The notes beneath the pieces are model-generated. The model did not search any database and was not told the origin of the DNA. It saw nothing but the letters and a program-made list of their open reading frames with translations. Position numbers and translations under genes: made by a program. A stretch of 64,000 bases of DNA from Longimicrobiales bacterium (GTDB lineage Bacteria; Gemmatimonadota; Gemmatimonadetes; Longimicrobiales; Gaopeijiaceae), in contig CBDFIQ010000002.1 of the NCBI GenBank assembly GCA_965248195.1, positions 704,001 through 768,000 on the forward strand, read 5' to 3'. Shown here piece after piece: positions 1-64,000 of the stretch; within the stretch, counting starts at the first letter, position 1, and the number at the start of each line of letters is the position of its first letter.

Positions 1-341
1 TCATGTTCTATAGGCAACGGGACTTCTTCGCGATCGGCGTTGCCTGCTTCTGGCTCGGAACCAGCTTCGCGCACATCGCGCCCTACGCCGCGGACGCACG
101 GGCGCAGTTGCTCCCGCTCGTGTCTACCTTCCAGGGAGCGCCCGGCCACGATTGGAATTACCTGCTCGGTGCCCTGGGGCTCCTGGGCCGGGATCGGGCC
201 ATCGGGGGCGCTTTCCGGGTTGCCGGCATCCTTACGATGGGAGGGGGCTTTTTTGGGAGCCTGTGGGTGCTCCGGGTCATGGCGACATCGGATGTGGCTG
301 ACCAGCGCTTCGAGCCGTTCGAGCACGGCCCAAGTGAATAG
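1..341 (+). CDS. 3' part of a hypothetical membrane protein (probably begins before the window)
   Basis: Open frame from the window edge; hydrophobic segments and a GHDWNYLL motif. Confidence 0.65.
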   Translation, partial: MFYRQRDFFAIGVACFWLGTSFAHIAPYAADARAQLLPLVSTFQGAPGHDWNYLLGALGLLGRDRAIGGAFRVAGILTMGGGFFGSLWVLRVMATSDVADQRFEPFEHGPSE

Positions 342-411
342 AGCTCCGCGAACGGCCACGCTTGCCGGTGTCGTAGCGGCACGGCAAGGTTAGCTTGTCT
401 GATCGCCCAGG

Positions 412-3060
412 ATGAACCATCAGGAGGTGACGGGGATGACGACGAGAAGAGTGATGAGCCATGTCCTGGCCCTCACCGTGGCATCGACCGCCTTCGTGAT
501 CGCGCTCCCGCTGGGTGCGGTGGCACAGGATGTGGTCGAGGAGGAGGAGGCCCAGGACGAGAACCCCTTCGAGGATTTCGAGAAGCTCGTGGAGGGCGCG
601 GAGGTCTCGCTCGGCTTCTTCGACCTTTACACAAAGGAAGGCCGGCTCTATCTCGCTGTTCCAGCGGATCGATTGGGCCAGGACTTCCTGATGGACATGA
701 GGGTGGCCCAAGGCATCGGCGCGGCCGGGCTGTTTGGCGGTACGACGCTGAGCACCTTCGAGATGGATCTGATGGCGTTCGAGAAGCATGGGGAGAATGT
801 CTATCTCGTCCAACGGCCGCACCGCTTCGGTGCCGCATCGGACGATCGGGCAGCGCAAGCCGTCGACATCTCCTTCGGATCCTCAATCGTACAGAGCGCC
901 GATGTCGAGGCTATACGCCCGGACTCCGCTCTCGTACTGGATGTCACGAGCTGGTTTCTTTCGGATCTATCAGGGGTGGGAAGAAGGACTCGGGGAGCCG
1001 CCCGGGGAAACAATGGGCAATCCGGCAGCACGAGCTTCGACCGAAGCCGGAGCTACATCGACGCGGTCTCCAGCTTTCCGGAGAACACGAACATTAGAGC
1101 CACGCTGACGTTTCGTTCAGGACAGCCCAGATCCGTCCCATCGGTCCCCGATGGACGATATATCCCGGTCACCATCCATTACACGCTCGCCAAACTTCCC
1201 GAGCGGCCGATGGAGCGGCGGGTCGCCGATGACCGAGTCGGCAATTTCATGACCGTCCACAAAGACTTCAGCTCCTTGGACTCCACCTTCTTTCGCCGGT
1301 ATGTGAACCGGTGGCGGCTGGAGCCCGGCGAACGCGTCGGAGCCCGGCGACGCCCGGTCGAGCCCATTACGTACTACATCGATCGGACCGTACCCGACGA
1401 GTACCGGGGCTGGTTCAAGGAAGGCATCGAGAACTGGAATACGGCGTTCGAGGCTGCCGGTTGGGTGGACGCGATTCGTGCACTCGACCTGCCCGAGGAT
1501 GCAGACGCGAACGATATCCGGTACTCCGTGCTCCGCTGGAACACCTCCGACGACACCGGCTATGGGGCGATCGGTCCGTCCAAGGTCGACCCACGCACGG
1601 GCGAGATCCTCGACGCCGACATTCTATTCGAAGCAAATATGTTCCGGGGCTTCCGTAACACGTGGCGGAACATCGTGAATCCCGTGACCGCAGCAGAGGC
1701 CTTTGAGATGGCGCTCGGTGTCAGCGAGCTCGAGGCGCCCGAGCCGAACGCCCAGGGGTGGGAGCTTCCCGGATTTGCGTCGGCGCTCCAGGCGCAGGGA
1801 GCGCTGGCCGGCTTGGTGCTCGTGGCGCGGGAGGAGATGGAGCCGGGTGACCCGTTACCGAATGAGCTTCTCCGGCAATACACGATGTGGGTCGTGATGC
1901 ACGAGGTCGGGCACACCCTCGGTCTACGACACAACTTCCGGTCCTCGGCGAGCACTCCCTTGGACCAACTCCACAACGCCGAGTTTACGCGAGCGAATGG
2001 CGTATACGGCTCCGTGATGGAGTATCCGACGGTTAACCTGGCTCCGCCGGGGCAAAGAAACGGCGACTACTATACGTACGACGTCGGGTCCTACGATCGG
2101 TGGGCGATCTCTTACGCGTACACGCGGAGTCAGGACGATGCGGAAGATATCGCGCGCGGGGTCTCCGACGTGGGGCATCTGTACGGCAACGAGCGGGACG
2201 CCCGCGGGGCGTTGGATCCCACGATCAACCCGTATGATCTTGGTGCGGATCCTCTGGCGTGGGGTGCGGAGCGTTCCGCGCTGATCCGTGACCTTCTGCC
2301 AAAGATTCCTGAGTACGTCCTCCAGGACGACTCCCCATTCGTCGAGGTCACCAACGCATACAACCAGCTCATCACCGAATATGCTCGGGCGCTCGCACCG
2401 GCAGTGAAGTATATCGGCGGTCAGTATATGAATCGCGATCATGTGGGAGACGGGCGTGATCCGTTCGTGAACGTACCCAAGGTCAAGCAGTTGGAAGCAC
2501 TCGAACTGCTCATCGATCGTATTTTCGCAGACGGGGCGCTGGCGTTGGATCCTGCTGTGCTCCAGAGCTTCGGAACGGATGGGTACGAGCATTGGGGCAG
2601 TAACCGCACGACCGACGGCCGTTTCGACTACCCTTTCCACGCTCGGACGCTTGAGCTCCAGTCGTCTGTCCTGAACCAGATCCTGAACGCCTCCCGGCTA
2701 GCTCGAATTCGAGACGCCGAGACGAAGTTCGGGGCCGGGCAGGTCGCTACGATTCCGGAGCTACTGGGATCTTTGACGACCGCCATTTGGAGCGAACTAG
2801 GACGGGGGACGATCAGCGCCGATCGTCGGGACCTTCAACGGGCCTACTTGGACGCTATGATGGGCCTGGTTGTAAATCCGGCGAACCGAACGCCGGCCGA
2901 TGCTCGTGCGGTGGCACGGTGGGAATTGGCCCAACTCCGCGTTCGCATCGATGCGGCTCAGGCGGGGGCTTCGGACGGATATACCCGAGCGCACCTTTTT
3001 GAGGCGCTGGCGCGTATCGACAAGACGCTCGAGGCGGGACTAGAGGCTGAAGCAAATTGA
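412..3060 (+). CDS. Exported zinc-dependent metalloprotease (EcxA / DUF5117-DUF4953-like metzincin)
   Basis: 882-aa ORF; signal peptide ending AVA-Q; HEVGHTLGLRH zinc motif; SVMEY Met-turn; DPRTGEILDADI motif. Confidence 0.9.
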   Translation: MNHQEVTGMTTRRVMSHVLALTVASTAFVIALPLGAVAQDVVEEEEAQDENPFEDFEKLVEGAEVSLGFFDLYTKEGRLYLAVPADRLGQDFLMDMRVAQGIGAAGLFGGTTLSTFEMDLMAFEKHGENVYLVQRPHRFGAASDDRAAQAVDISFGSSIVQSADVEAIRPDSALVLDVTSWFLSDLSGVGRRTRGAARGNNGQSGSTSFDRSRSYIDAVSSFPENTNIRATLTFRSGQPRSVPSVPDGRYIPVTIHYTLAKLPERPMERRVADDRVGNFMTVHKDFSSLDSTFFRRYVNRWRLEPGERVGARRRPVEPITYYIDRTVPDEYRGWFKEGIENWNTAFEAAGWVDAIRALDLPEDADANDIRYSVLRWNTSDDTGYGAIGPSKVDPRTGEILDADILFEANMFRGFRNTWRNIVNPVTAAEAFEMALGVSELEAPEPNAQGWELPGFASALQAQGALAGLVLVAREEMEPGDPLPNELLRQYTMWVVMHEVGHTLGLRHNFRSSASTPLDQLHNAEFTRANGVYGSVMEYPTVNLAPPGQRNGDYYTYDVGSYDRWAISYAYTRSQDDAEDIARGVSDVGHLYGNERDARGALDPTINPYDLGADPLAWGAERSALIRDLLPKIPEYVLQDDSPFVEVTNAYNQLITEYARALAPAVKYIGGQYMNRDHVGDGRDPFVNVPKVKQLEALELLIDRIFADGALALDPAVLQSFGTDGYEHWGSNRTTDGRFDYPFHARTLELQSSVLNQILNASRLARIRDAETKFGAGQVATIPELLGSLTTAIWSELGRGTISADRRDLQRAYLDAMMGLVVNPANRTPADARAVARWELAQLRVRIDAAQAGASDGYTRAHLFEALARIDKTLEAGLEAEAN

Positions 3061-3065
3061 GGGAG

Positions 3066-3094
3066 TGGGAGGGGGGGGATGGCCCCCCCTCCCA
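3066..3094. terminator. GC-rich hairpin between convergent genes (probable terminator)
   Basis: TGGGAGGGGGGG-gatgg-CCCCCCCTCCCA, 12-bp stem between stops at 3060 and 3108; no U-tract. Confidence 0.55.
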
Positions 3095-3107
3095 GGTCCA
3101 AGCGCGG

Positions 3108-4166
3108 TCAAATCCCCAAGTTCATTTGGATCGCATCTCCGGGCCGTCGAAACGCAGCAGTGGACAACTCCGCTGGCGGGCCTTCCAGGCCCGCCTTCCT
3201 CCGGGCCACGTGAAAGAGCTGCATGACCTGCTTTGCCATGGGTCCCTGGCCCTTCATGCGGGACACGAGACGCGGATCGTTCAGCCGACCGCCTCGCATC
3301 GCCAAGATCCGATTGACGATCTTTTCCTTACGGTCAGGCACGTGCCGCTCGAGCCAATCCAGGAACAGATCCTTCACGCCGTAAGGGAGCCGCAGCGGAA
3401 CGCAGCTCGCCTCCTTGGCTCCTCTGTCCGCCGCGGCCATGAGGATCGAAGGAATCTCGTGGTCGGTGAGCCCCGGGATCACAGGCGCCACGAAGACCGC
3501 GACCGGCACGCCGGCTAGGGTCAGCTGCTCGATCGCCTCGAGCCTTCGCGTCGGACTCGATGTGCGCGGCTCCATAACCCTTTGGAGGGTGGGATCCAAG
3601 GTAATCAAAGAGATCGCGACCTTCACCGCTTCGTAAGAAGCGAGTTCAGTGAGAAGGTCGAGGTCTCGAGTTACGAGAAAATTCTTCGTGATGACCATCA
3701 CGGGGTTTCTGAACTCCGTGAGTACCTCCAGACAACCCCGCGTGACTCTAGCCGTGCGCTCGACGGGTTGATAAGGGTCGGTGACTCCAGAAAGTGCCAA
3801 CAGCTTGGGCCGCCACCGAGGGGAGGAAAGTTCGTTTCGCAGGAGTTCGGGGGCGTCCTGCTTGATAAAGATCTTCGACTCGAAGTCGAGACCCGCCGAC
3901 AGGCCCAGGTATTCGTGCGTAGGACGGGCGTAACAATAGGCACAGCCGTGCTCGCAGCCCCTGTACGGGTTGATGCTCACCTCGAACCCGACATCGGGAC
4001 TCGTGTTGCGGGCCACGATCGATCGAGTGGAGTCTTTGAAGAACTGCGTTCGCGGGACAGGGTCCTCCACTACCGTCGATGGGTCGCGCTCCAGAGTAAC
4101 GCGTTCGAAGCGGTTGCTTGAGTTGGGCGTCACGCCACGCCCGCGGAGCGTTGGAAGCATTGTCAT
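3108..4166 (-). CDS. PA0069-family radical SAM protein (spore photoproduct lyase-like, DNA-repair associated)
   Basis: SINPYRGCEHGCAYCYARPTHEYLG (CxxxCxxC), SGVTDPYQP; likely start ATG 4166 or 4160 rather than 4439. Confidence 0.9.
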   Translation of the reverse strand: MTMLPTLRGRGVTPNSSNRFERVTLERDPSTVVEDPVPRTQFFKDSTRSIVARNTSPDVGFEVSINPYRGCEHGCAYCYARPTHEYLGLSAGLDFESKIFIKQDAPELLRNELSSPRWRPKLLALSGVTDPYQPVERTARVTRGCLEVLTEFRNPVMVITKNFLVTRDLDLLTELASYEAVKVAISLITLDPTLQRVMEPRTSSPTRRLEAIEQLTLAGVPVAVFVAPVIPGLTDHEIPSILMAAADRGAKEASCVPLRLPYGVKDLFLDWLERHVPDRKEKIVNRILAMRGGRLNDPRLVSRMKGQGPMAKQVMQLFHVARRKAGLEGPPAELSTAAFRRPGDAIQMNLGI

Positions 4167-4227
4167 TCGTCTTGGTGGGTCCTTGTGCTCAGCGGCGGGC
4201 GCATCTTTTCTCGAATCAATATTGTAT

Positions 4228-4247
4228 GTTCGGTATTTATTCGGTAT
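4228..4247. promoter_or_regulatory. Candidate operator (TTCGGTAT direct repeat with 11-bp period; GTTC-N7-ATTC) in a divergent promoter
   Basis: AT-rich island between two divergent DNA-repair genes; repeats at 4229-4236 and 4240-4247. Confidence 0.45.
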
Positions 4248-4293
4248 ATGATACATGTTGGCGACCCACGACGAAAGAGACGATGTTGCAGCG

Positions 4294-4914
4294 ATGAGAC
4301 CCACCAAAGCCCAGATGGCAGCGCTGAGGCGCAGGGACCCCGTTCTCGGGGCCGCCATCAAGCACCTACCGCCCTTCCCGGACCTGCCGGTCGGGATCCT
4401 GCGAGGTCCGTACTTCCACGTGCTGGCCCGATCGATCATTTACCAACAGCTTGCGACGCGGGCGGCGGCGACGATTTACCGCCGGGTTCGAAAGCTGAGT
4501 CCAGGTCCCCGTTTTCCGACTCCAGCTCAGATGTTGGCGCTCTCCGAACAGCGGCTCCGAGCCGCGGGATTGTCTGGAAACAAGACGAGGGCCCTCCGGG
4601 GTCTCGCCACCAAGATCGTGAGCGGCGAACTCCGTCTCAGGGGCATCGCCCGCCACGACGACGAGGAGGTCATCGAGCGGCTTACTACGGTTTGGGGCAT
4701 CGGTGAGTGGACAGCGCAGATGTTCCTCATCTTCAAGCTGGGGCGGCTGGACATCATGCCCGCGGGCGACCTCGGCGTGCAGGAGGGGCTGCGCGTCTTG
4801 GATGGACTGGATGGGCGCCCTTCCCCCGACACCCTGCTCGGTCGCGCCGAGGTTTGGCGGCCACTTCGCAGCGTCGCCGCGTGGTATTTGTGGAGGCTGA
4901 CGGACACGCCATGA
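4294..4914 (+). CDS. DNA-3-methyladenine glycosylase II family (AlkA-like, HhH-GPD)
   Basis: LARSIIYQQL, HhH motif LTTVWGIGEWTAQM, catalytic Asp in PAGDLGV, WRPLRSVAAWYLW; ATG 4294 chosen as start. Confidence 0.9.
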   Translation: MRPTKAQMAALRRRDPVLGAAIKHLPPFPDLPVGILRGPYFHVLARSIIYQQLATRAAATIYRRVRKLSPGPRFPTPAQMLALSEQRLRAAGLSGNKTRALRGLATKIVSGELRLRGIARHDDEEVIERLTTVWGIGEWTAQMFLIFKLGRLDIMPAGDLGVQEGLRVLDGLDGRPSPDTLLGRAEVWRPLRSVAAWYLWRLTDTP

Positions 4915-4945
4915 CACTCGGGCGGCCAAAATCGCGTAGTGCAAG

Positions 4946-5246
4946 AAGGCTGTTGAAGGAGTACAGCGGGTCGCGCACAGGGCGCTTGTGCGTGTTCAGA
5001 CAAGGAACGACGACGAGGCGTAGCAACGCTACTCCGAGGAGGAGAGACGCCGGATCAACCGCACAACCGCCCTGTGCCCACGACCATGTGTGGCATAAGC
5101 TTACAAGTTGAAGGGTTGCGGTGGCACGGCCCCATCTCCGTTGTTGGAGTTCCTAGCCATAGCTACGGCTATGGCGTCGTCGCTCCGCCTAGGAGCTAGG
5201 ACCGTGGCATCCGCAACGCGGCCCACTGTACTCCTTCAACAGCCTT
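4946..5246. mobile_element. 301-bp non-autonomous MITE-like element with 21-bp perfect terminal inverted repeats
   Basis: AAGGCTGTTGAAGGAGTACAG at 4946-4966 and its reverse complement at 5226-5246; flanks CAAG and CCAG (each one mismatch from CTAG); two internal long hairpins; no credible ORF. Confidence 0.8.
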
Positions 5247-5288
5247 CCAGAAGGCATGACGTGACGCCATCCGAACAGGAGGGTCTTG

Positions 5289-5480
5289 ATGGCCAAGAGC
5301 AGCCGAGGACGCGCACCGCGAGACAAGAAACCCTCGCTCAAGCATCCGCAATGGCTCGGTACACCCGGTGCGCCCAAGCCGCCCAAGACGCCACCGCCAC
5401 CCCGCCCTACTCCCCCGGTGGGGTCAGTGCCGGGCCCTGACTTCAAGAAAGTGATGAAGAAGATCAGGAAGAAGCGGTAG
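5289..5480 (+). CDS. Small basic Pro/Lys-rich protein (63 aa)
   Basis: AGGAGG a few nt upstream of ATG 5289; MAKSSRGRAPRDKKP...KKVMKKIRKKR. Confidence 0.55.
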   Translation: MAKSSRGRAPRDKKPSLKHPQWLGTPGAPKPPKTPPPPRPTPPVGSVPGPDFKKVMKKIRKKR

Positions 5481-5552
5481 GGCTTGAAGAAGCGGTAAGG
5501 CTTGTTGAAGAAGTGGGGCGAGCCGCTTTACGGAATTACGAAGGAAGCCGAA

Positions 5553-5951
5553 TCATTCGGGGCTGGCGAGCGAGGCTTTCAACGCCTCGTCGACCAAGAA
5601 GAGATCGGTCAGAAGCGCCCGGAAGTGGATCGACGCGTTCAGGTTGTCGATCAACTGAGAACTGATCGACGGCTGCGCCATGACGAGCCCGAGAGCGGCC
5701 CGTGTGTCAGCGGCATCCCGCTGGACAACCTGATCCATGGCCGCCACGGCGTCCGCGTCGTTACCCTCGGCTGCGTCGCCGATGCCACCCTCGAAGGCAG
5801 CGAGGGCCTGGTCGGCCCGGCTCAGATATTGGGTCAACTCACCACTGACGCCGGCACCGGATCCAGACACTCCTTGAGCCGCATACGCGAGAAAGAACTC
5901 GTAGGTCTCCTCGATCGTGTCGATATGTTTCTGTAACTCGTCGGACGTCAC
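5553..5951 (-). CDS. Hypothetical protein, last gene of the molybdoenzyme operon
   Basis: GTG 5951 follows the cytochrome b stop at 5953; helical acidic protein IEETYEFFLAYAAQG...SSQLIDNLNASIHFRALLTDLF. Confidence 0.75.
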   Translation of the reverse strand: MTSDELQKHIDTIEETYEFFLAYAAQGVSGSGAGVSGELTQYLSRADQALAAFEGGIGDAAEGNDADAVAAMDQVVQRDAADTRAALGLVMAQPSISSQLIDNLNASIHFRALLTDLFLVDEALKASLASPE

Positions 5952-5952
5952 C

Positions 5953-6972
5953 TCAGTCCAGACCTCCGACCTCTGACGCCCGCTCATCGTCTGCATCGCT
6001 GGACTCTCCAGCCGCTCCACCACCATTCGCCGCAGCATCGCCGCCGCTCGCCGTAGCATCGCCACTACCGACCGCCACGTCGCCACCGCCGACCGCAGCA
6101 TCAACAGAACCGGCCGGAGCACCCACGCCGGCTGGCACGAGCTCTTCTTCAGGGGCAGCAGCTCCGTCGATTACCCAACGACTCGGATCGAAGTTCTCGG
6201 CGTATTTGTCTTTGCCGATGAACCCATAAATCATCGACTTCGTGATCCACCACTTGTCCGGCCGTATCGCGAAGTAGATATGCGAAATGACCAGAGCGAT
6301 GAGGGCCACACCGGAGATACCGTGAACCACGTACACCACGCCCCAAGAACTGTCCGCGAGCATATACGGGTTCGCGGTCCAGAACGGCGTCTCGAGCCGG
6401 AGCATCATGAAGATGCCCGTGACGATGGCGGCCAGACCCGACACAGCCGCACCGTGGTGGAACATCTTATGATCGATCGGATACTTCGCGGCCTTGGGCA
6501 CCTCCGTCCCGTTTCGCCCTAACATATGACTCAACTCGGCCATCCCAGCCTTGATGTCGGCTTTGTCGACCCACATCGCCCAGAAATCTTGCCAGAAAAC
6601 CGCACGAACGACGTGGTAGACGATGGTTGCTGTCAGGACCAGGCCGGCCACCCAGTGGATCGTGACCCACGCGAACTGGATCCCCATGACCGGGGCGAAC
6701 GCCGTGATCAGAAGCACGAGCATCGCCGCCGACATGACCCAGTGGAACACACGTTCCGCAAGGGCATGCCGAAGAATCTGGGCGGGGAGCCCAGCGCCGC
6801 TGGACCCTCCACCCGTATCTGTCGAAGCAGCGGGCGCGAGCCACTTAGCCCAGACGGCATGGGCGGCGACGAAAGCCAAGCCGCCGATCACCGCAAGCCA
6901 CATGAGGTCCCAGGAGACTCCGATCAGAACATCCTGGCCCCACGGGTTGGCCGCGCGCCTCCAGAGTTCCAC
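5953..6972 (-). CDS. Membrane cytochrome b (formate dehydrogenase gamma / FdnI-like)
   Basis: ILRHALAERVFHW motif; several TM helices with His at FHW, IHW, VHG and SHIY; low-complexity acidic tail. Confidence 0.85.
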   Translation of the reverse strand: MELWRRAANPWGQDVLIGVSWDLMWLAVIGGLAFVAAHAVWAKWLAPAASTDTGGGSSGAGLPAQILRHALAERVFHWVMSAAMLVLLITAFAPVMGIQFAWVTIHWVAGLVLTATIVYHVVRAVFWQDFWAMWVDKADIKAGMAELSHMLGRNGTEVPKAAKYPIDHKMFHHGAAVSGLAAIVTGIFMMLRLETPFWTANPYMLADSSWGVVYVVHGISGVALIALVISHIYFAIRPDKWWITKSMIYGFIGKDKYAENFDPSRWVIDGAAAPEEELVPAGVGAPAGSVDAAVGGGDVAVGSGDATASGGDAAANGGGAAGESSDADDERASEVGGLD

Positions 6973-6973
6973 G

Positions 6974-7975
6974 CTAGACCCCCGTGCCGCGGACGGCCCG
7001 ACGGACCAAGTTCCGCATCAGGGGGATTTTGAAATCATTGTGCCGTAGTGGCTGCGCATCACGAATCGCGACTTCACCGGCCTCCGTCCCCAATGCTTCG
7101 GAAGGAGCCTGGCCACGGAGGACCCTTTCGGAATCTTCGAGGCGCATGGGGAACGGAGCAGCCCCATTGACCGCCATCCGCACCTCTTCGATCACGCCGC
7201 CGTTGATGCGCATCGCCGATGCCACCGTCATGAGTGCGAAGTCCCACGCCTTCCGGTCTTCGACCTTCTCATAGTAGAAGGTGGCGCCTGCCCAGGTGGA
7301 CGGGAGGCGGATGGCCGTCAGGAGCTCACCGGGCTTCAAAATGGTCATGCGCTCGATATCTACGCTGGGTCGCATGAAGAAGTCCTCGGCATCGACGACC
7401 CGTTCACCTCTCGCTCCCTGAATCACGAACTGCGCATCGAGCGCGATGAGCGCCGGTGCTGAATCGGAGGGGCTGACCGCCACACAACGGCTCGCGCCGA
7501 TAATGCAATGCTCTCGATTCATCGCCGTGGGCGCCGAGGCGTAGCAGGTGTTACCGCCGGCCCGGTAGCAGGGCCACCCACCGCGGTAGTACCAGCAACG
7601 CGTGTCCTGGACCAGGTTGCCCGCGATCGTACCCCGGTTCCGAATCTGGGGCGTCGCGATGTGGGAGGCAGCGTCCGTGAGAACACTGTAATTCGCCAAC
7701 AACCCTGGGTGCGTGGCCACTTCGGTGAGCGTGGTCATCGCGCCGATTTCCATTCCGTCGGCCGTGCTACGCACGCCTTTGAGCTCATCCACGTTGACGA
7801 GGTCGACCACGGCCGTAGGCCGCTTGATCCGTTCCTTCCACCAGTCGAAGCTGTCCATCCCGCCGCCCAGCACCCAACCATCCTCACCGTATCGAATCAA
7901 CAGTTCGATCGCATCGTCGGCGCTCGTCGGCTGGAAGAGCTCGAACGCCGGGATCATATCTCTGATGACCGCCAT
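6974..7975 (-). CDS. Xanthine dehydrogenase family FAD-binding subunit with [4Fe-4S] insert (PaoB/YagS-like)
   Basis: LGGGMD, ATPQIRNRGTIAGN, Cys insert RCWYYR..CYRAGGNTC...RCVAVSPSD. Confidence 0.92.
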   Translation of the reverse strand: MAVIRDMIPAFELFQPTSADDAIELLIRYGEDGWVLGGGMDSFDWWKERIKRPTAVVDLVNVDELKGVRSTADGMEIGAMTTLTEVATHPGLLANYSVLTDAASHIATPQIRNRGTIAGNLVQDTRCWYYRGGWPCYRAGGNTCYASAPTAMNREHCIIGASRCVAVSPSDSAPALIALDAQFVIQGARGERVVDAEDFFMRPSVDIERMTILKPGELLTAIRLPSTWAGATFYYEKVEDRKAWDFALMTVASAMRINGGVIEEVRMAVNGAAPFPMRLEDSERVLRGQAPSEALGTEAGEVAIRDAQPLRHNDFKIPLMRNLVRRAVRGTGV

Positions 7976-7990
7976 CTTCGCTATCTCCCT

Positions 7991-10393
7991 TTAGACGTGA
8001 AGGTCGAGGGGGCCGTACGCAGGTTCGCGGCCCTCAATTTCTGCAAGTAGGACGTCCGGCGTCAGCGGTGTCCGGCACAGGCACTCACCTTCCAGAGCAT
8101 CGGAAATGGCCGAGGTAAGAGCCGCTGAACCGGCCCCCACACAAGGTTCTCCGATCCCTTTCGCGCCGACCGGACTCTGCGGATCCGGGAGCTCCACCGC
8201 CGCCCACTGCACGTCGATGGGGACATCGAGCATTCCCGGCGGTCGAGCCGTGTAGAGGCGTTTCGCGAACGACACGCCCCAGACCGGGTCGAAGACCCAC
8301 TTCTGGCTCATTGCCATCCCCATTCCCTGGAAGGAGCCACCGAAGATCTGACCCCCGAGACCCCTCGGATGGACCACGACACCGCAGTCCGTGACCGCCG
8401 TGAAATGAATGACGTCGACCTTGCCGGTCTCGACGTCCAGCTCCACCTCGGCGAAGCCGACCACCCACGATTGGAGTCCTCCCTCGCCGCCAAAGTTGTC
8501 CCTCGCCGCCGCCACGAGGCCCTGGCCGGCCAACGCCGTAACGGACGCCTTGGTCATGTCGTTGAGGTCTTCGTCGAACTCTTCGCCGCTGTACCGTCCG
8601 CCCAGTTCAATCGCCCGTGTCGCAGCACGCGCCAAGGTCATTCCCTGTGACGGATTGGAGCGGCGATAGACGCGTCCGTCGGACGTTTCATAGTCCTCGG
8701 GCCGGCCACCGAGATCCCTCGCGGCGATCTCCTGGAGCTTCTGCTTGGCGTCCAACCCGGCCGCGTGGTTCGCCCTCGTATGGGCATGGATCGATTGGCT
8801 GCCGGCCTGGACGGAACTCCAAGGCAAGTGGCGACTCGTGTCGCCGAAGACGACCTCGACGTCATCCCATTCGACGCCCAGAACGTCTGCCGCCGCACGA
8901 GCGGTGTCGAAGTTCGAGTTCGTGCCCAGGTTTCCGAGGCCCTGTTGGATCTGGACTATGCCGTCGGGCCGGATCACCAGAAGACCGTCGAACCCGCGGC
9001 TTCCCGCCGTGTACGGGCTCACTCCGACGCCGATACCGGTCCTTTTCGTGCCGTTCAGTTGTCCACTGCGGGCGATTCTCTGGTCCCATTGGAAGAGTTC
9101 GCGCCCCTTATCGATCGCTTCCTTGACGAAAACACTGGTGAGCGTAGCTCCACGTGGTCCGTATTCAACGTCGGCGTTCGGTGAGTTGAGCCGGCGAAGC
9201 GCGAGACGATCGACACCGAGCTCTCTCGCCGCCTTGTCCATCAGCGGCTCGAGCATCCCGATGATCTGAGCGCCGCCCGGGCCTCGCTGGGCCGCCTTGG
9301 GCGGTGTGTTCGTACGCACGCCCAGGCCGCGGTATCGCATGTTGAGCGGCGTATACGTGAGGGAAGCGGCATTAGCCGCCGAGTTCTGGTCGCCCCGGGC
9401 GTACGGCCCCGCATCTCCCAAGGCGAACATGTCGAGTGCGGTGATGCGACCGTCGGCCCGGAAGCCAATCCTGAAGCGAGCCTGTATGCCGGGCCGAGCA
9501 CGCCCGAGGTAGCTTTCCTCGGCGCGGTGGATCCGGAGCATGACCGGACGGTTGATCTTCCGGGAGAACAGCGCCGGCACCAGCTGGATGATACTGCCGG
9601 TGATCTTGCTCCCGAATCCGCCGCCGCAGTACTCGCCGATCAAGACCACATCTTCGATGTCCAGGTCGAGCTGGCCGGCGACCGCTTGGCGGGTCCGTAC
9701 CAGGCTCTGCGTCGACGTGTGCAGGAAGAGCCTCCCGTTCTGCCAGTACGCCATCGCAGAGCGGGGCTCCATCGGGTGATGCGAGACCGACTGGTGAACG
9801 ACGGTCTCGTCGAGGATCAGATCCGCCGCGGCGAAGCCGGCCTCGATGTCCCCGACCATCCATTCCGTGTCCGACTTCCCCTCACCGTCGGGCATCGGCA
9901 TGCTGCCCTCCGGGGCGTTGGCGAAATCTTCCTCCGTCCACTTGATCTCGGCCCAATCTCGCCCAATTAGTGTGTTGCCTTCGGGTCGCGCGTTCGGGCT
10001 GCCGGGCCGCACGCCGTCCAACGGGTTCAGCACGAAGGGTAGCGGCTCGAAGTCGACCACGACCCGCTCGATGGCATCCGCTGCGGTGGTCTCGTCGACC
10101 GCCGCTATGGCGAGAACGGACTCACCCTCGTAGAGCGGGTGGTTCGTGAGGCACTGCTCGCCAAATTCGGACTGAGGCACATCATCGGCCGTGAGGATGC
10201 CCACCACACCGTCCATGGCGAGGGCCGCGCTGGCGTCGATACGCACGACGCGGCAATGGGGCATCGGGCTCGCCAACAACTTGGCGAACACCATGCCGTC
10301 CGCCCTGAAGTCCTCCGCGTACTTCGCTCGTCCCGTAATCTTCGCGTGCAGATCGTCAGGGGCGATATCTTGTCCGATCAGTTTTTCAGCCAT
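7991..10393 (-). CDS. Xanthine dehydrogenase family molybdopterin-binding subunit (PaoC/YagR-like)
   Basis: KITGRAKYAED, GGGFGSK, AQRGPG, GAKGIGEP (catalytic Glu); 800 aa. Confidence 0.93.
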   Translation of the reverse strand: MAEKLIGQDIAPDDLHAKITGRAKYAEDFRADGMVFAKLLASPMPHCRVVRIDASAALAMDGVVGILTADDVPQSEFGEQCLTNHPLYEGESVLAIAAVDETTAADAIERVVVDFEPLPFVLNPLDGVRPGSPNARPEGNTLIGRDWAEIKWTEEDFANAPEGSMPMPDGEGKSDTEWMVGDIEAGFAAADLILDETVVHQSVSHHPMEPRSAMAYWQNGRLFLHTSTQSLVRTRQAVAGQLDLDIEDVVLIGEYCGGGFGSKITGSIIQLVPALFSRKINRPVMLRIHRAEESYLGRARPGIQARFRIGFRADGRITALDMFALGDAGPYARGDQNSAANAASLTYTPLNMRYRGLGVRTNTPPKAAQRGPGGAQIIGMLEPLMDKAARELGVDRLALRRLNSPNADVEYGPRGATLTSVFVKEAIDKGRELFQWDQRIARSGQLNGTKRTGIGVGVSPYTAGSRGFDGLLVIRPDGIVQIQQGLGNLGTNSNFDTARAAADVLGVEWDDVEVVFGDTSRHLPWSSVQAGSQSIHAHTRANHAAGLDAKQKLQEIAARDLGGRPEDYETSDGRVYRRSNPSQGMTLARAATRAIELGGRYSGEEFDEDLNDMTKASVTALAGQGLVAAARDNFGGEGGLQSWVVGFAEVELDVETGKVDVIHFTAVTDCGVVVHPRGLGGQIFGGSFQGMGMAMSQKWVFDPVWGVSFAKRLYTARPPGMLDVPIDVQWAAVELPDPQSPVGAKGIGEPCVGAGSAALTSAISDALEGECLCRTPLTPDVLLAEIEGREPAYGPLDLHV

Positions 10394-10405
10394 GATCGCC
10401 CCCCC

Positions 10406-11041
10406 TTATGCTTGCTGCCGCGAGTACTCGGCGGCACGCATGGCGGAAGTCAGAATTTTGTTGTAGTCGGCGCACCGGCACAGGTTGCCGGAAAGCGCTT
10501 GAGCGGCTTCTTCACGAGTCGGGTTCGGGTTGGCCTCGACCATCGCCACCATGCTCATGATGAAGCCGGGGGCACAGAAGGCGCACTGGAAGCCGCCTTC
10601 GTCGAGGACCGCCTGCTGGACCGGATGCAGCGTGCCGTCCGGCTCCTCGAGGCCCTCGATGGTCGTGATATCTTTTCCACGAACGGTGTGCGTGAGCACT
10701 GAGCAGGAATAGCTGTTCACGCCGTCGATGAGTACGGTGCATGCACCACACTCCGCACGGTCACAGCCGAGCTTGGTGCCGGTGAGCCCCAGCTTATAAC
10801 GTAGCGTGAAGGCCAGCGTCTCTTGCTTCATCACGTCCACACGCCGCTGCTGGCCGTTGACGTTCAGTGTCATGAGCCGCTCGACCGACCCCTGAACCGC
10901 AAGAGCCCCGAGCAGGGGCTGTGGCCCTTTGAAGAGATAGCCCACCGAAGAGGTCGTGGCACCCGCCGCGATGACCCCCATGATGAACTTTCTTCGGGTA
11001 ACCGTACGCTCCGGACTGCCGATGATCTCGACGTCGCTCAT
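10406..11041 (-). CDS. (2Fe-2S)-binding subunit with twin-arginine signal (PaoA/YagT-like)
   Basis: TRRKFI Tat motif; GCDRAECGACT, QCAFC and NLCRC cluster motifs; AAGGAGG upstream. Confidence 0.93.
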   Translation of the reverse strand: MSDVEIIGSPERTVTRRKFIMGVIAAGATTSSVGYLFKGPQPLLGALAVQGSVERLMTLNVNGQQRRVDVMKQETLAFTLRYKLGLTGTKLGCDRAECGACTVLIDGVNSYSCSVLTHTVRGKDITTIEGLEEPDGTLHPVQQAVLDEGGFQCAFCAPGFIMSMVAMVEANPNPTREEAAQALSGNLCRCADYNKILTSAMRAAEYSRQQA

Positions 11042-11203
11042 GGAGCCTTACCTCCTTCAGATATCATTACGGGAAGAACCTGACAGGCGGCCCTATCCGC
11101 CCAGCGAACCATAATAAGCGACGACGTGCCAGAAGGCGAGCCCGACCGACAATGACTCTCCGGGCTCGCCCGTGCGTGAACTCCGGGCGAGCTTGTTCTC
11201 CTA

Positions 11204-11245
11204 CAAACAGTGGCGTGGCTCCGTCAAACAGTGGCGTGGCTCCGT
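11204..11245. repeat. 21-bp perfect tandem duplication
   Basis: CAAACAGTGGCGTGGCTCCGT x2. Confidence 0.9.
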
Positions 11246-11319
11246 GCAACCTCTGGACCACGGCGGGGGTCCAACAGTAGACTGACGGGTTGGTGGGCGC
11301 CTCACGGATACTGAACGAT

Positions 11320-11688
11320 ATGCTTTCTTGGTTGTCGGCCGTAACCCTGGCCTTCATAATCGGAGTCGTCTCGATGCGTGCGTGGTGGATCGAGCGAAAA
11401 AAGCGCCTCATCGCCGAGCGCCGGGTCGTCGAACGCCCGAACTCCTTTTACGCGTCGAAAGCAGTTCACAACCAAGAGGACGAAGAGTGGTGGCGCCGGA
11501 TCGAGCTCGAGCGTCTCCACGAACTGAATCGGGAATACGTGGAGCGCCTCCTACGCCAGATCGACGGCGTCGGCGTCGGCACCCTTACAACGGACGAACG
11601 CGCGTTCATGGAGCGCATGGCCAAGCTCGATGCACCGCCGCGTCCGGGCGTCCGGCCGCCGACCGACCCTTGGCCCAGCCCCGCTTGA
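11320..11688 (+). CDS. Single-pass membrane protein with DUF6576-like C-terminal helical motif
   Basis: N-terminal TM helix; VERLLRQIDGVGVGTLTTDERAFM resembles the small domain found C-terminal to some rhomboids. Confidence 0.65.
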   Translation: MLSWLSAVTLAFIIGVVSMRAWWIERKKRLIAERRVVERPNSFYASKAVHNQEDEEWWRRIELERLHELNREYVERLLRQIDGVGVGTLTTDERAFMERMAKLDAPPRPGVRPPTDPWPSPA

Positions 11689-11736
11689 TCGACTCGGCTG
11701 CTGACTGATCGACTCAGGTCCTACAACAGGGGAGCC

Positions 11737-12273
11737 CTACCAGCCTGCCTCGTCCGGTGGAGCCGGCGGGACGTCCTTGAGCGCGGTTTCCTCGTTGAAG
11801 AGCTTGAAGCCCCGAGCCCGGTAGTTCTCAATCGCCCGGGGGCTATCGAGCGAACACGTGTGAAGCCAGACGCGCCGTGCGCCTGTGCGAAACGCCCGCT
11901 CGACCGTATCGGACAGGAGAAGCCCGCCGATCCCCTTTCCCATGAATTGGCGGAGCAATCCAAAGTAGGCGATCTCCACGGATCCTTCAGGCTGGCGCTC
12001 GATCTCGACGTAACCAGCGATCACTCCGTCCAGATAGGCGATCCATAACTCGACCCCCGGCCGTTCGAGGTGAGCCAACCATTTCGAATACGGCCAGCTC
12101 AGCCGGTCGGTCCAGCGCCAAGCCCGTCCGACCGCCTTGTAGAGGAATCGCCCCAGCTCCGGAGAAGCGATTCTGGCTTCCCGGATCTCGAGATCCGGCA
12201 TTTTTCGTCCAGACGTCTTGAGCCCCTCCACACTGCGAAGCTCCAGGTAATATGTGGTGACTTCCGTTTCCAC
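11737..12273 (-). CDS. GNAT family N-acetyltransferase
   Basis: EIAYFGL..QFMGKGIGG acetyl-CoA motif, VWLHTCSLD, NYRARGF; start GTG 12273 (METEVTTYYLEL). Confidence 0.88.
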   Translation of the reverse strand: METEVTTYYLELRSVEGLKTSGRKMPDLEIREARIASPELGRFLYKAVGRAWRWTDRLSWPYSKWLAHLERPGVELWIAYLDGVIAGYVEIERQPEGSVEIAYFGLLRQFMGKGIGGLLLSDTVERAFRTGARRVWLHTCSLDSPRAIENYRARGFKLFNEETALKDVPPAPPDEAGW

Positions 12274-12503
12274 GGGTCTCGCTGCCGGTCCGCATAATCG
12301 TAGAATCCTGATCGAACTCCGCCGCAACGGTGCTCGATAGGGAAGGCGCCGTCAACCGAAAGCTCCATCAGGAGGGGTCTCTTGTTGGGGGGCTCGTCAG
12401 GGAGCAGTATTCGAGCGCGAGACAAAACCTCGGCGATGTATGAGCGGATGATGGACAGCACCCCAGTTCTTCGACAGCCTTCTAGCGCTCCAGCTCATAG
12501 GAC

Positions 12504-13451
12504 TTGCATCACTTGAAGTTCGGAAGACCACCCTCCTGGGCCCCCCCGGTGTTCGTAGTCGGCCTCTATTGGGGCCTTCTCGCCACCCTCGCCGGTGAGA
12601 TCACCAACGGTCACCTGATGTATGGTGGCGCGATTCTCCTGCTCAGTCAGATCAAGCAGCCGTTCCTGCCTTTGGGAGTCCGGCCTCTGGACTTCGTTCT
12701 GCCGTTTCTCCTCACCGGCATCCTCTACGACAGCCAGCGGTATTGGGGCGAAGCCGTGCGCGGTGTTCCGCACATCGCCGAGCTTTATTCGCTTGAAAAG
12801 CGGTTGTTCGGGGTCCCCTCGCCGAATGGCACGCTGACGCTGAACGAGTGGTTCGGTGAGCATCTGCACCCTGTGTTGGACTTCATCGCGGGGGGGGCCT
12901 ATCTGACGTTCATAGGCGTCTTTGTCCTTCTGGCGGCATACTTCACGCGCCGAATCTACTTCGACGCCGGCTCCGAGTCGACGCCTTCCCAGAGGGAGTG
13001 GTCGGCGCGCGCGCCCGCGTGGTCCTTCCTCGTGGTAAACGTTCTCGGGTTCGCGACCTGGTTTCTCTACCCGGCTGCCCCTCCTTGGTACGTGGATCTG
13101 TACGGGCTGGACACCATTCTACTAGACGTACCCATGGACCCGGCTCGGACACTCCGTTTCGACGCATTGTTCGGCACCAGCTTCTTCACAGGGATGTACG
13201 GTGCGGGGTCCAACCCGTTCGGTGCCATTCCCTCCCTCCACATCTCCTACCCCATCTTGTCCGTCGTTTTCGCGATGAGACTCAAAAGGCTCCGCGTATT
13301 CACGATCGTGTTCTCGAGCCTGGTCGGATTCGCGGCGGTCTACCTCAACCATCACTACTTGATCGACGTACTCCTGGGTGTCTTTTTTGGGTTGGTAGCC
13401 GCGGCGATCACCATCGTGGGGATGGGTCGGCTGGGTGGAGGTTTCAGATGA
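12504..13451 (+). CDS. PAP2-superfamily membrane phosphotransferase, inositol phosphorylceramide synthase (Aur1/Ipt1)-like
   Basis: YPAAPPWY, NPFGAIPSLH, YLNHHYLIDV motifs; multiple TM helices; start uncertain. Confidence 0.82.
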   Translation: MHHLKFGRPPSWAPPVFVVGLYWGLLATLAGEITNGHLMYGGAILLLSQIKQPFLPLGVRPLDFVLPFLLTGILYDSQRYWGEAVRGVPHIAELYSLEKRLFGVPSPNGTLTLNEWFGEHLHPVLDFIAGGAYLTFIGVFVLLAAYFTRRIYFDAGSESTPSQREWSARAPAWSFLVVNVLGFATWFLYPAAPPWYVDLYGLDTILLDVPMDPARTLRFDALFGTSFFTGMYGAGSNPFGAIPSLHISYPILSVVFAMRLKRLRVFTIVFSSLVGFAAVYLNHHYLIDVLLGVFFGLVAAAITIVGMGRLGGGFR

Positions 13452-13556
13452 ATTCCCGGAGCGGCCGGTTACCTCGCCAAGGACCAGAGTTTGCCATAAA
13501 CCGGTCCGGGAGACAGATTCGGCTTTACAAATCGTTGCCTCCCCCCGGGTGACCCC

Positions 13557-14833
13557 ATGGCTGAACCGGATCTTCAGGGCCAGCTTCAAGCAGAGTTAGA
13601 CCCGGAGTTCCAGATCGTCCGCTTGCTGGGCGAGGGCTCCGTGGCACAGGTATACCTGGCTCGGGAGCGGGCGCTCCAGCGTCTGGTCGCCGTCAAGTTC
13701 ATGAAGTCGCCGTATGCTCAGGATGACACCGTGCGGAAACGTTTCGAACGGGAGGCTCGATCCGCCGCGAAGATCCACCATCACAACGTCGTGACCGTGC
13801 ATCGGGTGGGCTCCCTCGAGGATCAAACGCCATTCATCATCATGGAGTACATCGAGGGGCGGAACCTCGCGGATGAGCTCCAGGCAGAGGGGGTCATGAC
13901 GACTGAGCAGGCCTGTCATACCCTGAGCCAAGTGGCCTCGGCGCTGGTGGCCGCCCACGAGAAGGGAATCGTCCACCGGGACGTAAAGCCCGCCAACGTC
14001 GTGCGAGAGAAGGATTCGGACCGCGTGGTGCTCACAGATTTCGGAATTGCCGGGATCTTGGAGACGGGCACCGAGACCATCACCCGTCTCACGAAATATG
14101 GGGAGTTACTCGGCGATCCGCGGTACATGAGTCCCGAACAGTTGCTCGGTGAATCCGTCACGGATCAATCGGATGTGTACAGCCTGGGCATTTGGGCTAC
14201 GAGCTTCTCACGCTCAAGGCTCCATACGAAGGGAAAACCAGCGTCCAAATGGTCGCGGCACACCTGAAGAAAGAACCGATTCCGTTGACCGAGCTCCGGC
14301 CTGACGCAGATCCCTTTCTCGCGGAACTTTTGGAGCGGTGTCTTTCCAAGAATCCTCTGCATCGGCCGAGGGCGTCCGAAGTCGCCAAGGTCTTGGAGCA
14401 GGTTACGGAGGAGCCCCAGGCCTCGGGGCAGGGCACGGAGTCGGACTCGTTCGCCAGCCAGTCGTTTTCGGACACGGTACAAAACATTCCCGTCCTCGCA
14501 GCTTTTATCGGGGAGCTCAAGCGCCGGCATGTGTTCAACGTGGCAGTATTCTATGTGTTGGTCACTGCGGGTCTTTTGCAGTTTGCAGACCCTGTTCTGG
14601 ATTCATTGCCCCTCCCCGATAATTCGATGCAGATCCTGGTGGCCGTCACGCTGGGAGGGTTCCCGGTGATTCTCGTTCTTTCGTGGATGTTCGACGTCAG
14701 CTCCAAGGGAATCCAACGAACCGAGTCGGATGTCACGGGAGCCGCTCGCATCAAGCTTCGCATACTGCAGGTATTGGGATTGGTTCTCAGCCTCATGATG
14801 TTCGGGCTGGTCGCCTCGTGGATTCTGACGTAG
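13557..14833 (+). pseudogene. Ser/Thr protein kinase with C-terminal TM module, frameshifted at about 14191
   Basis: LGEGSVAQV, VAVK, HRDVKPAN, DFG, YMSPE in one frame; DVYSLGI continues as LGYELLT in another frame (GGCATTTGGGC lacks one base). Confidence 0.85.
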
Positions 14834-15179
14834 CATCACCGGTCTTCGTCGCCGGTAGCGGACATCGGGGAGGCCGGACCGTGGCGCAGCCCGAGTCCCA
14901 GCACTATCACGAACGCCAGGAACCCGAGCTCGTCCACGGGCAGAGCCGACACCCGCCGTGGATCCAGAAGCTCCGCTGCGATGCCGCGCCCTCTCCGGTG
15001 CTCGGATGGTCGCTGTCAAATACCACCCGCCCACCAGCAGACAGAACCCGCCTGCGCCTGCCAGGACGAGAGCGAGGGGGGAATGAGCGCGCCCCTGGGT
15101 GCGAGGGTGGGTATCGGTCTTCGAGGGTACTACTTTAGCGGTCATCGTCGGACGGGAAAACCATCCGGAGCGAGGAACC

Positions 15180-15386
15180 ATGAACAAGAAACTCGAAATA
15201 TCAGGAATGACCTGCGGGCACTGCGTGAGCCATGTGAAGTCTGCCTTGGAGGGGATAGGGGGTGTGTCCGGAGCGGACGTCTCGCTGGAGAACCACGGCG
15301 CGGAGGTCACGCTGTCGGGCGAAGTGATGGATGCGGATCTGATCGCGGCGGTCGAGGCGGCCGGGTACGGGGCGGAGGTCCGCTAG
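15180..15386 (+). CDS. Heavy-metal-associated domain protein (CopZ-like metal chaperone)
   Basis: GMTCGHC motif, AVEAAGY end, 68 aa, GAGG upstream of ATG 15180. Confidence 0.9.
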   Translation: MNKKLEISGMTCGHCVSHVKSALEGIGGVSGADVSLENHGAEVTLSGEVMDADLIAAVEAAGYGAEVR

Positions 15387-15407
15387 TGTCCGGATTCTAA
15401 ACGCCGC

Positions 15408-15830
15408 ATGACGGTCATCACCCGTACGATCGAGCGCCGTACGGAAGGCGACGACCATATTTTGGACTTGACGGCGGAGCTGCAGATCCTGGTGGGGGAG
15501 AGCGGGATCGGCCTGGGACAGCTCACGGCCATGGTGGTCGGATCGACCGCGGCGCTCACAACGCTGGAGTTCGAGCCGGGCCTCGTGGGGCACGACATAG
15601 CGGCGGCCCTCGAGCGCATCGCTCCCCAGGGCGGGAATTACGAACACGAGAAGATGTGGCATGACGACAATGGGCATAGCCATGTTCGTGCGAGCCTGAT
15701 CGGCCCCTCGCTCGCTCTCCCGATCGTGGATGGCGCCCTCCCATTGGGGACCTGGCAGCAGGTGGTCCTCGTGGATCTCGACACCCGCCCCCGCACCCGC
15801 CGGGTGGTGGTCAACCTCGTAGGGGAATGA
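15408..15830 (+). CDS. yjbQ: YjbQ/UPF0047 family protein
   Basis: GSTAALTTLE, NGHSHVRASLIGPS, LGTWQQVVLVD. Confidence 0.88.
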   Translation: MTVITRTIERRTEGDDHILDLTAELQILVGESGIGLGQLTAMVVGSTAALTTLEFEPGLVGHDIAAALERIAPQGGNYEHEKMWHDDNGHSHVRASLIGPSLALPIVDGALPLGTWQQVVLVDLDTRPRTRRVVVNLVGE

Positions 15831-15991
15831 GCCCTTCTAAATCTTCTTGAGGATCCAACTCAGGACCAACCGAGCGATCCTTCGAATAATCGTCATCATG
15901 TAGGTGGGCGCCTCCCGGGCGAATCTTGGTGTTCACGTTCCAACCCATACGAGAGAGTTACGAAAAGGGTTTCCAACGGATCAGCAAACCA

Positions 15992-16759
15992 TCAGCGACC
16001 CTGCGTCGCGCAGAAGAAGCCCTCCGAGCCCGGACCCCGGGCTCCACTCGACCAGTTCCCGCTGAACGACTCCGCCGTGATTTCGACCACGGTCAGGACG
16101 GCGTAGCCTCCGTCGAAGCGCACGACGTCCCGGCGGTTCGCGTCCGATCCGAGCCGGAGTAGGATGCTCGGACTCGTGCCCGTCTCGCTCTCGATGACCA
16201 ACACGCCCGGGGACGCGGGGTCCTGGCTCGAAAGGCTGCCCACCCGCACCGCACCGACGGCCTCAACGTTCACGTCCGTGCTTCCGAAGAGGGGAGAGGT
16301 CACGCCGGGAATCGAGCCTCCTGCGCTTCCTTCGAATTGACGGAAAGACTCCACCTGAGTGAGGAGTACGAGGGACCCCTGGACCCTGCGCGTCGGGGTG
16401 CCGTCGACCTCCTCGACCATCGTCAGGCGGTAATCACCCACGCGGCCCTCCAGGGAGCCATCGGTCGCCAACACCCCCTCGGGCCGGACACATTCAGGTG
16501 CTGGAGCGCCACCTCCCTCACCGGCTTGCCCGACTCGTGTCGCTGCGTCCCCCGTGCCAGCGACTTGGCTCGGGTCAGCCCTGCCCGTCGCCCCTTCCGC
16601 TGCGGACTCTGCGGCCGGCGGCGGCCGATCGCCATCGGCCGGCGAGCACGCGGCGAACATCAGGAGGGCGATCATCCATCTCGCTACGCCGCCACGCCAC
16701 CGGACAACCCCCCCCGGGCTCACGCAGCCCCCATCAGTCTCGATGGCATGGTACGTCAT
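15992..16759 (-). CDS. Hypothetical lipoprotein
   Basis: FAAC lipobox-like motif; overlaps the upstream gene stop by 4 nt; true start may lie downstream (MIALLMFAAC). Confidence 0.65.
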   Translation of the reverse strand: MTYHAIETDGGCVSPGGVVRWRGGVARWMIALLMFAACSPADGDRPPPAAESAAEGATGRADPSQVAGTGDAATRVGQAGEGGGAPAPECVRPEGVLATDGSLEGRVGDYRLTMVEEVDGTPTRRVQGSLVLLTQVESFRQFEGSAGGSIPGVTSPLFGSTDVNVEAVGAVRVGSLSSQDPASPGVLVIESETGTSPSILLRLGSDANRRDVVRFDGGYAVLTVVEITAESFSGNWSSGARGPGSEGFFCATQGR

Positions 16760-18024
16760 CGCCAGAAAATCGTTCTGATCACGTTACCGGAGCGGTCCAC
16801 CACCTGGATTGGGCCCCGGTACGTATCGTACTCGAGATTGATGACTCTGCGCCCAGCGGCGATCAGGCGGGCCGGGGCCGAAAAGGTCTCGGTGAACGGA
16901 TCGGCTCCTGAACTGTCCACGCTGTATCCGAGGTCGGCCAGAGACTCTGTCGTGATCGCACTCAGGGGATTGGTGACTCCGGGCGTGAGCTCGGGGGTCA
17001 TCAGTTCGAGCCTGAGGACACGCTCTCGCCAGTGCACGTCGGAGGAGCCGACCGCGGCCCCATTCGCGACAGGAACCTTTGCGCCTCCCGTGTACGCCGT
17101 GCCTCCGGCCGCGTCGAACGCGGCGATGGCGGCCGCCCCGGCAAAGTGGGTGTCGGCGCTGGAGTTGGCCGGGAGCGAAGGGTTGACCAGAAGGGTTTCG
17201 AAGTTTTCCCACAAGGTTCCGATGCCCAGGACGTGCCCCATCTCGTGGAGGATTACGTCCACGAGATCACCATCCTCTTCCAATCGAGTCACGTCGGCAG
17301 CATCGAGTCGCATGAACCCGAGCACCGGCAACTGAGATGTCGTTCGAATCTGGCAGGGTCCGGCTTGTCCGAGTGTCCCGAAGGGTCCGTCTATCGGCGT
17401 GACATCGACGTAGACTCGGAGGTCATCGATCGTGCCGGAAACCGCTGGTTGACCCCGGATACACATGTTAGCGGGAACGGGGTTGGACGAGAAATCGACG
17501 TCGTTGAGTTCGCCCTGCAGGATATTCATCCATCGGTCGGCGGCACCGAGAAAAGTCGCGTCCTGGCTCGGTGTTCCGTGGGTGATGAAAACGAGCTCGA
17601 TATCGAAATCCGTTGCGACTGCCGAAAAGGCGGCTTCGGCTCCAGAGTTCGTCACTGCGGAAACCGTCACCTCCTGCGGCCCCTCCTGATTCCCTACGGT
17701 CCATGTGGATGACGCCATCCCCTGCCCGTTCGTCTTCACCGCCGTCGCGCTCAACGAGCCTCCCCCCTGCACCACGCTGAAGAGCAAGTCCACGTTCGCC
17801 ACCGTAATTCCGAGGGCGTCGGACGTCCGCACCACGAGGTCCTGTGGTAAGGTCTCCCCGAGCCTGGCGGATTGCCCATCGCCGGAGACGATGGTTACGT
17901 CGATGAGATCGGCCGGATCCGTCCCTCCGTCACCACAGCTCACAAGGGTAAAAGACAATGCAAGGCTTAGGAGAAGCTGCTTGGAGTGGGGGTACAGCGG
18001 CACTGGTCTAGTCCTTCCGATCAT
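16756..18024 (-). CDS. Leishmanolysin-related (M8-like) zinc metallopeptidase lipoprotein with Ig-like domain
   Basis: LVSC lipobox; IVSGDGQS Ig-like region; HEMGHVLGIG, HWRE, ELMT motifs. Confidence 0.87.
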   Translation of the reverse strand: MIGRTRPVPLYPHSKQLLLSLALSFTLVSCGDGGTDPADLIDVTIVSGDGQSARLGETLPQDLVVRTSDALGITVANVDLLFSVVQGGGSLSATAVKTNGQGMASSTWTVGNQEGPQEVTVSAVTNSGAEAAFSAVATDFDIELVFITHGTPSQDATFLGAADRWMNILQGELNDVDFSSNPVPANMCIRGQPAVSGTIDDLRVYVDVTPIDGPFGTLGQAGPCQIRTTSQLPVLGFMRLDAADVTRLEEDGDLVDVILHEMGHVLGIGTLWENFETLLVNPSLPANSSADTHFAGAAAIAAFDAAGGTAYTGGAKVPVANGAAVGSSDVHWRERVLRLELMTPELTPGVTNPLSAITTESLADLGYSVDSSGADPFTETFSAPARLIAAGRRVINLEYDTYRGPIQVVDRSGNVIRTIFWR

Positions 18025-18267
18025 ACGTTTGGAGCGGTATAACGAAGCGTGAGCATGATGTCTAGAATAATGCTCCTCCCTATGTCGGTTCAATCAAAAC
18101 CCCGGGACCTCCGGGGCACCGGGCCCTTCCACCGTGTATTCCTCGTAAGATGGTGCCTTCCTCGTAGGAAAGGGCCCGGTTCCGCCTTGGCGTCGTGAAG
18201 CCCTGGGGGGGGTCGGATACGTTTCCGCGAGCTATGAAGTTCCACATTTGCCCGCTAAGATGCTGCA

Positions 18268-18987
18268 ATGCTCAGTCAGATGTTCGAGGGTACGGGCCTC
18301 TCCGAAGTCCTCGCCCAAAACCCGCCACTCGCTTTCGTGACCCTGTTCGGTGCAGGCTTGGTGACGAGCCTGACACCCTGCGTTTATCCGATGATCCCGA
18401 TCACCGCTTCCGTGCTTGCGGGATCTGCGAAACAGGGTGCCCCCCGGTCGCGGGTGGTCGGCCTGACGTTCACGTACGCCCTCGGGCTGGCGTTACTCTA
18501 TGCGATGCTCGGACTGGTGGCGGGCCTGACCGGGAGCCTATTCGGCACGGTCAGCGCGAGCCCATGGACCCGATTGGCGATCGGAAATCTGCTCTTGGTG
18601 TTCGGGCTGGCGATGTTCGACGTCATTCCGGTGCGCGTGCCGCAACGCCTCCTGCAGTGGGCCGGGACCGGCCAGGGTGGGTCCTACCCGTCGGTGTTCG
18701 CTCTCGGAGCCGCGTCCGGCGTCGTCGCGGCCCCTTGTGGCGCTCCGGCGTTCGCCGTGGTACTTACATGGGTGGCGGCCACCCAGGCGGGCGCGATGGG
18801 CTTCCTCTACTTGTTCGTCTTCTCCTTCGGAATGACCGCGTTATTGGTTGCTGTCGGCCTCTTTTCCGGGTTCGGGGCGGCGCTGCCGGCTGCGGGCCCA
18901 TGGATGGTGTGGATCAAAAAGGGGGCCGCAGTGATTATGCTAGTGATGGCTCAATATTACTTCGTCCAGGTGGGGATGGTATTGTGA
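18268..18987 (+). CDS. ccdA: CcdA / DsbD-beta transmembrane electron transporter
   Basis: SLTPCVYPMIP and AAPCGAP redox Cys motifs; about six TM helices. Confidence 0.9.
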   Translation: MLSQMFEGTGLSEVLAQNPPLAFVTLFGAGLVTSLTPCVYPMIPITASVLAGSAKQGAPRSRVVGLTFTYALGLALLYAMLGLVAGLTGSLFGTVSASPWTRLAIGNLLLVFGLAMFDVIPVRVPQRLLQWAGTGQGGSYPSVFALGAASGVVAAPCGAPAFAVVLTWVAATQAGAMGFLYLFVFSFGMTALLVAVGLFSGFGAALPAAGPWMVWIKKGAAVIMLVMAQYYFVQVGMVL

Positions 18988-19574
18988 AAACTGACGACCG
19001 ATTCCGTAACTGGCGCCCCGGGCAGGGCGTCGCGCATCTCGTGAGCGCGGGCGTACTGTTGTTGGGTGCTTACGCTCCCCTCACCGCCACTCTCTCTTTG
19101 GTGGGTGTACTCTCTCCCGCCGCCGCGGTTGCGCAGGAGCGCGGCGAACTTGGGATCGCGTTGGGCGAGCGGCCCGAACTCGTGGAAATGGAGGACTTGG
19201 AGGGCAACAAGATCAGCCTCGCGCAGTATGTCGAAGGGCGCCCGGCGCTCATCGAATTCTGGGCGCGCTGGTGCGAGCTCTGTGAGGCTCTGTACCCACA
19301 GATGGTCGACGTCCACGCCCGTTACGGAGATAGGGTAGGGTTCGTCGCGGTCGCCGTTGCGGTCGCCCAATCCCAGCGCTCGGTCCGGAGGCACCTCGAA
19401 GACGAGCCCGTCGATTTCCCGGTGCTGTGGGACGAGGGTGGTAGGGCCGTGCGTGCCTTCTTGGCTCCCGGGACGTCCTACATCGTGGTCCTGGATGAGG
19501 AGGGGATCGTCGTGTACACGGGGTCCGGAGCCGGACAAGACATCGAGGCGGCGGTCCGGACGGCACTCGACTGA
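18984..19574 (+). CDS. TlpA-like exported thioredoxin / disulfide reductase
   Basis: GTG overlaps ccdA stop (GTGA); hydrophobic N-terminus; IEFWARWCELC CxxC motif. Confidence 0.87.
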   Translation: MKTDDRFRNWRPGQGVAHLVSAGVLLLGAYAPLTATLSLVGVLSPAAAVAQERGELGIALGERPELVEMEDLEGNKISLAQYVEGRPALIEFWARWCELCEALYPQMVDVHARYGDRVGFVAVAVAVAQSQRSVRRHLEDEPVDFPVLWDEGGRAVRAFLAPGTSYIVVLDEEGIVVYTGSGAGQDIEAAVRTALD

Positions 19575-19623
19575 GCCGACTTCCGGGTTCGTCTCAAGGC
19601 CCCCCGTCACACCGCTCGCCAAA

Positions 19624-19666
19624 CCAAGAAGAGGGCCCGGCCATGATTGCCGGGCCCTCTTCTTGG
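19624..19666. terminator. 18-bp perfect inverted repeat, probable bidirectional terminator
   Basis: CCAAGAAGAGGGCCCGGC-catgatt-GCCGGGCCCTCTTCTTGG between convergent stops 19574 and 19707. Confidence 0.8.
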
Positions 19667-19706
19667 CGGTCTATTGGGGCCGGTTTCTCAAGCCCCCCGG
19701 ACAGAG

Positions 19707-20282
19707 CTATTCTTCAGCGACCTCGGCCACGGCCGCGGCCAACTCCTCGTACGCCGTCGGATCGATTTCACGGAACTGAGACGTGGCCCACGAAACCCGC
19801 CCTTCCGGATCGACAACGACCACCGCCCGACTCTGGGGCATTCCGTTGCCCATTCGACCGACGCCGAAGGCGTCCGCGGCGTCACCCTCCACGTCACTCC
19901 CGAACAGGACCGGGAAATCCGCGTCTGCCGCCCATGACGCCAAAGCCTCCGGAGGGTCGTTGCTTATTGCGAAGATGGTTACGCCTCGTCCGCCTCTGAA
20001 TACGCTTGCGTACTGATCACGGTACGCTTCCATTTGAATTGTTCAGCCAGGCGTTCGCGCTCTGAAGAAGAACGCCAATACCACCACCTCTCCCCGTAAA
20101 TCCGACAAGCGGACCGGATCCTGGAGGACTCCGTAACGTGTAGCGCCCGTGACGGCGAAGTCAGGGGCCATCTCTCCGACGGCGATCATGCCGGATGCGC
20201 CGGCCTGGGCAGCGGCCGGCTGAACGAAAACAGCCAAACCCAGGGCCAGGGCGAACACGAATGCCATCGTGGATGGCCGCAT
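19707..20282 (-). CDS. Exported peroxiredoxin (AhpC/TSA, BCP-like), probable selenoprotein with in-frame UGA at 20045-20043
   Basis: ORFs 20043..20465 and 19707..20033 are in the same frame and join as VGEMAPDF...VVLAFFFRARTPG-U-TIQMEAYRDQY; AAGGAGG before ATG 20282; signal peptide AAA-Q; 191 aa. Confidence 0.85.
20008..20027 (-). promoter_or_regulatory. Candidate bacterial SECIS hairpin
   Basis: mRNA GCGUAC-CGUGAUCA-GUACGC begins 15 nt 3' of the UGA; GU at loop positions 2-3. Confidence 0.65.
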
Positions 20283-20295
20283 TCGAATCCTCCTT

Positions 20296-20361
20296 TCTTT
20301 GTAAGACGGAAACCTGTCTTTAGTGAGACGGAACCGTGTCTTTGTAAGACAGAAACCCGCG
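20296..20361. repeat. Three imperfect 21-23 bp tandem repeats upstream of the peroxiredoxin RBS
   Basis: TCTTTGTAAGACGGAAACCTG / TCTTTAGTGAGACGGAACCGTG / TCTTTGTAAGACAGAAACCCGCG. Confidence 0.75.
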
Positions 20362-20481
20362 TCCGGGCGACAGTATACACCCTGAAATCGTGATGCGCAC
20401 GATCCAGCGCAGAGATCCCCCAATGGTGTGCGGAATGGCCGCCGCCGATGCTCGGCCCGAAGCACCTGTCTCTCTCGCTGC

Positions 20482-20925
20482 TCATTCCGCGAGCGGGGAG
20501 ATGTGATATTGGACGACCTTCCACGTCCCCTCGTCCAGCACCCGCGTATCCGAGTATCGCCAGGTGCCCGAAATCAATGCCCCTCCGGGCATCGTTACGG
20601 AGCCCTGCAGAAGCGCGCCGGACACGGCGGTGTTACCGTAGACCCTCACGTTCAGTTCATTCATGACGACGTTCGTTCGGAGACCTGTGAGGTACGCGGC
20701 CTGAAGGGCCAGCGCACTGATCCCGTCGATCATGTTGGATCCGTTGACGAAGAACCCACGAACGTCGTCGTGGAAAAAGCTGACGAAGTTGGCGGCGTCG
20801 CCACTCACCAAGGCCGCCAGAGTCTCCGAGACGTCGGCCCGCACATCGGTCTCCTGGGCACGCGCGGAGCCCGCAACCAGTGAAAACGTCGAGCAGACGA
20901 CGAATATGATGCACCGAGATCTCAC
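20482..20925 (-). CDS. Exported NTF2-like (DUF4440/SnoaL) protein
   Basis: Signal peptide ARA-Q; VRVYGNTAV and WKVVQYHIS motifs. Confidence 0.8.
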   Translation of the reverse strand: MRSRCIIFVVCSTFSLVAGSARAQETDVRADVSETLAALVSGDAANFVSFFHDDVRGFFVNGSNMIDGISALALQAAYLTGLRTNVVMNELNVRVYGNTAVSGALLQGSVTMPGGALISGTWRYSDTRVLDEGTWKVVQYHISPLAE

Positions 20926-20944
20926 GTGATCACTCCCTTTCCTA

Positions 20945-21004
20945 TCTTTGGATCTTCCTTCGAATCTCTCATGGTCTTTGGCTCTTCCTTCGAATCTCTC
21001 ATGG
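20945..21004. repeat. 30-bp tandem duplication (one mismatch)
   Basis: TCTTTGG(A/C)TCTTCCTTCGAATCTCTCATGG x2. Confidence 0.9.
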
Positions 21005-21038
21005 AGTTTTCTTCAGCGTCTTCGACCACAGGGGCGCC

Positions 21039-23159
21039 GTGATGTTCCGTCCGGCGTGGACTCATCCGAAGGCCCACTGGGTCTCCCTGAGCGTCGCGGC
21101 CGTAGGACTCGGGGCCGTAGGGGTTTGGGTCGATCTTTCCCCGAGGGTGGAAAGCGACTTTTTCTTCTCGGAGGACGACCCCCAGCTTCAGGCGTCTCTC
21201 GAGTTGGACCGACGGTACCCGGGACGGGCGCAGGTAGTCGTGCGGGCGGAGGACATGGCGGGGGATCCCGAGGCGTACCGCGAGTGGATAGGTGAGCTCA
21301 CGGAGGCCTTTTCGGAGGTGGAGGATGTGACGGGCGTCCGCTCGATCACCACCGATGATGCTGCGCCGAGTCCCCTGTTCAGCCGAATCCTTCTGACGCC
21401 GGACGAGGCGGCCACGAACCTCATTCTCAGTGTGGACGCGCCCGATCCCGAACTTCTTCTCCCTCGATTGGAGGCCGTGGTCGAGCGACTCCGTGCGCCC
21501 GGACTGGATGTGGTCATGTCCGGAGTGCCGGTTATCGTCGAGCAGATTCGACGAAATCTGTTTCGCGATCTCGTGGTCTTCAGCCTTTCCTCGCTTCTCC
21601 TGTACGGTCTGCTCGCGGCGCTGATCTATAGAAACGCAGGAATCGTCGTCGGTGCACTGACGACCTGCGTATCCGCATGCGCGGCCACCCTGCTTCTCAC
21701 CCGTTCCATGGGCATCCAGATCGGCCTGCTCACGGCCAACCTCATCACGATCGTCTTCGTGCTGACGCTCTCGCACATCGTCTTTCTGACCGCCAACTGG
21801 CGGCGGGCCGCGACTCTTGGGCTGGCGCCGGATCAGCGGGTGGCCCGGGCCGTGTCGTTGACCCTCGAAGCCTCCTTCTGGTCCATGGCCACGACGCTCA
21901 TGGGATTCCTGAGCCTGTTGGTGGCCTCGGCTCGGCCCTTGAGGGAGTTGGGTATTGCCGGTGCGATCGGTGCGGCGACCGCTCTTGCCGTCGCCTATAC
22001 GATTTTCCCCAGCTTTTTGGGCCGCGGCGCAGAGGGTACCGGAACTGCGGAGTGGTGGTCCGCCGGGATCTCCCGGATCTCGGTCCGGCCGGTGGGCCCA
22101 TTGGCCGTCATCGCTTTTGTGGTCCTCGGGCTGGGGTTTGGTCTTCCGAAGCTCGACACCGACCCGGGTCTCCTCACGTACTTCGCTGAGGATTCCGAGC
22201 TTCGGCGTGGGCTCGAGCAGGTCGATCGAGACGGCGGGAGCAGCACGCTAAACATCGCGATCCACGACGCATCAGGCGCACGCCTCGATGAAAGCGAGGT
22301 CTACGAACGCATGTGGCGTTTTCAGGAGGCGCTGGAGGCGGACTCGGTGGTGGGCGCGGTTCTATCACCTGCGGTGCTGCTGGGGCATGCTCGGACGTTG
22401 CCCCTGGCCGGGTTCTTGAGCCTGAGCACGCTCCTGGATATTGGCGAAACGCCGCAGTTGGATCGGATCACCCTGAGCTTTGTCACGCTGGAAAGGGACG
22501 AGGGGCTCTTTTTCCTCCGAATGAAGGAATCGGTTCAGGAGCCCTCTCGAGAAGCGGTCATGGATCGACTCGAAGGGTACGCGCGCGACGCTGGCCTCGA
22601 CCCCGTACAAATGGGAGGCTTATACGACCTCCAGGCGCAGCTCGGTCGGCTGATCGCCTCGAGCCTCCGGATCGGCCTTGGGGGGCTACTACTCCTGTTC
22701 GTGGGCGTCGCCGTGGTTGTTTCCCGTTCCGCGAGCGTGGCGGCGCTCATGGTGGCGTGTCTCGGCGGGATCCCGCTCGTCGTCCTGGGTACCTTCGGCC
22801 ATCTGGGCGTGGCGGTGGACATCATCACCTCACCGGCGGCGAACGTCGCTTTGGCCATGGGAGTCGACTCGATGATTCACCTGGTGGTGCGGGTCCGGCA
22901 CCTTGGCAGGGGCGGGCTGGATCCTCTGGAGAGCTGGTCCCAGGCTCGAGCCCAGATCATGGGGCCAGTGCTGGCTGCTACGCTCCTTATATGCGTCGGA
23001 TTCGGGATCTTCGGGTTGTCGACGTTTCCACCCACCCGCCGCTTCGGGTTCGCGGTGATCCTTGGCACGATGACGGCTGCCACCATGGCGCTGGTGACGT
23101 TGCCGCTCGCGGTCGAAGCCTTGAGGCGGAGGCCGGCGGAGGAGTCTCAGCCGGCCTGA
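21039..23159 (+). CDS. MMPL/RND family transporter
   Basis: Two repeats of TM + extracytoplasmic loop + five TMs; MGVDSMIH, TTLMGFLSL, PTRRFG motifs. Confidence 0.88.
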   Translation: MMFRPAWTHPKAHWVSLSVAAVGLGAVGVWVDLSPRVESDFFFSEDDPQLQASLELDRRYPGRAQVVVRAEDMAGDPEAYREWIGELTEAFSEVEDVTGVRSITTDDAAPSPLFSRILLTPDEAATNLILSVDAPDPELLLPRLEAVVERLRAPGLDVVMSGVPVIVEQIRRNLFRDLVVFSLSSLLLYGLLAALIYRNAGIVVGALTTCVSACAATLLLTRSMGIQIGLLTANLITIVFVLTLSHIVFLTANWRRAATLGLAPDQRVARAVSLTLEASFWSMATTLMGFLSLLVASARPLRELGIAGAIGAATALAVAYTIFPSFLGRGAEGTGTAEWWSAGISRISVRPVGPLAVIAFVVLGLGFGLPKLDTDPGLLTYFAEDSELRRGLEQVDRDGGSSTLNIAIHDASGARLDESEVYERMWRFQEALEADSVVGAVLSPAVLLGHARTLPLAGFLSLSTLLDIGETPQLDRITLSFVTLERDEGLFFLRMKESVQEPSREAVMDRLEGYARDAGLDPVQMGGLYDLQAQLGRLIASSLRIGLGGLLLLFVGVAVVVSRSASVAALMVACLGGIPLVVLGTFGHLGVAVDIITSPAANVALAMGVDSMIHLVVRVRHLGRGGLDPLESWSQARAQIMGPVLAATLLICVGFGIFGLSTFPPTRRFGFAVILGTMTAATMALVTLPLAVEALRRRPAEESQPA

Positions 23160-23253
23160 ACGGGGGCTCCCGAACTGGCAGACTCCGCAACGTCGAGCGG
23201 CCACCCCGAACCCGGGAGTGGCCGCTCCTTTCATCCGGAGGCGTCTCGGACGC

Positions 23254-23925
23254 TCATAACGCGAAGCAGTAGAACAGTCCGTCGCCGCCTGTCCCCTGCA
23301 GGTCCTCCTGACCGCAGCCACTGCTGGAGTGGGCGGAGTTCCATGAGGTCGGGTTGGCGCCGCCACCGGTACGGTCGAAGTGTCCGACCATCGCGCTGCC
23401 TTCCCCGCTGCTCGTCCAGTTGTTACACGTCGTGTCGTCCTCACCCGGGACAACGGTGCCGTCCAGCTGCGACCCCGTCAGGATGTCGTGCCGGTTGGGA
23501 TCGTCGCCTCGGCCGTTGGTCATGCCACCCCGCTCATTGAGCACGGTCTCCTTCGTGAGGTTGTTGTTCTCGCTGTGGAGGTTGGCGACACTGCTCGCGA
23601 CCTGCACGAGGGCCTGGTTGTACCATGGCCCGGTCCCAATCCGGTCACGCGCATTGACCCCCGCGGCGTCGTCCGGGGCCTGCACGCTCAAGTAGGCGTG
23701 CCACAGCGCGTCACTCGCGCCCACCGCATCGGCGAGGGACTGACAGTACCTGTCGGCGCCCTGGACACCTCCCAGGGCGGCACCGTTTCCGGGCCCGGCG
23801 CTGGTGAGGAAAAAGCTCATCGTGGGCTCCGTCGACTCGTCCGCCGGAGCGTCCTCGGCTGAGGGTGCGCACGAGCCGACAGCTGTGGCAATGGTAAGCA
23901 GGCAAAAGACTCTCATTCTCGGCAT
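23254..23925 (-). CDS. Lectin-like (endostatin-fold-like) lipoprotein
   Basis: VGSC lipobox; MSFFLTS, LGGVQGADRYCQSLA, NARDRIGTGPW, GLFYCFA. Confidence 0.78.
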   Translation of the reverse strand: MPRMRVFCLLTIATAVGSCAPSAEDAPADESTEPTMSFFLTSAGPGNGAALGGVQGADRYCQSLADAVGASDALWHAYLSVQAPDDAAGVNARDRIGTGPWYNQALVQVASSVANLHSENNNLTKETVLNERGGMTNGRGDDPNRHDILTGSQLDGTVVPGEDDTTCNNWTSSGEGSAMVGHFDRTGGGANPTSWNSAHSSSGCGQEDLQGTGGDGLFYCFAL

Positions 23926-24071
23926 GATCTTCCTCTCAGATTTCGAGCGACGGATAACTCCCAATGTCGGAAGACCGGCCCTGCGTGCGAGCGCACACAG
24001 GGCCGGTCTGACGGATACTTCGTGTCGGACCCTACGCGTAGAGTCCCCCAAAGCACCAACTATTTCAGCGT

Positions 24072-25283
24072 TTACATACCACCGTAGGTATGCGTCTCGC
24101 CCGGCCAAAGGGCGCCTTGGTTCGCACTCGGGATCGGGCCGATGCCCAGATAAACGAACTTCTGAAGGCGTGACCCTTCGTACGTTTCGGTCGTGTAGAT
24201 GTTTCCGTCCGAGTCGGTGTCGATGCTGTGCACCGCGAAGAACAGTCCGGGCTGCCGCCCGCCGTCCCCGAAGCTCGTCAGGATTTCCATCGTCTCACGC
24301 AGGATGATGTAGACCTTCATGTTCTGACCGTCGGCCAGGTAGAGGTAGGTCTGGGCTTCGTCCGGCGAGAAGGCGATGTCCCAGGTCGAACCCTGAGAAC
24401 GCGTATTGGGCGCGATATGGACCTCCTGCACGAACGTTCCGTCCAGCTGGAAGACCTGGACCCGGTCCGCCCCACGGTCGCAGACGTACACCAAGCCGTC
24501 GGTGCTCGGTTCGGCGCAGTGCACCGGACCTTGGAACTGCGGCGGAGGAGCCGTTCCGTCCCGGGCGGACCATCGAGTCATGGTCGCGTATTCCTCGTCG
24601 TCCGGTACCTCGCCGTAGGCGCCCCAGAAGCGCTTGAGCGCACCGGTAGTCGCGTCTAGCACTGCGACCCGCCTGTTCCCGTAGCCGTCCGCCACGAACA
24701 ACTCGTTGGTGGCGGGGTGGTTGGAAAGCTTCGCCACCTGCCCGAAGTTCATCTCGTCGAGGCTGTTACGCCCTTCACGCGCATCCGGATCGCCGATCTG
24801 CTTGAGAAACGTGCCATCGGTGGCGAACTGGAGAACGTGCTTGTCGTTGCCCCCGTTCCCGCCGATCCAGATGTTGCCCATGTTGTCGATGGCGAGCCCG
24901 TGGTTCGACTCTGGCCAATCGTATTCACCCGTTTCGCTCGGCCCTCCAAAGGAGGAGATCAGATTTCCCTCCTGATCGAACTCTAAGACCGGTGGTCCCG
25001 GCTGGCAGCACTCACTGACTTCGGAGATAATGCCAATCTCCGTGTTAAGGACAAACTGGTTGAGCGTGTTCCGGTGAACGACCCAGATGTGATCCCGCGC
25101 ATCCACCGCGACACCAATCATCGGTCCCACTAGCCAATGGTTCGGAAGCGGCTGGGGCCAGAGTGGATCCACCTCGAACATGGGGGCCTGACCGCCTGCC
25201 CCAAACGCTGCCTCGCCGGACGTGCACGCGCCCATGGACGCGACCACGGCTACTCCAACGAGAAAATTGAGCGTGCGTTTCAT
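24072..25283 (-). CDS. NHL-repeat beta-propeller lipoprotein (PAL-like)
   Basis: MGAC lipobox; FEVDPLWP, FVADGYGNRRV, YVCDRGADRVQVF repeats. Confidence 0.85.
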   Translation of the reverse strand: MKRTLNFLVGVAVVASMGACTSGEAAFGAGGQAPMFEVDPLWPQPLPNHWLVGPMIGVAVDARDHIWVVHRNTLNQFVLNTEIGIISEVSECCQPGPPVLEFDQEGNLISSFGGPSETGEYDWPESNHGLAIDNMGNIWIGGNGGNDKHVLQFATDGTFLKQIGDPDAREGRNSLDEMNFGQVAKLSNHPATNELFVADGYGNRRVAVLDATTGALKRFWGAYGEVPDDEEYATMTRWSARDGTAPPPQFQGPVHCAEPSTDGLVYVCDRGADRVQVFQLDGTFVQEVHIAPNTRSQGSTWDIAFSPDEAQTYLYLADGQNMKVYIILRETMEILTSFGDGGRQPGLFFAVHSIDTDSDGNIYTTETYEGSRLQKFVYLGIGPIPSANQGALWPGETHTYGGM

Positions 25284-25509
25284 CTACCTTCCTCCGTCTC
25301 TGTGCAGGTACCTTGTCGGGGTCGCGGCGGATCACCGGCAAATAGATCCCGAGACCGATCTCAAAAAAAGCCGGCCAACGGGATCATTCCCGACGTGACC
25401 GAGGGTATACGGGCCTCGGTCGCTACCCGATCTAAGTTGCTGTATGTTGGTTCCGCAAGTGCTTTCGGGAAAAAAGACTTTTACCATCACCGCTCGGGAG
25501 AGGACACCA

Positions 25510-26874
25510 GTGTTGGGAAGTAAGCGTAGAGTTGTCTACTTGGCCGCCGCCATCACCATCGTAGGGACGCTGGCCGTGGCGCTCCCTCTGGCTGCGCCGG
25601 CCCACGAGACGCCCGCAGACGTGACGGTTCAGGCGTTTCTCAAGCCCGAGGGACAAACGCTTCGGCTCCTCCTCCGGGTGCCACTGACCGCGATGCAGGA
25701 CATCATCTTCCCGACGCGCGGCCCAGGGTACCTGGAAATCGACGAGGCGGATCCGGAACTCGAAGAGGGCGCGGTGCTGTGGATCGTCCAACCGTTACAG
25801 CTGTTCGAAGACGGGACCCAACTGCCTTTCCCCGAGATCGCTGCCATCAAGGTCTCGATTCCGTCCGATCGGTCGTTCCGGGAGTATGACACGGCTCTGG
25901 AGCATGTCTTCGGCCCCAAGCTGTCTAACGACATCGAACTCATATGGCAGCAGGCCCTGCTCGACGTGTTGCTCGAGTATCCGATTCAATCCGAGGATTC
26001 GGAGTTCTCGATCCACCCGGGGCTGGAGCGCCTCGCGTCCCGGGTCCAAATGGTACTCCGGTTCATGCCGCCAAACGGTGTGGTGCGAGCGTTCCAATTT
26101 GTCGGTGACCCGGGACTCGTCCCTCTCGACCCGCGCTGGCATCAGGCGGCCTTTCGGTTCGTGAAGTCCGGTTTCCTCCACATCCTGGACGGCATCGACC
26201 ACCTGCTTTTTCTCCTCTGTCTGGTCATTCCGTTCCGGCGGTTCAACGCGTTGGTGCCGATCGTAACGGCCTTCACGGTGGCCCACTCCGTCACACTGAT
26301 CGCTTCCGCATACGGCTTTGCCCCCGGTGGGCTCTGGTTCCCACCGCTCGTGGAGACGCTGATTGCGGCTTCGATCCTGTACATGGCATTGGAGAACGTG
26401 GTGGGCGCCAGCGTGCGGCGGCGCTGGATCATCACATTCGGGTTCGGACTCATTCATGGCTTTGGGTTCTCCTTCGCGCTCCGCGAATCGCTTCAGTTCG
26501 CAGGCGGCCACTTGCTGACGTCCCTTTTGTCGTTCAACGTCGGGGTCGAAATCGGACAGTTGCTGGTCCTCGCGCTGTGTATTCCTGCGCTCGAGGTCCT
26601 TTTCCGCTACGTCGTTGCGGAGCGCGTGGGCACGATCATCCTTTCGGTCCTCGTGGCACACACCGGATGGCATTGGATGGCGGAGCGCGCGGTCGTCTTC
26701 AGCCAATACCAGATCCAGTGGCCCGCGCTCAGCGTAGGCCTCTTCCTTTCACTGCTGGGTTGGCTGCTTCTGGCCCTGATCGTCGGTGGCCTGGGATGGC
26801 TGGCGTTTGGTATGCTGTGGAATCCTGCGGCGAGGGGTCCCGTTGGCGAAGCTACGCCCGCTCCGGAGGAGTAG
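25510..26874 (+). CDS. HupE/UreJ family membrane protein with N-terminal extracytoplasmic domain
   Basis: APA-HE signal end; GFLHILDGIDHLLF, FTVAHSVTL, FGLIHGFGF, FNVGVEIGQ; GTG 25510 after GGAG. Confidence 0.88.
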   Translation: MLGSKRRVVYLAAAITIVGTLAVALPLAAPAHETPADVTVQAFLKPEGQTLRLLLRVPLTAMQDIIFPTRGPGYLEIDEADPELEEGAVLWIVQPLQLFEDGTQLPFPEIAAIKVSIPSDRSFREYDTALEHVFGPKLSNDIELIWQQALLDVLLEYPIQSEDSEFSIHPGLERLASRVQMVLRFMPPNGVVRAFQFVGDPGLVPLDPRWHQAAFRFVKSGFLHILDGIDHLLFLLCLVIPFRRFNALVPIVTAFTVAHSVTLIASAYGFAPGGLWFPPLVETLIAASILYMALENVVGASVRRRWIITFGFGLIHGFGFSFALRESLQFAGGHLLTSLLSFNVGVEIGQLLVLALCIPALEVLFRYVVAERVGTIILSVLVAHTGWHWMAERAVVFSQYQIQWPALSVGLFLSLLGWLLLALIVGGLGWLAFGMLWNPAARGPVGEATPAPEE

Positions 26875-26979
26875 GGGTCCCTGAGCTTCGCCCTCCTCTC
26901 GACGCCGGCCGTCTCCCAGACACACTTTGAGTGCCAGTGCCCGGTGACCCGAACGGTCACCGGCCACTTCCTTAGGCGC

Positions 26980-28746
26980 TCAGTACGCCATCCCGTACGC
27001 CTCGCGCCGCGGGTCGGCCGCCGCCGTGAGCGTCCCCGATGGCTCGACCCGAATCATCTGGGCCCCGCCGAAGGTCGCCGTCCAACCATGGATCACGCGA
27101 GGCTCGTGGCCCCGCCCGCTCAGATCCGAAAGGACATCCGCGGGAATCCGATCCTCGAAGCTCACTCCGAGGCCGTTATTGCTCCGAAAGCGGGGCGCCT
27201 CGATCGCGGCCTGGGGCGTCATCCCGAAGAGGAGCATATTGTTCACGATCTGGATCAGGGACTGCGTCTGGCTGTCCCCACCCGGAGTGCCGAGTGTGAA
27301 GGCCAGGCTACCGTCCGGGTTCAACGCCATCAGAGGTGTGAGCGTGTGGTACGGCCGCTTGCCGGGCGCGACCACGTCGGGATGGTTCGGGTCGAGCGTG
27401 AACCCCGACCCGCGATTCTGGAGGACGACGCCCGTTTCGGGCTCCAGCAATCCCGAACCGAACCCGGCGAACAGGCTTTGGATCCAACTCACGGCGTTGC
27501 CCCTCTCGTCGACCGCCGTGATATAGACCGTGTCCCCGGAGTCGTCGGTGTCCCCCTGCTGGGCGTCCGTCGAGACACGCCCCTCGATTCCCGGGGCCAC
27601 CTCCTCCGCGGCGTTCGCGCCAATTTTGGCGGCGCGCTCCCGCAGGTATGCTGCGTCGAGAAGTTCGTCGATGGGCAGGTCGGTGAACTCGGGGTCTGAG
27701 ACCCAGCGATCCCGATCAGCGAAGGCGAGCTTCTTGAGCTCGATGAGCGTGTGCAGGTAGTCGGCCGTGTTGTGCCCCATCGCGGCCAGGTCATGCTCCG
27801 CGGCCATCCCCATGAGGGAAATCTGGGCGATGCCTTGCGAGTTTGGAGGAAGCACCAGAATGCGGTGATCGAGGTAGCTGCCCTCGACGGGTGTCGTCCA
27901 TGTCGTCTCATGAGCCGCGAAGTCTGCAACGCGGAGGTAACCACCCTCTCGCTCCAGAAACGCGGAAATCGCCTCGGCAGGTACGCCACGGTAAAACGCG
28001 TCTTTACCCCCTTGGGCGATGCGCTCGAGAGTGGTGGCGAGCGCCGGATTTTTCAGAAGCGAGCCGACGGGGGGCGGCGAGCCGCCTGGCAGATAGAGGC
28101 CGAGCCCAGGCTCGTTCAGGCGTTGGGACGCCCCGGCGATGTCGCTCGCGAGGCGGCTGGACACCGGGAATCCGTCCCGCACGTAGGAGATCGCGGGAGC
28201 CAGCGCTTTTGCGAGGGATATAGTGCCGAAACGGGCCAGCGCATCATCCCACGCTGCGACAGCACCCGGGAGGCTGACAGAAAGGGGGCCGGAGCCTGGG
28301 ACGGATTCCTGCCCGGCTTGGGCGAAAAAGGAAGGAGTCGCTAGCGCTCCGGCCCGGCCGCTCCCGTTCATGCCAACGACGTCACCGGTAGCTCCATCGA
28401 AAAAGATACCGAAGGCGTCACCGCCCACCCCGTTCATGTGGGGTCGTACGACGGCCAATACACCGGCCATGGTCACCACCGCGTCCACTGCGTTGCCTCC
28501 TTCTCGGAGAACGGCGTACCCCGCGGCCGTGGCGAGTGGGTGGTCGGAGCTCACGGCTCCATGCACGCCTCGCACGTCAGGGCGATTCGTAACCGGGAAT
28601 TCCACTCCCGGGGCATCGTCCGAGGGGTCGGCTGCCGGGGCACCGCCCGAGGGGTCGGCTCCCGCAGGAGTACAGGCGAACAGGGCGAGGGTAAGGACGG
28701 GAGCGAGGCGAGCGGGAAGGTTTCCCGGATCGAGACGACTTTGCAT
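26980..28746 (-). CDS. ggt: Gamma-glutamyltransferase family lipoprotein
   Basis: GGNAVDA, GVGGDAF, nucleophile Thr in GDTVY, LQNRG, PGKRPYHTL, GTPGG, AADPRR; LFAC lipobox. Confidence 0.92.
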   Translation of the reverse strand: MQSRLDPGNLPARLAPVLTLALFACTPAGADPSGGAPAADPSDDAPGVEFPVTNRPDVRGVHGAVSSDHPLATAAGYAVLREGGNAVDAVVTMAGVLAVVRPHMNGVGGDAFGIFFDGATGDVVGMNGSGRAGALATPSFFAQAGQESVPGSGPLSVSLPGAVAAWDDALARFGTISLAKALAPAISYVRDGFPVSSRLASDIAGASQRLNEPGLGLYLPGGSPPPVGSLLKNPALATTLERIAQGGKDAFYRGVPAEAISAFLEREGGYLRVADFAAHETTWTTPVEGSYLDHRILVLPPNSQGIAQISLMGMAAEHDLAAMGHNTADYLHTLIELKKLAFADRDRWVSDPEFTDLPIDELLDAAYLRERAAKIGANAAEEVAPGIEGRVSTDAQQGDTDDSGDTVYITAVDERGNAVSWIQSLFAGFGSGLLEPETGVVLQNRGSGFTLDPNHPDVVAPGKRPYHTLTPLMALNPDGSLAFTLGTPGGDSQTQSLIQIVNNMLLFGMTPQAAIEAPRFRSNNGLGVSFEDRIPADVLSDLSGRGHEPRVIHGWTATFGGAQMIRVEPSGTLTAAADPRREAYGMAY

Positions 28747-28897
28747 TGGGTGGTATCTCCTGTCGACGGATCGATGTTGACGAGCCACGTGGCATCACGT
28801 TAGGGGACGACGTCGCGTTGAGCCAGAGCCCCTACTGGTCTGCCGTGGCCATCCGTCGTAGAGTGGCCTCCACTGTCCCCACCACAGGAGGACCCCG

Positions 28898-29800
28898 ATG
28901 AAGCTGCTGACCTCTACGATCATCGCGAGCGGACTCGGCTTTTTCGCCTTCAACGGCCTCGGCGCCCAGGGCTCTCCCGCGGCCCGCGCACAGACCCAGC
29001 CGGTGAACATGGGGGCCGCACTGAACGCCGCAGGACGGGACTCGGAGCCGACCTTCGGGACCGACCGGCGCACGATGTATTTCAACTGCGCCGACCGGAC
29101 GCCCACGGGTGGAAACGACATCTGCACATCGACGCTGGTCGACGGTGAGTGGACCCCAGCGGTGATCGTCCCTGCGCCGATCAGCACCGAGTATTCAGAG
29201 GTCGAACCCCTCCTCTCTCCCGACGGCAATCAGCTCTACATCATGAGCAATCGACCGGGCGGCCTCGGCAGCGCGGACATCTGGGTGAGCGAAAAGGTCG
29301 ACGGCGAGTGGACTGAGCCGAGGAACCTCGGCGTGCCTTTCAACTCGCCCTATGCAGACCACTGCCTCTACTTCACCGGACCTGATTGGAACATCGCCTA
29401 CTGGACGTCCACCCGGCCCGGCGGGTACGGCGGGAACGACATCTGGATGTCGGAGCGTGTGGACGGCGTCTGGCAGCAGGCCGTGAACCTGGGTTCGCAG
29501 GTCAACTCGGCCGGTAGCGAGCATCATTCGTTGCCCTCGGCCGATGGCCGCTCGCTGTACATCACCGCCACACGGGATGAGGGGTACGGCGAAGAGGACA
29601 TCTACGTGACCCACCGGGACGACCGCGGCGTGTGGGGTCCGCTCGTCAACTTGGGGCCATTGGTGAACACGGAAGAGAACGACCGCTGTCCCGCGTTCTC
29701 CCCCGATTTCGAGATCTTCTACTTCGACTCCGAGAGGGAGGGCGGGTACGGAGACAAGGATCTGTGGTGGGTCTACACGGAGAACATCGGAGCGGGCTAG
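28898..29800 (+). CDS. Exported PD40/TolB-like beta-propeller repeat protein
   Basis: Repeats of SxRPGGxGxxDIW and NLGxxVN; AGGAGG RBS; signal peptide. Confidence 0.85.
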   Translation: MKLLTSTIIASGLGFFAFNGLGAQGSPAARAQTQPVNMGAALNAAGRDSEPTFGTDRRTMYFNCADRTPTGGNDICTSTLVDGEWTPAVIVPAPISTEYSEVEPLLSPDGNQLYIMSNRPGGLGSADIWVSEKVDGEWTEPRNLGVPFNSPYADHCLYFTGPDWNIAYWTSTRPGGYGGNDIWMSERVDGVWQQAVNLGSQVNSAGSEHHSLPSADGRSLYITATRDEGYGEEDIYVTHRDDRGVWGPLVNLGPLVNTEENDRCPAFSPDFEIFYFDSEREGGYGDKDLWWVYTENIGAG

Positions 29801-31809
29801 GAGCGTCCCGGTAGCGTGACCGCCACCAATCCACCCTGGATCTGCACCACAATGTGCTGCCGTCCACGGTGCGTGTACGTCATCATGCCATAACGGCCGC
29901 TGGCCGGCAGCTCGACCTGGCCGAGCCGCTCACCGCTCGCCTTGTTCACGGCATAGAGGTAAGGCGTGCCGTCGCTTCCGTTGCCGGTATAGAACAGAAG
30001 AGTGGGTGTCACCAACTGCGCGGCCTGCTGGCCGCTGCCAGTGTTCCCGATGTCCACGCCCTGGAGGGCAGGGTGCCCGAGAATACGGTTCGGTGTGTCT
30101 CCCACGGGAATCCACCACAGGTGCTCACCCGTATTCATGTCGATCGCCGTAATCCTGCTGTAAGGAGGCTTGAAGATGGGGAGTCCCTGAACGTTGGTCC
30201 GAAAGCCTTGCCCGACGGCGAAGTCGCTGACCGTGGTACCTGTGGGCTGGGGGATCCGGGCGTCGCGCTCGTGGCCGGGAACGATCTCCCGCGAAGTGCA
30301 CCCCTTCTGCGAGGTGATATAGATGATGCCCGTCTCCGGGTCCGCGGCGGGCGTGCCATTGATGTTGGTACCACCGACGTCGCCAGGGCACCAGATCGCT
30401 CCACGCTTTCCGCGGTTGTTGTCCCGGTGTAGCGGCGGCTGGAAGAAGGGCCCGTAGTCGAAGTCCTCGAGGAGCGCCAACGCCTCCTGCCGAAGCTCGG
30501 GCGTGAAGTCGATCAGTTCGTCCTCCGCCAGCCCCTGGAGGTCGTACGGAGCCGGCCGCGTGGGGAAGGGCTGCGTCTCTGCCAGGTGCTCACCGGGGAT
30601 CCGGGACGGGGGAACCGGACGCTCCACGATAGGCCAGATCGGCTCGCCTGTCTCACGGTTGAACGCGTACGCGAACGCCTGCTTGGTGATCTGAACGAGG
30701 GCCGGAATCTCTTCACCTTCTACGATCACGTCCATCAGCACCGGTGCCGTGGAGGTGTCGTAATTCCAGATGTCGTGGTGGACCAACTGGAAATGCCATT
30801 TCCGCTCGCCGGTCCGGACGTCCAGCGCAATGAGGCTCGTGCTGAAGAGGTTGTCGCCCGGGCGGAAGCCACCCCAGAAATCCTGGGTGGCGCCGTTGGT
30901 CGGGATGTATACGAGGTTACGCTCCGGATCGGCCGAGAGTGGCGCCCAGGATGAAATATCGCCCGTCCACTCCCATGCATCGTTCTCCCAAGTGTCGTGG
31001 CCGAACTCGCCGGGGCCGGGAAGCACGTTGAACTTCCAGAGGTGTTCACCCGTACGGGCATCGTACCCCAGGATGTCGCCGGGGACGTTTTCGGGCCGGG
31101 CCTGGTTGTATCCCTGCTCCGCGGAGTTGCCCACGATGATGACGCCGTTTACCACGATCGGCGGTGAAGAGCTCGTGATGTAGCCGATCTCCAAGGGGAT
31201 CCCCGCGTAGGGATCGAAGGGATGGCCCAAGTCCTCCAGCAGGTCGACCGATCCGGTCTCGGGGAAACCGTCGATAGGCACGTGGCCCCCGAAGCCCGCG
31301 ATGGGTTGACCGGTATGCGCATCGAGCGCGTGGAGGAAGAACCCGGGCGACACCACGTAGATGATGTCCCTGCCGTCGATGTTTGCGTAGGCGACCCCCT
31401 TACCATGGTTCTTCCGCATGGAGTACTCCCACCGGAAGGTGCTGGGCTCGCGGAAGGTCCACAGCGTCTCCCCCGTGCCGGCGTCCATGGCAATCACGTA
31501 ACGGCGCTCTCCGGCCACCGTAATCAGCATGCCATCCACATAAATCGGCGTCGGGCGCGCCAGTACGTTCCCGAAACTGGCTCCGTCCCATTCCCAAGCG
31601 ACCTCGAGGTCGTCGAAGTTCCCGGCGGTAATCTGGTCGAGCGGGGAGTACTGCTGGCTCCCCACGTTGCCGCGGATGAAGGTCCATTCAGGCTGACGGC
31701 CAGCGCCGGTCCACTCCTGAGCCGGCGACGGCGCGACGACCAGCGTGCCGAAGGCTAGAGCGACCCAGGCTCCGATAAAAAAAGGACCCGAAGAATGGCG
31801 CTCCTTCAT
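29797..31809 (-). CDS. PQQ-binding beta-propeller quinoprotein (glucose dehydrogenase-like)
   Basis: YSPLDQIT, DNLFSTSLIALD..TGERKWHFQLVHHDIWNYD, KPPYSRITAIDMNTGEHLW. Confidence 0.88.
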   Translation of the reverse strand: MKERHSSGPFFIGAWVALAFGTLVVAPSPAQEWTGAGRQPEWTFIRGNVGSQQYSPLDQITAGNFDDLEVAWEWDGASFGNVLARPTPIYVDGMLITVAGERRYVIAMDAGTGETLWTFREPSTFRWEYSMRKNHGKGVAYANIDGRDIIYVVSPGFFLHALDAHTGQPIAGFGGHVPIDGFPETGSVDLLEDLGHPFDPYAGIPLEIGYITSSSPPIVVNGVIIVGNSAEQGYNQARPENVPGDILGYDARTGEHLWKFNVLPGPGEFGHDTWENDAWEWTGDISSWAPLSADPERNLVYIPTNGATQDFWGGFRPGDNLFSTSLIALDVRTGERKWHFQLVHHDIWNYDTSTAPVLMDVIVEGEEIPALVQITKQAFAYAFNRETGEPIWPIVERPVPPSRIPGEHLAETQPFPTRPAPYDLQGLAEDELIDFTPELRQEALALLEDFDYGPFFQPPLHRDNNRGKRGAIWCPGDVGGTNINGTPAADPETGIIYITSQKGCTSREIVPGHERDARIPQPTGTTVSDFAVGQGFRTNVQGLPIFKPPYSRITAIDMNTGEHLWWIPVGDTPNRILGHPALQGVDIGNTGSGQQAAQLVTPTLLFYTGNGSDGTPYLYAVNKASGERLGQVELPASGRYGMMTYTHRGRQHIVVQIQGGLVAVTLPGRS

Positions 31810-31931
31810 GTGAACTTCCCCACTGTTTGGGACTCTTCGGCCTCAGGCGGATCTAAGAAGGGCCGAGCTTGCGGCCTCGAGACCGGACAGGGTGGGGTAC
31901 CAACTGTTGATAGTATGTGTTCCTATGCCGT

Positions 31932-32039
31932 CGTGCTCGGAAGCGGGGAACCCGCCTTGTAAGCCTCACCCGGGCGCGGTACCATCCGACTTCAACCAAT
32001 CCTTGGAAAGCCGGCAACCTTGGCCGGCGGCGCGTTTTT
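31932..32039 (+). promoter_or_regulatory. Structured 5' leader (riboswitch candidate) of the folate operon
   Basis: P1 31932-31940 pairs with 31970-31978 enclosing a GCGGG-GAA-CCCGC hairpin; downstream GCCGGC hairpin 32010-32028 and T5; TGnTAGTAT -10-like element at 31908-31916. Confidence 0.5.
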
Positions 32040-32068
32040 GGAACGGCAGGAGCGCCAGCGGCGGAAAC

Positions 32069-32431
32069 ATGTCCCACCCGGAACTCACGATAAGCGGTGT
32101 TTTGCTGCCCATTCGCCTCGGTTGTTCGGTGGACGAGCGTCTCGATCCACAGCCGGTCGAGATCGATCTCACGATCCGATTCGGGACCCCTCCCCGAGGG
32201 ATGATCACGGATCGTCTCGAGGACACCGTTAGCTACGACTCATTGGTTGGCGCGATCAAGGAGGTGGCTTCGGATCGCGAGTTCTCACTGATCGAACACC
32301 TGGCGAATGAGATTTTCGTGTCACTTAGGAGCATCGTCGGGCCGGAGCACGAGCTTCGAGTCACGGTTCGAAAGGTCTCGCCGCCCATCCCGGAAATCAC
32401 CAAGGGTGCGGAATTCACGGTCGGCGACTGA
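32069..32431 (+). CDS. folB: Dihydroneopterin aldolase
   Basis: LGCSVDER...QPVEIDL, DTVSY, LIEHLA, VRK motifs; 120 aa from ATG 32069; precedes folKP. Confidence 0.88.
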   Translation: MSHPELTISGVLLPIRLGCSVDERLDPQPVEIDLTIRFGTPPRGMITDRLEDTVSYDSLVGAIKEVASDREFSLIEHLANEIFVSLRSIVGPEHELRVTVRKVSPPIPEITKGAEFTVGD

Positions 32432-32434
32432 GCC

Positions 32435-33799
32435 ATGGTGATCCTCGGCCTCGGCGGCAATCTGGGAAACCGCGCGATCCATCTGAAGAGGGCTATTTCG
32501 CGCCTGTCTCGGGGATGTGGAGCGGTTCTTCACGGCGTGAAATTGAGCCGGATCTATGAATCACCCGCGCTGACGCCGTCTGGGGCCCCGGCCGCATGGG
32601 ACCTCCCCTATTTGAACTGTGCTCTTTCCGGAGAGACGACCCTCGAGCCGGATGCGCTCCTGAGACGGGTCAAGGAAATCGAGAGATCGTTGGGCCGCCA
32701 AGACCATGAGCGGTGGGCCCCGAGAGTAGTCGACATAGATATCCTCTGGTGGCATGGAAGCGAGGTGCGATCCGAGAGTCTGACCATCCCCCATCCGGAA
32801 ATTCTGCGGCGACCGTTCGTATTGCAGCCTCTGCGTGACCTGATTCCGGAGGTGATCCTCGAGGGCGAGACCCTGGAGATGCACGCCATCCGGGTCGAGG
32901 CCCAGGCGTCCGCGGCGGAGGAGGGTACGCTCCCGGCTATCCACTCGCCGGAGGCCGACTTCGAGGTCAATTGCCCCACGCTCATGGGAATCCTCAACGT
33001 CACTCCCGACAGCTTCAGTGACGGCGGGCGCTTCATGAAACCCGAGGCCGCGCTTGGGCACGCCAGGAGGCTCTTGGCGGCGGGCGCCGGCATCATCGAC
33101 GTCGGCGCCGAATCCACGCGCCCCCACGGCGCTGCCCTCCATCCGGAAACCGAGTGGGAACGAGTGGAGCCGGTGCTGCACGGGCTGCGGAAACTTCAGG
33201 AGGAGTTCCGGCCGTCCGGCCCTCGATATCCTTTCCAGATCAGCATCGATTCCCGAAATCCTTCGACCGTTCGTTCGGCGCTGGGAATGGGCGTGGACGT
33301 GCTGAACGACGTCACGGGGTTCCGCCATCCCGGAATGCTGGAGATCGCCCAGGGTACGGACGTCCCACTCGTTTTCATGCACAGTCTGTCCATTCCGGTT
33401 GTGAAGGGGGAGTCCATTCCGCGCGATCGGGACCCTATGGAGTTCTTGATCGCGTGGGCGCACGAACGGTTGGCCGATTTCGATCACAGAGGAATCGCCC
33501 GGCACCGCCTCATCTTCGATCCCGGGATCGGCTTCGGAAAATCGGTCCGCCAAAATTGGCATATTCTGGAGCACGTGGAGCGCTTCCATGACCTTGGCCT
33601 ACCGCTACTCATTGGGCACAGCCGGAAGTCCTTCCTGCAAGCGGTGACGGACAAGGCGAGTGCAGAACGCGATGCGGAGACGCTCGCCGTCAGCCAGGGT
33701 CTCACCACGAAGGGCGTAGAAATTCTTCGCGTACACGACGTGGAAGGACACGCGCGGCTGTTCCATAGGCTCCACTCGACGATCATGGCTTCAGCGTAG
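32435..33799 (+). CDS. folKP: Fused HPPK-dihydropteroate synthase
   Basis: N: LGLGGNLG, WAPRVVDIDIL, IPHP..RPFV; C: MGILNVTPDSFSDGG, DVGAESTRP, DPGIGFGK, GHSRKS, RVHDV. Confidence 0.95.
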   Translation: MVILGLGGNLGNRAIHLKRAISRLSRGCGAVLHGVKLSRIYESPALTPSGAPAAWDLPYLNCALSGETTLEPDALLRRVKEIERSLGRQDHERWAPRVVDIDILWWHGSEVRSESLTIPHPEILRRPFVLQPLRDLIPEVILEGETLEMHAIRVEAQASAAEEGTLPAIHSPEADFEVNCPTLMGILNVTPDSFSDGGRFMKPEAALGHARRLLAAGAGIIDVGAESTRPHGAALHPETEWERVEPVLHGLRKLQEEFRPSGPRYPFQISIDSRNPSTVRSALGMGVDVLNDVTGFRHPGMLEIAQGTDVPLVFMHSLSIPVVKGESIPRDRDPMEFLIAWAHERLADFDHRGIARHRLIFDPGIGFGKSVRQNWHILEHVERFHDLGLPLLIGHSRKSFLQAVTDKASAERDAETLAVSQGLTTKGVEILRVHDVEGHARLFHRLHSTIMASA

Positions 33800-33858
33800 G
33801 AGGGTGAGCGGACGGGGGGCGGGTCGCGCTGCACTCGGGCTTCTGAGCCAAAGGGAAA

Positions 33859-34863
33859 TCAGTCCGGTCCCCGCCACTCCCGCAGGAACTCGAGCAGGAC
33901 GGACGCCGAGTTGCCTGCGGCCAGAGGGCCGAACATGCGGATCTGATTCCCGCTTTCGTTGGCACCGGCAAGATCAGACAGGGATCGGAACCCCAGGAAT
34001 GGCACGCCGTTGAGCGTGGCAACCTGAGAGATCGCTGCCGTCTCCATGTCCACGGCTTCTGCGGCGAACGTGCGCCAGATCCAGTCGCGAAACTCGGCGT
34101 TGTTCACGAAGGTGGAACCACTGACCCCGTTGCCCCCAACAACAACACGGGGTTGGTGGTCGAGGCAATCGCCGTCTGGCAGGCAACGGGCCAGCGTGAT
34201 GTCCGCCGCGACCGTGCGAGCGACGACAAGCATGTCGTCATCAACCGAAAACCAGAATTGTCGGCGCTGCCCCCGGGCTCCGAAGCCACCGCCACTGAGA
34301 AACTGCCCGCGTGGAAACATCATGCCGAAGTTCTCGAATTCGCCGCCGCGCCCGTCGGTGTCCCAACCGTCGTCGGTTGCTCTCGCGAAGACCATCTCCT
34401 GGTGCTGCCCCCATTGCGCCGGCACCACGACGTCGCCGACCGACAAGTCCGGGCTCACGCCCCCAGCAATACCCGAGACAACGATCCCACCGACGTCGAA
34501 GTGATCGATCACCGCCTGGGTCGCCGCCGCAGCGTTGACCATGCTGATGCCGGCAAGGACCAACACAACTGCGTGCCCTTCGAGGCGGCCCACGTGGTGC
34601 GTCCGCCCTGCGATCTCCACCGTGCGCTCTATGCGCGCTACGGTGAGCAGGCGATCGAGCTCTTCCGGTAGGGCCGAGATGACGACGACACGTTGCACGT
34701 CAGCGTCGCGATATGAAGGGGGCTGATTCGTGCCGGCCGGTTGAGGCTCACCGGCCTGAACCGTGGTAGACGAGGCAGAAACGCAGCCCTGCAACGCTCC
34801 GACGGTGAGGGCAACACCCAGAACCAACGCACGAGTTCGCATGGCCAGCCATTCTGACGTCAT
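33859..34863 (-). CDS. MTA/SAH nucleosidase family (purine phosphorylase family 1) lipoprotein
   Basis: GISMVNAA, SGIAGG, AVDMETAA, RSLSDLAG; LQGC lipobox. Confidence 0.85.
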   Translation of the reverse strand: MTSEWLAMRTRALVLGVALTVGALQGCVSASSTTVQAGEPQPAGTNQPPSYRDADVQRVVVISALPEELDRLLTVARIERTVEIAGRTHHVGRLEGHAVVLVLAGISMVNAAAATQAVIDHFDVGGIVVSGIAGGVSPDLSVGDVVVPAQWGQHQEMVFARATDDGWDTDGRGGEFENFGMMFPRGQFLSGGGFGARGQRRQFWFSVDDDMLVVARTVAADITLARCLPDGDCLDHQPRVVVGGNGVSGSTFVNNAEFRDWIWRTFAAEAVDMETAAISQVATLNGVPFLGFRSLSDLAGANESGNQIRMFGPLAAGNSASVLLEFLREWRGPD

Positions 34864-36127
34864 TAGGCCGCCCGGTTGCTTTGTCGACGGTCGAGCTGTT
34901 TCATAGGCGGCATTCGTAGGCAATAGGCCACATTAGAGGACAATAGACAACGGCGTGCTCCCAGGCTCATAGGAAATTCGATGAAAGAAATCTTGACCTC
35001 TTTGGGTATTGAAGACAGCAATCTCGGGGGATTCTGCGGGGAATGGGTGGGATCCGGCCCTGAGCTTGCGGTCACGACTCCGATCGACGGATCGAAGCTT
35101 GCCACGGTGCGGCAGGTCACCGAGGGGGAGTACGACGCCATCGTCTCCCGTGCCCACGAGGCGTTCATGCGCTGGCGCACCGTCCCGGCTCCTCGCCGTG
35201 GGGATTTGGTCCGTCAGATTGGGGGCCGGCTGCGCGAAGTCAAGGCCGAGTTGGGCGCGCTCGTCACCCTCGAGATGGGCAAGATCAGAGCCGAGGGCGA
35301 GGGCGAAGTCCAGGAGATGATCGACATCTGCGACTTCGCCACGGGTCTATCCCGTCAGTTATATGGGCTCACGATCGCCTCCGAACGGCGAGACCACCGG
35401 ATGATGGAGCAGTGGCACCCCCTAGGGGTTGTCGGGGTGATCAGCGCATTCAATTTCCCGGTGGCTGTTTGGAGCTGGAACGCGGCACTCGCTTCGGTAT
35501 GTGGAGATTCCGTCCTGTGGAAGCCGGCGAGCCAGACGCCTCTCACGGCCATCGCCGTTACCAAGGTTGCCCAAGCCGTCTGTGAAGAAAATGGGGTCGA
35601 TCCCGCTATCTTCTCGCTCACGGTGGGGAAGGGATCCACGGTTGGGGACAGGCTCCTCCACGATCGCAGGATCCCCCTCGTGTCGGCGACCGGGAGTTGC
35701 GCAGTGGGATATCGGGTTGGGGAGGTGGTGGGCAAGCGGCTCGGCCGCACGATTCTGGAGCTCGGTGGCAACAACGCGGTCATCGTGACGGCACACGCCG
35801 ATCTCGATCTGGCGCTCCCTGCAATCCTATTCGGTTCGGTGGGGACGGCGGGACAGCGATGCACGAGCACCCGCCGAATCATCGTTCATGAGTCGGTCCG
35901 GGAAGAATTTGTCGAGCGCCTAACGCGGGCCTATGAAGGTGTTCGCGTTGGAAATCCCCTGGAACCAGAAACGCTGATGGGGCCGCTCGTGAACGGTGGG
36001 GCTGTCGAAGACCTCCAGAGTACGATTTCACGGGTTCGGAAAGAGGGCGGGGAGATCCTGTATGGAGGCGAGCCGCTTGAGGGTCCGGAGTACCCGGGCG
36101 GGCACTATGTAAGGCCGTGCATCGCGT

Positions 36128-37503
36128 GGTCAAGTCCCGATTTGTGTGTAAAAGCGGAGGAAGCTCCTCGCCTTCGGCTAGGCTGCTTGGGCGACCTCCT
36201 GTTTCTGGAGGAGTGAGAGGTCGAGGTAACGCCGGTCGCCCCAGACGTGTGTGGTCCTGAGTGCGACGGCCGTGATGAGCCTGAGGGCGCTGGCCCGGTC
36301 CGGGAAGGCGCCGGCGGCCTTGATCCTGCGTTTGATCTCGCCGTGCAGCCGCTCGAGGCTGTTGGTGGTACGCAGCCGGGGCCAGTGCGCCTCGGGGAAC
36401 GCGTAGAACTGCGTCGCTGCCCCGAAGCCCCGCTCCAGGACCTCCACGGCCTCGGGCAGCTCCTTCTTCCAGCGTGCGCCGAACTCGCCCAGGAGCTTCT
36501 TCGCCTCGGCGAGTCCGGATGTCTGGAAGATCACCGAGACCTCACGCGCCACGCGCTTGCGTAGGCGGTGGGGGACCCTCGCCCCCACATTACGCTGCAG
36601 ATGGACCGTACACCTCTGACGGCGTGCCTCGGGCAGGAAGCGGCGGACCGCAGCTGCCAGGCCTGCGTGCTCATCGGCGATCACGAGCTCGACACCGCCG
36701 AGGCCGCGGTCCTGGAGTTGCTCGAGGAGCTCCGACCAGCTCTGCTGCGACTCCTCAGCGCCCAGCGTGACGGCCAGGAGCCGTCGGTGACCCTCAGGGC
36801 CCACTGCATACGCCACGAGCGCACTCACGTTCTCGACTTTGCGGGCCCAGCGGGCGTCCAAGAACGTGGCGTCCAGGTACAGATAGGGGTGAGGCCCCTC
36901 GATCGGCGCACGGCGCAGCCCTTCCACGGCCTCGTCGAGCCGTTTTGCCACACGACTCACCGTCGAGCGCCCAACACGCTCGCCCATCAGCGCCTCGGTG
37001 ACGTCGCCCATCTTGCGCTGTGACACGCCGCTCACATACGCCTCGACCATCATCTCGTCGAGCTCGGGGCTCCTGCGCTGGTAGCGGCCGATCACGTCGG
37101 CCGGCGAACCGTTGTCCCGGCTCCGGGGCATGGCGACCTCGATCTGCCCCAGGCTCGTCAGCAGCCGCCTCAGGTATGTGCCGTTCCTATGGTCCTTCCG
37201 GCTTCCCACCCGCTCGAAGCGGCGTGCACCTACCATGGCCTTCAGCTCCTCTTCCAGCACCATCTCGAGCGTCAGCCGGATCGCGCCTTGAAACAGCTCG
37301 CGCAAATCATCGCGTAGCTCGTCTTGCGTGGCCCGACCGATCTCCACAATCTCTTGCATCGGAAGCTCCTCTCCGGTTCCGAGCCTGCTCTGCAGACCCG
37401 GACTCCCGGGTTCATGTGACAGTGAACAACAACAGAGGAGCTTCCGTTTTTCTTTCCCTCCTGTCCAGCTTATCCGCTTTTACACAAATCTAGGGACACT
37501 ACC
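36128..37503 (-). mobile_element. IS256-family insertion sequence, copy 1 (1376 bp)
   Basis: Imperfect terminal IRs GGTCAAGTCCCGATTTGTGTGTAAAAGCGGA / GGTAGTGTCCCTAGATTTGTGTAAAAGCGGA; 8-bp TSD CATCGCGT (36120-36127, 37504-37511). Confidence 0.95.
36178..37359 (-). CDS. IS256-family (Mutator-like) DDE transposase
   Basis: [43 protein letters not shown]. Confidence 0.96.
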
Positions 37504-37926
37504 CATCGCGTCGGGGAAGAACAGCTTCGCGATCGTCCAGGAAGAGACGTTCGCTCCGATCCTTTACGTCATCGGGTACGGTGAGGCGTCGTCGTCCCGC
37601 AAGGAATCCGTAGACGAACTTTCCGCGGCGATGCAACTCCACAACAGTGTCCCCCAGGGCCTTTCCTCGGCGATTTTCACAGAGCACGTGAGAGAAGCGG
37701 AATTTTTTCTGTCGCATCGTGGGAGTGACTGCGGTATCGCCAACGTGAACATCGGGACCAGCGGCGCCGAAATCGGCGGCGCTTTCGGGGGCGAAAAGGA
37801 GACGGGTGGAGGGAGGGAGTCCGGCTCCGATGCCTGGAAGGCCTACATGCGGCGACAGACCAACACGGTCAATTGGAGCACTGAGCTGCCGTTGGCCCAG
37901 GGGATCGAGTTCGGTGGGTAGGGGGT

Positions 37927-37945
37927 GGTCCCCCCCCGGGGGACC
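37927..37945 (+). terminator. GC hairpin after the ALDH stop
   Basis: GGTCCCCC-ccc-GGGGGACC; no U-tract. Confidence 0.4.
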
Positions 37946-37985
37946 GATGAATCCTGTGGGGCGGTCGGACGTAGGGAGAGAAAGA

Positions 37986-38039
37986 AAGAGTGTAGTGTGG
38001 ATGAAGAGTGTAGTGTTGACGTTGAGTGAAGCGTGGATG
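37986..38039. repeat. Three imperfect 18-bp tandem repeats
   Basis: AAGAGTGTAGTGTGGATG / AAGAGTGTAGTGTTGACG / TTGAGTGAAGCGTGGATG. Confidence 0.7.
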
Positions 38040-38175
38040 TTGACGGGGATTGGGCGTCGGGCGCTAAGGAGCCCGATGCGATGAGGAGGTGAGTACGTGG
38101 CAAGCTGTAAGGGTACCACCAAGAAAGGAACACGCTGTCGGATGAACGCGCTGGAGGGCTCCGACTATTGTGTGA

Positions 38176-39551
38176 GGTCAAGTCCCGATTTGTGTGTAAA
38201 AGCGGAGGAAGCTCCTCGCCTTCGGCTAGGCTGCTTGGGCGACCTCCTGTTTCTGGAGGAGTGAGAGGTCGAGGTAACGCCGGTCGCCCCAGACGTGTGT
38301 GGTCCTGAGTGCGACGGCCGTGATGAGCCTGAGGGCGCTGGCCCGGTCCGGGAAGGCGCCGGCGGCCTTGATCCTGCGTTTGATCTCGCCGTGCAGCCGC
38401 TCGAGGCTGTTGGTGGTACGCAGCCGGGGCCAGTGCGCCTCGGGGAACGCGTAGAACTGCGTCGCTGCCCCGAAGCCCCGCTCCAGGACCTCCACGGCCT
38501 CGGGCAGCTCCTTCTTCCAGCGTGCGCCGAACTCGCCCAGGAGCTTCTTCGCCTCGGCGAGTCCGGATGTCTGGAAGATCACCGAGACCTCACGCGCCAC
38601 GCGCTTGCGTAGGCGGTGGGGGACCCTCGCCCCCACATTACGCTGCAGATGGACCGTACACCTCTGACGGCGTGCCTCGGGCAGGAAGCGGCGGACCGCA
38701 GCTGCCAGGCCTGCGTGCTCATCGGCGATCACGAGCTCGACACCGCCGAGGCCGCGGTCCTGGAGTTGCTCGAGGAGCTCCGACCAGCTCTGCTGCGACT
38801 CCTCAGCGCCCAGCGTGACGGCCAGGAGCCGTCGGTGACCCTCAGGGCCCACTGCATACGCCACGAGCGCACTCACGTTCTCGACTTTGCGGGCCCAGCG
38901 GGCGTCCAAGAACGTGGCGTCCAGGTACAGATAGGGGTGAGGCCCCTCGATCGGCGCACGGCGCAGCCCTTCCACGGCCTCGTCGAGCCGTTTTGCCACA
39001 CGACTCACCGTCGAGCGCCCAACACGCTCGCCCATCAGCGCCTCGGTGACGTCGCCCATCTTGCGCTGTGACACGCCGCTCACATACGCCTCGACCATCA
39101 TCTCGTCGAGCTCGGGGCTCCTGCGCTGGTAGCGGCCGATCACGTCGGCCGGCGAACCGTTGTCCCGGCTCCGGGGCATGGCGACCTCGATCTGCCCCAG
39201 GCTCGTCAGCAGCCGCCTCAGGTATGTGCCGTTCCTATGGTCCTTCCGGCTTCCCACCCGCTCGAAGCGGCGTGCACCTACCATGGCCTTCAGCTCCTCT
39301 TCCAGCACCATCTCGAGCGTCAGCCGGATCGCGCCTTGAAACAGCTCGCGCAAATCATCGCGTAGCTCGTCTTGCGTGGCCCGACCGATCTCCACAATCT
39401 CTTGCATCGGAAGCTCCTCTCCGGTTCCGAGCCTGCTCTGCAGACCCGGACTCCCGGGTTCATGTGACAGTGAACAACAACAGAGGAGCTTCCGTTTTTC
39501 TTTCCCTCCTGTCCAGCTTATCCGCTTTTACACAAATCTAGGGACACTACC
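38176..39551 (-). mobile_element. IS256-family insertion sequence, copy 2 (1376 bp)
   Basis: Same ends and same transposase translation as copy 1; 9-bp TSD ATTGTGTGA (38167-38175, 39552-39560). Confidence 0.95.
38226..39407 (-). CDS. IS256-family transposase
   Basis: 393-aa translation identical to 36178..37359. Confidence 0.96.
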   Translation of the reverse strand: MQEIVEIGRATQDELRDDLRELFQGAIRLTLEMVLEEELKAMVGARRFERVGSRKDHRNGTYLRRLLTSLGQIEVAMPRSRDNGSPADVIGRYQRRSPELDEMMVEAYVSGVSQRKMGDVTEALMGERVGRSTVSRVAKRLDEAVEGLRRAPIEGPHPYLYLDATFLDARWARKVENVSALVAYAVGPEGHRRLLAVTLGAEESQQSWSELLEQLQDRGLGGVELVIADEHAGLAAAVRRFLPEARRQRCTVHLQRNVGARVPHRLRKRVAREVSVIFQTSGLAEAKKLLGEFGARWKKELPEAVEVLERGFGAATQFYAFPEAHWPRLRTTNSLERLHGEIKRRIKAAGAFPDRASALRLITAVALRTTHVWGDRRYLDLSLLQKQEVAQAA

Positions 39552-39720
39552 ATTGTGTGATCCACATCACGCAGGATCCCGACGCACCTTCAGGCCGTGA
39601 GGCCATCGAAGAACTCGAGGGCCGGTTGAGTGAAACGGCGAAGACCGTCGTCGGGATCGCCATCGCTGCCGGGATAGTACTCACGGTCTTGATCAGGCGG
39701 CGTTAGAAGGCTCTGCGAGT

Positions 39721-42700
39721 TCAGTTAAGGGGGATCGGATCGATCCCCCGGTCGGCCAGGAGCCGGTTGAACGTTGCGACATCTTCTCTGATGGCCACCA
39801 TTTGGCGCTGGTAATCCCCCAACTCACTTCGGAGCATTTCGAAAACCTCCCGCGATTGATCCGTAGGCCGATCGTCGGTTCCGGTGATGTAACCGGCGAG
39901 GCTCGTGAGGCGGGCGTAAAGCCGCCTCGGCCAGCGGAGGATATCTTGGCGTGCGCTACCGCCGGTAAGGCGCACATCGAAGAGACGCATCTCCAGCTCG
40001 ACTAGTTCCGTTTCCAGGGTCCCACCGGCCTCGCGGATCTCTTCGACTGCGGCATGGTCGGCGTTGCGTTCCCGCACGAGCTGGGTCTGCGCCCGGATCC
40101 ACTCGATCTCGTCGATCACAGCCACCACGGAATCCACGGACTCGCGAATCTCCCGCACCATGCTCACTTGCTCCTGAATTTCCAGTTCGCTACCACCTGA
40201 GTTGGGGTCCTTCAAAAGCATCAGAGGCTGCCTGAACTCGAACCCCGCCGCATGAAGCGTGGCCGTGTAGGAACCGGGCGGAGCCAACGGCGTCACTCGG
40301 CTGCCCTCACCCGACGATCTAGAACCTTCAGCCGGCAACTCTACATGGGAGTGCTCCAACGGCTTGGTCCTGAGCGTCGGCGTGTCGGACGACGCCTCCT
40401 GAAGATCCCAGTGCACCCGATTGATCCCGGGACGGAGCAGGCCGGTCTCCAGGAGTTGGACCAACTGACCCCCCTCGTCGTGGATTTCGAGTCTTACGCC
40501 ATCCGCCGGGACCCTCTTGAGGTAGAACGAGATGGATGCGCCGTACGTCGGGTTGGTTCCAGCGCCGGGGTCCTCCGGTTGGCTCTGCGAGCGCTGTCGC
40601 GTGAGAAAGCGGTATGCGGTTCTCGGAGTGAACAGATGCGCCTCCGAGGCGATCACTTCCTCGGTCAGCTCTCGGAGAGGCGTGATATCGTCCATGATCC
40701 AAAAGCCCCGGCCATAAGTCGCGACCACCAGATCGTTGAAGTGGCCCTGGATCGTCAGATCATGGACGGGAGCCGGTGGCAAGTTATTCCGCATCCGGGT
40801 CCAGTTCCCCCCGTCATCCAGGGAGACATAGAGGGCGTTCTCGGTGCCGAGGTAGAGGAGGCCCGGCCGCACCGGGTCCTCCCGGATGACGTGGGCATAG
40901 CTGAACACGCTTCTCGGGATGGTCTGGCTCAGCGACGCCCATGAAATCCCGTAGTCCGTGGTCTTGTAGACGTAGGGCGCGGTGTCGCCCAGTTGATGGA
41001 GGTCCACCGTCAGGTAAGCCGTCCCGGCGTCGTGGGGAGACGGTTCGATATTGGAGATCGTGCCCCACGGGGGGAGGTCGGGGATGCTCTCCGTGACGTT
41101 CGTCCACGTCTGTCCCCCATCGCGCGAGAGGTGCACGAGCCCGTCGTTGGACCCGGTCCAGATCACGCCCTCTTGCCGCGGCGATTCCGCGATTGCGAAG
41201 AGAACGGCAGCGTAGGTGGGCCCCGCGTCGTCGGGAGTGAGTCCCCCGGTTTTTTGCTGTTTGGATTTATCGTTCGTCGTGAGGTCCGGGCTCAACGCTT
41301 CCCAGCTCTGGCCACCGTTCGTCGTCACGTGAACGTGCTGGCTACCGACGTAGATACGCTCATGGTCATGCGGTGAAATGTGGATGGGGAAGGTCCACTG
41401 GAAGCGGTATCGCAGCTCACCAGCGGCCCATCCCTCGGCATTGGCCGGCCACACGCTCACCCTGCGGGCCAGTCCTAACCGGTGATCGTATCGCGAGAGA
41501 ATCCCGTCGTAACACCCGGCCCACACGATGTTGGGTTCCACCGGGTCGGGCACCGAGAACCCGGTCTCGCAACCTCCCACGGACCGCCACTCCCCGATGG
41601 AAATCCCGCTGCTCCTCAGCGAATTGCTGGGGCCCATCTGCGTCGCGCCGTCCTGGCGGTTGCCGTACACCTGATAGGGGATCCGTGTGTCGGTATTCAC
41701 ATGGTACATCTGTGCGATCGGGAGCCGGGGTCGCCACCAGCTCATGCCCCGATCGGTGGAGATACTCAAACCCCCGTCGTGACCGACGATCATCCGGTCC
41801 GGGATGAGCGGGTCGATCCACATATCGTGACTGTCGACGCCGGGGTCTCCAACGGAATAATCTTCGCCGCCGTTCAGAGATCGGCTGTAGCGCGTTGAGA
41901 GAAAGTGGACTTCGTCGGGTTCGTCGGGAGCCGCCACGACACGGCTGTAGTAAAGAGGGCGTTGAGCGAGCGTGTGATCGGCGTTGACCATGCTCCAGCT
42001 GGCGCCCCCGTCGTCCGATCGCCACAGGACTCCCTCGTGTTCGTCGAGGGGCTCGTAATCACGATTCGAGTTCGTCTCGATGAGGGCGTAAATGCGGTCC
42101 GAATCCGAGGCGGTCATGGCGAGCCCGATCTTGCCCATGGTACCACTCGGAAGCCCCCGCCCTTCCAGGCGCTCCCAGCTGTCGCCCGCGTCGCGGGACA
42201 TGTAGATCCCACTTCCGGGGCCCCCACTCCAACGGCCCCAGGTCCGGATGAACATCTGCCAGGTGGCCGCAAACAGAATCTGCGGGTTATTGGGGTCCAT
42301 CACGACGTCCACGCCTCCGGTGTTCTCGTCCACGAAGAGGACCCGTTCCCAGGAGTCGCCGCCGTCGGTGGTGCGAAAGATCCCTCTTTCCTCCTGTGGG
42401 CCATAGAGGTGGCCAAGGGCCGCGGCGTACACGATGTCGGGATCGGTGGGGTGCACGATCACCCGCCCGATCCGGCCGGTTGCCGAAAGGCCCTTGTGCT
42501 CCCAGGTGGTGCCGCCATCCGTCGATCTGTAGACACCGTCGCCGATCGAGACATTGCTACGGATGAATGGCTCTCCGGTGCCGACCCAGATCACGTTGTC
42601 GGCGGAGGGTGCGATGGCGATCGCGCCGATCGACGCGGCGTCCTGTTCATCGAACATCGGGGTCCACTGGTGGCCCCCGTCCGTGGAACGGAAGACCCCC

Positions 42701-42936
42701 CCGGACGCTGCACCGAAGTAGTACGTGTTGGGATCTCCGGGAACGCCCGTGACGGCGCTCACGCGGTTGCCCACCGGCCCGATGTGTCTGTAGGGTAGGC
42801 CTGAAAGGATATCCGAAGGGGTGATTTGTGATTTAGCGGGTGAGGCGGTCCAGGTGGACAGAACGGCGAAGACACTGAGCACCCTGATCGTTCCCCTGAG
42901 TCGGGAACGGCAGAGGCCGTTCGAGCGACGCCGCAT
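39721..42936 (-). CDS. Exported VPS10/sortilin-like BNR (Asp-box) repeat protein, putative glycosyl hydrolase
   Basis: Many S/TxDGGxxW Asp boxes; YRHIGP.GNRV, RYRFQWTFPI, DLVVATYGRGFWIMDD; ATG 42936 after GAGG. Confidence 0.88.
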   Translation of the reverse strand: MRRRSNGLCRSRLRGTIRVLSVFAVLSTWTASPAKSQITPSDILSGLPYRHIGPVGNRVSAVTGVPGDPNTYYFGAASGGVFRSTDGGHQWTPMFDEQDAASIGAIAIAPSADNVIWVGTGEPFIRSNVSIGDGVYRSTDGGTTWEHKGLSATGRIGRVIVHPTDPDIVYAAALGHLYGPQEERGIFRTTDGGDSWERVLFVDENTGGVDVVMDPNNPQILFAATWQMFIRTWGRWSGGPGSGIYMSRDAGDSWERLEGRGLPSGTMGKIGLAMTASDSDRIYALIETNSNRDYEPLDEHEGVLWRSDDGGASWSMVNADHTLAQRPLYYSRVVAAPDEPDEVHFLSTRYSRSLNGGEDYSVGDPGVDSHDMWIDPLIPDRMIVGHDGGLSISTDRGMSWWRPRLPIAQMYHVNTDTRIPYQVYGNRQDGATQMGPSNSLRSSGISIGEWRSVGGCETGFSVPDPVEPNIVWAGCYDGILSRYDHRLGLARRVSVWPANAEGWAAGELRYRFQWTFPIHISPHDHERIYVGSQHVHVTTNGGQSWEALSPDLTTNDKSKQQKTGGLTPDDAGPTYAAVLFAIAESPRQEGVIWTGSNDGLVHLSRDGGQTWTNVTESIPDLPPWGTISNIEPSPHDAGTAYLTVDLHQLGDTAPYVYKTTDYGISWASLSQTIPRSVFSYAHVIREDPVRPGLLYLGTENALYVSLDDGGNWTRMRNNLPPAPVHDLTIQGHFNDLVVATYGRGFWIMDDITPLRELTEEVIASEAHLFTPRTAYRFLTRQRSQSQPEDPGAGTNPTYGASISFYLKRVPADGVRLEIHDEGGQLVQLLETGLLRPGINRVHWDLQEASSDTPTLRTKPLEHSHVELPAEGSRSSGEGSRVTPLAPPGSYTATLHAAGFEFRQPLMLLKDPNSGGSELEIQEQVSMVREIRESVDSVVAVIDEIEWIRAQTQLVRERNADHAAVEEIREAGGTLETELVELEMRLFDVRLTGGSARQDILRWPRRLYARLTSLAGYITGTDDRPTDQSREVFEMLRSELGDYQRQMVAIREDVATFNRLLADRGIDPIPLN

Positions 42937-42946
42937 TTGATCCTCG

Positions 42947-43009
42947 TCGGGAAAGGGCCTGGGCCGATCGGGAAAGGTCCTGGGCCGGTCGGAAAACGGG
43001 ACCGGCCCC
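42947..43009. repeat. Three imperfect 21-bp tandem repeats upstream of the VPS10-like gene
   Basis: TCGGGAAAGGGCCTGGGCCGA / TCGGGAAAGGTCCTGGGCCGG / TCGGAAAACGGGACCGGCCCC. Confidence 0.75.
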
Positions 43010-43111
43010 GCTGCCATCGCACGTCGGGAGCGACCCGTGCGGAAGGATTCTAGCGGGATTGCAGGACTCGGGACAACGGCCTCGAGGACGCGCTCGAGTC
43101 GCCTCGGGTGG

Positions 43112-44277
43112 CTATTTCATTCGAGCCGCCTCGGTCCGCCGCTCCCCGAGAGTCCTCCACCTGAAGCGGGACTCCCAAGCGTTCGCCTTCCCCTCGACTC
43201 TGTCGGAGATCACGGATCCGATAAGCGGCGCGAACTTGAACCCATGGCCGCTGCCTCCGGTGGCGACCAGAAGTCCTTCGCGGTTGGGGTCCCAGTCGAT
43301 CCAGAAGTCCCCGTCCCAGGAGTCGCAATAGAGGCAGAGGCGTCGCCGGATAATTTGCGAGCCTGCAAGGCTGGGAAACGTATCTGCAAGAAAGTCTGCA
43401 AAGACCTCGTCCGCCTCGGCCGGAACGATCTTTTCTCCCCTTGGATCAACCGGGACACCACTTCCGTGGTTGGCAACCTTCACGGTGCCGTCCGGCTGCG
43501 CTGGAAAGCCGCACCAGCCGGTGTTTCTGATATCTGCCGCCCAAGGGGGAAACCGCTTTGGCTGGTACGGCTCGGGATCGGCCGGCTTGAAGTAGTAAAC
43601 GGGCTGACCCACGCACCGGAGCGCGTCACCCATCCATGGCAGTAGTGTCGGAGTCCAGGCACCGGCTGCTATGACCACGATTTCAGACCGATGCTTCGCG
43701 CCGCGGTCCGTCACGATCCCGGCGACGCGAGATCCCTCCTCCAGCAGCGCCTCATCCTCTCCCCCTCCCTCAGGATGACGCCCGCCTCACACGCCAGAGT
43801 GAGCAGCCACGCCACGACGTTACCGCTCTCCGCCCATCCGGCGTTCGGATTGAAGTAGCCGTCCGGGTACAGGCTCGATGTCCAGGCAGGGAACCGTCTT
43901 CGGAGACGCTCGCCGTCCATCCGTTCGACATTCTGGCGGAGAGACCTCATGATCTCACGGCTATCATGCTCGAATCCACCGGGTCGCATCCTTTCACTTG
44001 CGAGAATCAAGAAGCCGGTTTCGTGATAAAGCGTACGCCCGGCCTTGGCATTCCAGCGGTGCCACTCCCCGATACAATCCAGGGCGAAGCGGGCGTAAAA
44101 AGCGTCTCCGCCATAGTCGGCTCTTATGATCTTGCTGACATCGGTCGACGAAGCTTCGGGGTGAGGCAGGGGGCTGGGGTCCACCAACATGACGGAGTGG
44201 CCCCGAAGCCGGAGTTCGAGCGCGGCACTCGCTCCGAAGACCCCCGCACCAACGACGAGGATATTGCTAGCTTTCAT
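43112..44277 (-). pseudogene. FAD-dependent amine oxidase (sarcosine / pipecolate / fructosyl-amino acid oxidase family), frameshifted at about 43752
   Basis: VVGAGVFG, ASSTDVSKIIRADYG in 5' frame; ALLEEGSRVAGIVT, IAAGAW, CLYCD, GGSGHGFKFAP in 3' frame; one base missing near ATG-AG-GCG. Confidence 0.88.
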
Positions 44278-44330
44278 CCTCAGCACCCTAGTGTGGCGTT
44301 CCAGAAGTATCTCGCAGGGTTTCAGCCAGG

Positions 44331-44370
44331 GCAACACGCAAACGAGAATTCTGACAGCCGCCGACGTGCG
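44331..44370 (+). repeat. Diverged copy of the 5' end of the cyclodeaminase gene (matches 47961-48000)
   Basis: 35 of 40 nt identical by eye; ATG changed to ACG. Confidence 0.8.
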
Positions 44371-44597
44371 CTGCTGGGATTCAGGGCGTCGCCGGTTCGA
44401 ATCCGACCGTGCCGACTTGAGGGAAGATAAGGCCCGGTAACGTCTTATGGCGCTACTGGCGTGGGGATCTGAGGCGCATCACGAACCGCAGAAGCTTGAT
44501 GACGCGCACGGACTCACCGTTAGGCTGACGTTGCCAGCGCCGGGGGTCGGATGAGAACACTTGCAATTCGGCGGAACTTAGGCGCATTTTGTGCGCC

Positions 44598-44729
44598 ATG
44601 TCCCATCACCTGTCCCGCCTGAAACTCGCCCTCGAAGGCCGCTACGCCATCGAACGTGAACTCGGCGAGGGTGGCATGGCCACGGCTAAACACGGGCTCC
44701 TCCATAGGAGGGCACCTTGGCCATTCTAA
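44598..44729 (+). pseudogene. N-terminal remnant of a Ser/Thr kinase
   Basis: MSHHLSRLKLALEGRYAIERELGEGGMAT, then loss of homology and stop at 44729. Confidence 0.8.
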
Positions 44730-47030
44730 AAGGCACCGAGGTCGGTCCATACGTCGTCGACCATTTCATCGATGCCGGGGGGATGGGCGAGGTCTACAGT
44801 GCGACCGACCCGTGACTTGGCCGGAGGGTCGCGATCAAGGTTCTTCCGTCCGAGTTGGCCGAGAAGGAAGAGCACCGTCGCCGATTCGAGCGAGAGATCA
44901 AAGCGATTTCACGCCTCAGCCACCGGAACATCTGCACCGTTTATGATACGGGTCTGCACGACGGGCGCCCCTTCATCGTCATGGAGTACCTGGAGGGTCG
45001 AACCCTCGAGGCTGTCCTTGGCGCTGGATGGATCAAGACGGAACAGCTTCTAGACGTGGCGATCCAGGTCGTGGCCGCCCTGGACGCGGCACATCGCGAG
45101 GGCATCGTCCACCGCGACATCAAGACGGCGAACATCATTCTGAATGACCGTGGTGATATCAAGGTCCTGGATTTCGGGATCGCGAAGGCCGTGCCGTCTG
45201 GATATAGCGGGAGGCTGACCGGTGGGCAGCTCACCAGCGATGGTATGCCTCTGGGCACATTGATGTTCATGTCACCGGAGCAGGCTTCCGGAGGCGAGGT
45301 GGATGCTCGCTCGGACCTGTTTTCCACAGGCCTGGTCCTTTATGAGATGGCCACCGGTCAACTTCCGTACGAGGGCCCGGGGGCGGTGATCCTGAGCCAG
45401 CTGGTTTCCACAGAGCCCGTTCCCCGGCCCGTCTTGCTGAAGCCCGCGATCCCGCCGGAGCTCGATCGAATCATCTGCCGTGCCCTCGAGAAGGATGCGG
45501 GAATGCGGTACCAGACGGCCGGGGATATGCTGGCCGCCCTGAGGGCTTTTAGGCGGGATTTTACGACGGGCTCAAGACCGCAGACTGGAACGCCGCCGTC
45601 GGCAGGCGGCGCTCCCCCTCTCGCTGCGGTTCGGTGGCTCACATGGAGTCGCGGAGTTGCATTACTCATAGCGGTGGCTGCCCTCGGAACCGCGTGGCTC
45701 GGCTTCGGGCAGTGGTTCGGTGGAGTGGGAGTCATCCGGAGTATCGCCGTACTCCCGTGCACCGATCCCTTGGGAGAACCCCAGTGGGATTACTTCTGCG
45801 ATCTCATGGCAGAGCGGGTCCGGGCCCGCATCAACGCGATCCCAGACGTTTCCGTCGCCTCTCCACTGGAAATCCAAACCTTCGCTGGGCGCGGCCTCGC
45901 GGAGGTCGAGATCGGCCGGGGACTGGGCGTGGACGGCGTGCTTGTTACCCGGTTGGCGAGGCAGGGGGAACAGCTCACGGTGATCGTGGAACTCACCGAC
46001 GTCCGCACGGGAGAGTACAAGTGGGGCGATTCTTTCGAAAGCGGCCCGAACGGTGAGGAGGCACTGCACGCTCGCCTTGCTCTCCGTGTGGTCCAGGGCC
46101 TGGAGCTGGAGTTAAGCGCCGCGGAGCAAGAACGAGTGCGGCTGGCGCAGCTCCTCAACGACGCGGAAATTTACGCGAGCGAGCGAACCCGTGATGGCCT
46201 TTTGAGTGCAATCGCGACGTACGAGGAGATCATTGCCGTGGACCTCGGGTTCGGACAGGCCTTCGCGGGGATGGCGATGGCTTGGGTCCTCACGCCTTAT
46301 TATGCTGGGACCGCCCCATCCGACGCCTATCCCAATGCGATAAATGCCGCGGATCGTGCGATTGAGATCGACCCGCGTAACGCCGACGCCCATGCTGCCA
46401 AGGGCTTGGCTGCCCGGGATTTCACAAGGAACTGGGTAGAGGCAGAGCGACATTTCCAGCGAGCCTTAGAGTTGGAGCCGAACGCGGGGCAGGCCCTCCA
46501 GTGGTACGCGGAACTACTCGCCGGACTCTCTCGGTTCGACGAGGCACTACAGAGGATCAGGCAGGCGAGAGCAGCGATGCCGCCGTCGCTCCGCCTCACG
46601 GCCGAGGCGGTGGAGGGTTGGATTCTGCTTTGCGCTGGCGAGGTGGACCAGGCAAGGGAGATGCTCCTCTCAACTAGGGCCAAGAATCCCGAATTCCCGC
46701 TGTCCAATTGGTTTCTCGGGCAGCTCCATATTTCCGAAGGCGATTACCCTGCCGCGATCTCGGCGTTCGCGACGGCCGCGGAATCCCCAGACGGGTTCAG
46801 CCGGATGGTAGCGGATCTAGCCAGCGCTTATGCTTTGAACGGTCAGAGGGATGAGGCTGAGGAGTTCTTAGCAGAGCTGGAGACCAGGAGCGTCTCTGCG
46901 TATGAATACGCCGTTGTACATGCCGCCATGGGCGAATCCGATCAGGCGATCCGCCGACTTCAGGAGGCCATCGAAGACGACCAGACCTGGCAAGTCGTCA
47001 ACATGGGGATCGATCCCATGCTGGAGCCCC
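44717..47030 (+). pseudogene. Ser/Thr kinase + TM + TolB-N-like + TPR protein with internal stop and truncated C-terminus
   Basis: AGGAGG + TTG 44717; GGMGEVY..TDP-TGA(44813)-LGRRVAIK; HRDIKTAN, DFG, MSPEQ; SIAVLP; TPRs; homology appears to end at IDPMLEP. Confidence 0.85.
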
Positions 47031-47858
47031 ATGGCACGAGCGGACCAGGTCCTTCCTCAGGGGCTGAACGCCCTCAGGGCGGACTTGGGCGAAGGCTCTC
47101 GCGTTGCAATCATCAGCCTCGGGCCGGGAGACGGGGCATTCGATGCCCGGATCGTCGAGGAGTTGATGGATCAGGTCGAGGTGGACTCATACTGCGGGCT
47201 GGACTTCTCGTTCGAGTTGCTCCGTCAAGCCGTACATCGAGTCTCAGAGGCTGTCGGCACAAATGGGCAATTCCCAATCAGGGCAATCTGCGGGGATTTC
47301 ACAGATGCGAGCACGTATGCGTCCTCTGAGCGTTCTTCGGACCTGGTAAGGCTCTTCGCCCTCACCGGGTTCACACTCGGGAACTATTCCGAACAGGACC
47401 TCGTGGGGCAGATCAAGCTGATGATGGATGAGGGCGACTACCTTTTCCTCGATGCCCGACTGCACGGGTTCGGTACTGACCTGGATCGAGTCACGGATCC
47501 CGGCAGCCGGCCTGAATCGATGGTATCGAGCTACGACTTGCCTAGTGTGCGTCGGTTCGTCTTTGGGCCCGCTGAGGTAGCGACTCATGCGACTGCGGAC
47601 GATGTCGAGATCGACTTCGAGATCGTCCGCCGACGAACCTCGGTCCCAAATGCCCTCAACATGCTTATCCACTGCCGCGACCTCCACACAACGATGCGGC
47701 TGACAGGCCAACCGGTACGGCGGAGCCGCCTCGACCTGGCCTCCACAACGTCGTACAACCTCCCCGATCTGAGTTCCTGGTTTGAGGAGCAGGGGTTCTC
47801 GACTGTGTGGCAGGCGGCGAACGGCGACATCGCGTTCTTTCTCCTGAGACGGAACTAG
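47031..47858 (+). CDS. SAM-dependent methyltransferase, EgtD / Methyltransf_33-like, probably N-terminally truncated
   Basis: IISLGPGDG, GLDFSFELL, ICGDF, GFTLGNY, GDYLFLD; begins at the kinase breakpoint without a clear RBS. Confidence 0.65.
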   Translation: MARADQVLPQGLNALRADLGEGSRVAIISLGPGDGAFDARIVEELMDQVEVDSYCGLDFSFELLRQAVHRVSEAVGTNGQFPIRAICGDFTDASTYASSERSSDLVRLFALTGFTLGNYSEQDLVGQIKLMMDEGDYLFLDARLHGFGTDLDRVTDPGSRPESMVSSYDLPSVRRFVFGPAEVATHATADDVEIDFEIVRRRTSVPNALNMLIHCRDLHTTMRLTGQPVRRSRLDLASTTSYNLPDLSSWFEEQGFSTVWQAANGDIAFFLLRRN

Positions 47859-47965
47859 AGGGCCTCGCACTCCAGCAGCTGCAGCCGGATCAGAGCGATT
47901 GATCGGCGGGATTCGCAACTTTCTTCCTGGCGTTCCCGCTGTGAACTTTCCTTGGCCGGTGCAAC

Positions 47966-48940
47966 ATGCAACTGAGAATTCTGACAACCGCCGACGTCCG
48001 CCTCTGCATCGAAATGCGGGGGGCGATCGAGGCTATGAAGACGGCGTTCGCACAGCTCTCTTCCGGCGAGGCCGTGATCCCAGATCGTGTATCTATCGCT
48101 TCGGGTGAGGGGCGTGTCAGCCTGTTCATGCCGGGATACCTTCCGCGGGAAGACCAACTCGCCGCCAAGGTTGTTTCCGTGTTCGGAGACAACCCGAGCC
48201 GCGGCCTCCCGGTGATTCAGGGGGTTGTGCTCGTGCTCGACAGCGCAACTGGCTCACCGGTGGCCCTCATGGATGGGACCCACCTCACGGCGCTTCGGAC
48301 CGGTGCGGCGAGCGGGTTGGCGACGCACCTTCTCGCTGTACCTGGGGCGTCCGTGCTCACAGTGTTTGGTGCAGGGCCGCAAGCCCGAACGCAGGTGGAG
48401 GCGATCCGCGCCGTGCGGCCCATTCGCGAGATCCGGCTCGTCTCTCGCTCCACGGCCAGCGCCGAGGTAATGGCCGAAGAACTGCAGGGCGTCGACGTGC
48501 GCGTCATGGACGATCCGGGACATGCCGTACGAGGCGCCGAGGTTATTGTCACCGCGACCGACAGTCGCGAACCGGTTTTTCCCGGCCTGGCGACCGATGC
48601 GGGTGTACACGTCAACGCGGTAGGGGCCTTTACCCCGATGATGAGGGAGGTGGACGCCGATTTCGTGGCTCGGGCGAAGGTCGTTGTGGATGCCCGGGCC
48701 ACTGTGATGTCCGAGGCGGGAGACCTTATACAGGCCATAGGCGAAGGGGCGTTCTCGTTCGACGACATCCATGCAGAGCTCGGGGAAGTGGTGGCCGGCG
48801 CTGCTCCGGGGCGAGAGAGCTCGGAGGAGGTCACGTTGTTCAAGTCGGTTGGAAACGCAGCGCAGGACGTGGCCATCGCGTGTAGAGTGCTCATGGAGGC
48901 CGAACGGGCGGATGTGGGCAGGGTCATCGAACTGGCCTGA
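47966..48940 (+). CDS. Ornithine cyclodeaminase / mu-crystallin family protein
   Basis: FMPGY, KVVSVF..N, LTALRTGAA, GAGPQA, HVNAVGA, FKSVG..AQD. Confidence 0.92.
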   Translation: MQLRILTTADVRLCIEMRGAIEAMKTAFAQLSSGEAVIPDRVSIASGEGRVSLFMPGYLPREDQLAAKVVSVFGDNPSRGLPVIQGVVLVLDSATGSPVALMDGTHLTALRTGAASGLATHLLAVPGASVLTVFGAGPQARTQVEAIRAVRPIREIRLVSRSTASAEVMAEELQGVDVRVMDDPGHAVRGAEVIVTATDSREPVFPGLATDAGVHVNAVGAFTPMMREVDADFVARAKVVVDARATVMSEAGDLIQAIGEGAFSFDDIHAELGEVVAGAAPGRESSEEVTLFKSVGNAAQDVAIACRVLMEAERADVGRVIELA

Positions 48941-49021
48941 GGTTGCGTCTTCCTCACCTGTGGGCCATACGGGGCCTACATTGGCCGCTGCCCACCCTGA
49001 TGTCCTCCTAAAGGGACTCAA

Positions 49022-50539
49022 GTGACCCAAGGCGACGAAAAAGAACTCGGCGAGATCGCCCGCTCGATCGAAGCGCTCTTCGCCAGAGAAGAGGTGGTTC
49101 AAAGTACCGAGGCCGTGGCGTCCGGAGGAGCAGCCCGGGCCCATCCCCATGTCGCGACTGCGCTTGGGCTCGAGGGGGAGCTGGACGCCGCCACCGAGCC
49201 GGATCTAAAGCCTGCACTCGGCGATACGTCCGAGGCGGACCCCGGCGCCCCCGCCGATGTAGAGGACCGGGAAGGGACGCCCATCGAAGTCGAGCCCGAG
49301 GCAGACCCCGTCACCGCCGCCGATGTAGAGGACCGGGAAGAGACGCCCATCGAAGCCGAGCTCGAGGCGGACCCCGTCACCCCGGCCGATGTAGAGGACC
49401 GGGAAGGGACGCCCATCGAAGCCGAGCCCGAGGTGGACCCCGTCACCGCCGCCGATGTAGAGGACCGGGAAGGGACGCCCATCGAAGCCGAGCCCGAGGT
49501 GGACCCCGTCACCCCGGCCGATGTAGAGGACCGGGAAGGGACGCCCATCGAAGCTGAGCCCGAGCTGAGTGAAACAGGGCAGGCACTGAGTGAAGCGACG
49601 TCCCAATACCTCGAGGCGCCGACTCACGTGCGGGGAGGGGCGCAGCGCGTACTGCGCTCAGCCGTCGAAGCGTCGCGTTCGGCGGGCGCCTTCGGCGAGA
49701 TCGCTTCGAGTGTGAATACCTTGTTTCTCCGAGGTGCCGGGGATTCAGGCGTTTGGGCCTTGGCTGAAGAGTTTGTCGATGAGGATGTGATGCCCCAGAT
49801 GGTGGTCCAGCTCGGGCGCGTTCGGGACGAGGAGGAGCGCGCGGTGTTCATTCAAGCCTATGAGAGGCTCGGCGACCCTGCCGCGGACGCGATCGCCGAC
49901 GCCCTCACCGACACGGAAGATCGTTCGGCGCGCAAGACGTATGTGACGGCGCTCGGGGCCTTCGACACAGCTGGAGCACATGCGGTCGAGAAGATGTTGG
50001 AGGACTCCCGTTGGTTCGTCGTCCGTAATGGCGTTTCTGTGCTGGGAGTGGTGGGTGAACCGAGTGCGATCGAGCATCTGACGGGCAGCTTGGCGCACCC
50101 ACACGCTAAGGTTCGGCGAGAGACGGTCCGGTCACTCGCCAAAATCGGCGGTGAGAATGCGGGATTGTTGGTATCGAGCATGCTTGGAGATTCCGATGCA
50201 ATAGTTCGGGCCGCGGCCGCCCGAGCGATTTCCGTGCTCAAGGTGGAGCGAGGGTATAAGCAACTCCTGGAGATCCTCAAGAAGGGCGACGAGGAGGTAG
50301 TGATCGAGCACGTCCTTCGAGCGCTCGGCGCGTTGGGCGACCCATCGGCCGTGTCGGCGATCGAGAAGCAGGTGAAGCGCTCCATCTTCTCGCGTCCGCC
50401 GAAGGGAGTGCGCCTCGCTGGCCTTGCGGCGTTGGCCGCCATAGGCACGCCCCATGCCATGAGCGTGGTCAAGAAGGCCAGGACCGACAAGGATCCGGAG
50501 ATCAGCTCGGTCGCTGTCAAGCTCCTCTCAGGAAAGTAA
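49022..50539 (+). CDS. HEAT-repeat protein with acidic tandem-repeat N-terminal region
   Basis: DSRWFVVRN, KVRRETVRSLAKIG, VRAAAARAI HEAT repeats. Confidence 0.85.
   Translation: MTQGDEKELGEIARSIEALFAREEVVQSTEAVASGGAARAHPHVATALGLEGELDAATEPDLKPALGDTSEADPGAPADVEDREGTPIEVEPEADPVTAADVEDREETPIEAELEADPVTPADVEDREGTPIEAEPEVDPVTAADVEDREGTPIEAEPEVDPVTPADVEDREGTPIEAEPELSETGQALSEATSQYLEAPTHVRGGAQRVLRSAVEASRSAGAFGEIASSVNTLFLRGAGDSGVWALAEEFVDEDVMPQMVVQLGRVRDEEERAVFIQAYERLGDPAADAIADALTDTEDRSARKTYVTALGAFDTAGAHAVEKMLEDSRWFVVRNGVSVLGVVGEPSAIEHLTGSLAHPHAKVRRETVRSLAKIGGENAGLLVSSMLGDSDAIVRAAAARAISVLKVERGYKQLLEILKKGDEEVVIEHVLRALGALGDPSAVSAIEKQVKRSIFSRPPKGVRLAGLAALAAIGTPHAMSVVKKARTDKDPEISSVAVKLLSGK
49232..49561 (+). 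repeat. Five coding tandem repeats of 66 bp (22 aa)
   Basis: Consensus E(A/V)DPVT(A/P)ADVEDREGTPIEAEP x5. Confidence 0.93.
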
Positions 50540-50578
50540 GAGCTTTCGCGCGGCTCGCCCCACTCCTTCAACAGGCGT

Positions 50579-51679
50579 CTAGACGGTTCCCAGTAGGCGC
50601 CCGAGCGTACGCAGCAACTTCGCGCCCTCGCTGATCTCCTTGCGCATGGAGGCCAGCCGCCCCCCCTGCTTCGAGTGATCCAAAAGCGCCGTGATCGTGG
50701 TGTCGACCCGCTTGTTGTCGGGGAACGCCGCCTCCATCCGGAGCGTCTCGGTGTATGGGATCAAGCGATCGTTGCGCCCGTGAATGAGTTGGACGGGGGT
50801 CGCGACACGGTTCAGGAAGGGGAGCGGGTCCAAGAGGGGAGCGGCCTCCATGGCGGCGCGGGTCAACAACGGCGTGATCCGCTCCGCTTCGGTCTCAGCC
50901 GGCTCGCGGTCTGACGGAGGGGCGAACAGATCGAAGATCTCTCTGCGGTCCTCCGACAGCTGTTCCCGAAGCTGCTCCTTGAGCGTGTCGTAGGAAGGGT
51001 CCCACGCCCGGATCCGTCGTTCACCGGCTTCGACAGCGAGGCGCCACAGGGCGTCGGAGACGTCTTTGGCGTTCTGATATTCGGGGATCGAAGTGAGGTG
51101 GTTCCCCCCCATGATCCACCGCCCATATGGGTCAGGCCGAAGACGATGTGTGGCATCACCCCATTCAAAACGGCCGGTCATCTGAAACCGGACCATGCTC
51201 TCTATGTCACAATAACCCCCGAACCCGATAACGCCCGCCAACTGGTCCGAAACGTCTTGGTGAGCGGCCGCGATCATCACTTGCGGCGCACCGAAGGAAA
51301 AGCCGATCAGCCCATAGGGCCCGTCCGAGGTGCTTGGCAGCGACCGGAGGCCATCGAGCGCGGCGCAAACCGTCGGGAGGGTTCGTTCGGGCTCCAGCCG
51401 TAGGTCGACCCACTCGGGAACCTGGGGCACGAGAACGGCAGCCTTGGACGACGCGAGGGCGCGAACAAAACGCAGCAGGGTCGGGTGGAAGCGCCCGGGT
51501 CGGGTAACCCCATGTAGAACGACCCATCCCGGCAGGTTCCGGCCTCCCCCGCTCGGCAGAGTGACCGAGGCCGGAACTTCGCGATCCCCTCTGGGCAAGA
51601 CCGTTTCGTACTCCTCTACGGCCGACCTGCCCGTGATCCAACTCCCGACGGCTCGGGTGGTTCTCAACACCGTGGTCAT
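50579..51679 (-). CDS. Alpha/beta hydrolase fold protein
   Basis: VVLHG, nucleophile elbow GFSFG, LIHGRNDRLIP, distal His in LLDH. Confidence 0.8.
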   Translation of the reverse strand: MTTVLRTTRAVGSWITGRSAVEEYETVLPRGDREVPASVTLPSGGGRNLPGWVVLHGVTRPGRFHPTLLRFVRALASSKAAVLVPQVPEWVDLRLEPERTLPTVCAALDGLRSLPSTSDGPYGLIGFSFGAPQVMIAAAHQDVSDQLAGVIGFGGYCDIESMVRFQMTGRFEWGDATHRLRPDPYGRWIMGGNHLTSIPEYQNAKDVSDALWRLAVEAGERRIRAWDPSYDTLKEQLREQLSEDRREIFDLFAPPSDREPAETEAERITPLLTRAAMEAAPLLDPLPFLNRVATPVQLIHGRNDRLIPYTETLRMEAAFPDNKRVDTTITALLDHSKQGGRLASMRKEISEGAKLLRTLGRLLGTV

Positions 51680-51828
51680 GGAGGAAGAAGCTATTGGTGG
51701 GGTGGCCGAGACCGCCAGGCGTTATATTCGGGCCTGTCCCGAAAGAAGGGCCGCGATGGGTTCCTGAGGCGGCCGCAGCGGGCCTTCTGGCGGAAGTCTG
51801 AGCCAAAAAAAATTCTTGCAAAGGTAGC

Positions 51829-54015
51829 ATGACCGAATACCGACCACCGTACCGGGAAGGGGCGCTGCTGGGGCTGGCCATCTTCGGCCTTTACGTCCTG
51901 ACGTTGGCGCCCACCACCGCTTGGTGGGACGCGAGCGAGTACATCACAACCGGGCACCTGCTGGGTATTCCTCACCCGCCCGGGAATCCTCTTTTCGTCA
52001 GTATTGCGCGGGTATGGAGCCTCTTGCTGGCCCCATTGGGTTTGCCCGTAGCGGTGCGGATCAACCTCCTGGCCGCCGCCACGAGTTCGGTGGCTACGTT
52101 TTTCTTCTTTCTGGTTGGACACCGGGTCTTGTCCACCGCGATCGAGAAGCGATGGATGCTCACGGTCGGCGCCGCATGCGGCGCAGTGATGGGGGCGACT
52201 GCCTACACCGTCTGGAACCAATCCACCGCGAACGAAAAGGTCTACACGGTGAGTGTGGCGGTGATCGCTGCCGTATCGTGGCTCGCACTGAGATGGTATG
52301 ACCGGCGGGGAGAGCCAGCGGGCGTCCGGGCCCTCCTGCTCGCCCTCTACCTCATGGTTTTGGGGGCGAGCAATCATCTCATGTCCGTACTCCCTGCTCC
52401 AGCTCTGGGTTTGTTCGTATTGCTGGCCGGCCCGGCTGTGTTGCTGACGCGGCGTTTTTGGGTGCGAGCTATTCCCCTGGTGGTGCTCGGAATTTCGTTC
52501 AATTTCTTCCTTCCGATTCGCGCGGCTCAGGACCCGATCATCAATGAAGGGAACCCAGTCTGCGAATCGGCGGCAAGTGCCGTGGTCGCGGTCTATACCA
52601 ACGGTAAAGCTGGGTGCCCGGCATTGGCCCAGTCACTCTCACGCGCACAGTACGCCAAGCCCCCACTCATGGACCGGCAGGCGCCGCTCGGGCATCAGTT
52701 TCTCAACTATTTTCAGTATTTCGATTGGCAGTGGGCCCGCGGCGCCGATTTGAGCGAAGTGCCCATGGGAGCCCGCCTACCGGCCACCATGCTGTTCGTG
52801 GCAATGGGTTTCATGGGCCTGCTCGTGTCGTGGCGCGCCGACCGGATGATTTTCACGTACCTAGCCGTCCTGACGCTCACACTCACGGTGGGCCTGGTCG
52901 TCTACCTCAACTTCGAGTACGGTTTTTCGTTGGCACGAGACATTGCCGACCCTACCGCCCACGAGGTTCGTGAGAGGGATTATTTCTTTGTGGCGAGCTT
53001 CATCTTCTGGGGCAATCTGGCCGGGATCGGTCTGGCCGGGTTCTGGTCGGCCCTCTCGGAACACTGGGGCGGGGGTGCCGCCTACCGCAGGGCGATGCCG
53101 GTCCTCTTGATCACCTTCATTCCGATGGCCTACAACTGGGAATGGGCGAGCCGGGCGGATGACTACGCCACGATCGACTGGGCCTACGACCTGCTCATGA
53201 GTGTGGAGCCGTACGGGATCCTCTTTACCAATGGGGACAATGACACCTTCCCTCTCTGGTATGCTCAAGAGATTGAAGGGGTGCGCAAGGATGTGACCGT
53301 CATCGTCCTCCAATACCTCCACACGGGCTGGTACCCACTGCAAATCAGGGACCAGACCGAGCCCGGCCGGCAGAGGCCGTTCGACGACCAATTCGCCGCG
53401 GGAATCTATTCGACCAACACTCCACTCCCGGATCAATCGGTCTCCCTGGCAACGGATGAGGTCTTGAATGACGTAAGAGCGGGCGCACTCCCAGCGGATC
53501 TCAGCTTGTCGCTCGATAGCGTGGTGGTCACCTACCCGTCGGGGTTCTACCTGGATCGTGCGGTCCGGATCGCCCTCAGCATGATCAACGACTCGGCCGG
53601 ACGGAGACCGATCTACTTCGCCAGTTCCGCAGGGCTCCTGCGATCGCTCGGCCTGGACCCTTGGGGAGTCCGGCATGGCATCGCGACCAAGCTCGTGATG
53701 CGGAATCTCGACGAAGACGCCCCCGATGGCTGGGTCGAGGGGAGCGAGCGTATGCGGGGAGAGTGGTTCGATTTGGAGCGGAATATGACGTTGGTGCGCG
53801 ATGTGTATCGTTACGGGGGACTCAAGGACCGCGAGCTCTGGCAGGATCGAAGCACCCTCAGTATCCCGACCCAGTTTCAGTTTTTGTTTGCCCAGTTGGC
53901 GGATGTCGCAGCTATCGAGGCCCGGCCCATCGAGGAGATCGCCGCACTTGCCGACGCCGCCGCCTCGATGCGGGTGACGGCGCTGGGGGGCGCCCGGTAT
54001 CTCGAGCGGCCGTGA
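51829..54015 (+). CDS. DUF2723 family (TMEM260-like) GT-C membrane glycosyltransferase
   Basis: LAPT..WWDASEY, LGIPHPPG.PLF, EKVY, EVRERDYFF, FTNGDNDTFPLWY. Confidence 0.88.
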   Translation: MTEYRPPYREGALLGLAIFGLYVLTLAPTTAWWDASEYITTGHLLGIPHPPGNPLFVSIARVWSLLLAPLGLPVAVRINLLAAATSSVATFFFFLVGHRVLSTAIEKRWMLTVGAACGAVMGATAYTVWNQSTANEKVYTVSVAVIAAVSWLALRWYDRRGEPAGVRALLLALYLMVLGASNHLMSVLPAPALGLFVLLAGPAVLLTRRFWVRAIPLVVLGISFNFFLPIRAAQDPIINEGNPVCESAASAVVAVYTNGKAGCPALAQSLSRAQYAKPPLMDRQAPLGHQFLNYFQYFDWQWARGADLSEVPMGARLPATMLFVAMGFMGLLVSWRADRMIFTYLAVLTLTLTVGLVVYLNFEYGFSLARDIADPTAHEVRERDYFFVASFIFWGNLAGIGLAGFWSALSEHWGGGAAYRRAMPVLLITFIPMAYNWEWASRADDYATIDWAYDLLMSVEPYGILFTNGDNDTFPLWYAQEIEGVRKDVTVIVLQYLHTGWYPLQIRDQTEPGRQRPFDDQFAAGIYSTNTPLPDQSVSLATDEVLNDVRAGALPADLSLSLDSVVVTYPSGFYLDRAVRIALSMINDSAGRRPIYFASSAGLLRSLGLDPWGVRHGIATKLVMRNLDEDAPDGWVEGSERMRGEWFDLERNMTLVRDVYRYGGLKDRELWQDRSTLSIPTQFQFLFAQLADVAAIEARPIEEIAALADAAASMRVTALGGARYLERP

Positions 54016-54132
54016 CGGCGGTAGCTCACCTGCCCTGAGCCTCCCCGGGCTTCCGGTTCGGGGAACCCGGGTCTGGCGCGGGGGTGCAATCCGGTCGAGA
54101 AACCGAGCCCGTTATCCCGGAGAGAGCCGACG

Positions 54133-55311
54133 TTGGCCGAGCGCGAAACACCCGAGCTGAAGTCTCCCGAGCTCAGTAGGTATGCGAGGCATCTGTCCTT
54201 GCCCGAGGTCGGCAAAGAGGGACAGCTGCGCCTCAAGGCTTCGCGGGTGCTGGTCGTGGGCGCCGGAGGACTCGGCTCGCCCCTCGCGCTCTATCTCGCC
54301 GCGGCTGGGATCGGCACACTGGGCCTCGTCGACTTCGACGAGGTCGACGCCACCAACTTGCAACGGCAGATTCTTCACGGCACCAAAGACGTAGGGCGGC
54401 CAAAGCTGGATTCGGCCAAGGAACGCTTGGCTGATGTGAACCCGAACGTGTCGGTTGTAATGCACGACGTCCGGTTAGACTCCAGCAATGCGCTGGAGAT
54501 CTTGGGCCCGTACGACATCGTGGCCGACGGAACCGACAACTTCCCCACGCGGTACCTCGTCAACGACGCCTGTGTGCTCCTGGGAAAGCCGAATGTCTAC
54601 GGATCGGTCTTCCGTTGGGAGGGGCAGGCGTCGGTGTTCGGGAGCGACGGGGGACCGTGTTACCGGTGTCTCTTTCAGGAGCCGCCCCCCGCGGGCTTGG
54701 TCCCGAACTGTGCGGAGGCTGGTGTGCTCGGCGTCTTGCCGGGGATTATCGGTTCGATTCAGGCCCTTGAAGTGATCAAGCTCCTGCTTGGACAAGGACA
54801 CACGCTCAGCGGACGGTTGCTGATCTTCGACGCGCTGGAGATGAGTTGGAGAGAGATGGCGGTCGCCAGGAACACGAACTGCCCGGTTTGTGGCGATGAG
54901 CCGACTCAAACCGGGCTCATCGACTATGAAGATTTCTGTGGGCTGAAGGCGCCCACTGCAGGAAAGGAGGAGGAAATGGTGACCCCTTTCGGTGAGGTCG
55001 GGGCCGTCGAGCTCAACGAGCGCTTGGCGTCTGCGGAGCCCCCGTTTCTGTTAGATGTTCGGCAACCACACGAGTGGGACATCGTGAACCTGGAGACGGA
55101 CGGGGCGGTCATGATTCCGCTCGCCGAACTTCAGGACCGTCTCGGGGAGCTTCCCACGGACCGAGAGATCGTTGTGTACTGCCGGACTGGAGCCCGCAGC
55201 GCAAACGCGGCTCACATGCTGGTGGAGGAGGGCTTTTCCGGCGTGTTCAACTTCGTGGGGGGGATCCACGCGTGGGTCGACGAAATCGACCCGAGCCTGC
55301 CCAAGTACTGA
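54133..55311 (+). CDS. moeB: MoeB/ThiF adenylyltransferase fused to rhodanese
   Basis: RYARH, GAGGLG, NLQRQ, PCYRC, CAEAGVLG, CPVC; rhodanese [15 protein letters not shown] end. Confidence 0.92.
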   Translation: MAERETPELKSPELSRYARHLSLPEVGKEGQLRLKASRVLVVGAGGLGSPLALYLAAAGIGTLGLVDFDEVDATNLQRQILHGTKDVGRPKLDSAKERLADVNPNVSVVMHDVRLDSSNALEILGPYDIVADGTDNFPTRYLVNDACVLLGKPNVYGSVFRWEGQASVFGSDGGPCYRCLFQEPPPAGLVPNCAEAGVLGVLPGIIGSIQALEVIKLLLGQGHTLSGRLLIFDALEMSWREMAVARNTNCPVCGDEPTQTGLIDYEDFCGLKAPTAGKEEEMVTPFGEVGAVELNERLASAEPPFLLDVRQPHEWDIVNLETDGAVMIPLAELQDRLGELPTDREIVVYCRTGARSANAAHMLVEEGFSGVFNFVGGIHAWVDEIDPSLPKY

Positions 55312-56651
55312 CCGATCCGAAGCGGCCTCGGATCGTCGTGATCGGGGCGGGGTTCGGGGGGCTTTGGGCCGTGCGGCGGTTCGTCTCATCTGGGCTCGGG
55401 GTGACCCTGATCGACCGGAACAACTACCACACGTTTTTCCCTCTCCTGTACCAGGTCACCGCGGCCGAATTGGGACCGAGCGAGATCGCCTATCCGATCC
55501 GCAGTCTCTTCAGGAGGCATCCCCTCGTCGACTTTCGACGAGCCAAAGTCCATGGTATCGATCTCGACGCCCGGATCGTCAAGGCCGATGGGACTCGCCT
55601 GGAGTACGACTACCTGGTGATGGCACCAGGGAGTGTGCCGAACTACTTCGGGGTGGAGGGGGCGGCGCGTCATGCGTTCCCCCTTCGTACGATGGATGAC
55701 GCGGTTCCACTCCGCTACCACGTGTTGGACTGCTTCGAGCGGGCGGCCCAGACGGCGGACGTTTCCACGCGGAAATCTCTACTCCGCTTCGTGATCGTGG
55801 GTGGCGGGGCCACGGGCGTCGAGTATGCCGGGGCGCTCGCGGAGTTGATTTACGGACCGCTCCTGAATGACTTTGGTAGCATCGTGCGAGATGAGGTGGA
55901 CATACGGCTCCTAGAAGGCGGCGATAAGCTTCTAGCGGGCATGCCCCCGCGCCTGCAGGACTACGCCCGGGTTCGCCTCGAAGGGCGGGGCGTGCAGGTT
56001 CTCACAGAATCAGAGGTCGTGGAGGTGCTGTCCGACCGTGTGATGAGCCGCGTCACCGATGATACCACGCGACACGACGCCGCTACTGCGGTGAAGGGGA
56101 ATCCTGGTGATACCCCCACCCACACCGTGGTTTGGGCCGCAGGTGTCCAGGGCGATCCGGTGGTGGGCCGCTGGGGGCTGCCGGTCGGTCCGGCCGGCCG
56201 CGTGCCGGTGGAACCTACGCTTCAGGTGCCTGGACGTCCGGAGGTCTTCGTCGTGGGCGACCTCGCTTACCTGGAGACAGACGGGCAGGCGCTCCCGCAG
56301 GTCGCCCAGGTCGCTCTTCAGCAGGGGAGCCTGGCGGCCGAAAACGTGATCCGCATGATCGGCGGGCACACGCCCGCAGACTTTGCCTACAAAGATCTGG
56401 GCATGTTGGCGGTGATCGGCCGAAACGCCGCGGTGGCGCACGTGTGGGGGCGGTCATTCACCGGTTTCGCGGCCTGGACTCTGTGGCTGGTCGTTCACGT
56501 CGCCAAGCTCATTGGCTTTCGTAATCGTGCGCTCGTGCTTGTGAACTGGGCCTGGAACTACGTGTTCTATCGGCGGGCGGTGCGCTTGATTCTGCCGGAT
56601 GCCACCAGGGAAGCCCGCACACACGAGCCCCCGATGTCTCCTAGAAGCTGA
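55308..56651 (+). CDS. ndh: Type II NADH dehydrogenase (NAD(P)/FAD oxidoreductase)
   Basis: [42 protein letters not shown]; start uncertain (CTG 55308 or GTG 55338). Confidence 0.9.
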
Positions 56652-58776
56652 CCAGATCGAGGATGGCCGCGAGTACGTCAGAGGGCTGGGGAAGGATCTC
56701 GTCTTCCAGCTGCGGCGCATACGCGACCCAGGTGTCCAGCGACGCTACTCGACGCACGGGCCCGTCCAGCCAGGGAAAGAGTTCGTCCGCGATGAGAGCG
56801 GCGATCTCCGAGCCGATCCCCCAAGACAACGAATCTTCGTGCGTAATGAGGACCTTGTTCGTTCTCTTCACGGAGTGAGCCACGGTGTCCATGTCGAGGG
56901 GCGAAAGTGTCCTCAAGTCGATGACCTCGCACTCGATTCCATGTTGTTCAGATGCGATCTTCGCGGCGTCCATGGAGCGTTTGACCAGCGCGCCACAGGT
57001 CACGACGGTGAGGTCCGATCCTTCCCTGATCCTGTTCGCTTTGCCCAGAGGGATCATGAAGTCCTTCCCCGGATACAGGCCCTTATTGTGAACCTGCCGA
57101 TATAGGTGCTTGTGCTCGAGGAAGATGACCGGGTCATCACAGCGGATGGCGGTTCTCAGAAGTCCGTTCGCCTCCAACGCGCTCGAGGGAAGCACGACTC
57201 GAAGACCCGGTGTATGAGTAAACAGTGTCTCCCCCGTCTGAGAGTGAAAGGGTCCTCCCCCCCTCAGGTAGCCGCCGTACGGGACCCTGATCACGACTGG
57301 TGCGGAATACCGCCCATGGGAGCGATAGCGGATGGTGGCCAGCTCGTTTCGAATTTGCTGGAACGCTGGCCAGATGTAGTCGAAGAACTGGATTTCGACT
57401 ACCGGCCGGAGGCCTCGCTGAGCCATGCCGATGGCCCGCCCGACGATGTTGGCTTCGGCTAGAGGCGCGTTGAAAACCCGGCTCCCACCGAATCGCCGCT
57501 GGAGCCCCTGCGTGACTTTGAACACTCCCCCCTTACCCTTCACCTCTTCGAGCGCTGCCTCCCGAGACACGTCGGCGATGTCCTGCCCGAAGAGGATCAT
57601 GCGGGGATCCCGCTCCATTTCATCCCGAAGACATGCGTTGAGCAAATCGACCATCGTGAGGGCGCGCTCGTCCCCGAATTCCGGCGAGTCCTCGGTGTCG
57701 AAGGATGGCGAGGTCGGATCGACCTCTTCGGAGTAGAGGTGGAGCAGAGCCGTCTCAGGCTCAGGCTGTGGGCGGGAGCTCGCTTCGACTGCGGCCGCCG
57801 CGACCTCGGTCTCGATCTCTTCTTCCAGGCTGTCGAGCTCCTCTGCGGTCGCCGCGCCGCGCTCCACCAGGAGATTCCGGGTCCGGAGGAGCGGGTCCCT
57901 GGTAGCCGCTTCTTTTAGCTCGGCGGCGGCCCGGTAGATCCGCTCGTCATCGGACAATGAATGGGAATAGGGACGTATCGTATGAGAGTGCACGAGGGCC
58001 GGGCCCCTTCTCAGCCGGCAGTGTCGGACGGCCTTGCCCGTCGCCTGGTGGCTGTCCAGCACGTCGGTGCCGTCGCACTCGATGATGAAGAGGTCGGGGA
58101 AACCGGATACGAGCTTGGAGATGCTTCCTCCCGCCGTGTTGACCTCGACCGGCACGGAGATCGCATATTCGTTGTCCTCGATGAGGAAAATCACGGGAAG
58201 CTTGAGATTGCACGCCGTGTTGAGGGCCTCCCAGAACTCACCCTCCGACGTCGCTCCCTCGCCGGAACAGACGAGGACCACCTCGTCCTCCTCGAAGTCA
58301 TCGATCCTGCCCCGTAGCTGGGGGATGAGCGAGATTCGGTATCCCGCCTCCGCGGCGCCGACCGCCTGAATGAACTGTGTCCCCGTGGGGGAGGACAACG
58401 TCACGATGTGAATCCCCGGATCCGAGAAGTGGGAGGGCATCTGCCGGCCGGCGCTGTTCGGATCGTCGCTGGCCCCGATCGCGCCGAGAAGGTGGTCCAA
58501 GGGGGTCTGCCCCAACGCCAGCACCAGCGCCCGATCCCGGTAGTAAGGGTGGAACCAGTCGTATCCAGGCCTCAAGTGGTCGGCCATCGCCACCTGCACC
58601 GCCTCGTGGCCAGCACAGGAGATCTGGAAGAAGGTCTTGTTCTGACGGTTTAGGCTGATTTCCCGGTCATCCACCCGCCGGGAGGTGACCATCGTTCGGT
58701 ACGCCTCGAGGAGCCACTCGGAGGATGGACCCTCCGGGTCCCGAGTTCGGGTGATCTCTTGCTCCTTGGTTGCCAT
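56641..58776 (-). CDS. 2-oxoacid dehydrogenase E1, fused alpha+beta (branched-chain type)
   Basis: GEGATSEG...NEYAIS ThDP motif, [34 protein letters not shown]. Confidence 0.93.
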
Positions 58777-58847
58777 CTATTCCGAGTGGGGTTGGGGTCC
58801 GAGGGGCGTGGCCTTAAACATAGTAAAACCTACGTCCGACAGGAGCA

Positions 58848-60917
58848 CTACCCTCCTACACCGAGTTGCTCCGCCAATGCGCTGGCGTCGAAGACGGGCG
58901 CCTTGCACGCATAGCGCTCACAAACGTAGGCGGCCGGCACCGTACCACGATCGCGCCCCTCGATTACAGGCAGCCTGTGGGGGAGGCCCTCGCCCGGAGC
59001 GGTGCCCGCGATGGTTCGGTTCGGAAGGTACGGGCGCAATGCCGCTTGGAGCAGCTCGAGCGTGCGGGAATCGTCGCGCGGGCCCACAATGGCGATCTCC
59101 ACGGGGTCGGCCACAGTCCGGTCGAGCCCTCCGAGCAAGCGGCCAAACGCTCCGGGGAAGCGGGCCATGAGTCCGGCCTCTCGATCGAGGACTCGATCGG
59201 CGATGTTCCGATGGTGCTCCTCTCCGAAAAGGTGCGCGCTCCGAATCAGAAGCTCGACGGCCAGGGAATTTCCGGACGGAGTGGCGTTGTCCATGAGGTC
59301 CCGCGCCCGGACGGCCAGCACCTCGCCGTCCTTGGGGCCGTCATGGAAGATGCCGTCCGTGTCGTCCCAAAAGAGATCGACGACGCGCTCGGTAATCCAC
59401 GCGGCCTCGTCCAGCCACCGAGGCTCGAGCGTCGCCTCATACACGCTGAGGATCGCATTGCCCACCCCGGCGTAGTCCTCCAGGAAAGCATCGATCCGTG
59501 CCCTGCCGTCTTTGTACGATCGCCGGAGCCGCCCATCCTCACGCATGCTCCCTAGCAGAAAATCGAGCCCGCTCACGGCTGCCTCACGAAATCGCGGCTG
59601 ATTCAACGCACCACCCGCCTCGGCCAGCGCTCGGATCGCCATTCCGTTCCAGCTCGCGAGGATCTTCTCGTCGCGGAAAGGCGCCTCTCGAAGTTTTCGG
59701 GCCTCCAACAGGATATGCTTCGCCCCCTGAAGCAGCTCTCGCAAAGGCTCGAGGCTCATACCCTCCCGCTTGGCGACCGCTCCGAGGTCGTGGGCCAGGT
59801 GGAGGATGTTGCTATTCTCGAAGTTGCCCTCCTCACTGACGTCGTAACAGCGCATGAAAAGATCGGCCACCTCCTTGTCGAGCAGCGCGCTGACCTCAGA
59901 GGGCGTCCAGACATAAAACGTCCCCTCCTCCCCCTCTGAATCTGCATCCAACGCCGAGTAGAATCCCCCCTCGGGCGCGCGCATGTCCGTGAGAAGGTGG
60001 TCCAGCGTGCCTTCGGCAACCCTCCGGAGCTCGGGATCGCCGGTGACCTGATGGGCGTTCAGGTACAACCGTCCGAGCAGGGCGTTGTCATACAGCATTT
60101 TCTCGAAATGGGGAACCAGCCAGCGGGCGTCAACGGAGTATCGGTGGAAGCCACCTGCCAGTTGATCGTGGATCCCGCCGCGGGCCATCGCGCCAAGCGT
60201 TCGCGTGACCATTTCCAACGCCTCGGGGTCGCCGGTGCGCGAATGCACCCGGAGGGCGAACTCCAGCGTCACCGGCTGTGGAAATTTGGGTGCCCCACCG
60301 AACCCGCCGTAGCGGGGGTCGAAACGCGACGCGAGGAAGCCGAACGCGTGATCGAGCAGAGCAGCGCCGGCGATCGTTTCGCCTTCCTTCGTTACCGGCC
60401 CTTCCGCCCGCTCCGCCGAGCTCTTTTCCAGCAGCCCCTTCAACTCCCCGGCATTTTGGACGATCTCCTCCCTCCGCTCGCCATAGGCGCCCCGGATCGA
60501 CTCGAGGATTTGGCGAAAGGAGGGCATATTTGGCCGGGGCTCGGGCGGAAAGTACGTCCCTCCGAAGAAGGGCTCTCCATCCGACGTGAGGAACGCCGTG
60601 AGCGGCCATCCCCCCTGTCCGGTCATGGCCTGGACGGCCTTCATGTAGATAGAGTCGATGTCGGGACGCTCCTCACGGTCCACCTTGATGTTGACGAAGG
60701 ACTCGTTCATCAGCTCGGCGGTGGTCGAGTCCTCGAACGATTCCCGCTCCATGACGTGGCACCAATGGCAGGCGGAGTAACCGATCGACAGCAGGACCGG
60801 GACATCTCTGCGCCGGGCCTCGTCGAACGCTTCGGCGCCCCAGGGGCGCCAGTCGACGGGGTTTTCGGCGTGCTGGAGCAGGTAGGGACTGGACTCTTCA
60901 GCTAAGCGATTCGACAC
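58848..60917 (-). CDS. Thioredoxin-domain protein, YyaL / DUF255 family
   Basis: [42 protein letters not shown]. Confidence 0.93.
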
Positions 60918-61087
60918 TAATTTTCTCCCTGGCGATCGAACTCAGTATCATAACTCGGGCGGTTCGCGGGGACCAATGAGGAGGTCTTTCGGGTGAAAAT
61001 GCGGATCCAATATCATTGAATTGCCTTGGGGCGGGGGCTAAATTCTTACCGCACATATATTTTGGGGGCTCTGCCCGGGAACCAACT

Positions 61088-61369
61088 GTGAGAAACGGTT
61101 TGGGATCGTTTTACGTAAGGTTGGCGAGAGTCGCCATCCGACGGCCGTGGCTCATTCCCGCCATGTTGGGGGCGACGTGGGCGTTCAGGTCGAACCGGTG
61201 GTACCGAAGACCGCCCTTTTTACCCTTACCGTCCAAGGCCTATATGAGATGGCGTATGGAGACGGCGTACGGACAAGACATCACGGACGTACCCTCGGGG
61301 GATCTAGAGCGTTACCTCCGGTGGGGGTCCGACATGCGTAGGCGCATGAAGGAACGTGGAAAGTGGTAA
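61088..61369 (+). CDS. Small hypothetical protein
   Basis: WYRRPPFLPLPSKAYMRWRMETAYG; overlaps the next gene start; start uncertain. Confidence 0.7.
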   Translation: MRNGLGSFYVRLARVAIRRPWLIPAMLGATWAFRSNRWYRRPPFLPLPSKAYMRWRMETAYGQDITDVPSGDLERYLRWGSDMRRRMKERGKW

Positions 61370-61737
61370 CCAGGCTCATACTGCTGATCATCCTCGGCTT
61401 CGCGGCCGCGTTGTATTTTCCCGACAGCCGTCAGATGATGATCGACCTAACCATGCCCGTGATTCATCCCATGCTCGTCGGTTCGGCCGAGCGGGAAATG
61501 GATGCGTTGTCTCGAGCCGTGCGAAGGGAGGCCCGCGAGACGTACCAGCTTCCTCAGATACGCAGTTGGGATGCGTGGCTGGTGGCCAACTTCACCGATG
61601 ATGGCGCGACCGATCCGTGGGGCAAAACCTATTCTTACCGGGTTTGGCCCGATTCCTTCGCGATTCGATCGGATGGTCCAGATGGCGAGAGGGGAAACGG
61701 CGACGACCTCCGCACTTCTTGGCGCCGTCCTTTCTAG
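61363..61737 (+). CDS. GspG (type II secretion pseudopilin) C-terminal-like protein
   Basis: DPWG..Y.Y and IRSDGPDG..G.GDD motifs; N-terminal TM but no prepilin cleavage motif. Confidence 0.7.
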   Translation: MVTRLILLIILGFAAALYFPDSRQMMIDLTMPVIHPMLVGSAEREMDALSRAVRREARETYQLPQIRSWDAWLVANFTDDGATDPWGKTYSYRVWPDSFAIRSDGPDGERGNGDDLRTSWRRPF

Positions 61738-61776
61738 TATCCCCAACCCTCGATCGAGCCGAGCGCCGGCGCGCAC

Positions 61777-63669
61777 ATGATTGAGTGGATCGGCGCGAAT
61801 ATCGAGGTATACGGGCCGTGGCTGGTGGGTGGGATGGCGATGTTCGAAACCGCCCTGATCATAGGGCTGGTCCTACCCACTGAGCCCACCCTCATCGTGG
61901 CGACCGCCTTCGCCCTTCAAGGGCACTTCAGTTTCGGAGCTGTTGCTGGCGCGGCGGTTCTGGGTGCGGCGTTGGGCGATTCGGTCGGATTCATGGTTGG
62001 GCGCTGGGGAGGTCGCCGCGTACTCCGTGGCAGTGGCCGGGTCGCCCGGCTGGCCCGCAGACACCAGGACCGTGCCCTCGATCTCTTCGAGAAACACTCC
62101 GGATTTTCGGTGAGTTTGGCTCGAATGGTGCCGTTTGTGCGCACCCTCATGCCGCTCGTCGCCGGTTCTACGTCGGTGGCGTATCGGCGTTTCCTGGCCT
62201 ACGATCTCCTCGGGATCGCGGGGTGGGCGTTCGTCGGCTTGGGAATCGCCTACGCCGCTGCTCGTGGCTGGCAGATCGGAGTCGGAGCGATGGGCATGGG
62301 GTGGGCGACCATCGCAGGCGCAGCGCTCATCGCAGTGTTCCTGGGCATCAAGGGGCTTCTCCTCAAGGCCTCCGGCGTGGGGGATACCGTATCCGTGGGA
62401 CTGACCGGGAACATCGCTGCCGGTAAGTCGACCGTATCCGCTTTTTGGAAAGACGCTGGCGTTCCGGTTGCAAGCGCCGATGAGCTGGCGCGCGTCGTGG
62501 TCGAGCCGGGCTCCCCTGGTCTCTCCGCCGTGGTCGATGCCTTCGGCGAAAACATTCTGGAAGCCGATGGTTCATTGAACCGGGGCGCGCTTTCGTCTGT
62601 CGTTTTCCAGGACGAGGAGGCCCGGCACCGGCTGGAGGCCATCCTTCACCCCCGCATCCGGGTCCTCCGGGACCGGTGGATGCGCAAGCGCATCGCCGGC
62701 CAGGAGGCGATCTGCGTATCGGAAATCCCGCTACTGTTCGAGGTCGGGCTCGAAGGCGATTTCGACGCCACGGTCGTCGTTGATGCGTCCGAGAGCATTC
62801 GGTTCGACCGCCTCCGTGAGACGCGGGGACTCAGTGCCGAGAAGGCCCAGACCATTATGGAAGCCCAGATGGATCCGGCAATCAAGCGGGCACGGGCCAC
62901 GCATCTACTCATCAATGATGGGGCCCTCCCGGCGCTGGAGGACCGATCCCTGGAGGTGCTCGACGACCTACGGAGGAATGCAGTGGTGCGATCCCAGCCA
63001 AAGGAGGGTCGCCTGCGGATCGACATGCACATGCATACACAAGCCTCCTTCGACTGTCTGTCAGACCCGCGGCGCGTGATGGCTGCCGCAGTTGCCAGAG
63101 GGATCCAGCGCATCGCGATCACGGATCACAACCGTGTCACCACGGCGTTGGAGATGGCGGATGCGTACCCGGACTCGGTGATCCCCGGTGAGGAGGTCAA
63201 GACGAAAGAGGGTATCGACGTCATCGGGCTGTACATCGAGGAGGAGATCCCGAAGGGAACGCCCGCCAGGGAAGTATGCCGCAGGGTGAAGGACCAGGGA
63301 GGGCTCGTTTACTTGCCGCACCCCTATGCGCGGGGAAAGGGGGCGGCCGGCCGGTACGCGGAGGAGCTCGCCCCACTAGTGGACATCATCGAGGTCTTCA
63401 ACGCGAGGCTACATCCGGGGCACCTCAATGAGCCTGGAGAGGAGCTGGCCGCTCGCTGGTCCAAGCCGAGGGGTGCGGGCTCCGACGCCCATATGCTGGG
63501 TGAAGTAGCGGGTGCATGGGTGGAGGTTGGCCAACACCCCAACGAACCCACGGCCCTTCTCGCGGCGCTTGAACATGCGCAGGTCCGTGGGGTCACAACG
63601 CCATGGGCGGTCCATCTCGCCTCGACCTGGGCAAAGGTCAGGAAGCGTCTGCCGCGTGCGCCGGATTAG
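61777..63669 (+). CDS. coaE: Triple fusion: DedA membrane domain + dephospho-CoA kinase + PHP phosphoesterase
   Basis: GDSVGFMVGR and ARMVPFVRT (DedA); GLTGNIAAGKST, LEAILHP, EIPLLFE (CoaE); DMHMHT, ITDHN, HPY, GSDAH (PHP); one 630-aa frame. Confidence 0.88.
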   Translation: MIEWIGANIEVYGPWLVGGMAMFETALIIGLVLPTEPTLIVATAFALQGHFSFGAVAGAAVLGAALGDSVGFMVGRWGGRRVLRGSGRVARLARRHQDRALDLFEKHSGFSVSLARMVPFVRTLMPLVAGSTSVAYRRFLAYDLLGIAGWAFVGLGIAYAAARGWQIGVGAMGMGWATIAGAALIAVFLGIKGLLLKASGVGDTVSVGLTGNIAAGKSTVSAFWKDAGVPVASADELARVVVEPGSPGLSAVVDAFGENILEADGSLNRGALSSVVFQDEEARHRLEAILHPRIRVLRDRWMRKRIAGQEAICVSEIPLLFEVGLEGDFDATVVVDASESIRFDRLRETRGLSAEKAQTIMEAQMDPAIKRARATHLLINDGALPALEDRSLEVLDDLRRNAVVRSQPKEGRLRIDMHMHTQASFDCLSDPRRVMAAAVARGIQRIAITDHNRVTTALEMADAYPDSVIPGEEVKTKEGIDVIGLYIEEEIPKGTPAREVCRRVKDQGGLVYLPHPYARGKGAAGRYAEELAPLVDIIEVFNARLHPGHLNEPGEELAARWSKPRGAGSDAHMLGEVAGAWVEVGQHPNEPTALLAALEHAQVRGVTTPWAVHLASTWAKVRKRLPRAPD

Positions 63670-63705
63670 AGAAGGCTGTTGGAAGGCTGTTGAAGAAAGG
63701 GATGC

Positions 63706-64000
63706 ATGACGTATCAAACGGCTGAGACCAGGTTCGAGACGATCGACGCCGTCCTGACGGCGTTGCGCGGCAAGGAAACAGCGGTTCTGACCACACATAT
63801 CAACGGCGACGGCGATGGGTGTGGGTCTGAGATCGCGTTGGCGGCGTGGCTCCGGGAGCTGGGCACCGAGGCGTTCATCGTGAATCCGACACCGGTTCCG
63901 CGATCCTTCCAGTTCCTCATATCCGACGAATCGTGGGTCGTGGATTCGACGTCGGCGGAGGCGCAAGAACTCTGTGACGGCGCGGATGTCGCAGTCGTTC
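63706..64000 (+). CDS. DHH-family phosphoesterase (NrnA-like), 5' part
   Basis: Own translation from ATG 63706: ...VLTTHINGDGDGCGSEIAL..., runs off the window; absent from the ORF track. Confidence 0.85.
   Translation, partial: MTYQTAETRFETIDAVLTALRGKETAVLTTHINGDGDGCGSEIALAAWLRELGTEAFIVNPTPVPRSFQFLISDESWVVDSTSAEAQELCDGADVAVV

Follow-up and report, generated by a model that had tools for sequence, protein, structure and literature searches.

PrxU of Eubacterium acidaminophilum is reportedly a verified selenocysteine (Sec)-containing peroxiredoxin, represented by the NCBIfam model NF040737. Sec-peroxiredoxins with a TxxU motif (PF00578/COG1225) are catalogued in Table 1 of PMC13188914; Sec-peroxiredoxin genes number 43 in the Sargasso Sea data (PMC1088965) and 91, from 78 organisms, in PMC5029168. 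The gene described here lies in a 64,000-nucleotide stretch of the genome of a Longimicrobiales bacterium (the window). It shares with PrxU and the TxxU Sec-peroxiredoxins the peroxiredoxin fold, the TxxU motif and a predicted Sec at the peroxidatic site, and because that family is already catalogued the novelty assigned to the gene by an initial annotation was too high. The protein differs from PrxU in being BCP/PrxQ-like rather than AhpC-like (33.8 bits against the curated NF040737 cut-off of 270), and from the TxxU Sec-peroxiredoxins in having a predicted signal peptide, no resolving Cys, and Phe at the position of the motif Pro.

Among Cys enzymes, Caulobacter crescentus PprX is described in PMC3322552 as an exported PrxQ-type peroxiredoxin that TlpA and ScsB reduce; the present protein, exported by prediction, likewise has a TlpA-like thioredoxin and a membrane protein of the DsbD family as its likely electron path. 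Compared by description, PprX contains two Cys and retains all of PxxxTxxC, whereas the present protein has Sec, no second Cys and no Pro; the PprX system uses ScsB, whereas here the transporter is of the CcdA type and comprises the transmembrane domain only. The best sequence and structure matches are Mycobacterium BcpB (5epf), AhpE (1xvw) and Sulfolobus Bcp (2ywn, 3hjp), at E 5e-11 and TM 0.75-0.80, but identity is only 26-31%, and these entries use Cys and, in the examples aligned, have Pro. As in Bcp/PrxQ proteins, Gly precedes the peroxidatic residue, and an AISND segment resembles the G(V/I)SxD of PrxQ given in PMC5302317. A more distant parallel is mammalian GPX6, for which PMC10958145 describes repeated Sec-to-Cys exchange with shared changes near the catalytic site; that case concerns another enzyme family and domain of life, whereas here a single residue of the canonical motif explains the pattern and the independent events are many more.

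A single reading frame interrupted by one UGA

On the minus strand the frame from ATG 20282 to TAG 19709-19707 has a TGA at 20045-20043 (codon 80 of 191) as its sole interruption, and translation through it gives the context FFFRARTPG-U-TIQMEAYRDQY. The ORF list cuts the gene in two, with one piece ending at 20043 and the other starting at 20033, while the Pfam AhpC-TSA domain crosses the UGA (residues 35-165, 85 bits). The initial annotation had described one continuous frame split by the ORF track, a joined protein of 191 residues without Cys, and a strong ribosome-binding site; the two pieces, the read-through translation with zero Cys, and the AAGGAGG at 20295-20289 bear it out on each of these points. 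Its expectation that automated pipelines would call fragments was likewise correct, as protein collections do store Sec genes of this family in pieces that end at the UGA or begin four codons past it.

A scan with the sigma-70 consensus found no promoter upstream of the peroxiredoxin gene, and the candidate listed in Table 1 is proposed from its boxes and their counterparts in relatives. In the 5′ leader directly before the ribosome-binding site (20296-20357) a 19-nt unit occurs three times, each copy containing a GTCT-N5-AGAC-like inverted motif; among the close relatives shown, most carry a single copy and L060 carries two. In two RNA libraries, contigs of relatives span the gene and are uninformative on transcription, strand or level.

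Table 1. Features of the peroxiredoxin locus, in window coordinates; rows are those of the wider alignment (91 Sec, 45 Cys).
Feature	Position	Strand	Basis
Exported BCP/PrxQ-like peroxiredoxin gene (export predicted), 191 aa, Sec at residue 80	19707..20282	-	Translation; Pfam AhpC-TSA; AlphaFold2 model
In-frame UGA, U80, peroxidatic residue	20043..20045	-	Aligned with peroxidatic Cys of solved Bcp proteins
SECIS hairpin (stem of 6 bp; loop of 8 nt with G as second base)	20008..20027	-	Folding, published constraints, conservation
Thr77 of TxxU motif	20052..20054	-	Thr or Ser in 90/91 Sec rows
Phe73, replacing Pro of PxxxTxxC	20064..20066	-	Alignment to solved Bcp proteins; position -7
Arg152, conserved catalytic Arg of peroxiredoxins	19827..19829	-	Aligns with Bcp Arg; Arg in 136/136 rows
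Predicted Sec-pathway signal peptide, residues 1-25, putative cleavage after AAA	20208..20282	-	Sequence; hydrophobicity screen
Ribosome-binding site AAGGAGG	20289..20295	-	6 nt upstream of ATG; AAGGAG core in 13 close relatives shown
Candidate promoter: TGCGCA, 16 nt, TATACT with TG-rich bases before it	20372..20399	-	Similar boxes in 13 close relatives shown
CcdA-like (DsbD transmembrane domain) electron transporter, Cys38 and Cys157	18268..18987	+	Pfam DsbD_TM 142.6 bits
TlpA/ResA-like thioredoxin, WCELC, N-terminal hydrophobic stretch	18984..19574	+	Pfam AhpC-TSA/Redoxin; NCBIfam ResA below cut-off
Long inverted repeat between convergent genes	19624..19666	.	21-nt arms, 95% complementary

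Fold, catalytic residues and predicted export

An AlphaFold2 model built from 29 sequences (pLDDT 89) has Bcp and AhpE peroxiredoxins as its best structural matches, and in an alignment to the solved Bcp proteins U80 coincides with their peroxidatic Cys and Arg152 with their catalytic Arg. The fold, Thr/Ser at -3, the Sec site and the distal Arg of a canonical peroxiredoxin are all present, and Pro at -7 is absent. The PxxxTPGCT match proposed in the initial annotation stands for the catalytic position and fails at -7, where the residue is Phe73. No NCBIfam peroxiredoxin model reaches its cut-off, the BCP/PrxQ equivalogs NF006960 (the best) and NF053650 scoring 50.8 against 140 and 31.4 against 260. 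The protein derives from peroxiredoxins and probably acts as one, yet it is a divergent form, distinct from PrxU and without the motif Pro.

The signal peptide of the initial annotation is seen as a hydrophobic N-terminus, with a hydrophobic 9-mer at the same position in 135 of 136 homologues, a judgement made by sequence and a hydrophobicity screen only. A resolving Cys is absent from this protein, and a near-terminal Cys occurs in only 5/91 Sec rows. Some Sec forms (L023, L024, L027, L035, L220) have an acidic C-terminal tail that ends in Cys, often as DC or GC, and the same tail is found in named loci such as L053, L054, L059 and L062-L064. Judging from sequence, the terminal Cys of these tailed forms is a possible tethered resolving residue, one that is missing from the window's gene.

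A hairpin conserved with the UGA

As the initial annotation had described, a 6-bp stem begins 15 nt 3′ of the UGA (GCGUAC/GUACGC, loop CGUGAUCA, 20027-20008), and the loop carries G at its second position. The bacterial SECIS model in PMC13188914 has a loop of 3-9 nt, a stem of 4-16 bp, G in the first two loop positions, a distance of 16-37 nt from the UGA, and an MFE at or below -7.5. The hairpin lies within all of these published constraints (8 nt, 6 bp, G at 2, loop beginning 21 nt after the UGA, -8.5 kcal/mol). Compared with shuffled sequences its folding gave a z of -2.77 over 31 nt and -0.20 over 56 nt from the UGA, and folding energy was dropped as proof of a SECIS element since it is not significant over 56 or 76 nt. 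Among 30 sequences no stem pair varies on both sides.

Because the energy of the hairpin alone is weak evidence, support for the element rests on conservation, that is, on selection at silent sites. Over the 20-nt hairpin the mean number of mismatches is 0.08 in the 91 Sec rows versus about 6 in the 45 Cys rows. The Arg codon at +8 is CGT in 88/91 Sec rows versus 3/37 Cys rows that have Arg, and CGT makes up 14% of Arg codons in the window's genome; the Asp codon at +9 is GAT in 88/91 Sec versus 11/38 Cys rows, and the Ala codon at +6 is GCG in 90/90 versus 8/16. Hairpin conservation, which the initial annotation had proposed to examine, is therefore confined to the TGA forms. That one and the same element occurs in all Sec forms suggests that the Sec state arose once.

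Selenium machinery and alternation of TGA with Cys codons

The genome of the window (4.86 Mb, 92% complete) contains selA, selB and selD above curated cut-offs in a profile search, together with a tRNA-Sec (selC) with a UCA anticodon, so that all four genes for which the initial annotation had suggested a search are present. That annotation had added that a genome without Sec machinery whose homologues all had TGC/TGT would speak for a nonsense mutation or read error; the machinery is in place and the TGA is conserved. In a same-family sample of 61 genomes TGA is present in 40/40 matches at E 1e-47 or better and in 0/18 weak matches, and it occupies the same column in 30/30 family loci fetched. 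Phylum-wide, 252 of 301 genomes have a homologue match at E 1e-30, a tally that takes in the unpublished genomes G234, G211 and G115, which enter into no other result given here.

The TGA form tracks selA. Among 80 of the 106 listed lower-scoring genomes, selA was present in 46/46 with the TGA form, TGA was found in the match of 0/26 without selA, and the other 8 had selA and only a distant, TGA-free match; the 26 selA-negative genomes fall in 7 genera and so represent fewer than 26 independent cases. Of four other Cys-form genomes, three have no selA and one (G087) does. A wider alignment of 130 loci yielded 91 Sec and 45 Cys rows, 12 of the latter distant paralogues, and has TGC/TGT at the UGA column in 45 of its 136 rows, so that TGA and Cys codons alternate at this column as the initial annotation had anticipated. 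The 80 best GTDB loci are titled Gemmatimonadota or subgroups (75), Palauibacter (1), Gammaproteobacteria (3) and uncultured bacterium (1); their 80/80 occurrence of TGA is biased because the search patterns included FFFR and the SECIS-coded peptide, and these named loci were used for taxon names and neighbourhood only. The three titled Gammaproteobacteria (L098, L103, L104) have the gene with TGA and an identical hairpin, and are mislabelled bins or cases of transfer. In three loci, L181 (G281), L190 (G256) and L197 (G140), a Sec and a Cys copy lie in tandem, each with Pro, and the pair may provide a backup when selenium is low.

Two readings would remove selenium from the account, and we give each a negligible probability. 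The TGA could be a real stop, in a pseudogene, a nonsense allele or a read error, or a boundary between two small proteins; gene callers do split the gene, and 56 of the 120 listed database matches start at the Met four codons after the UGA, but one TGA column runs through many genera, both halves are conserved, and TGC stands there where selA is missing. Reinitiation at this Met (Met84) was rejected, since the residue is also kept in Cys forms, which indicates that it is structural. Alternatively, the UGA could be read as Trp or Cys through a variant code or suppressor tRNA, as the Trp in one and Leu in two of the 120 listed database proteins at the UGA column might suggest; those three are rare entries, best read as errors or code-4 calls. 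Against such decoding, the only UCA-anticodon tRNA at default stringency is the long tRNA-Sec, and TGA terminates ordinary genes in the same genome, ccdA among them. The reading of the UGA as Sec made in the initial annotation is supported by the machinery, the TGA/Cys alternation, the tracking of selA, and the constraints and conservation of the hairpin, and on this sequence evidence Sec is almost certainly inserted in what would be a real selenoprotein gene.

The motif proline and its association with selenium

The peroxiredoxin Pro has been termed absolutely conserved (PMC4749874), the motif was found in 99.3% of 38,739 sequences (PMC5302317), and PxxxTxxU is described as highly conserved in Sec forms (PMC13188914). 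In the present family the residue at -7 is Phe in 55, Tyr in 24, Ile in 3, Val in 1 and Pro in 8 of the 91 Sec rows (non-Pro in 83/91), and Pro in 45/45 Cys rows. The motif pattern is matched by 62 of the 120 listed database proteins, comprising 58 with Cys and Pro, one with Cys and Phe, and three in which Leu or Trp occupies the Sec position and -7 is Phe. The sole Cys protein with Phe, P0155, is a singleton, and is the one Cys exception in 104.

Phylogenies were computed with the Sec/Cys, -7 and SECIS-coded columns masked. A first tree, made by quick search under a mixture model, comprised 146 rows; on it the Cys state amounts to 14 changes, 4 of them forced by supported branches, and 4 independent pairs give p 0.125. 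A second tree covered 83 rows and 148 columns, the rows being chosen by hand and supplemented with the 14 that thinning at 72% identity left of 59 new Cys proteins, and used a careful search under LG+G4, with a bootstrap that was not fully settled. In it Cys with Pro amounts to 18 changes, at least 9 of them forced by supported branches, and the 10 independent Sec/Cys pairs include 8 that differ at -7 the same way and 0 that differ the opposite way (p 0.008). A single clade of all Sec rows is rejected (p-AU 4e-34). The Cys+Pro rows P0002, P0157 and P0158 are nested in a clade (100/99) whose Sec rows all have Phe, and a Cys+Pro row is the sister of a Sec+Tyr row with support of 100/94 (L132). 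The simplest reading is a repeated return to Cys together with a return to Pro. In peroxiredoxins Pro shields the catalytic thiolate and shapes the preceding loop, and a selenolate, already ionised, may not need it.

Neighbourhood and proposed electron supply

Downstream of the peroxiredoxin gene and convergent with it is a ccdA-tlpA pair, which the initial annotation had overlooked and in which tlpA probably starts at a GTG that overlaps the ccdA stop; the inverted repeat between the convergent genes is a probable two-way terminator. Among Sec loci with at least 1.25 kb downstream, tlpA adjoins the gene in 66/75 named, 20/27 family and 20/54 more distant loci, and ccdA in 66/75, 19/27 and 19/54, respectively, with the convergent arrangement in most Longimicrobiales-type loci. 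Neither gene is beside any of the 29 close Cys loci, counting all flank lengths (flanks of 1.3-2 kb). The distant Cys paralogue has a co-directional tlpA in 9/12 loci and ccdA in 7/12, and these loci are a second arrangement that ties the ccdA-tlpA module to the peroxiredoxin family. In Caulobacter ScsB reduces TlpA, and TlpA in turn reduces the periplasmic peroxiredoxin PprX, according to PMC3322552. By analogy, we hold with moderate confidence that TlpA and CcdA would be the reductant of the Sec-peroxiredoxin. Upstream, the window encodes a SnoaL-like exported protein and an MMPL transporter (20482-23159), a pair that accompanies the peroxiredoxin gene in only 12 of 116 loci, those of the closest relatives.

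Proposed mechanism and alternative explanations

We consider it likely that the locus as a whole, TlpA/CcdA and Pro steps included, is explained by a single-Sec exported peroxiredoxin of the BCP/PrxQ type. SelB and Sec-tRNA would bind the hairpin 15 nt past the UGA and direct Sec to residue 80, and the signal peptide would lead to export of the protein to the periplasm. There the selenolate, held by Thr77 and Arg152 as the fold and residues suggest, would attack H2O2 or an organic peroxide to form a selenenic acid. With no resolving Cys in the protein, the neighbouring TlpA (WCELC) may resolve this intermediate via a mixed selenenyl-sulfide, and CcdA may re-reduce TlpA with electrons from cytoplasmic thioredoxin, steps that are modelled on the gene neighbourhood and on the Caulobacter ScsB-TlpA-PprX pathway. 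Selenium would free the motif Pro, such that Phe or Tyr at -7 is tolerated or favored together with Sec; lineages that return to Cys, mostly without selA, carry Pro, a pattern for which this step could account. Taken separately, the assignment as an exported single-Sec peroxiredoxin serving as a periplasmic peroxidase is quite probable from sequence.

The absence of Pro, together with an Arg-rich loop (RxRTxG), could instead mean that a true selenoprotein has a function other than that of a general peroxidase. Possible roles are the reduction of peroxynitrite, of lipid hydroperoxides or of oxidised proteins in the periplasm, and thiol-disulfide exchange as in Caulobacter PrxL. The conservation of Pro and of the motif in the sources quoted above would fit such a change of function, as would the family-specific invariant residues R20, G22 and R47, which lie outside the peroxiredoxin motif (alignment A1), and the scores below cut-off with every NCBIfam peroxiredoxin model. 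However, Thr/Ser, Arg and the fold are retained, and Cys orthologues with the full PxxxTxxC branch among the Sec forms in the phylogeny, a pattern that points to a common function; we regard a non-peroxidase as unlikely. It is also conceivable, though in our view less likely than not, that both Sec and the peroxidase function hold and that the association of Pro with the Cys state reflects history rather than epistasis. Recombination with Cys+Pro paralogues or replacement by them could produce the pattern, as could repeated loss of an ancestral Pro by drift in Sec lineages. The tandem Sec and Cys copies of G281, G256 and G140, both with Pro, are compatible with these routes, as are the eight Sec forms that keep Pro, the two base changes that separate Phe or Tyr from Pro, and the tendency of short alignments to misplace rows. 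Yet it is on trees with the relevant columns masked that Cys+Pro rows appear within a Sec+Phe clade and beside a Sec+Tyr row, and either direction of change leaves non-Pro almost only with Sec. We lean towards a functional coupling of Pro and Sec. To the stronger statement we incline only slightly: that selenium rewrites the peroxiredoxin rule, Sec making the 'invariant' Pro dispensable and an aromatic residue preferred, and each Gemmatimonadota fallback to Cys having to regain Pro through two base changes.

If this is true, the family offers a natural experiment, replicated at least nine times, on the residues that catalysis by sulfur requires and that selenium can dispense with; reversion from Sec to Cys, described as rare in bacteria, would then be common in this enzyme, while a single 20-nt SECIS element stays unchanged across the phylum. 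How an enzyme has to adapt on exchanging selenium for sulfur, and what the peroxiredoxin Pro does, become testable questions. A 2026 review documents bacterial Sec-to-Cys changes mainly for FdhA and SelD, and the peroxiredoxin family appears to add many cases. The results also suggest that peroxides are countered outside the cytoplasm by a selenium-dependent system drawing on CcdA and TlpA, and correct the annotation of a gene that occurs in most genomes of a widespread phylum and is stored as two fragments. A literature search, with most subscription journals outside its scope, returned no paper on a Gemmatimonadota Sec-peroxiredoxin or on loss of Pro with Sec, and 'Gemmatimonad' is absent from the main text of PMC13188914, PMC5029168, PMC12013277 and PMC13326102. 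The genome table of BSepDB, the part of that resource consulted, lists Gemmatimonadota, and BSepDB may thus already hold these genes.

Further likely selenoprotein genes in the genome

SelD of the window's genome has its own in-frame TGA, and seven further likely selenoprotein genes belong to known families: two FdhA, two N-terminally anchored UxxC peroxiredoxin-like proteins, an OsmC-like protein (UxxT), an ArsM-like methyltransferase (UxxG) and a DUF3179 protein (UxxC). These eight genes outside the window (G000, C1:691320, C2:2783465, C2:1603136, C2:2899956, C2:481813, C1:8018, C2:2501274 and C2:3336645; loci L018, L251, L252, L254, L255, L247, L248 and L249) each have the TGA inside the matched domain. 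Scanning the whole genome for UGA codons by codon score and hairpin gave 240 candidates, 53 of them listed, and since the scan missed both the peroxiredoxin gene and SelD the list of selenoproteins is a lower bound. Of 10 scan candidates checked, L250, L253 and L256 were dropped, as no domain spans their UGA. The tRNA-Sec gene has a partial duplicate (L005, G000 C2:1579976-1580081), identical in its 3′ part and 4.4 kb from the intact gene, as is typical of an integration site.
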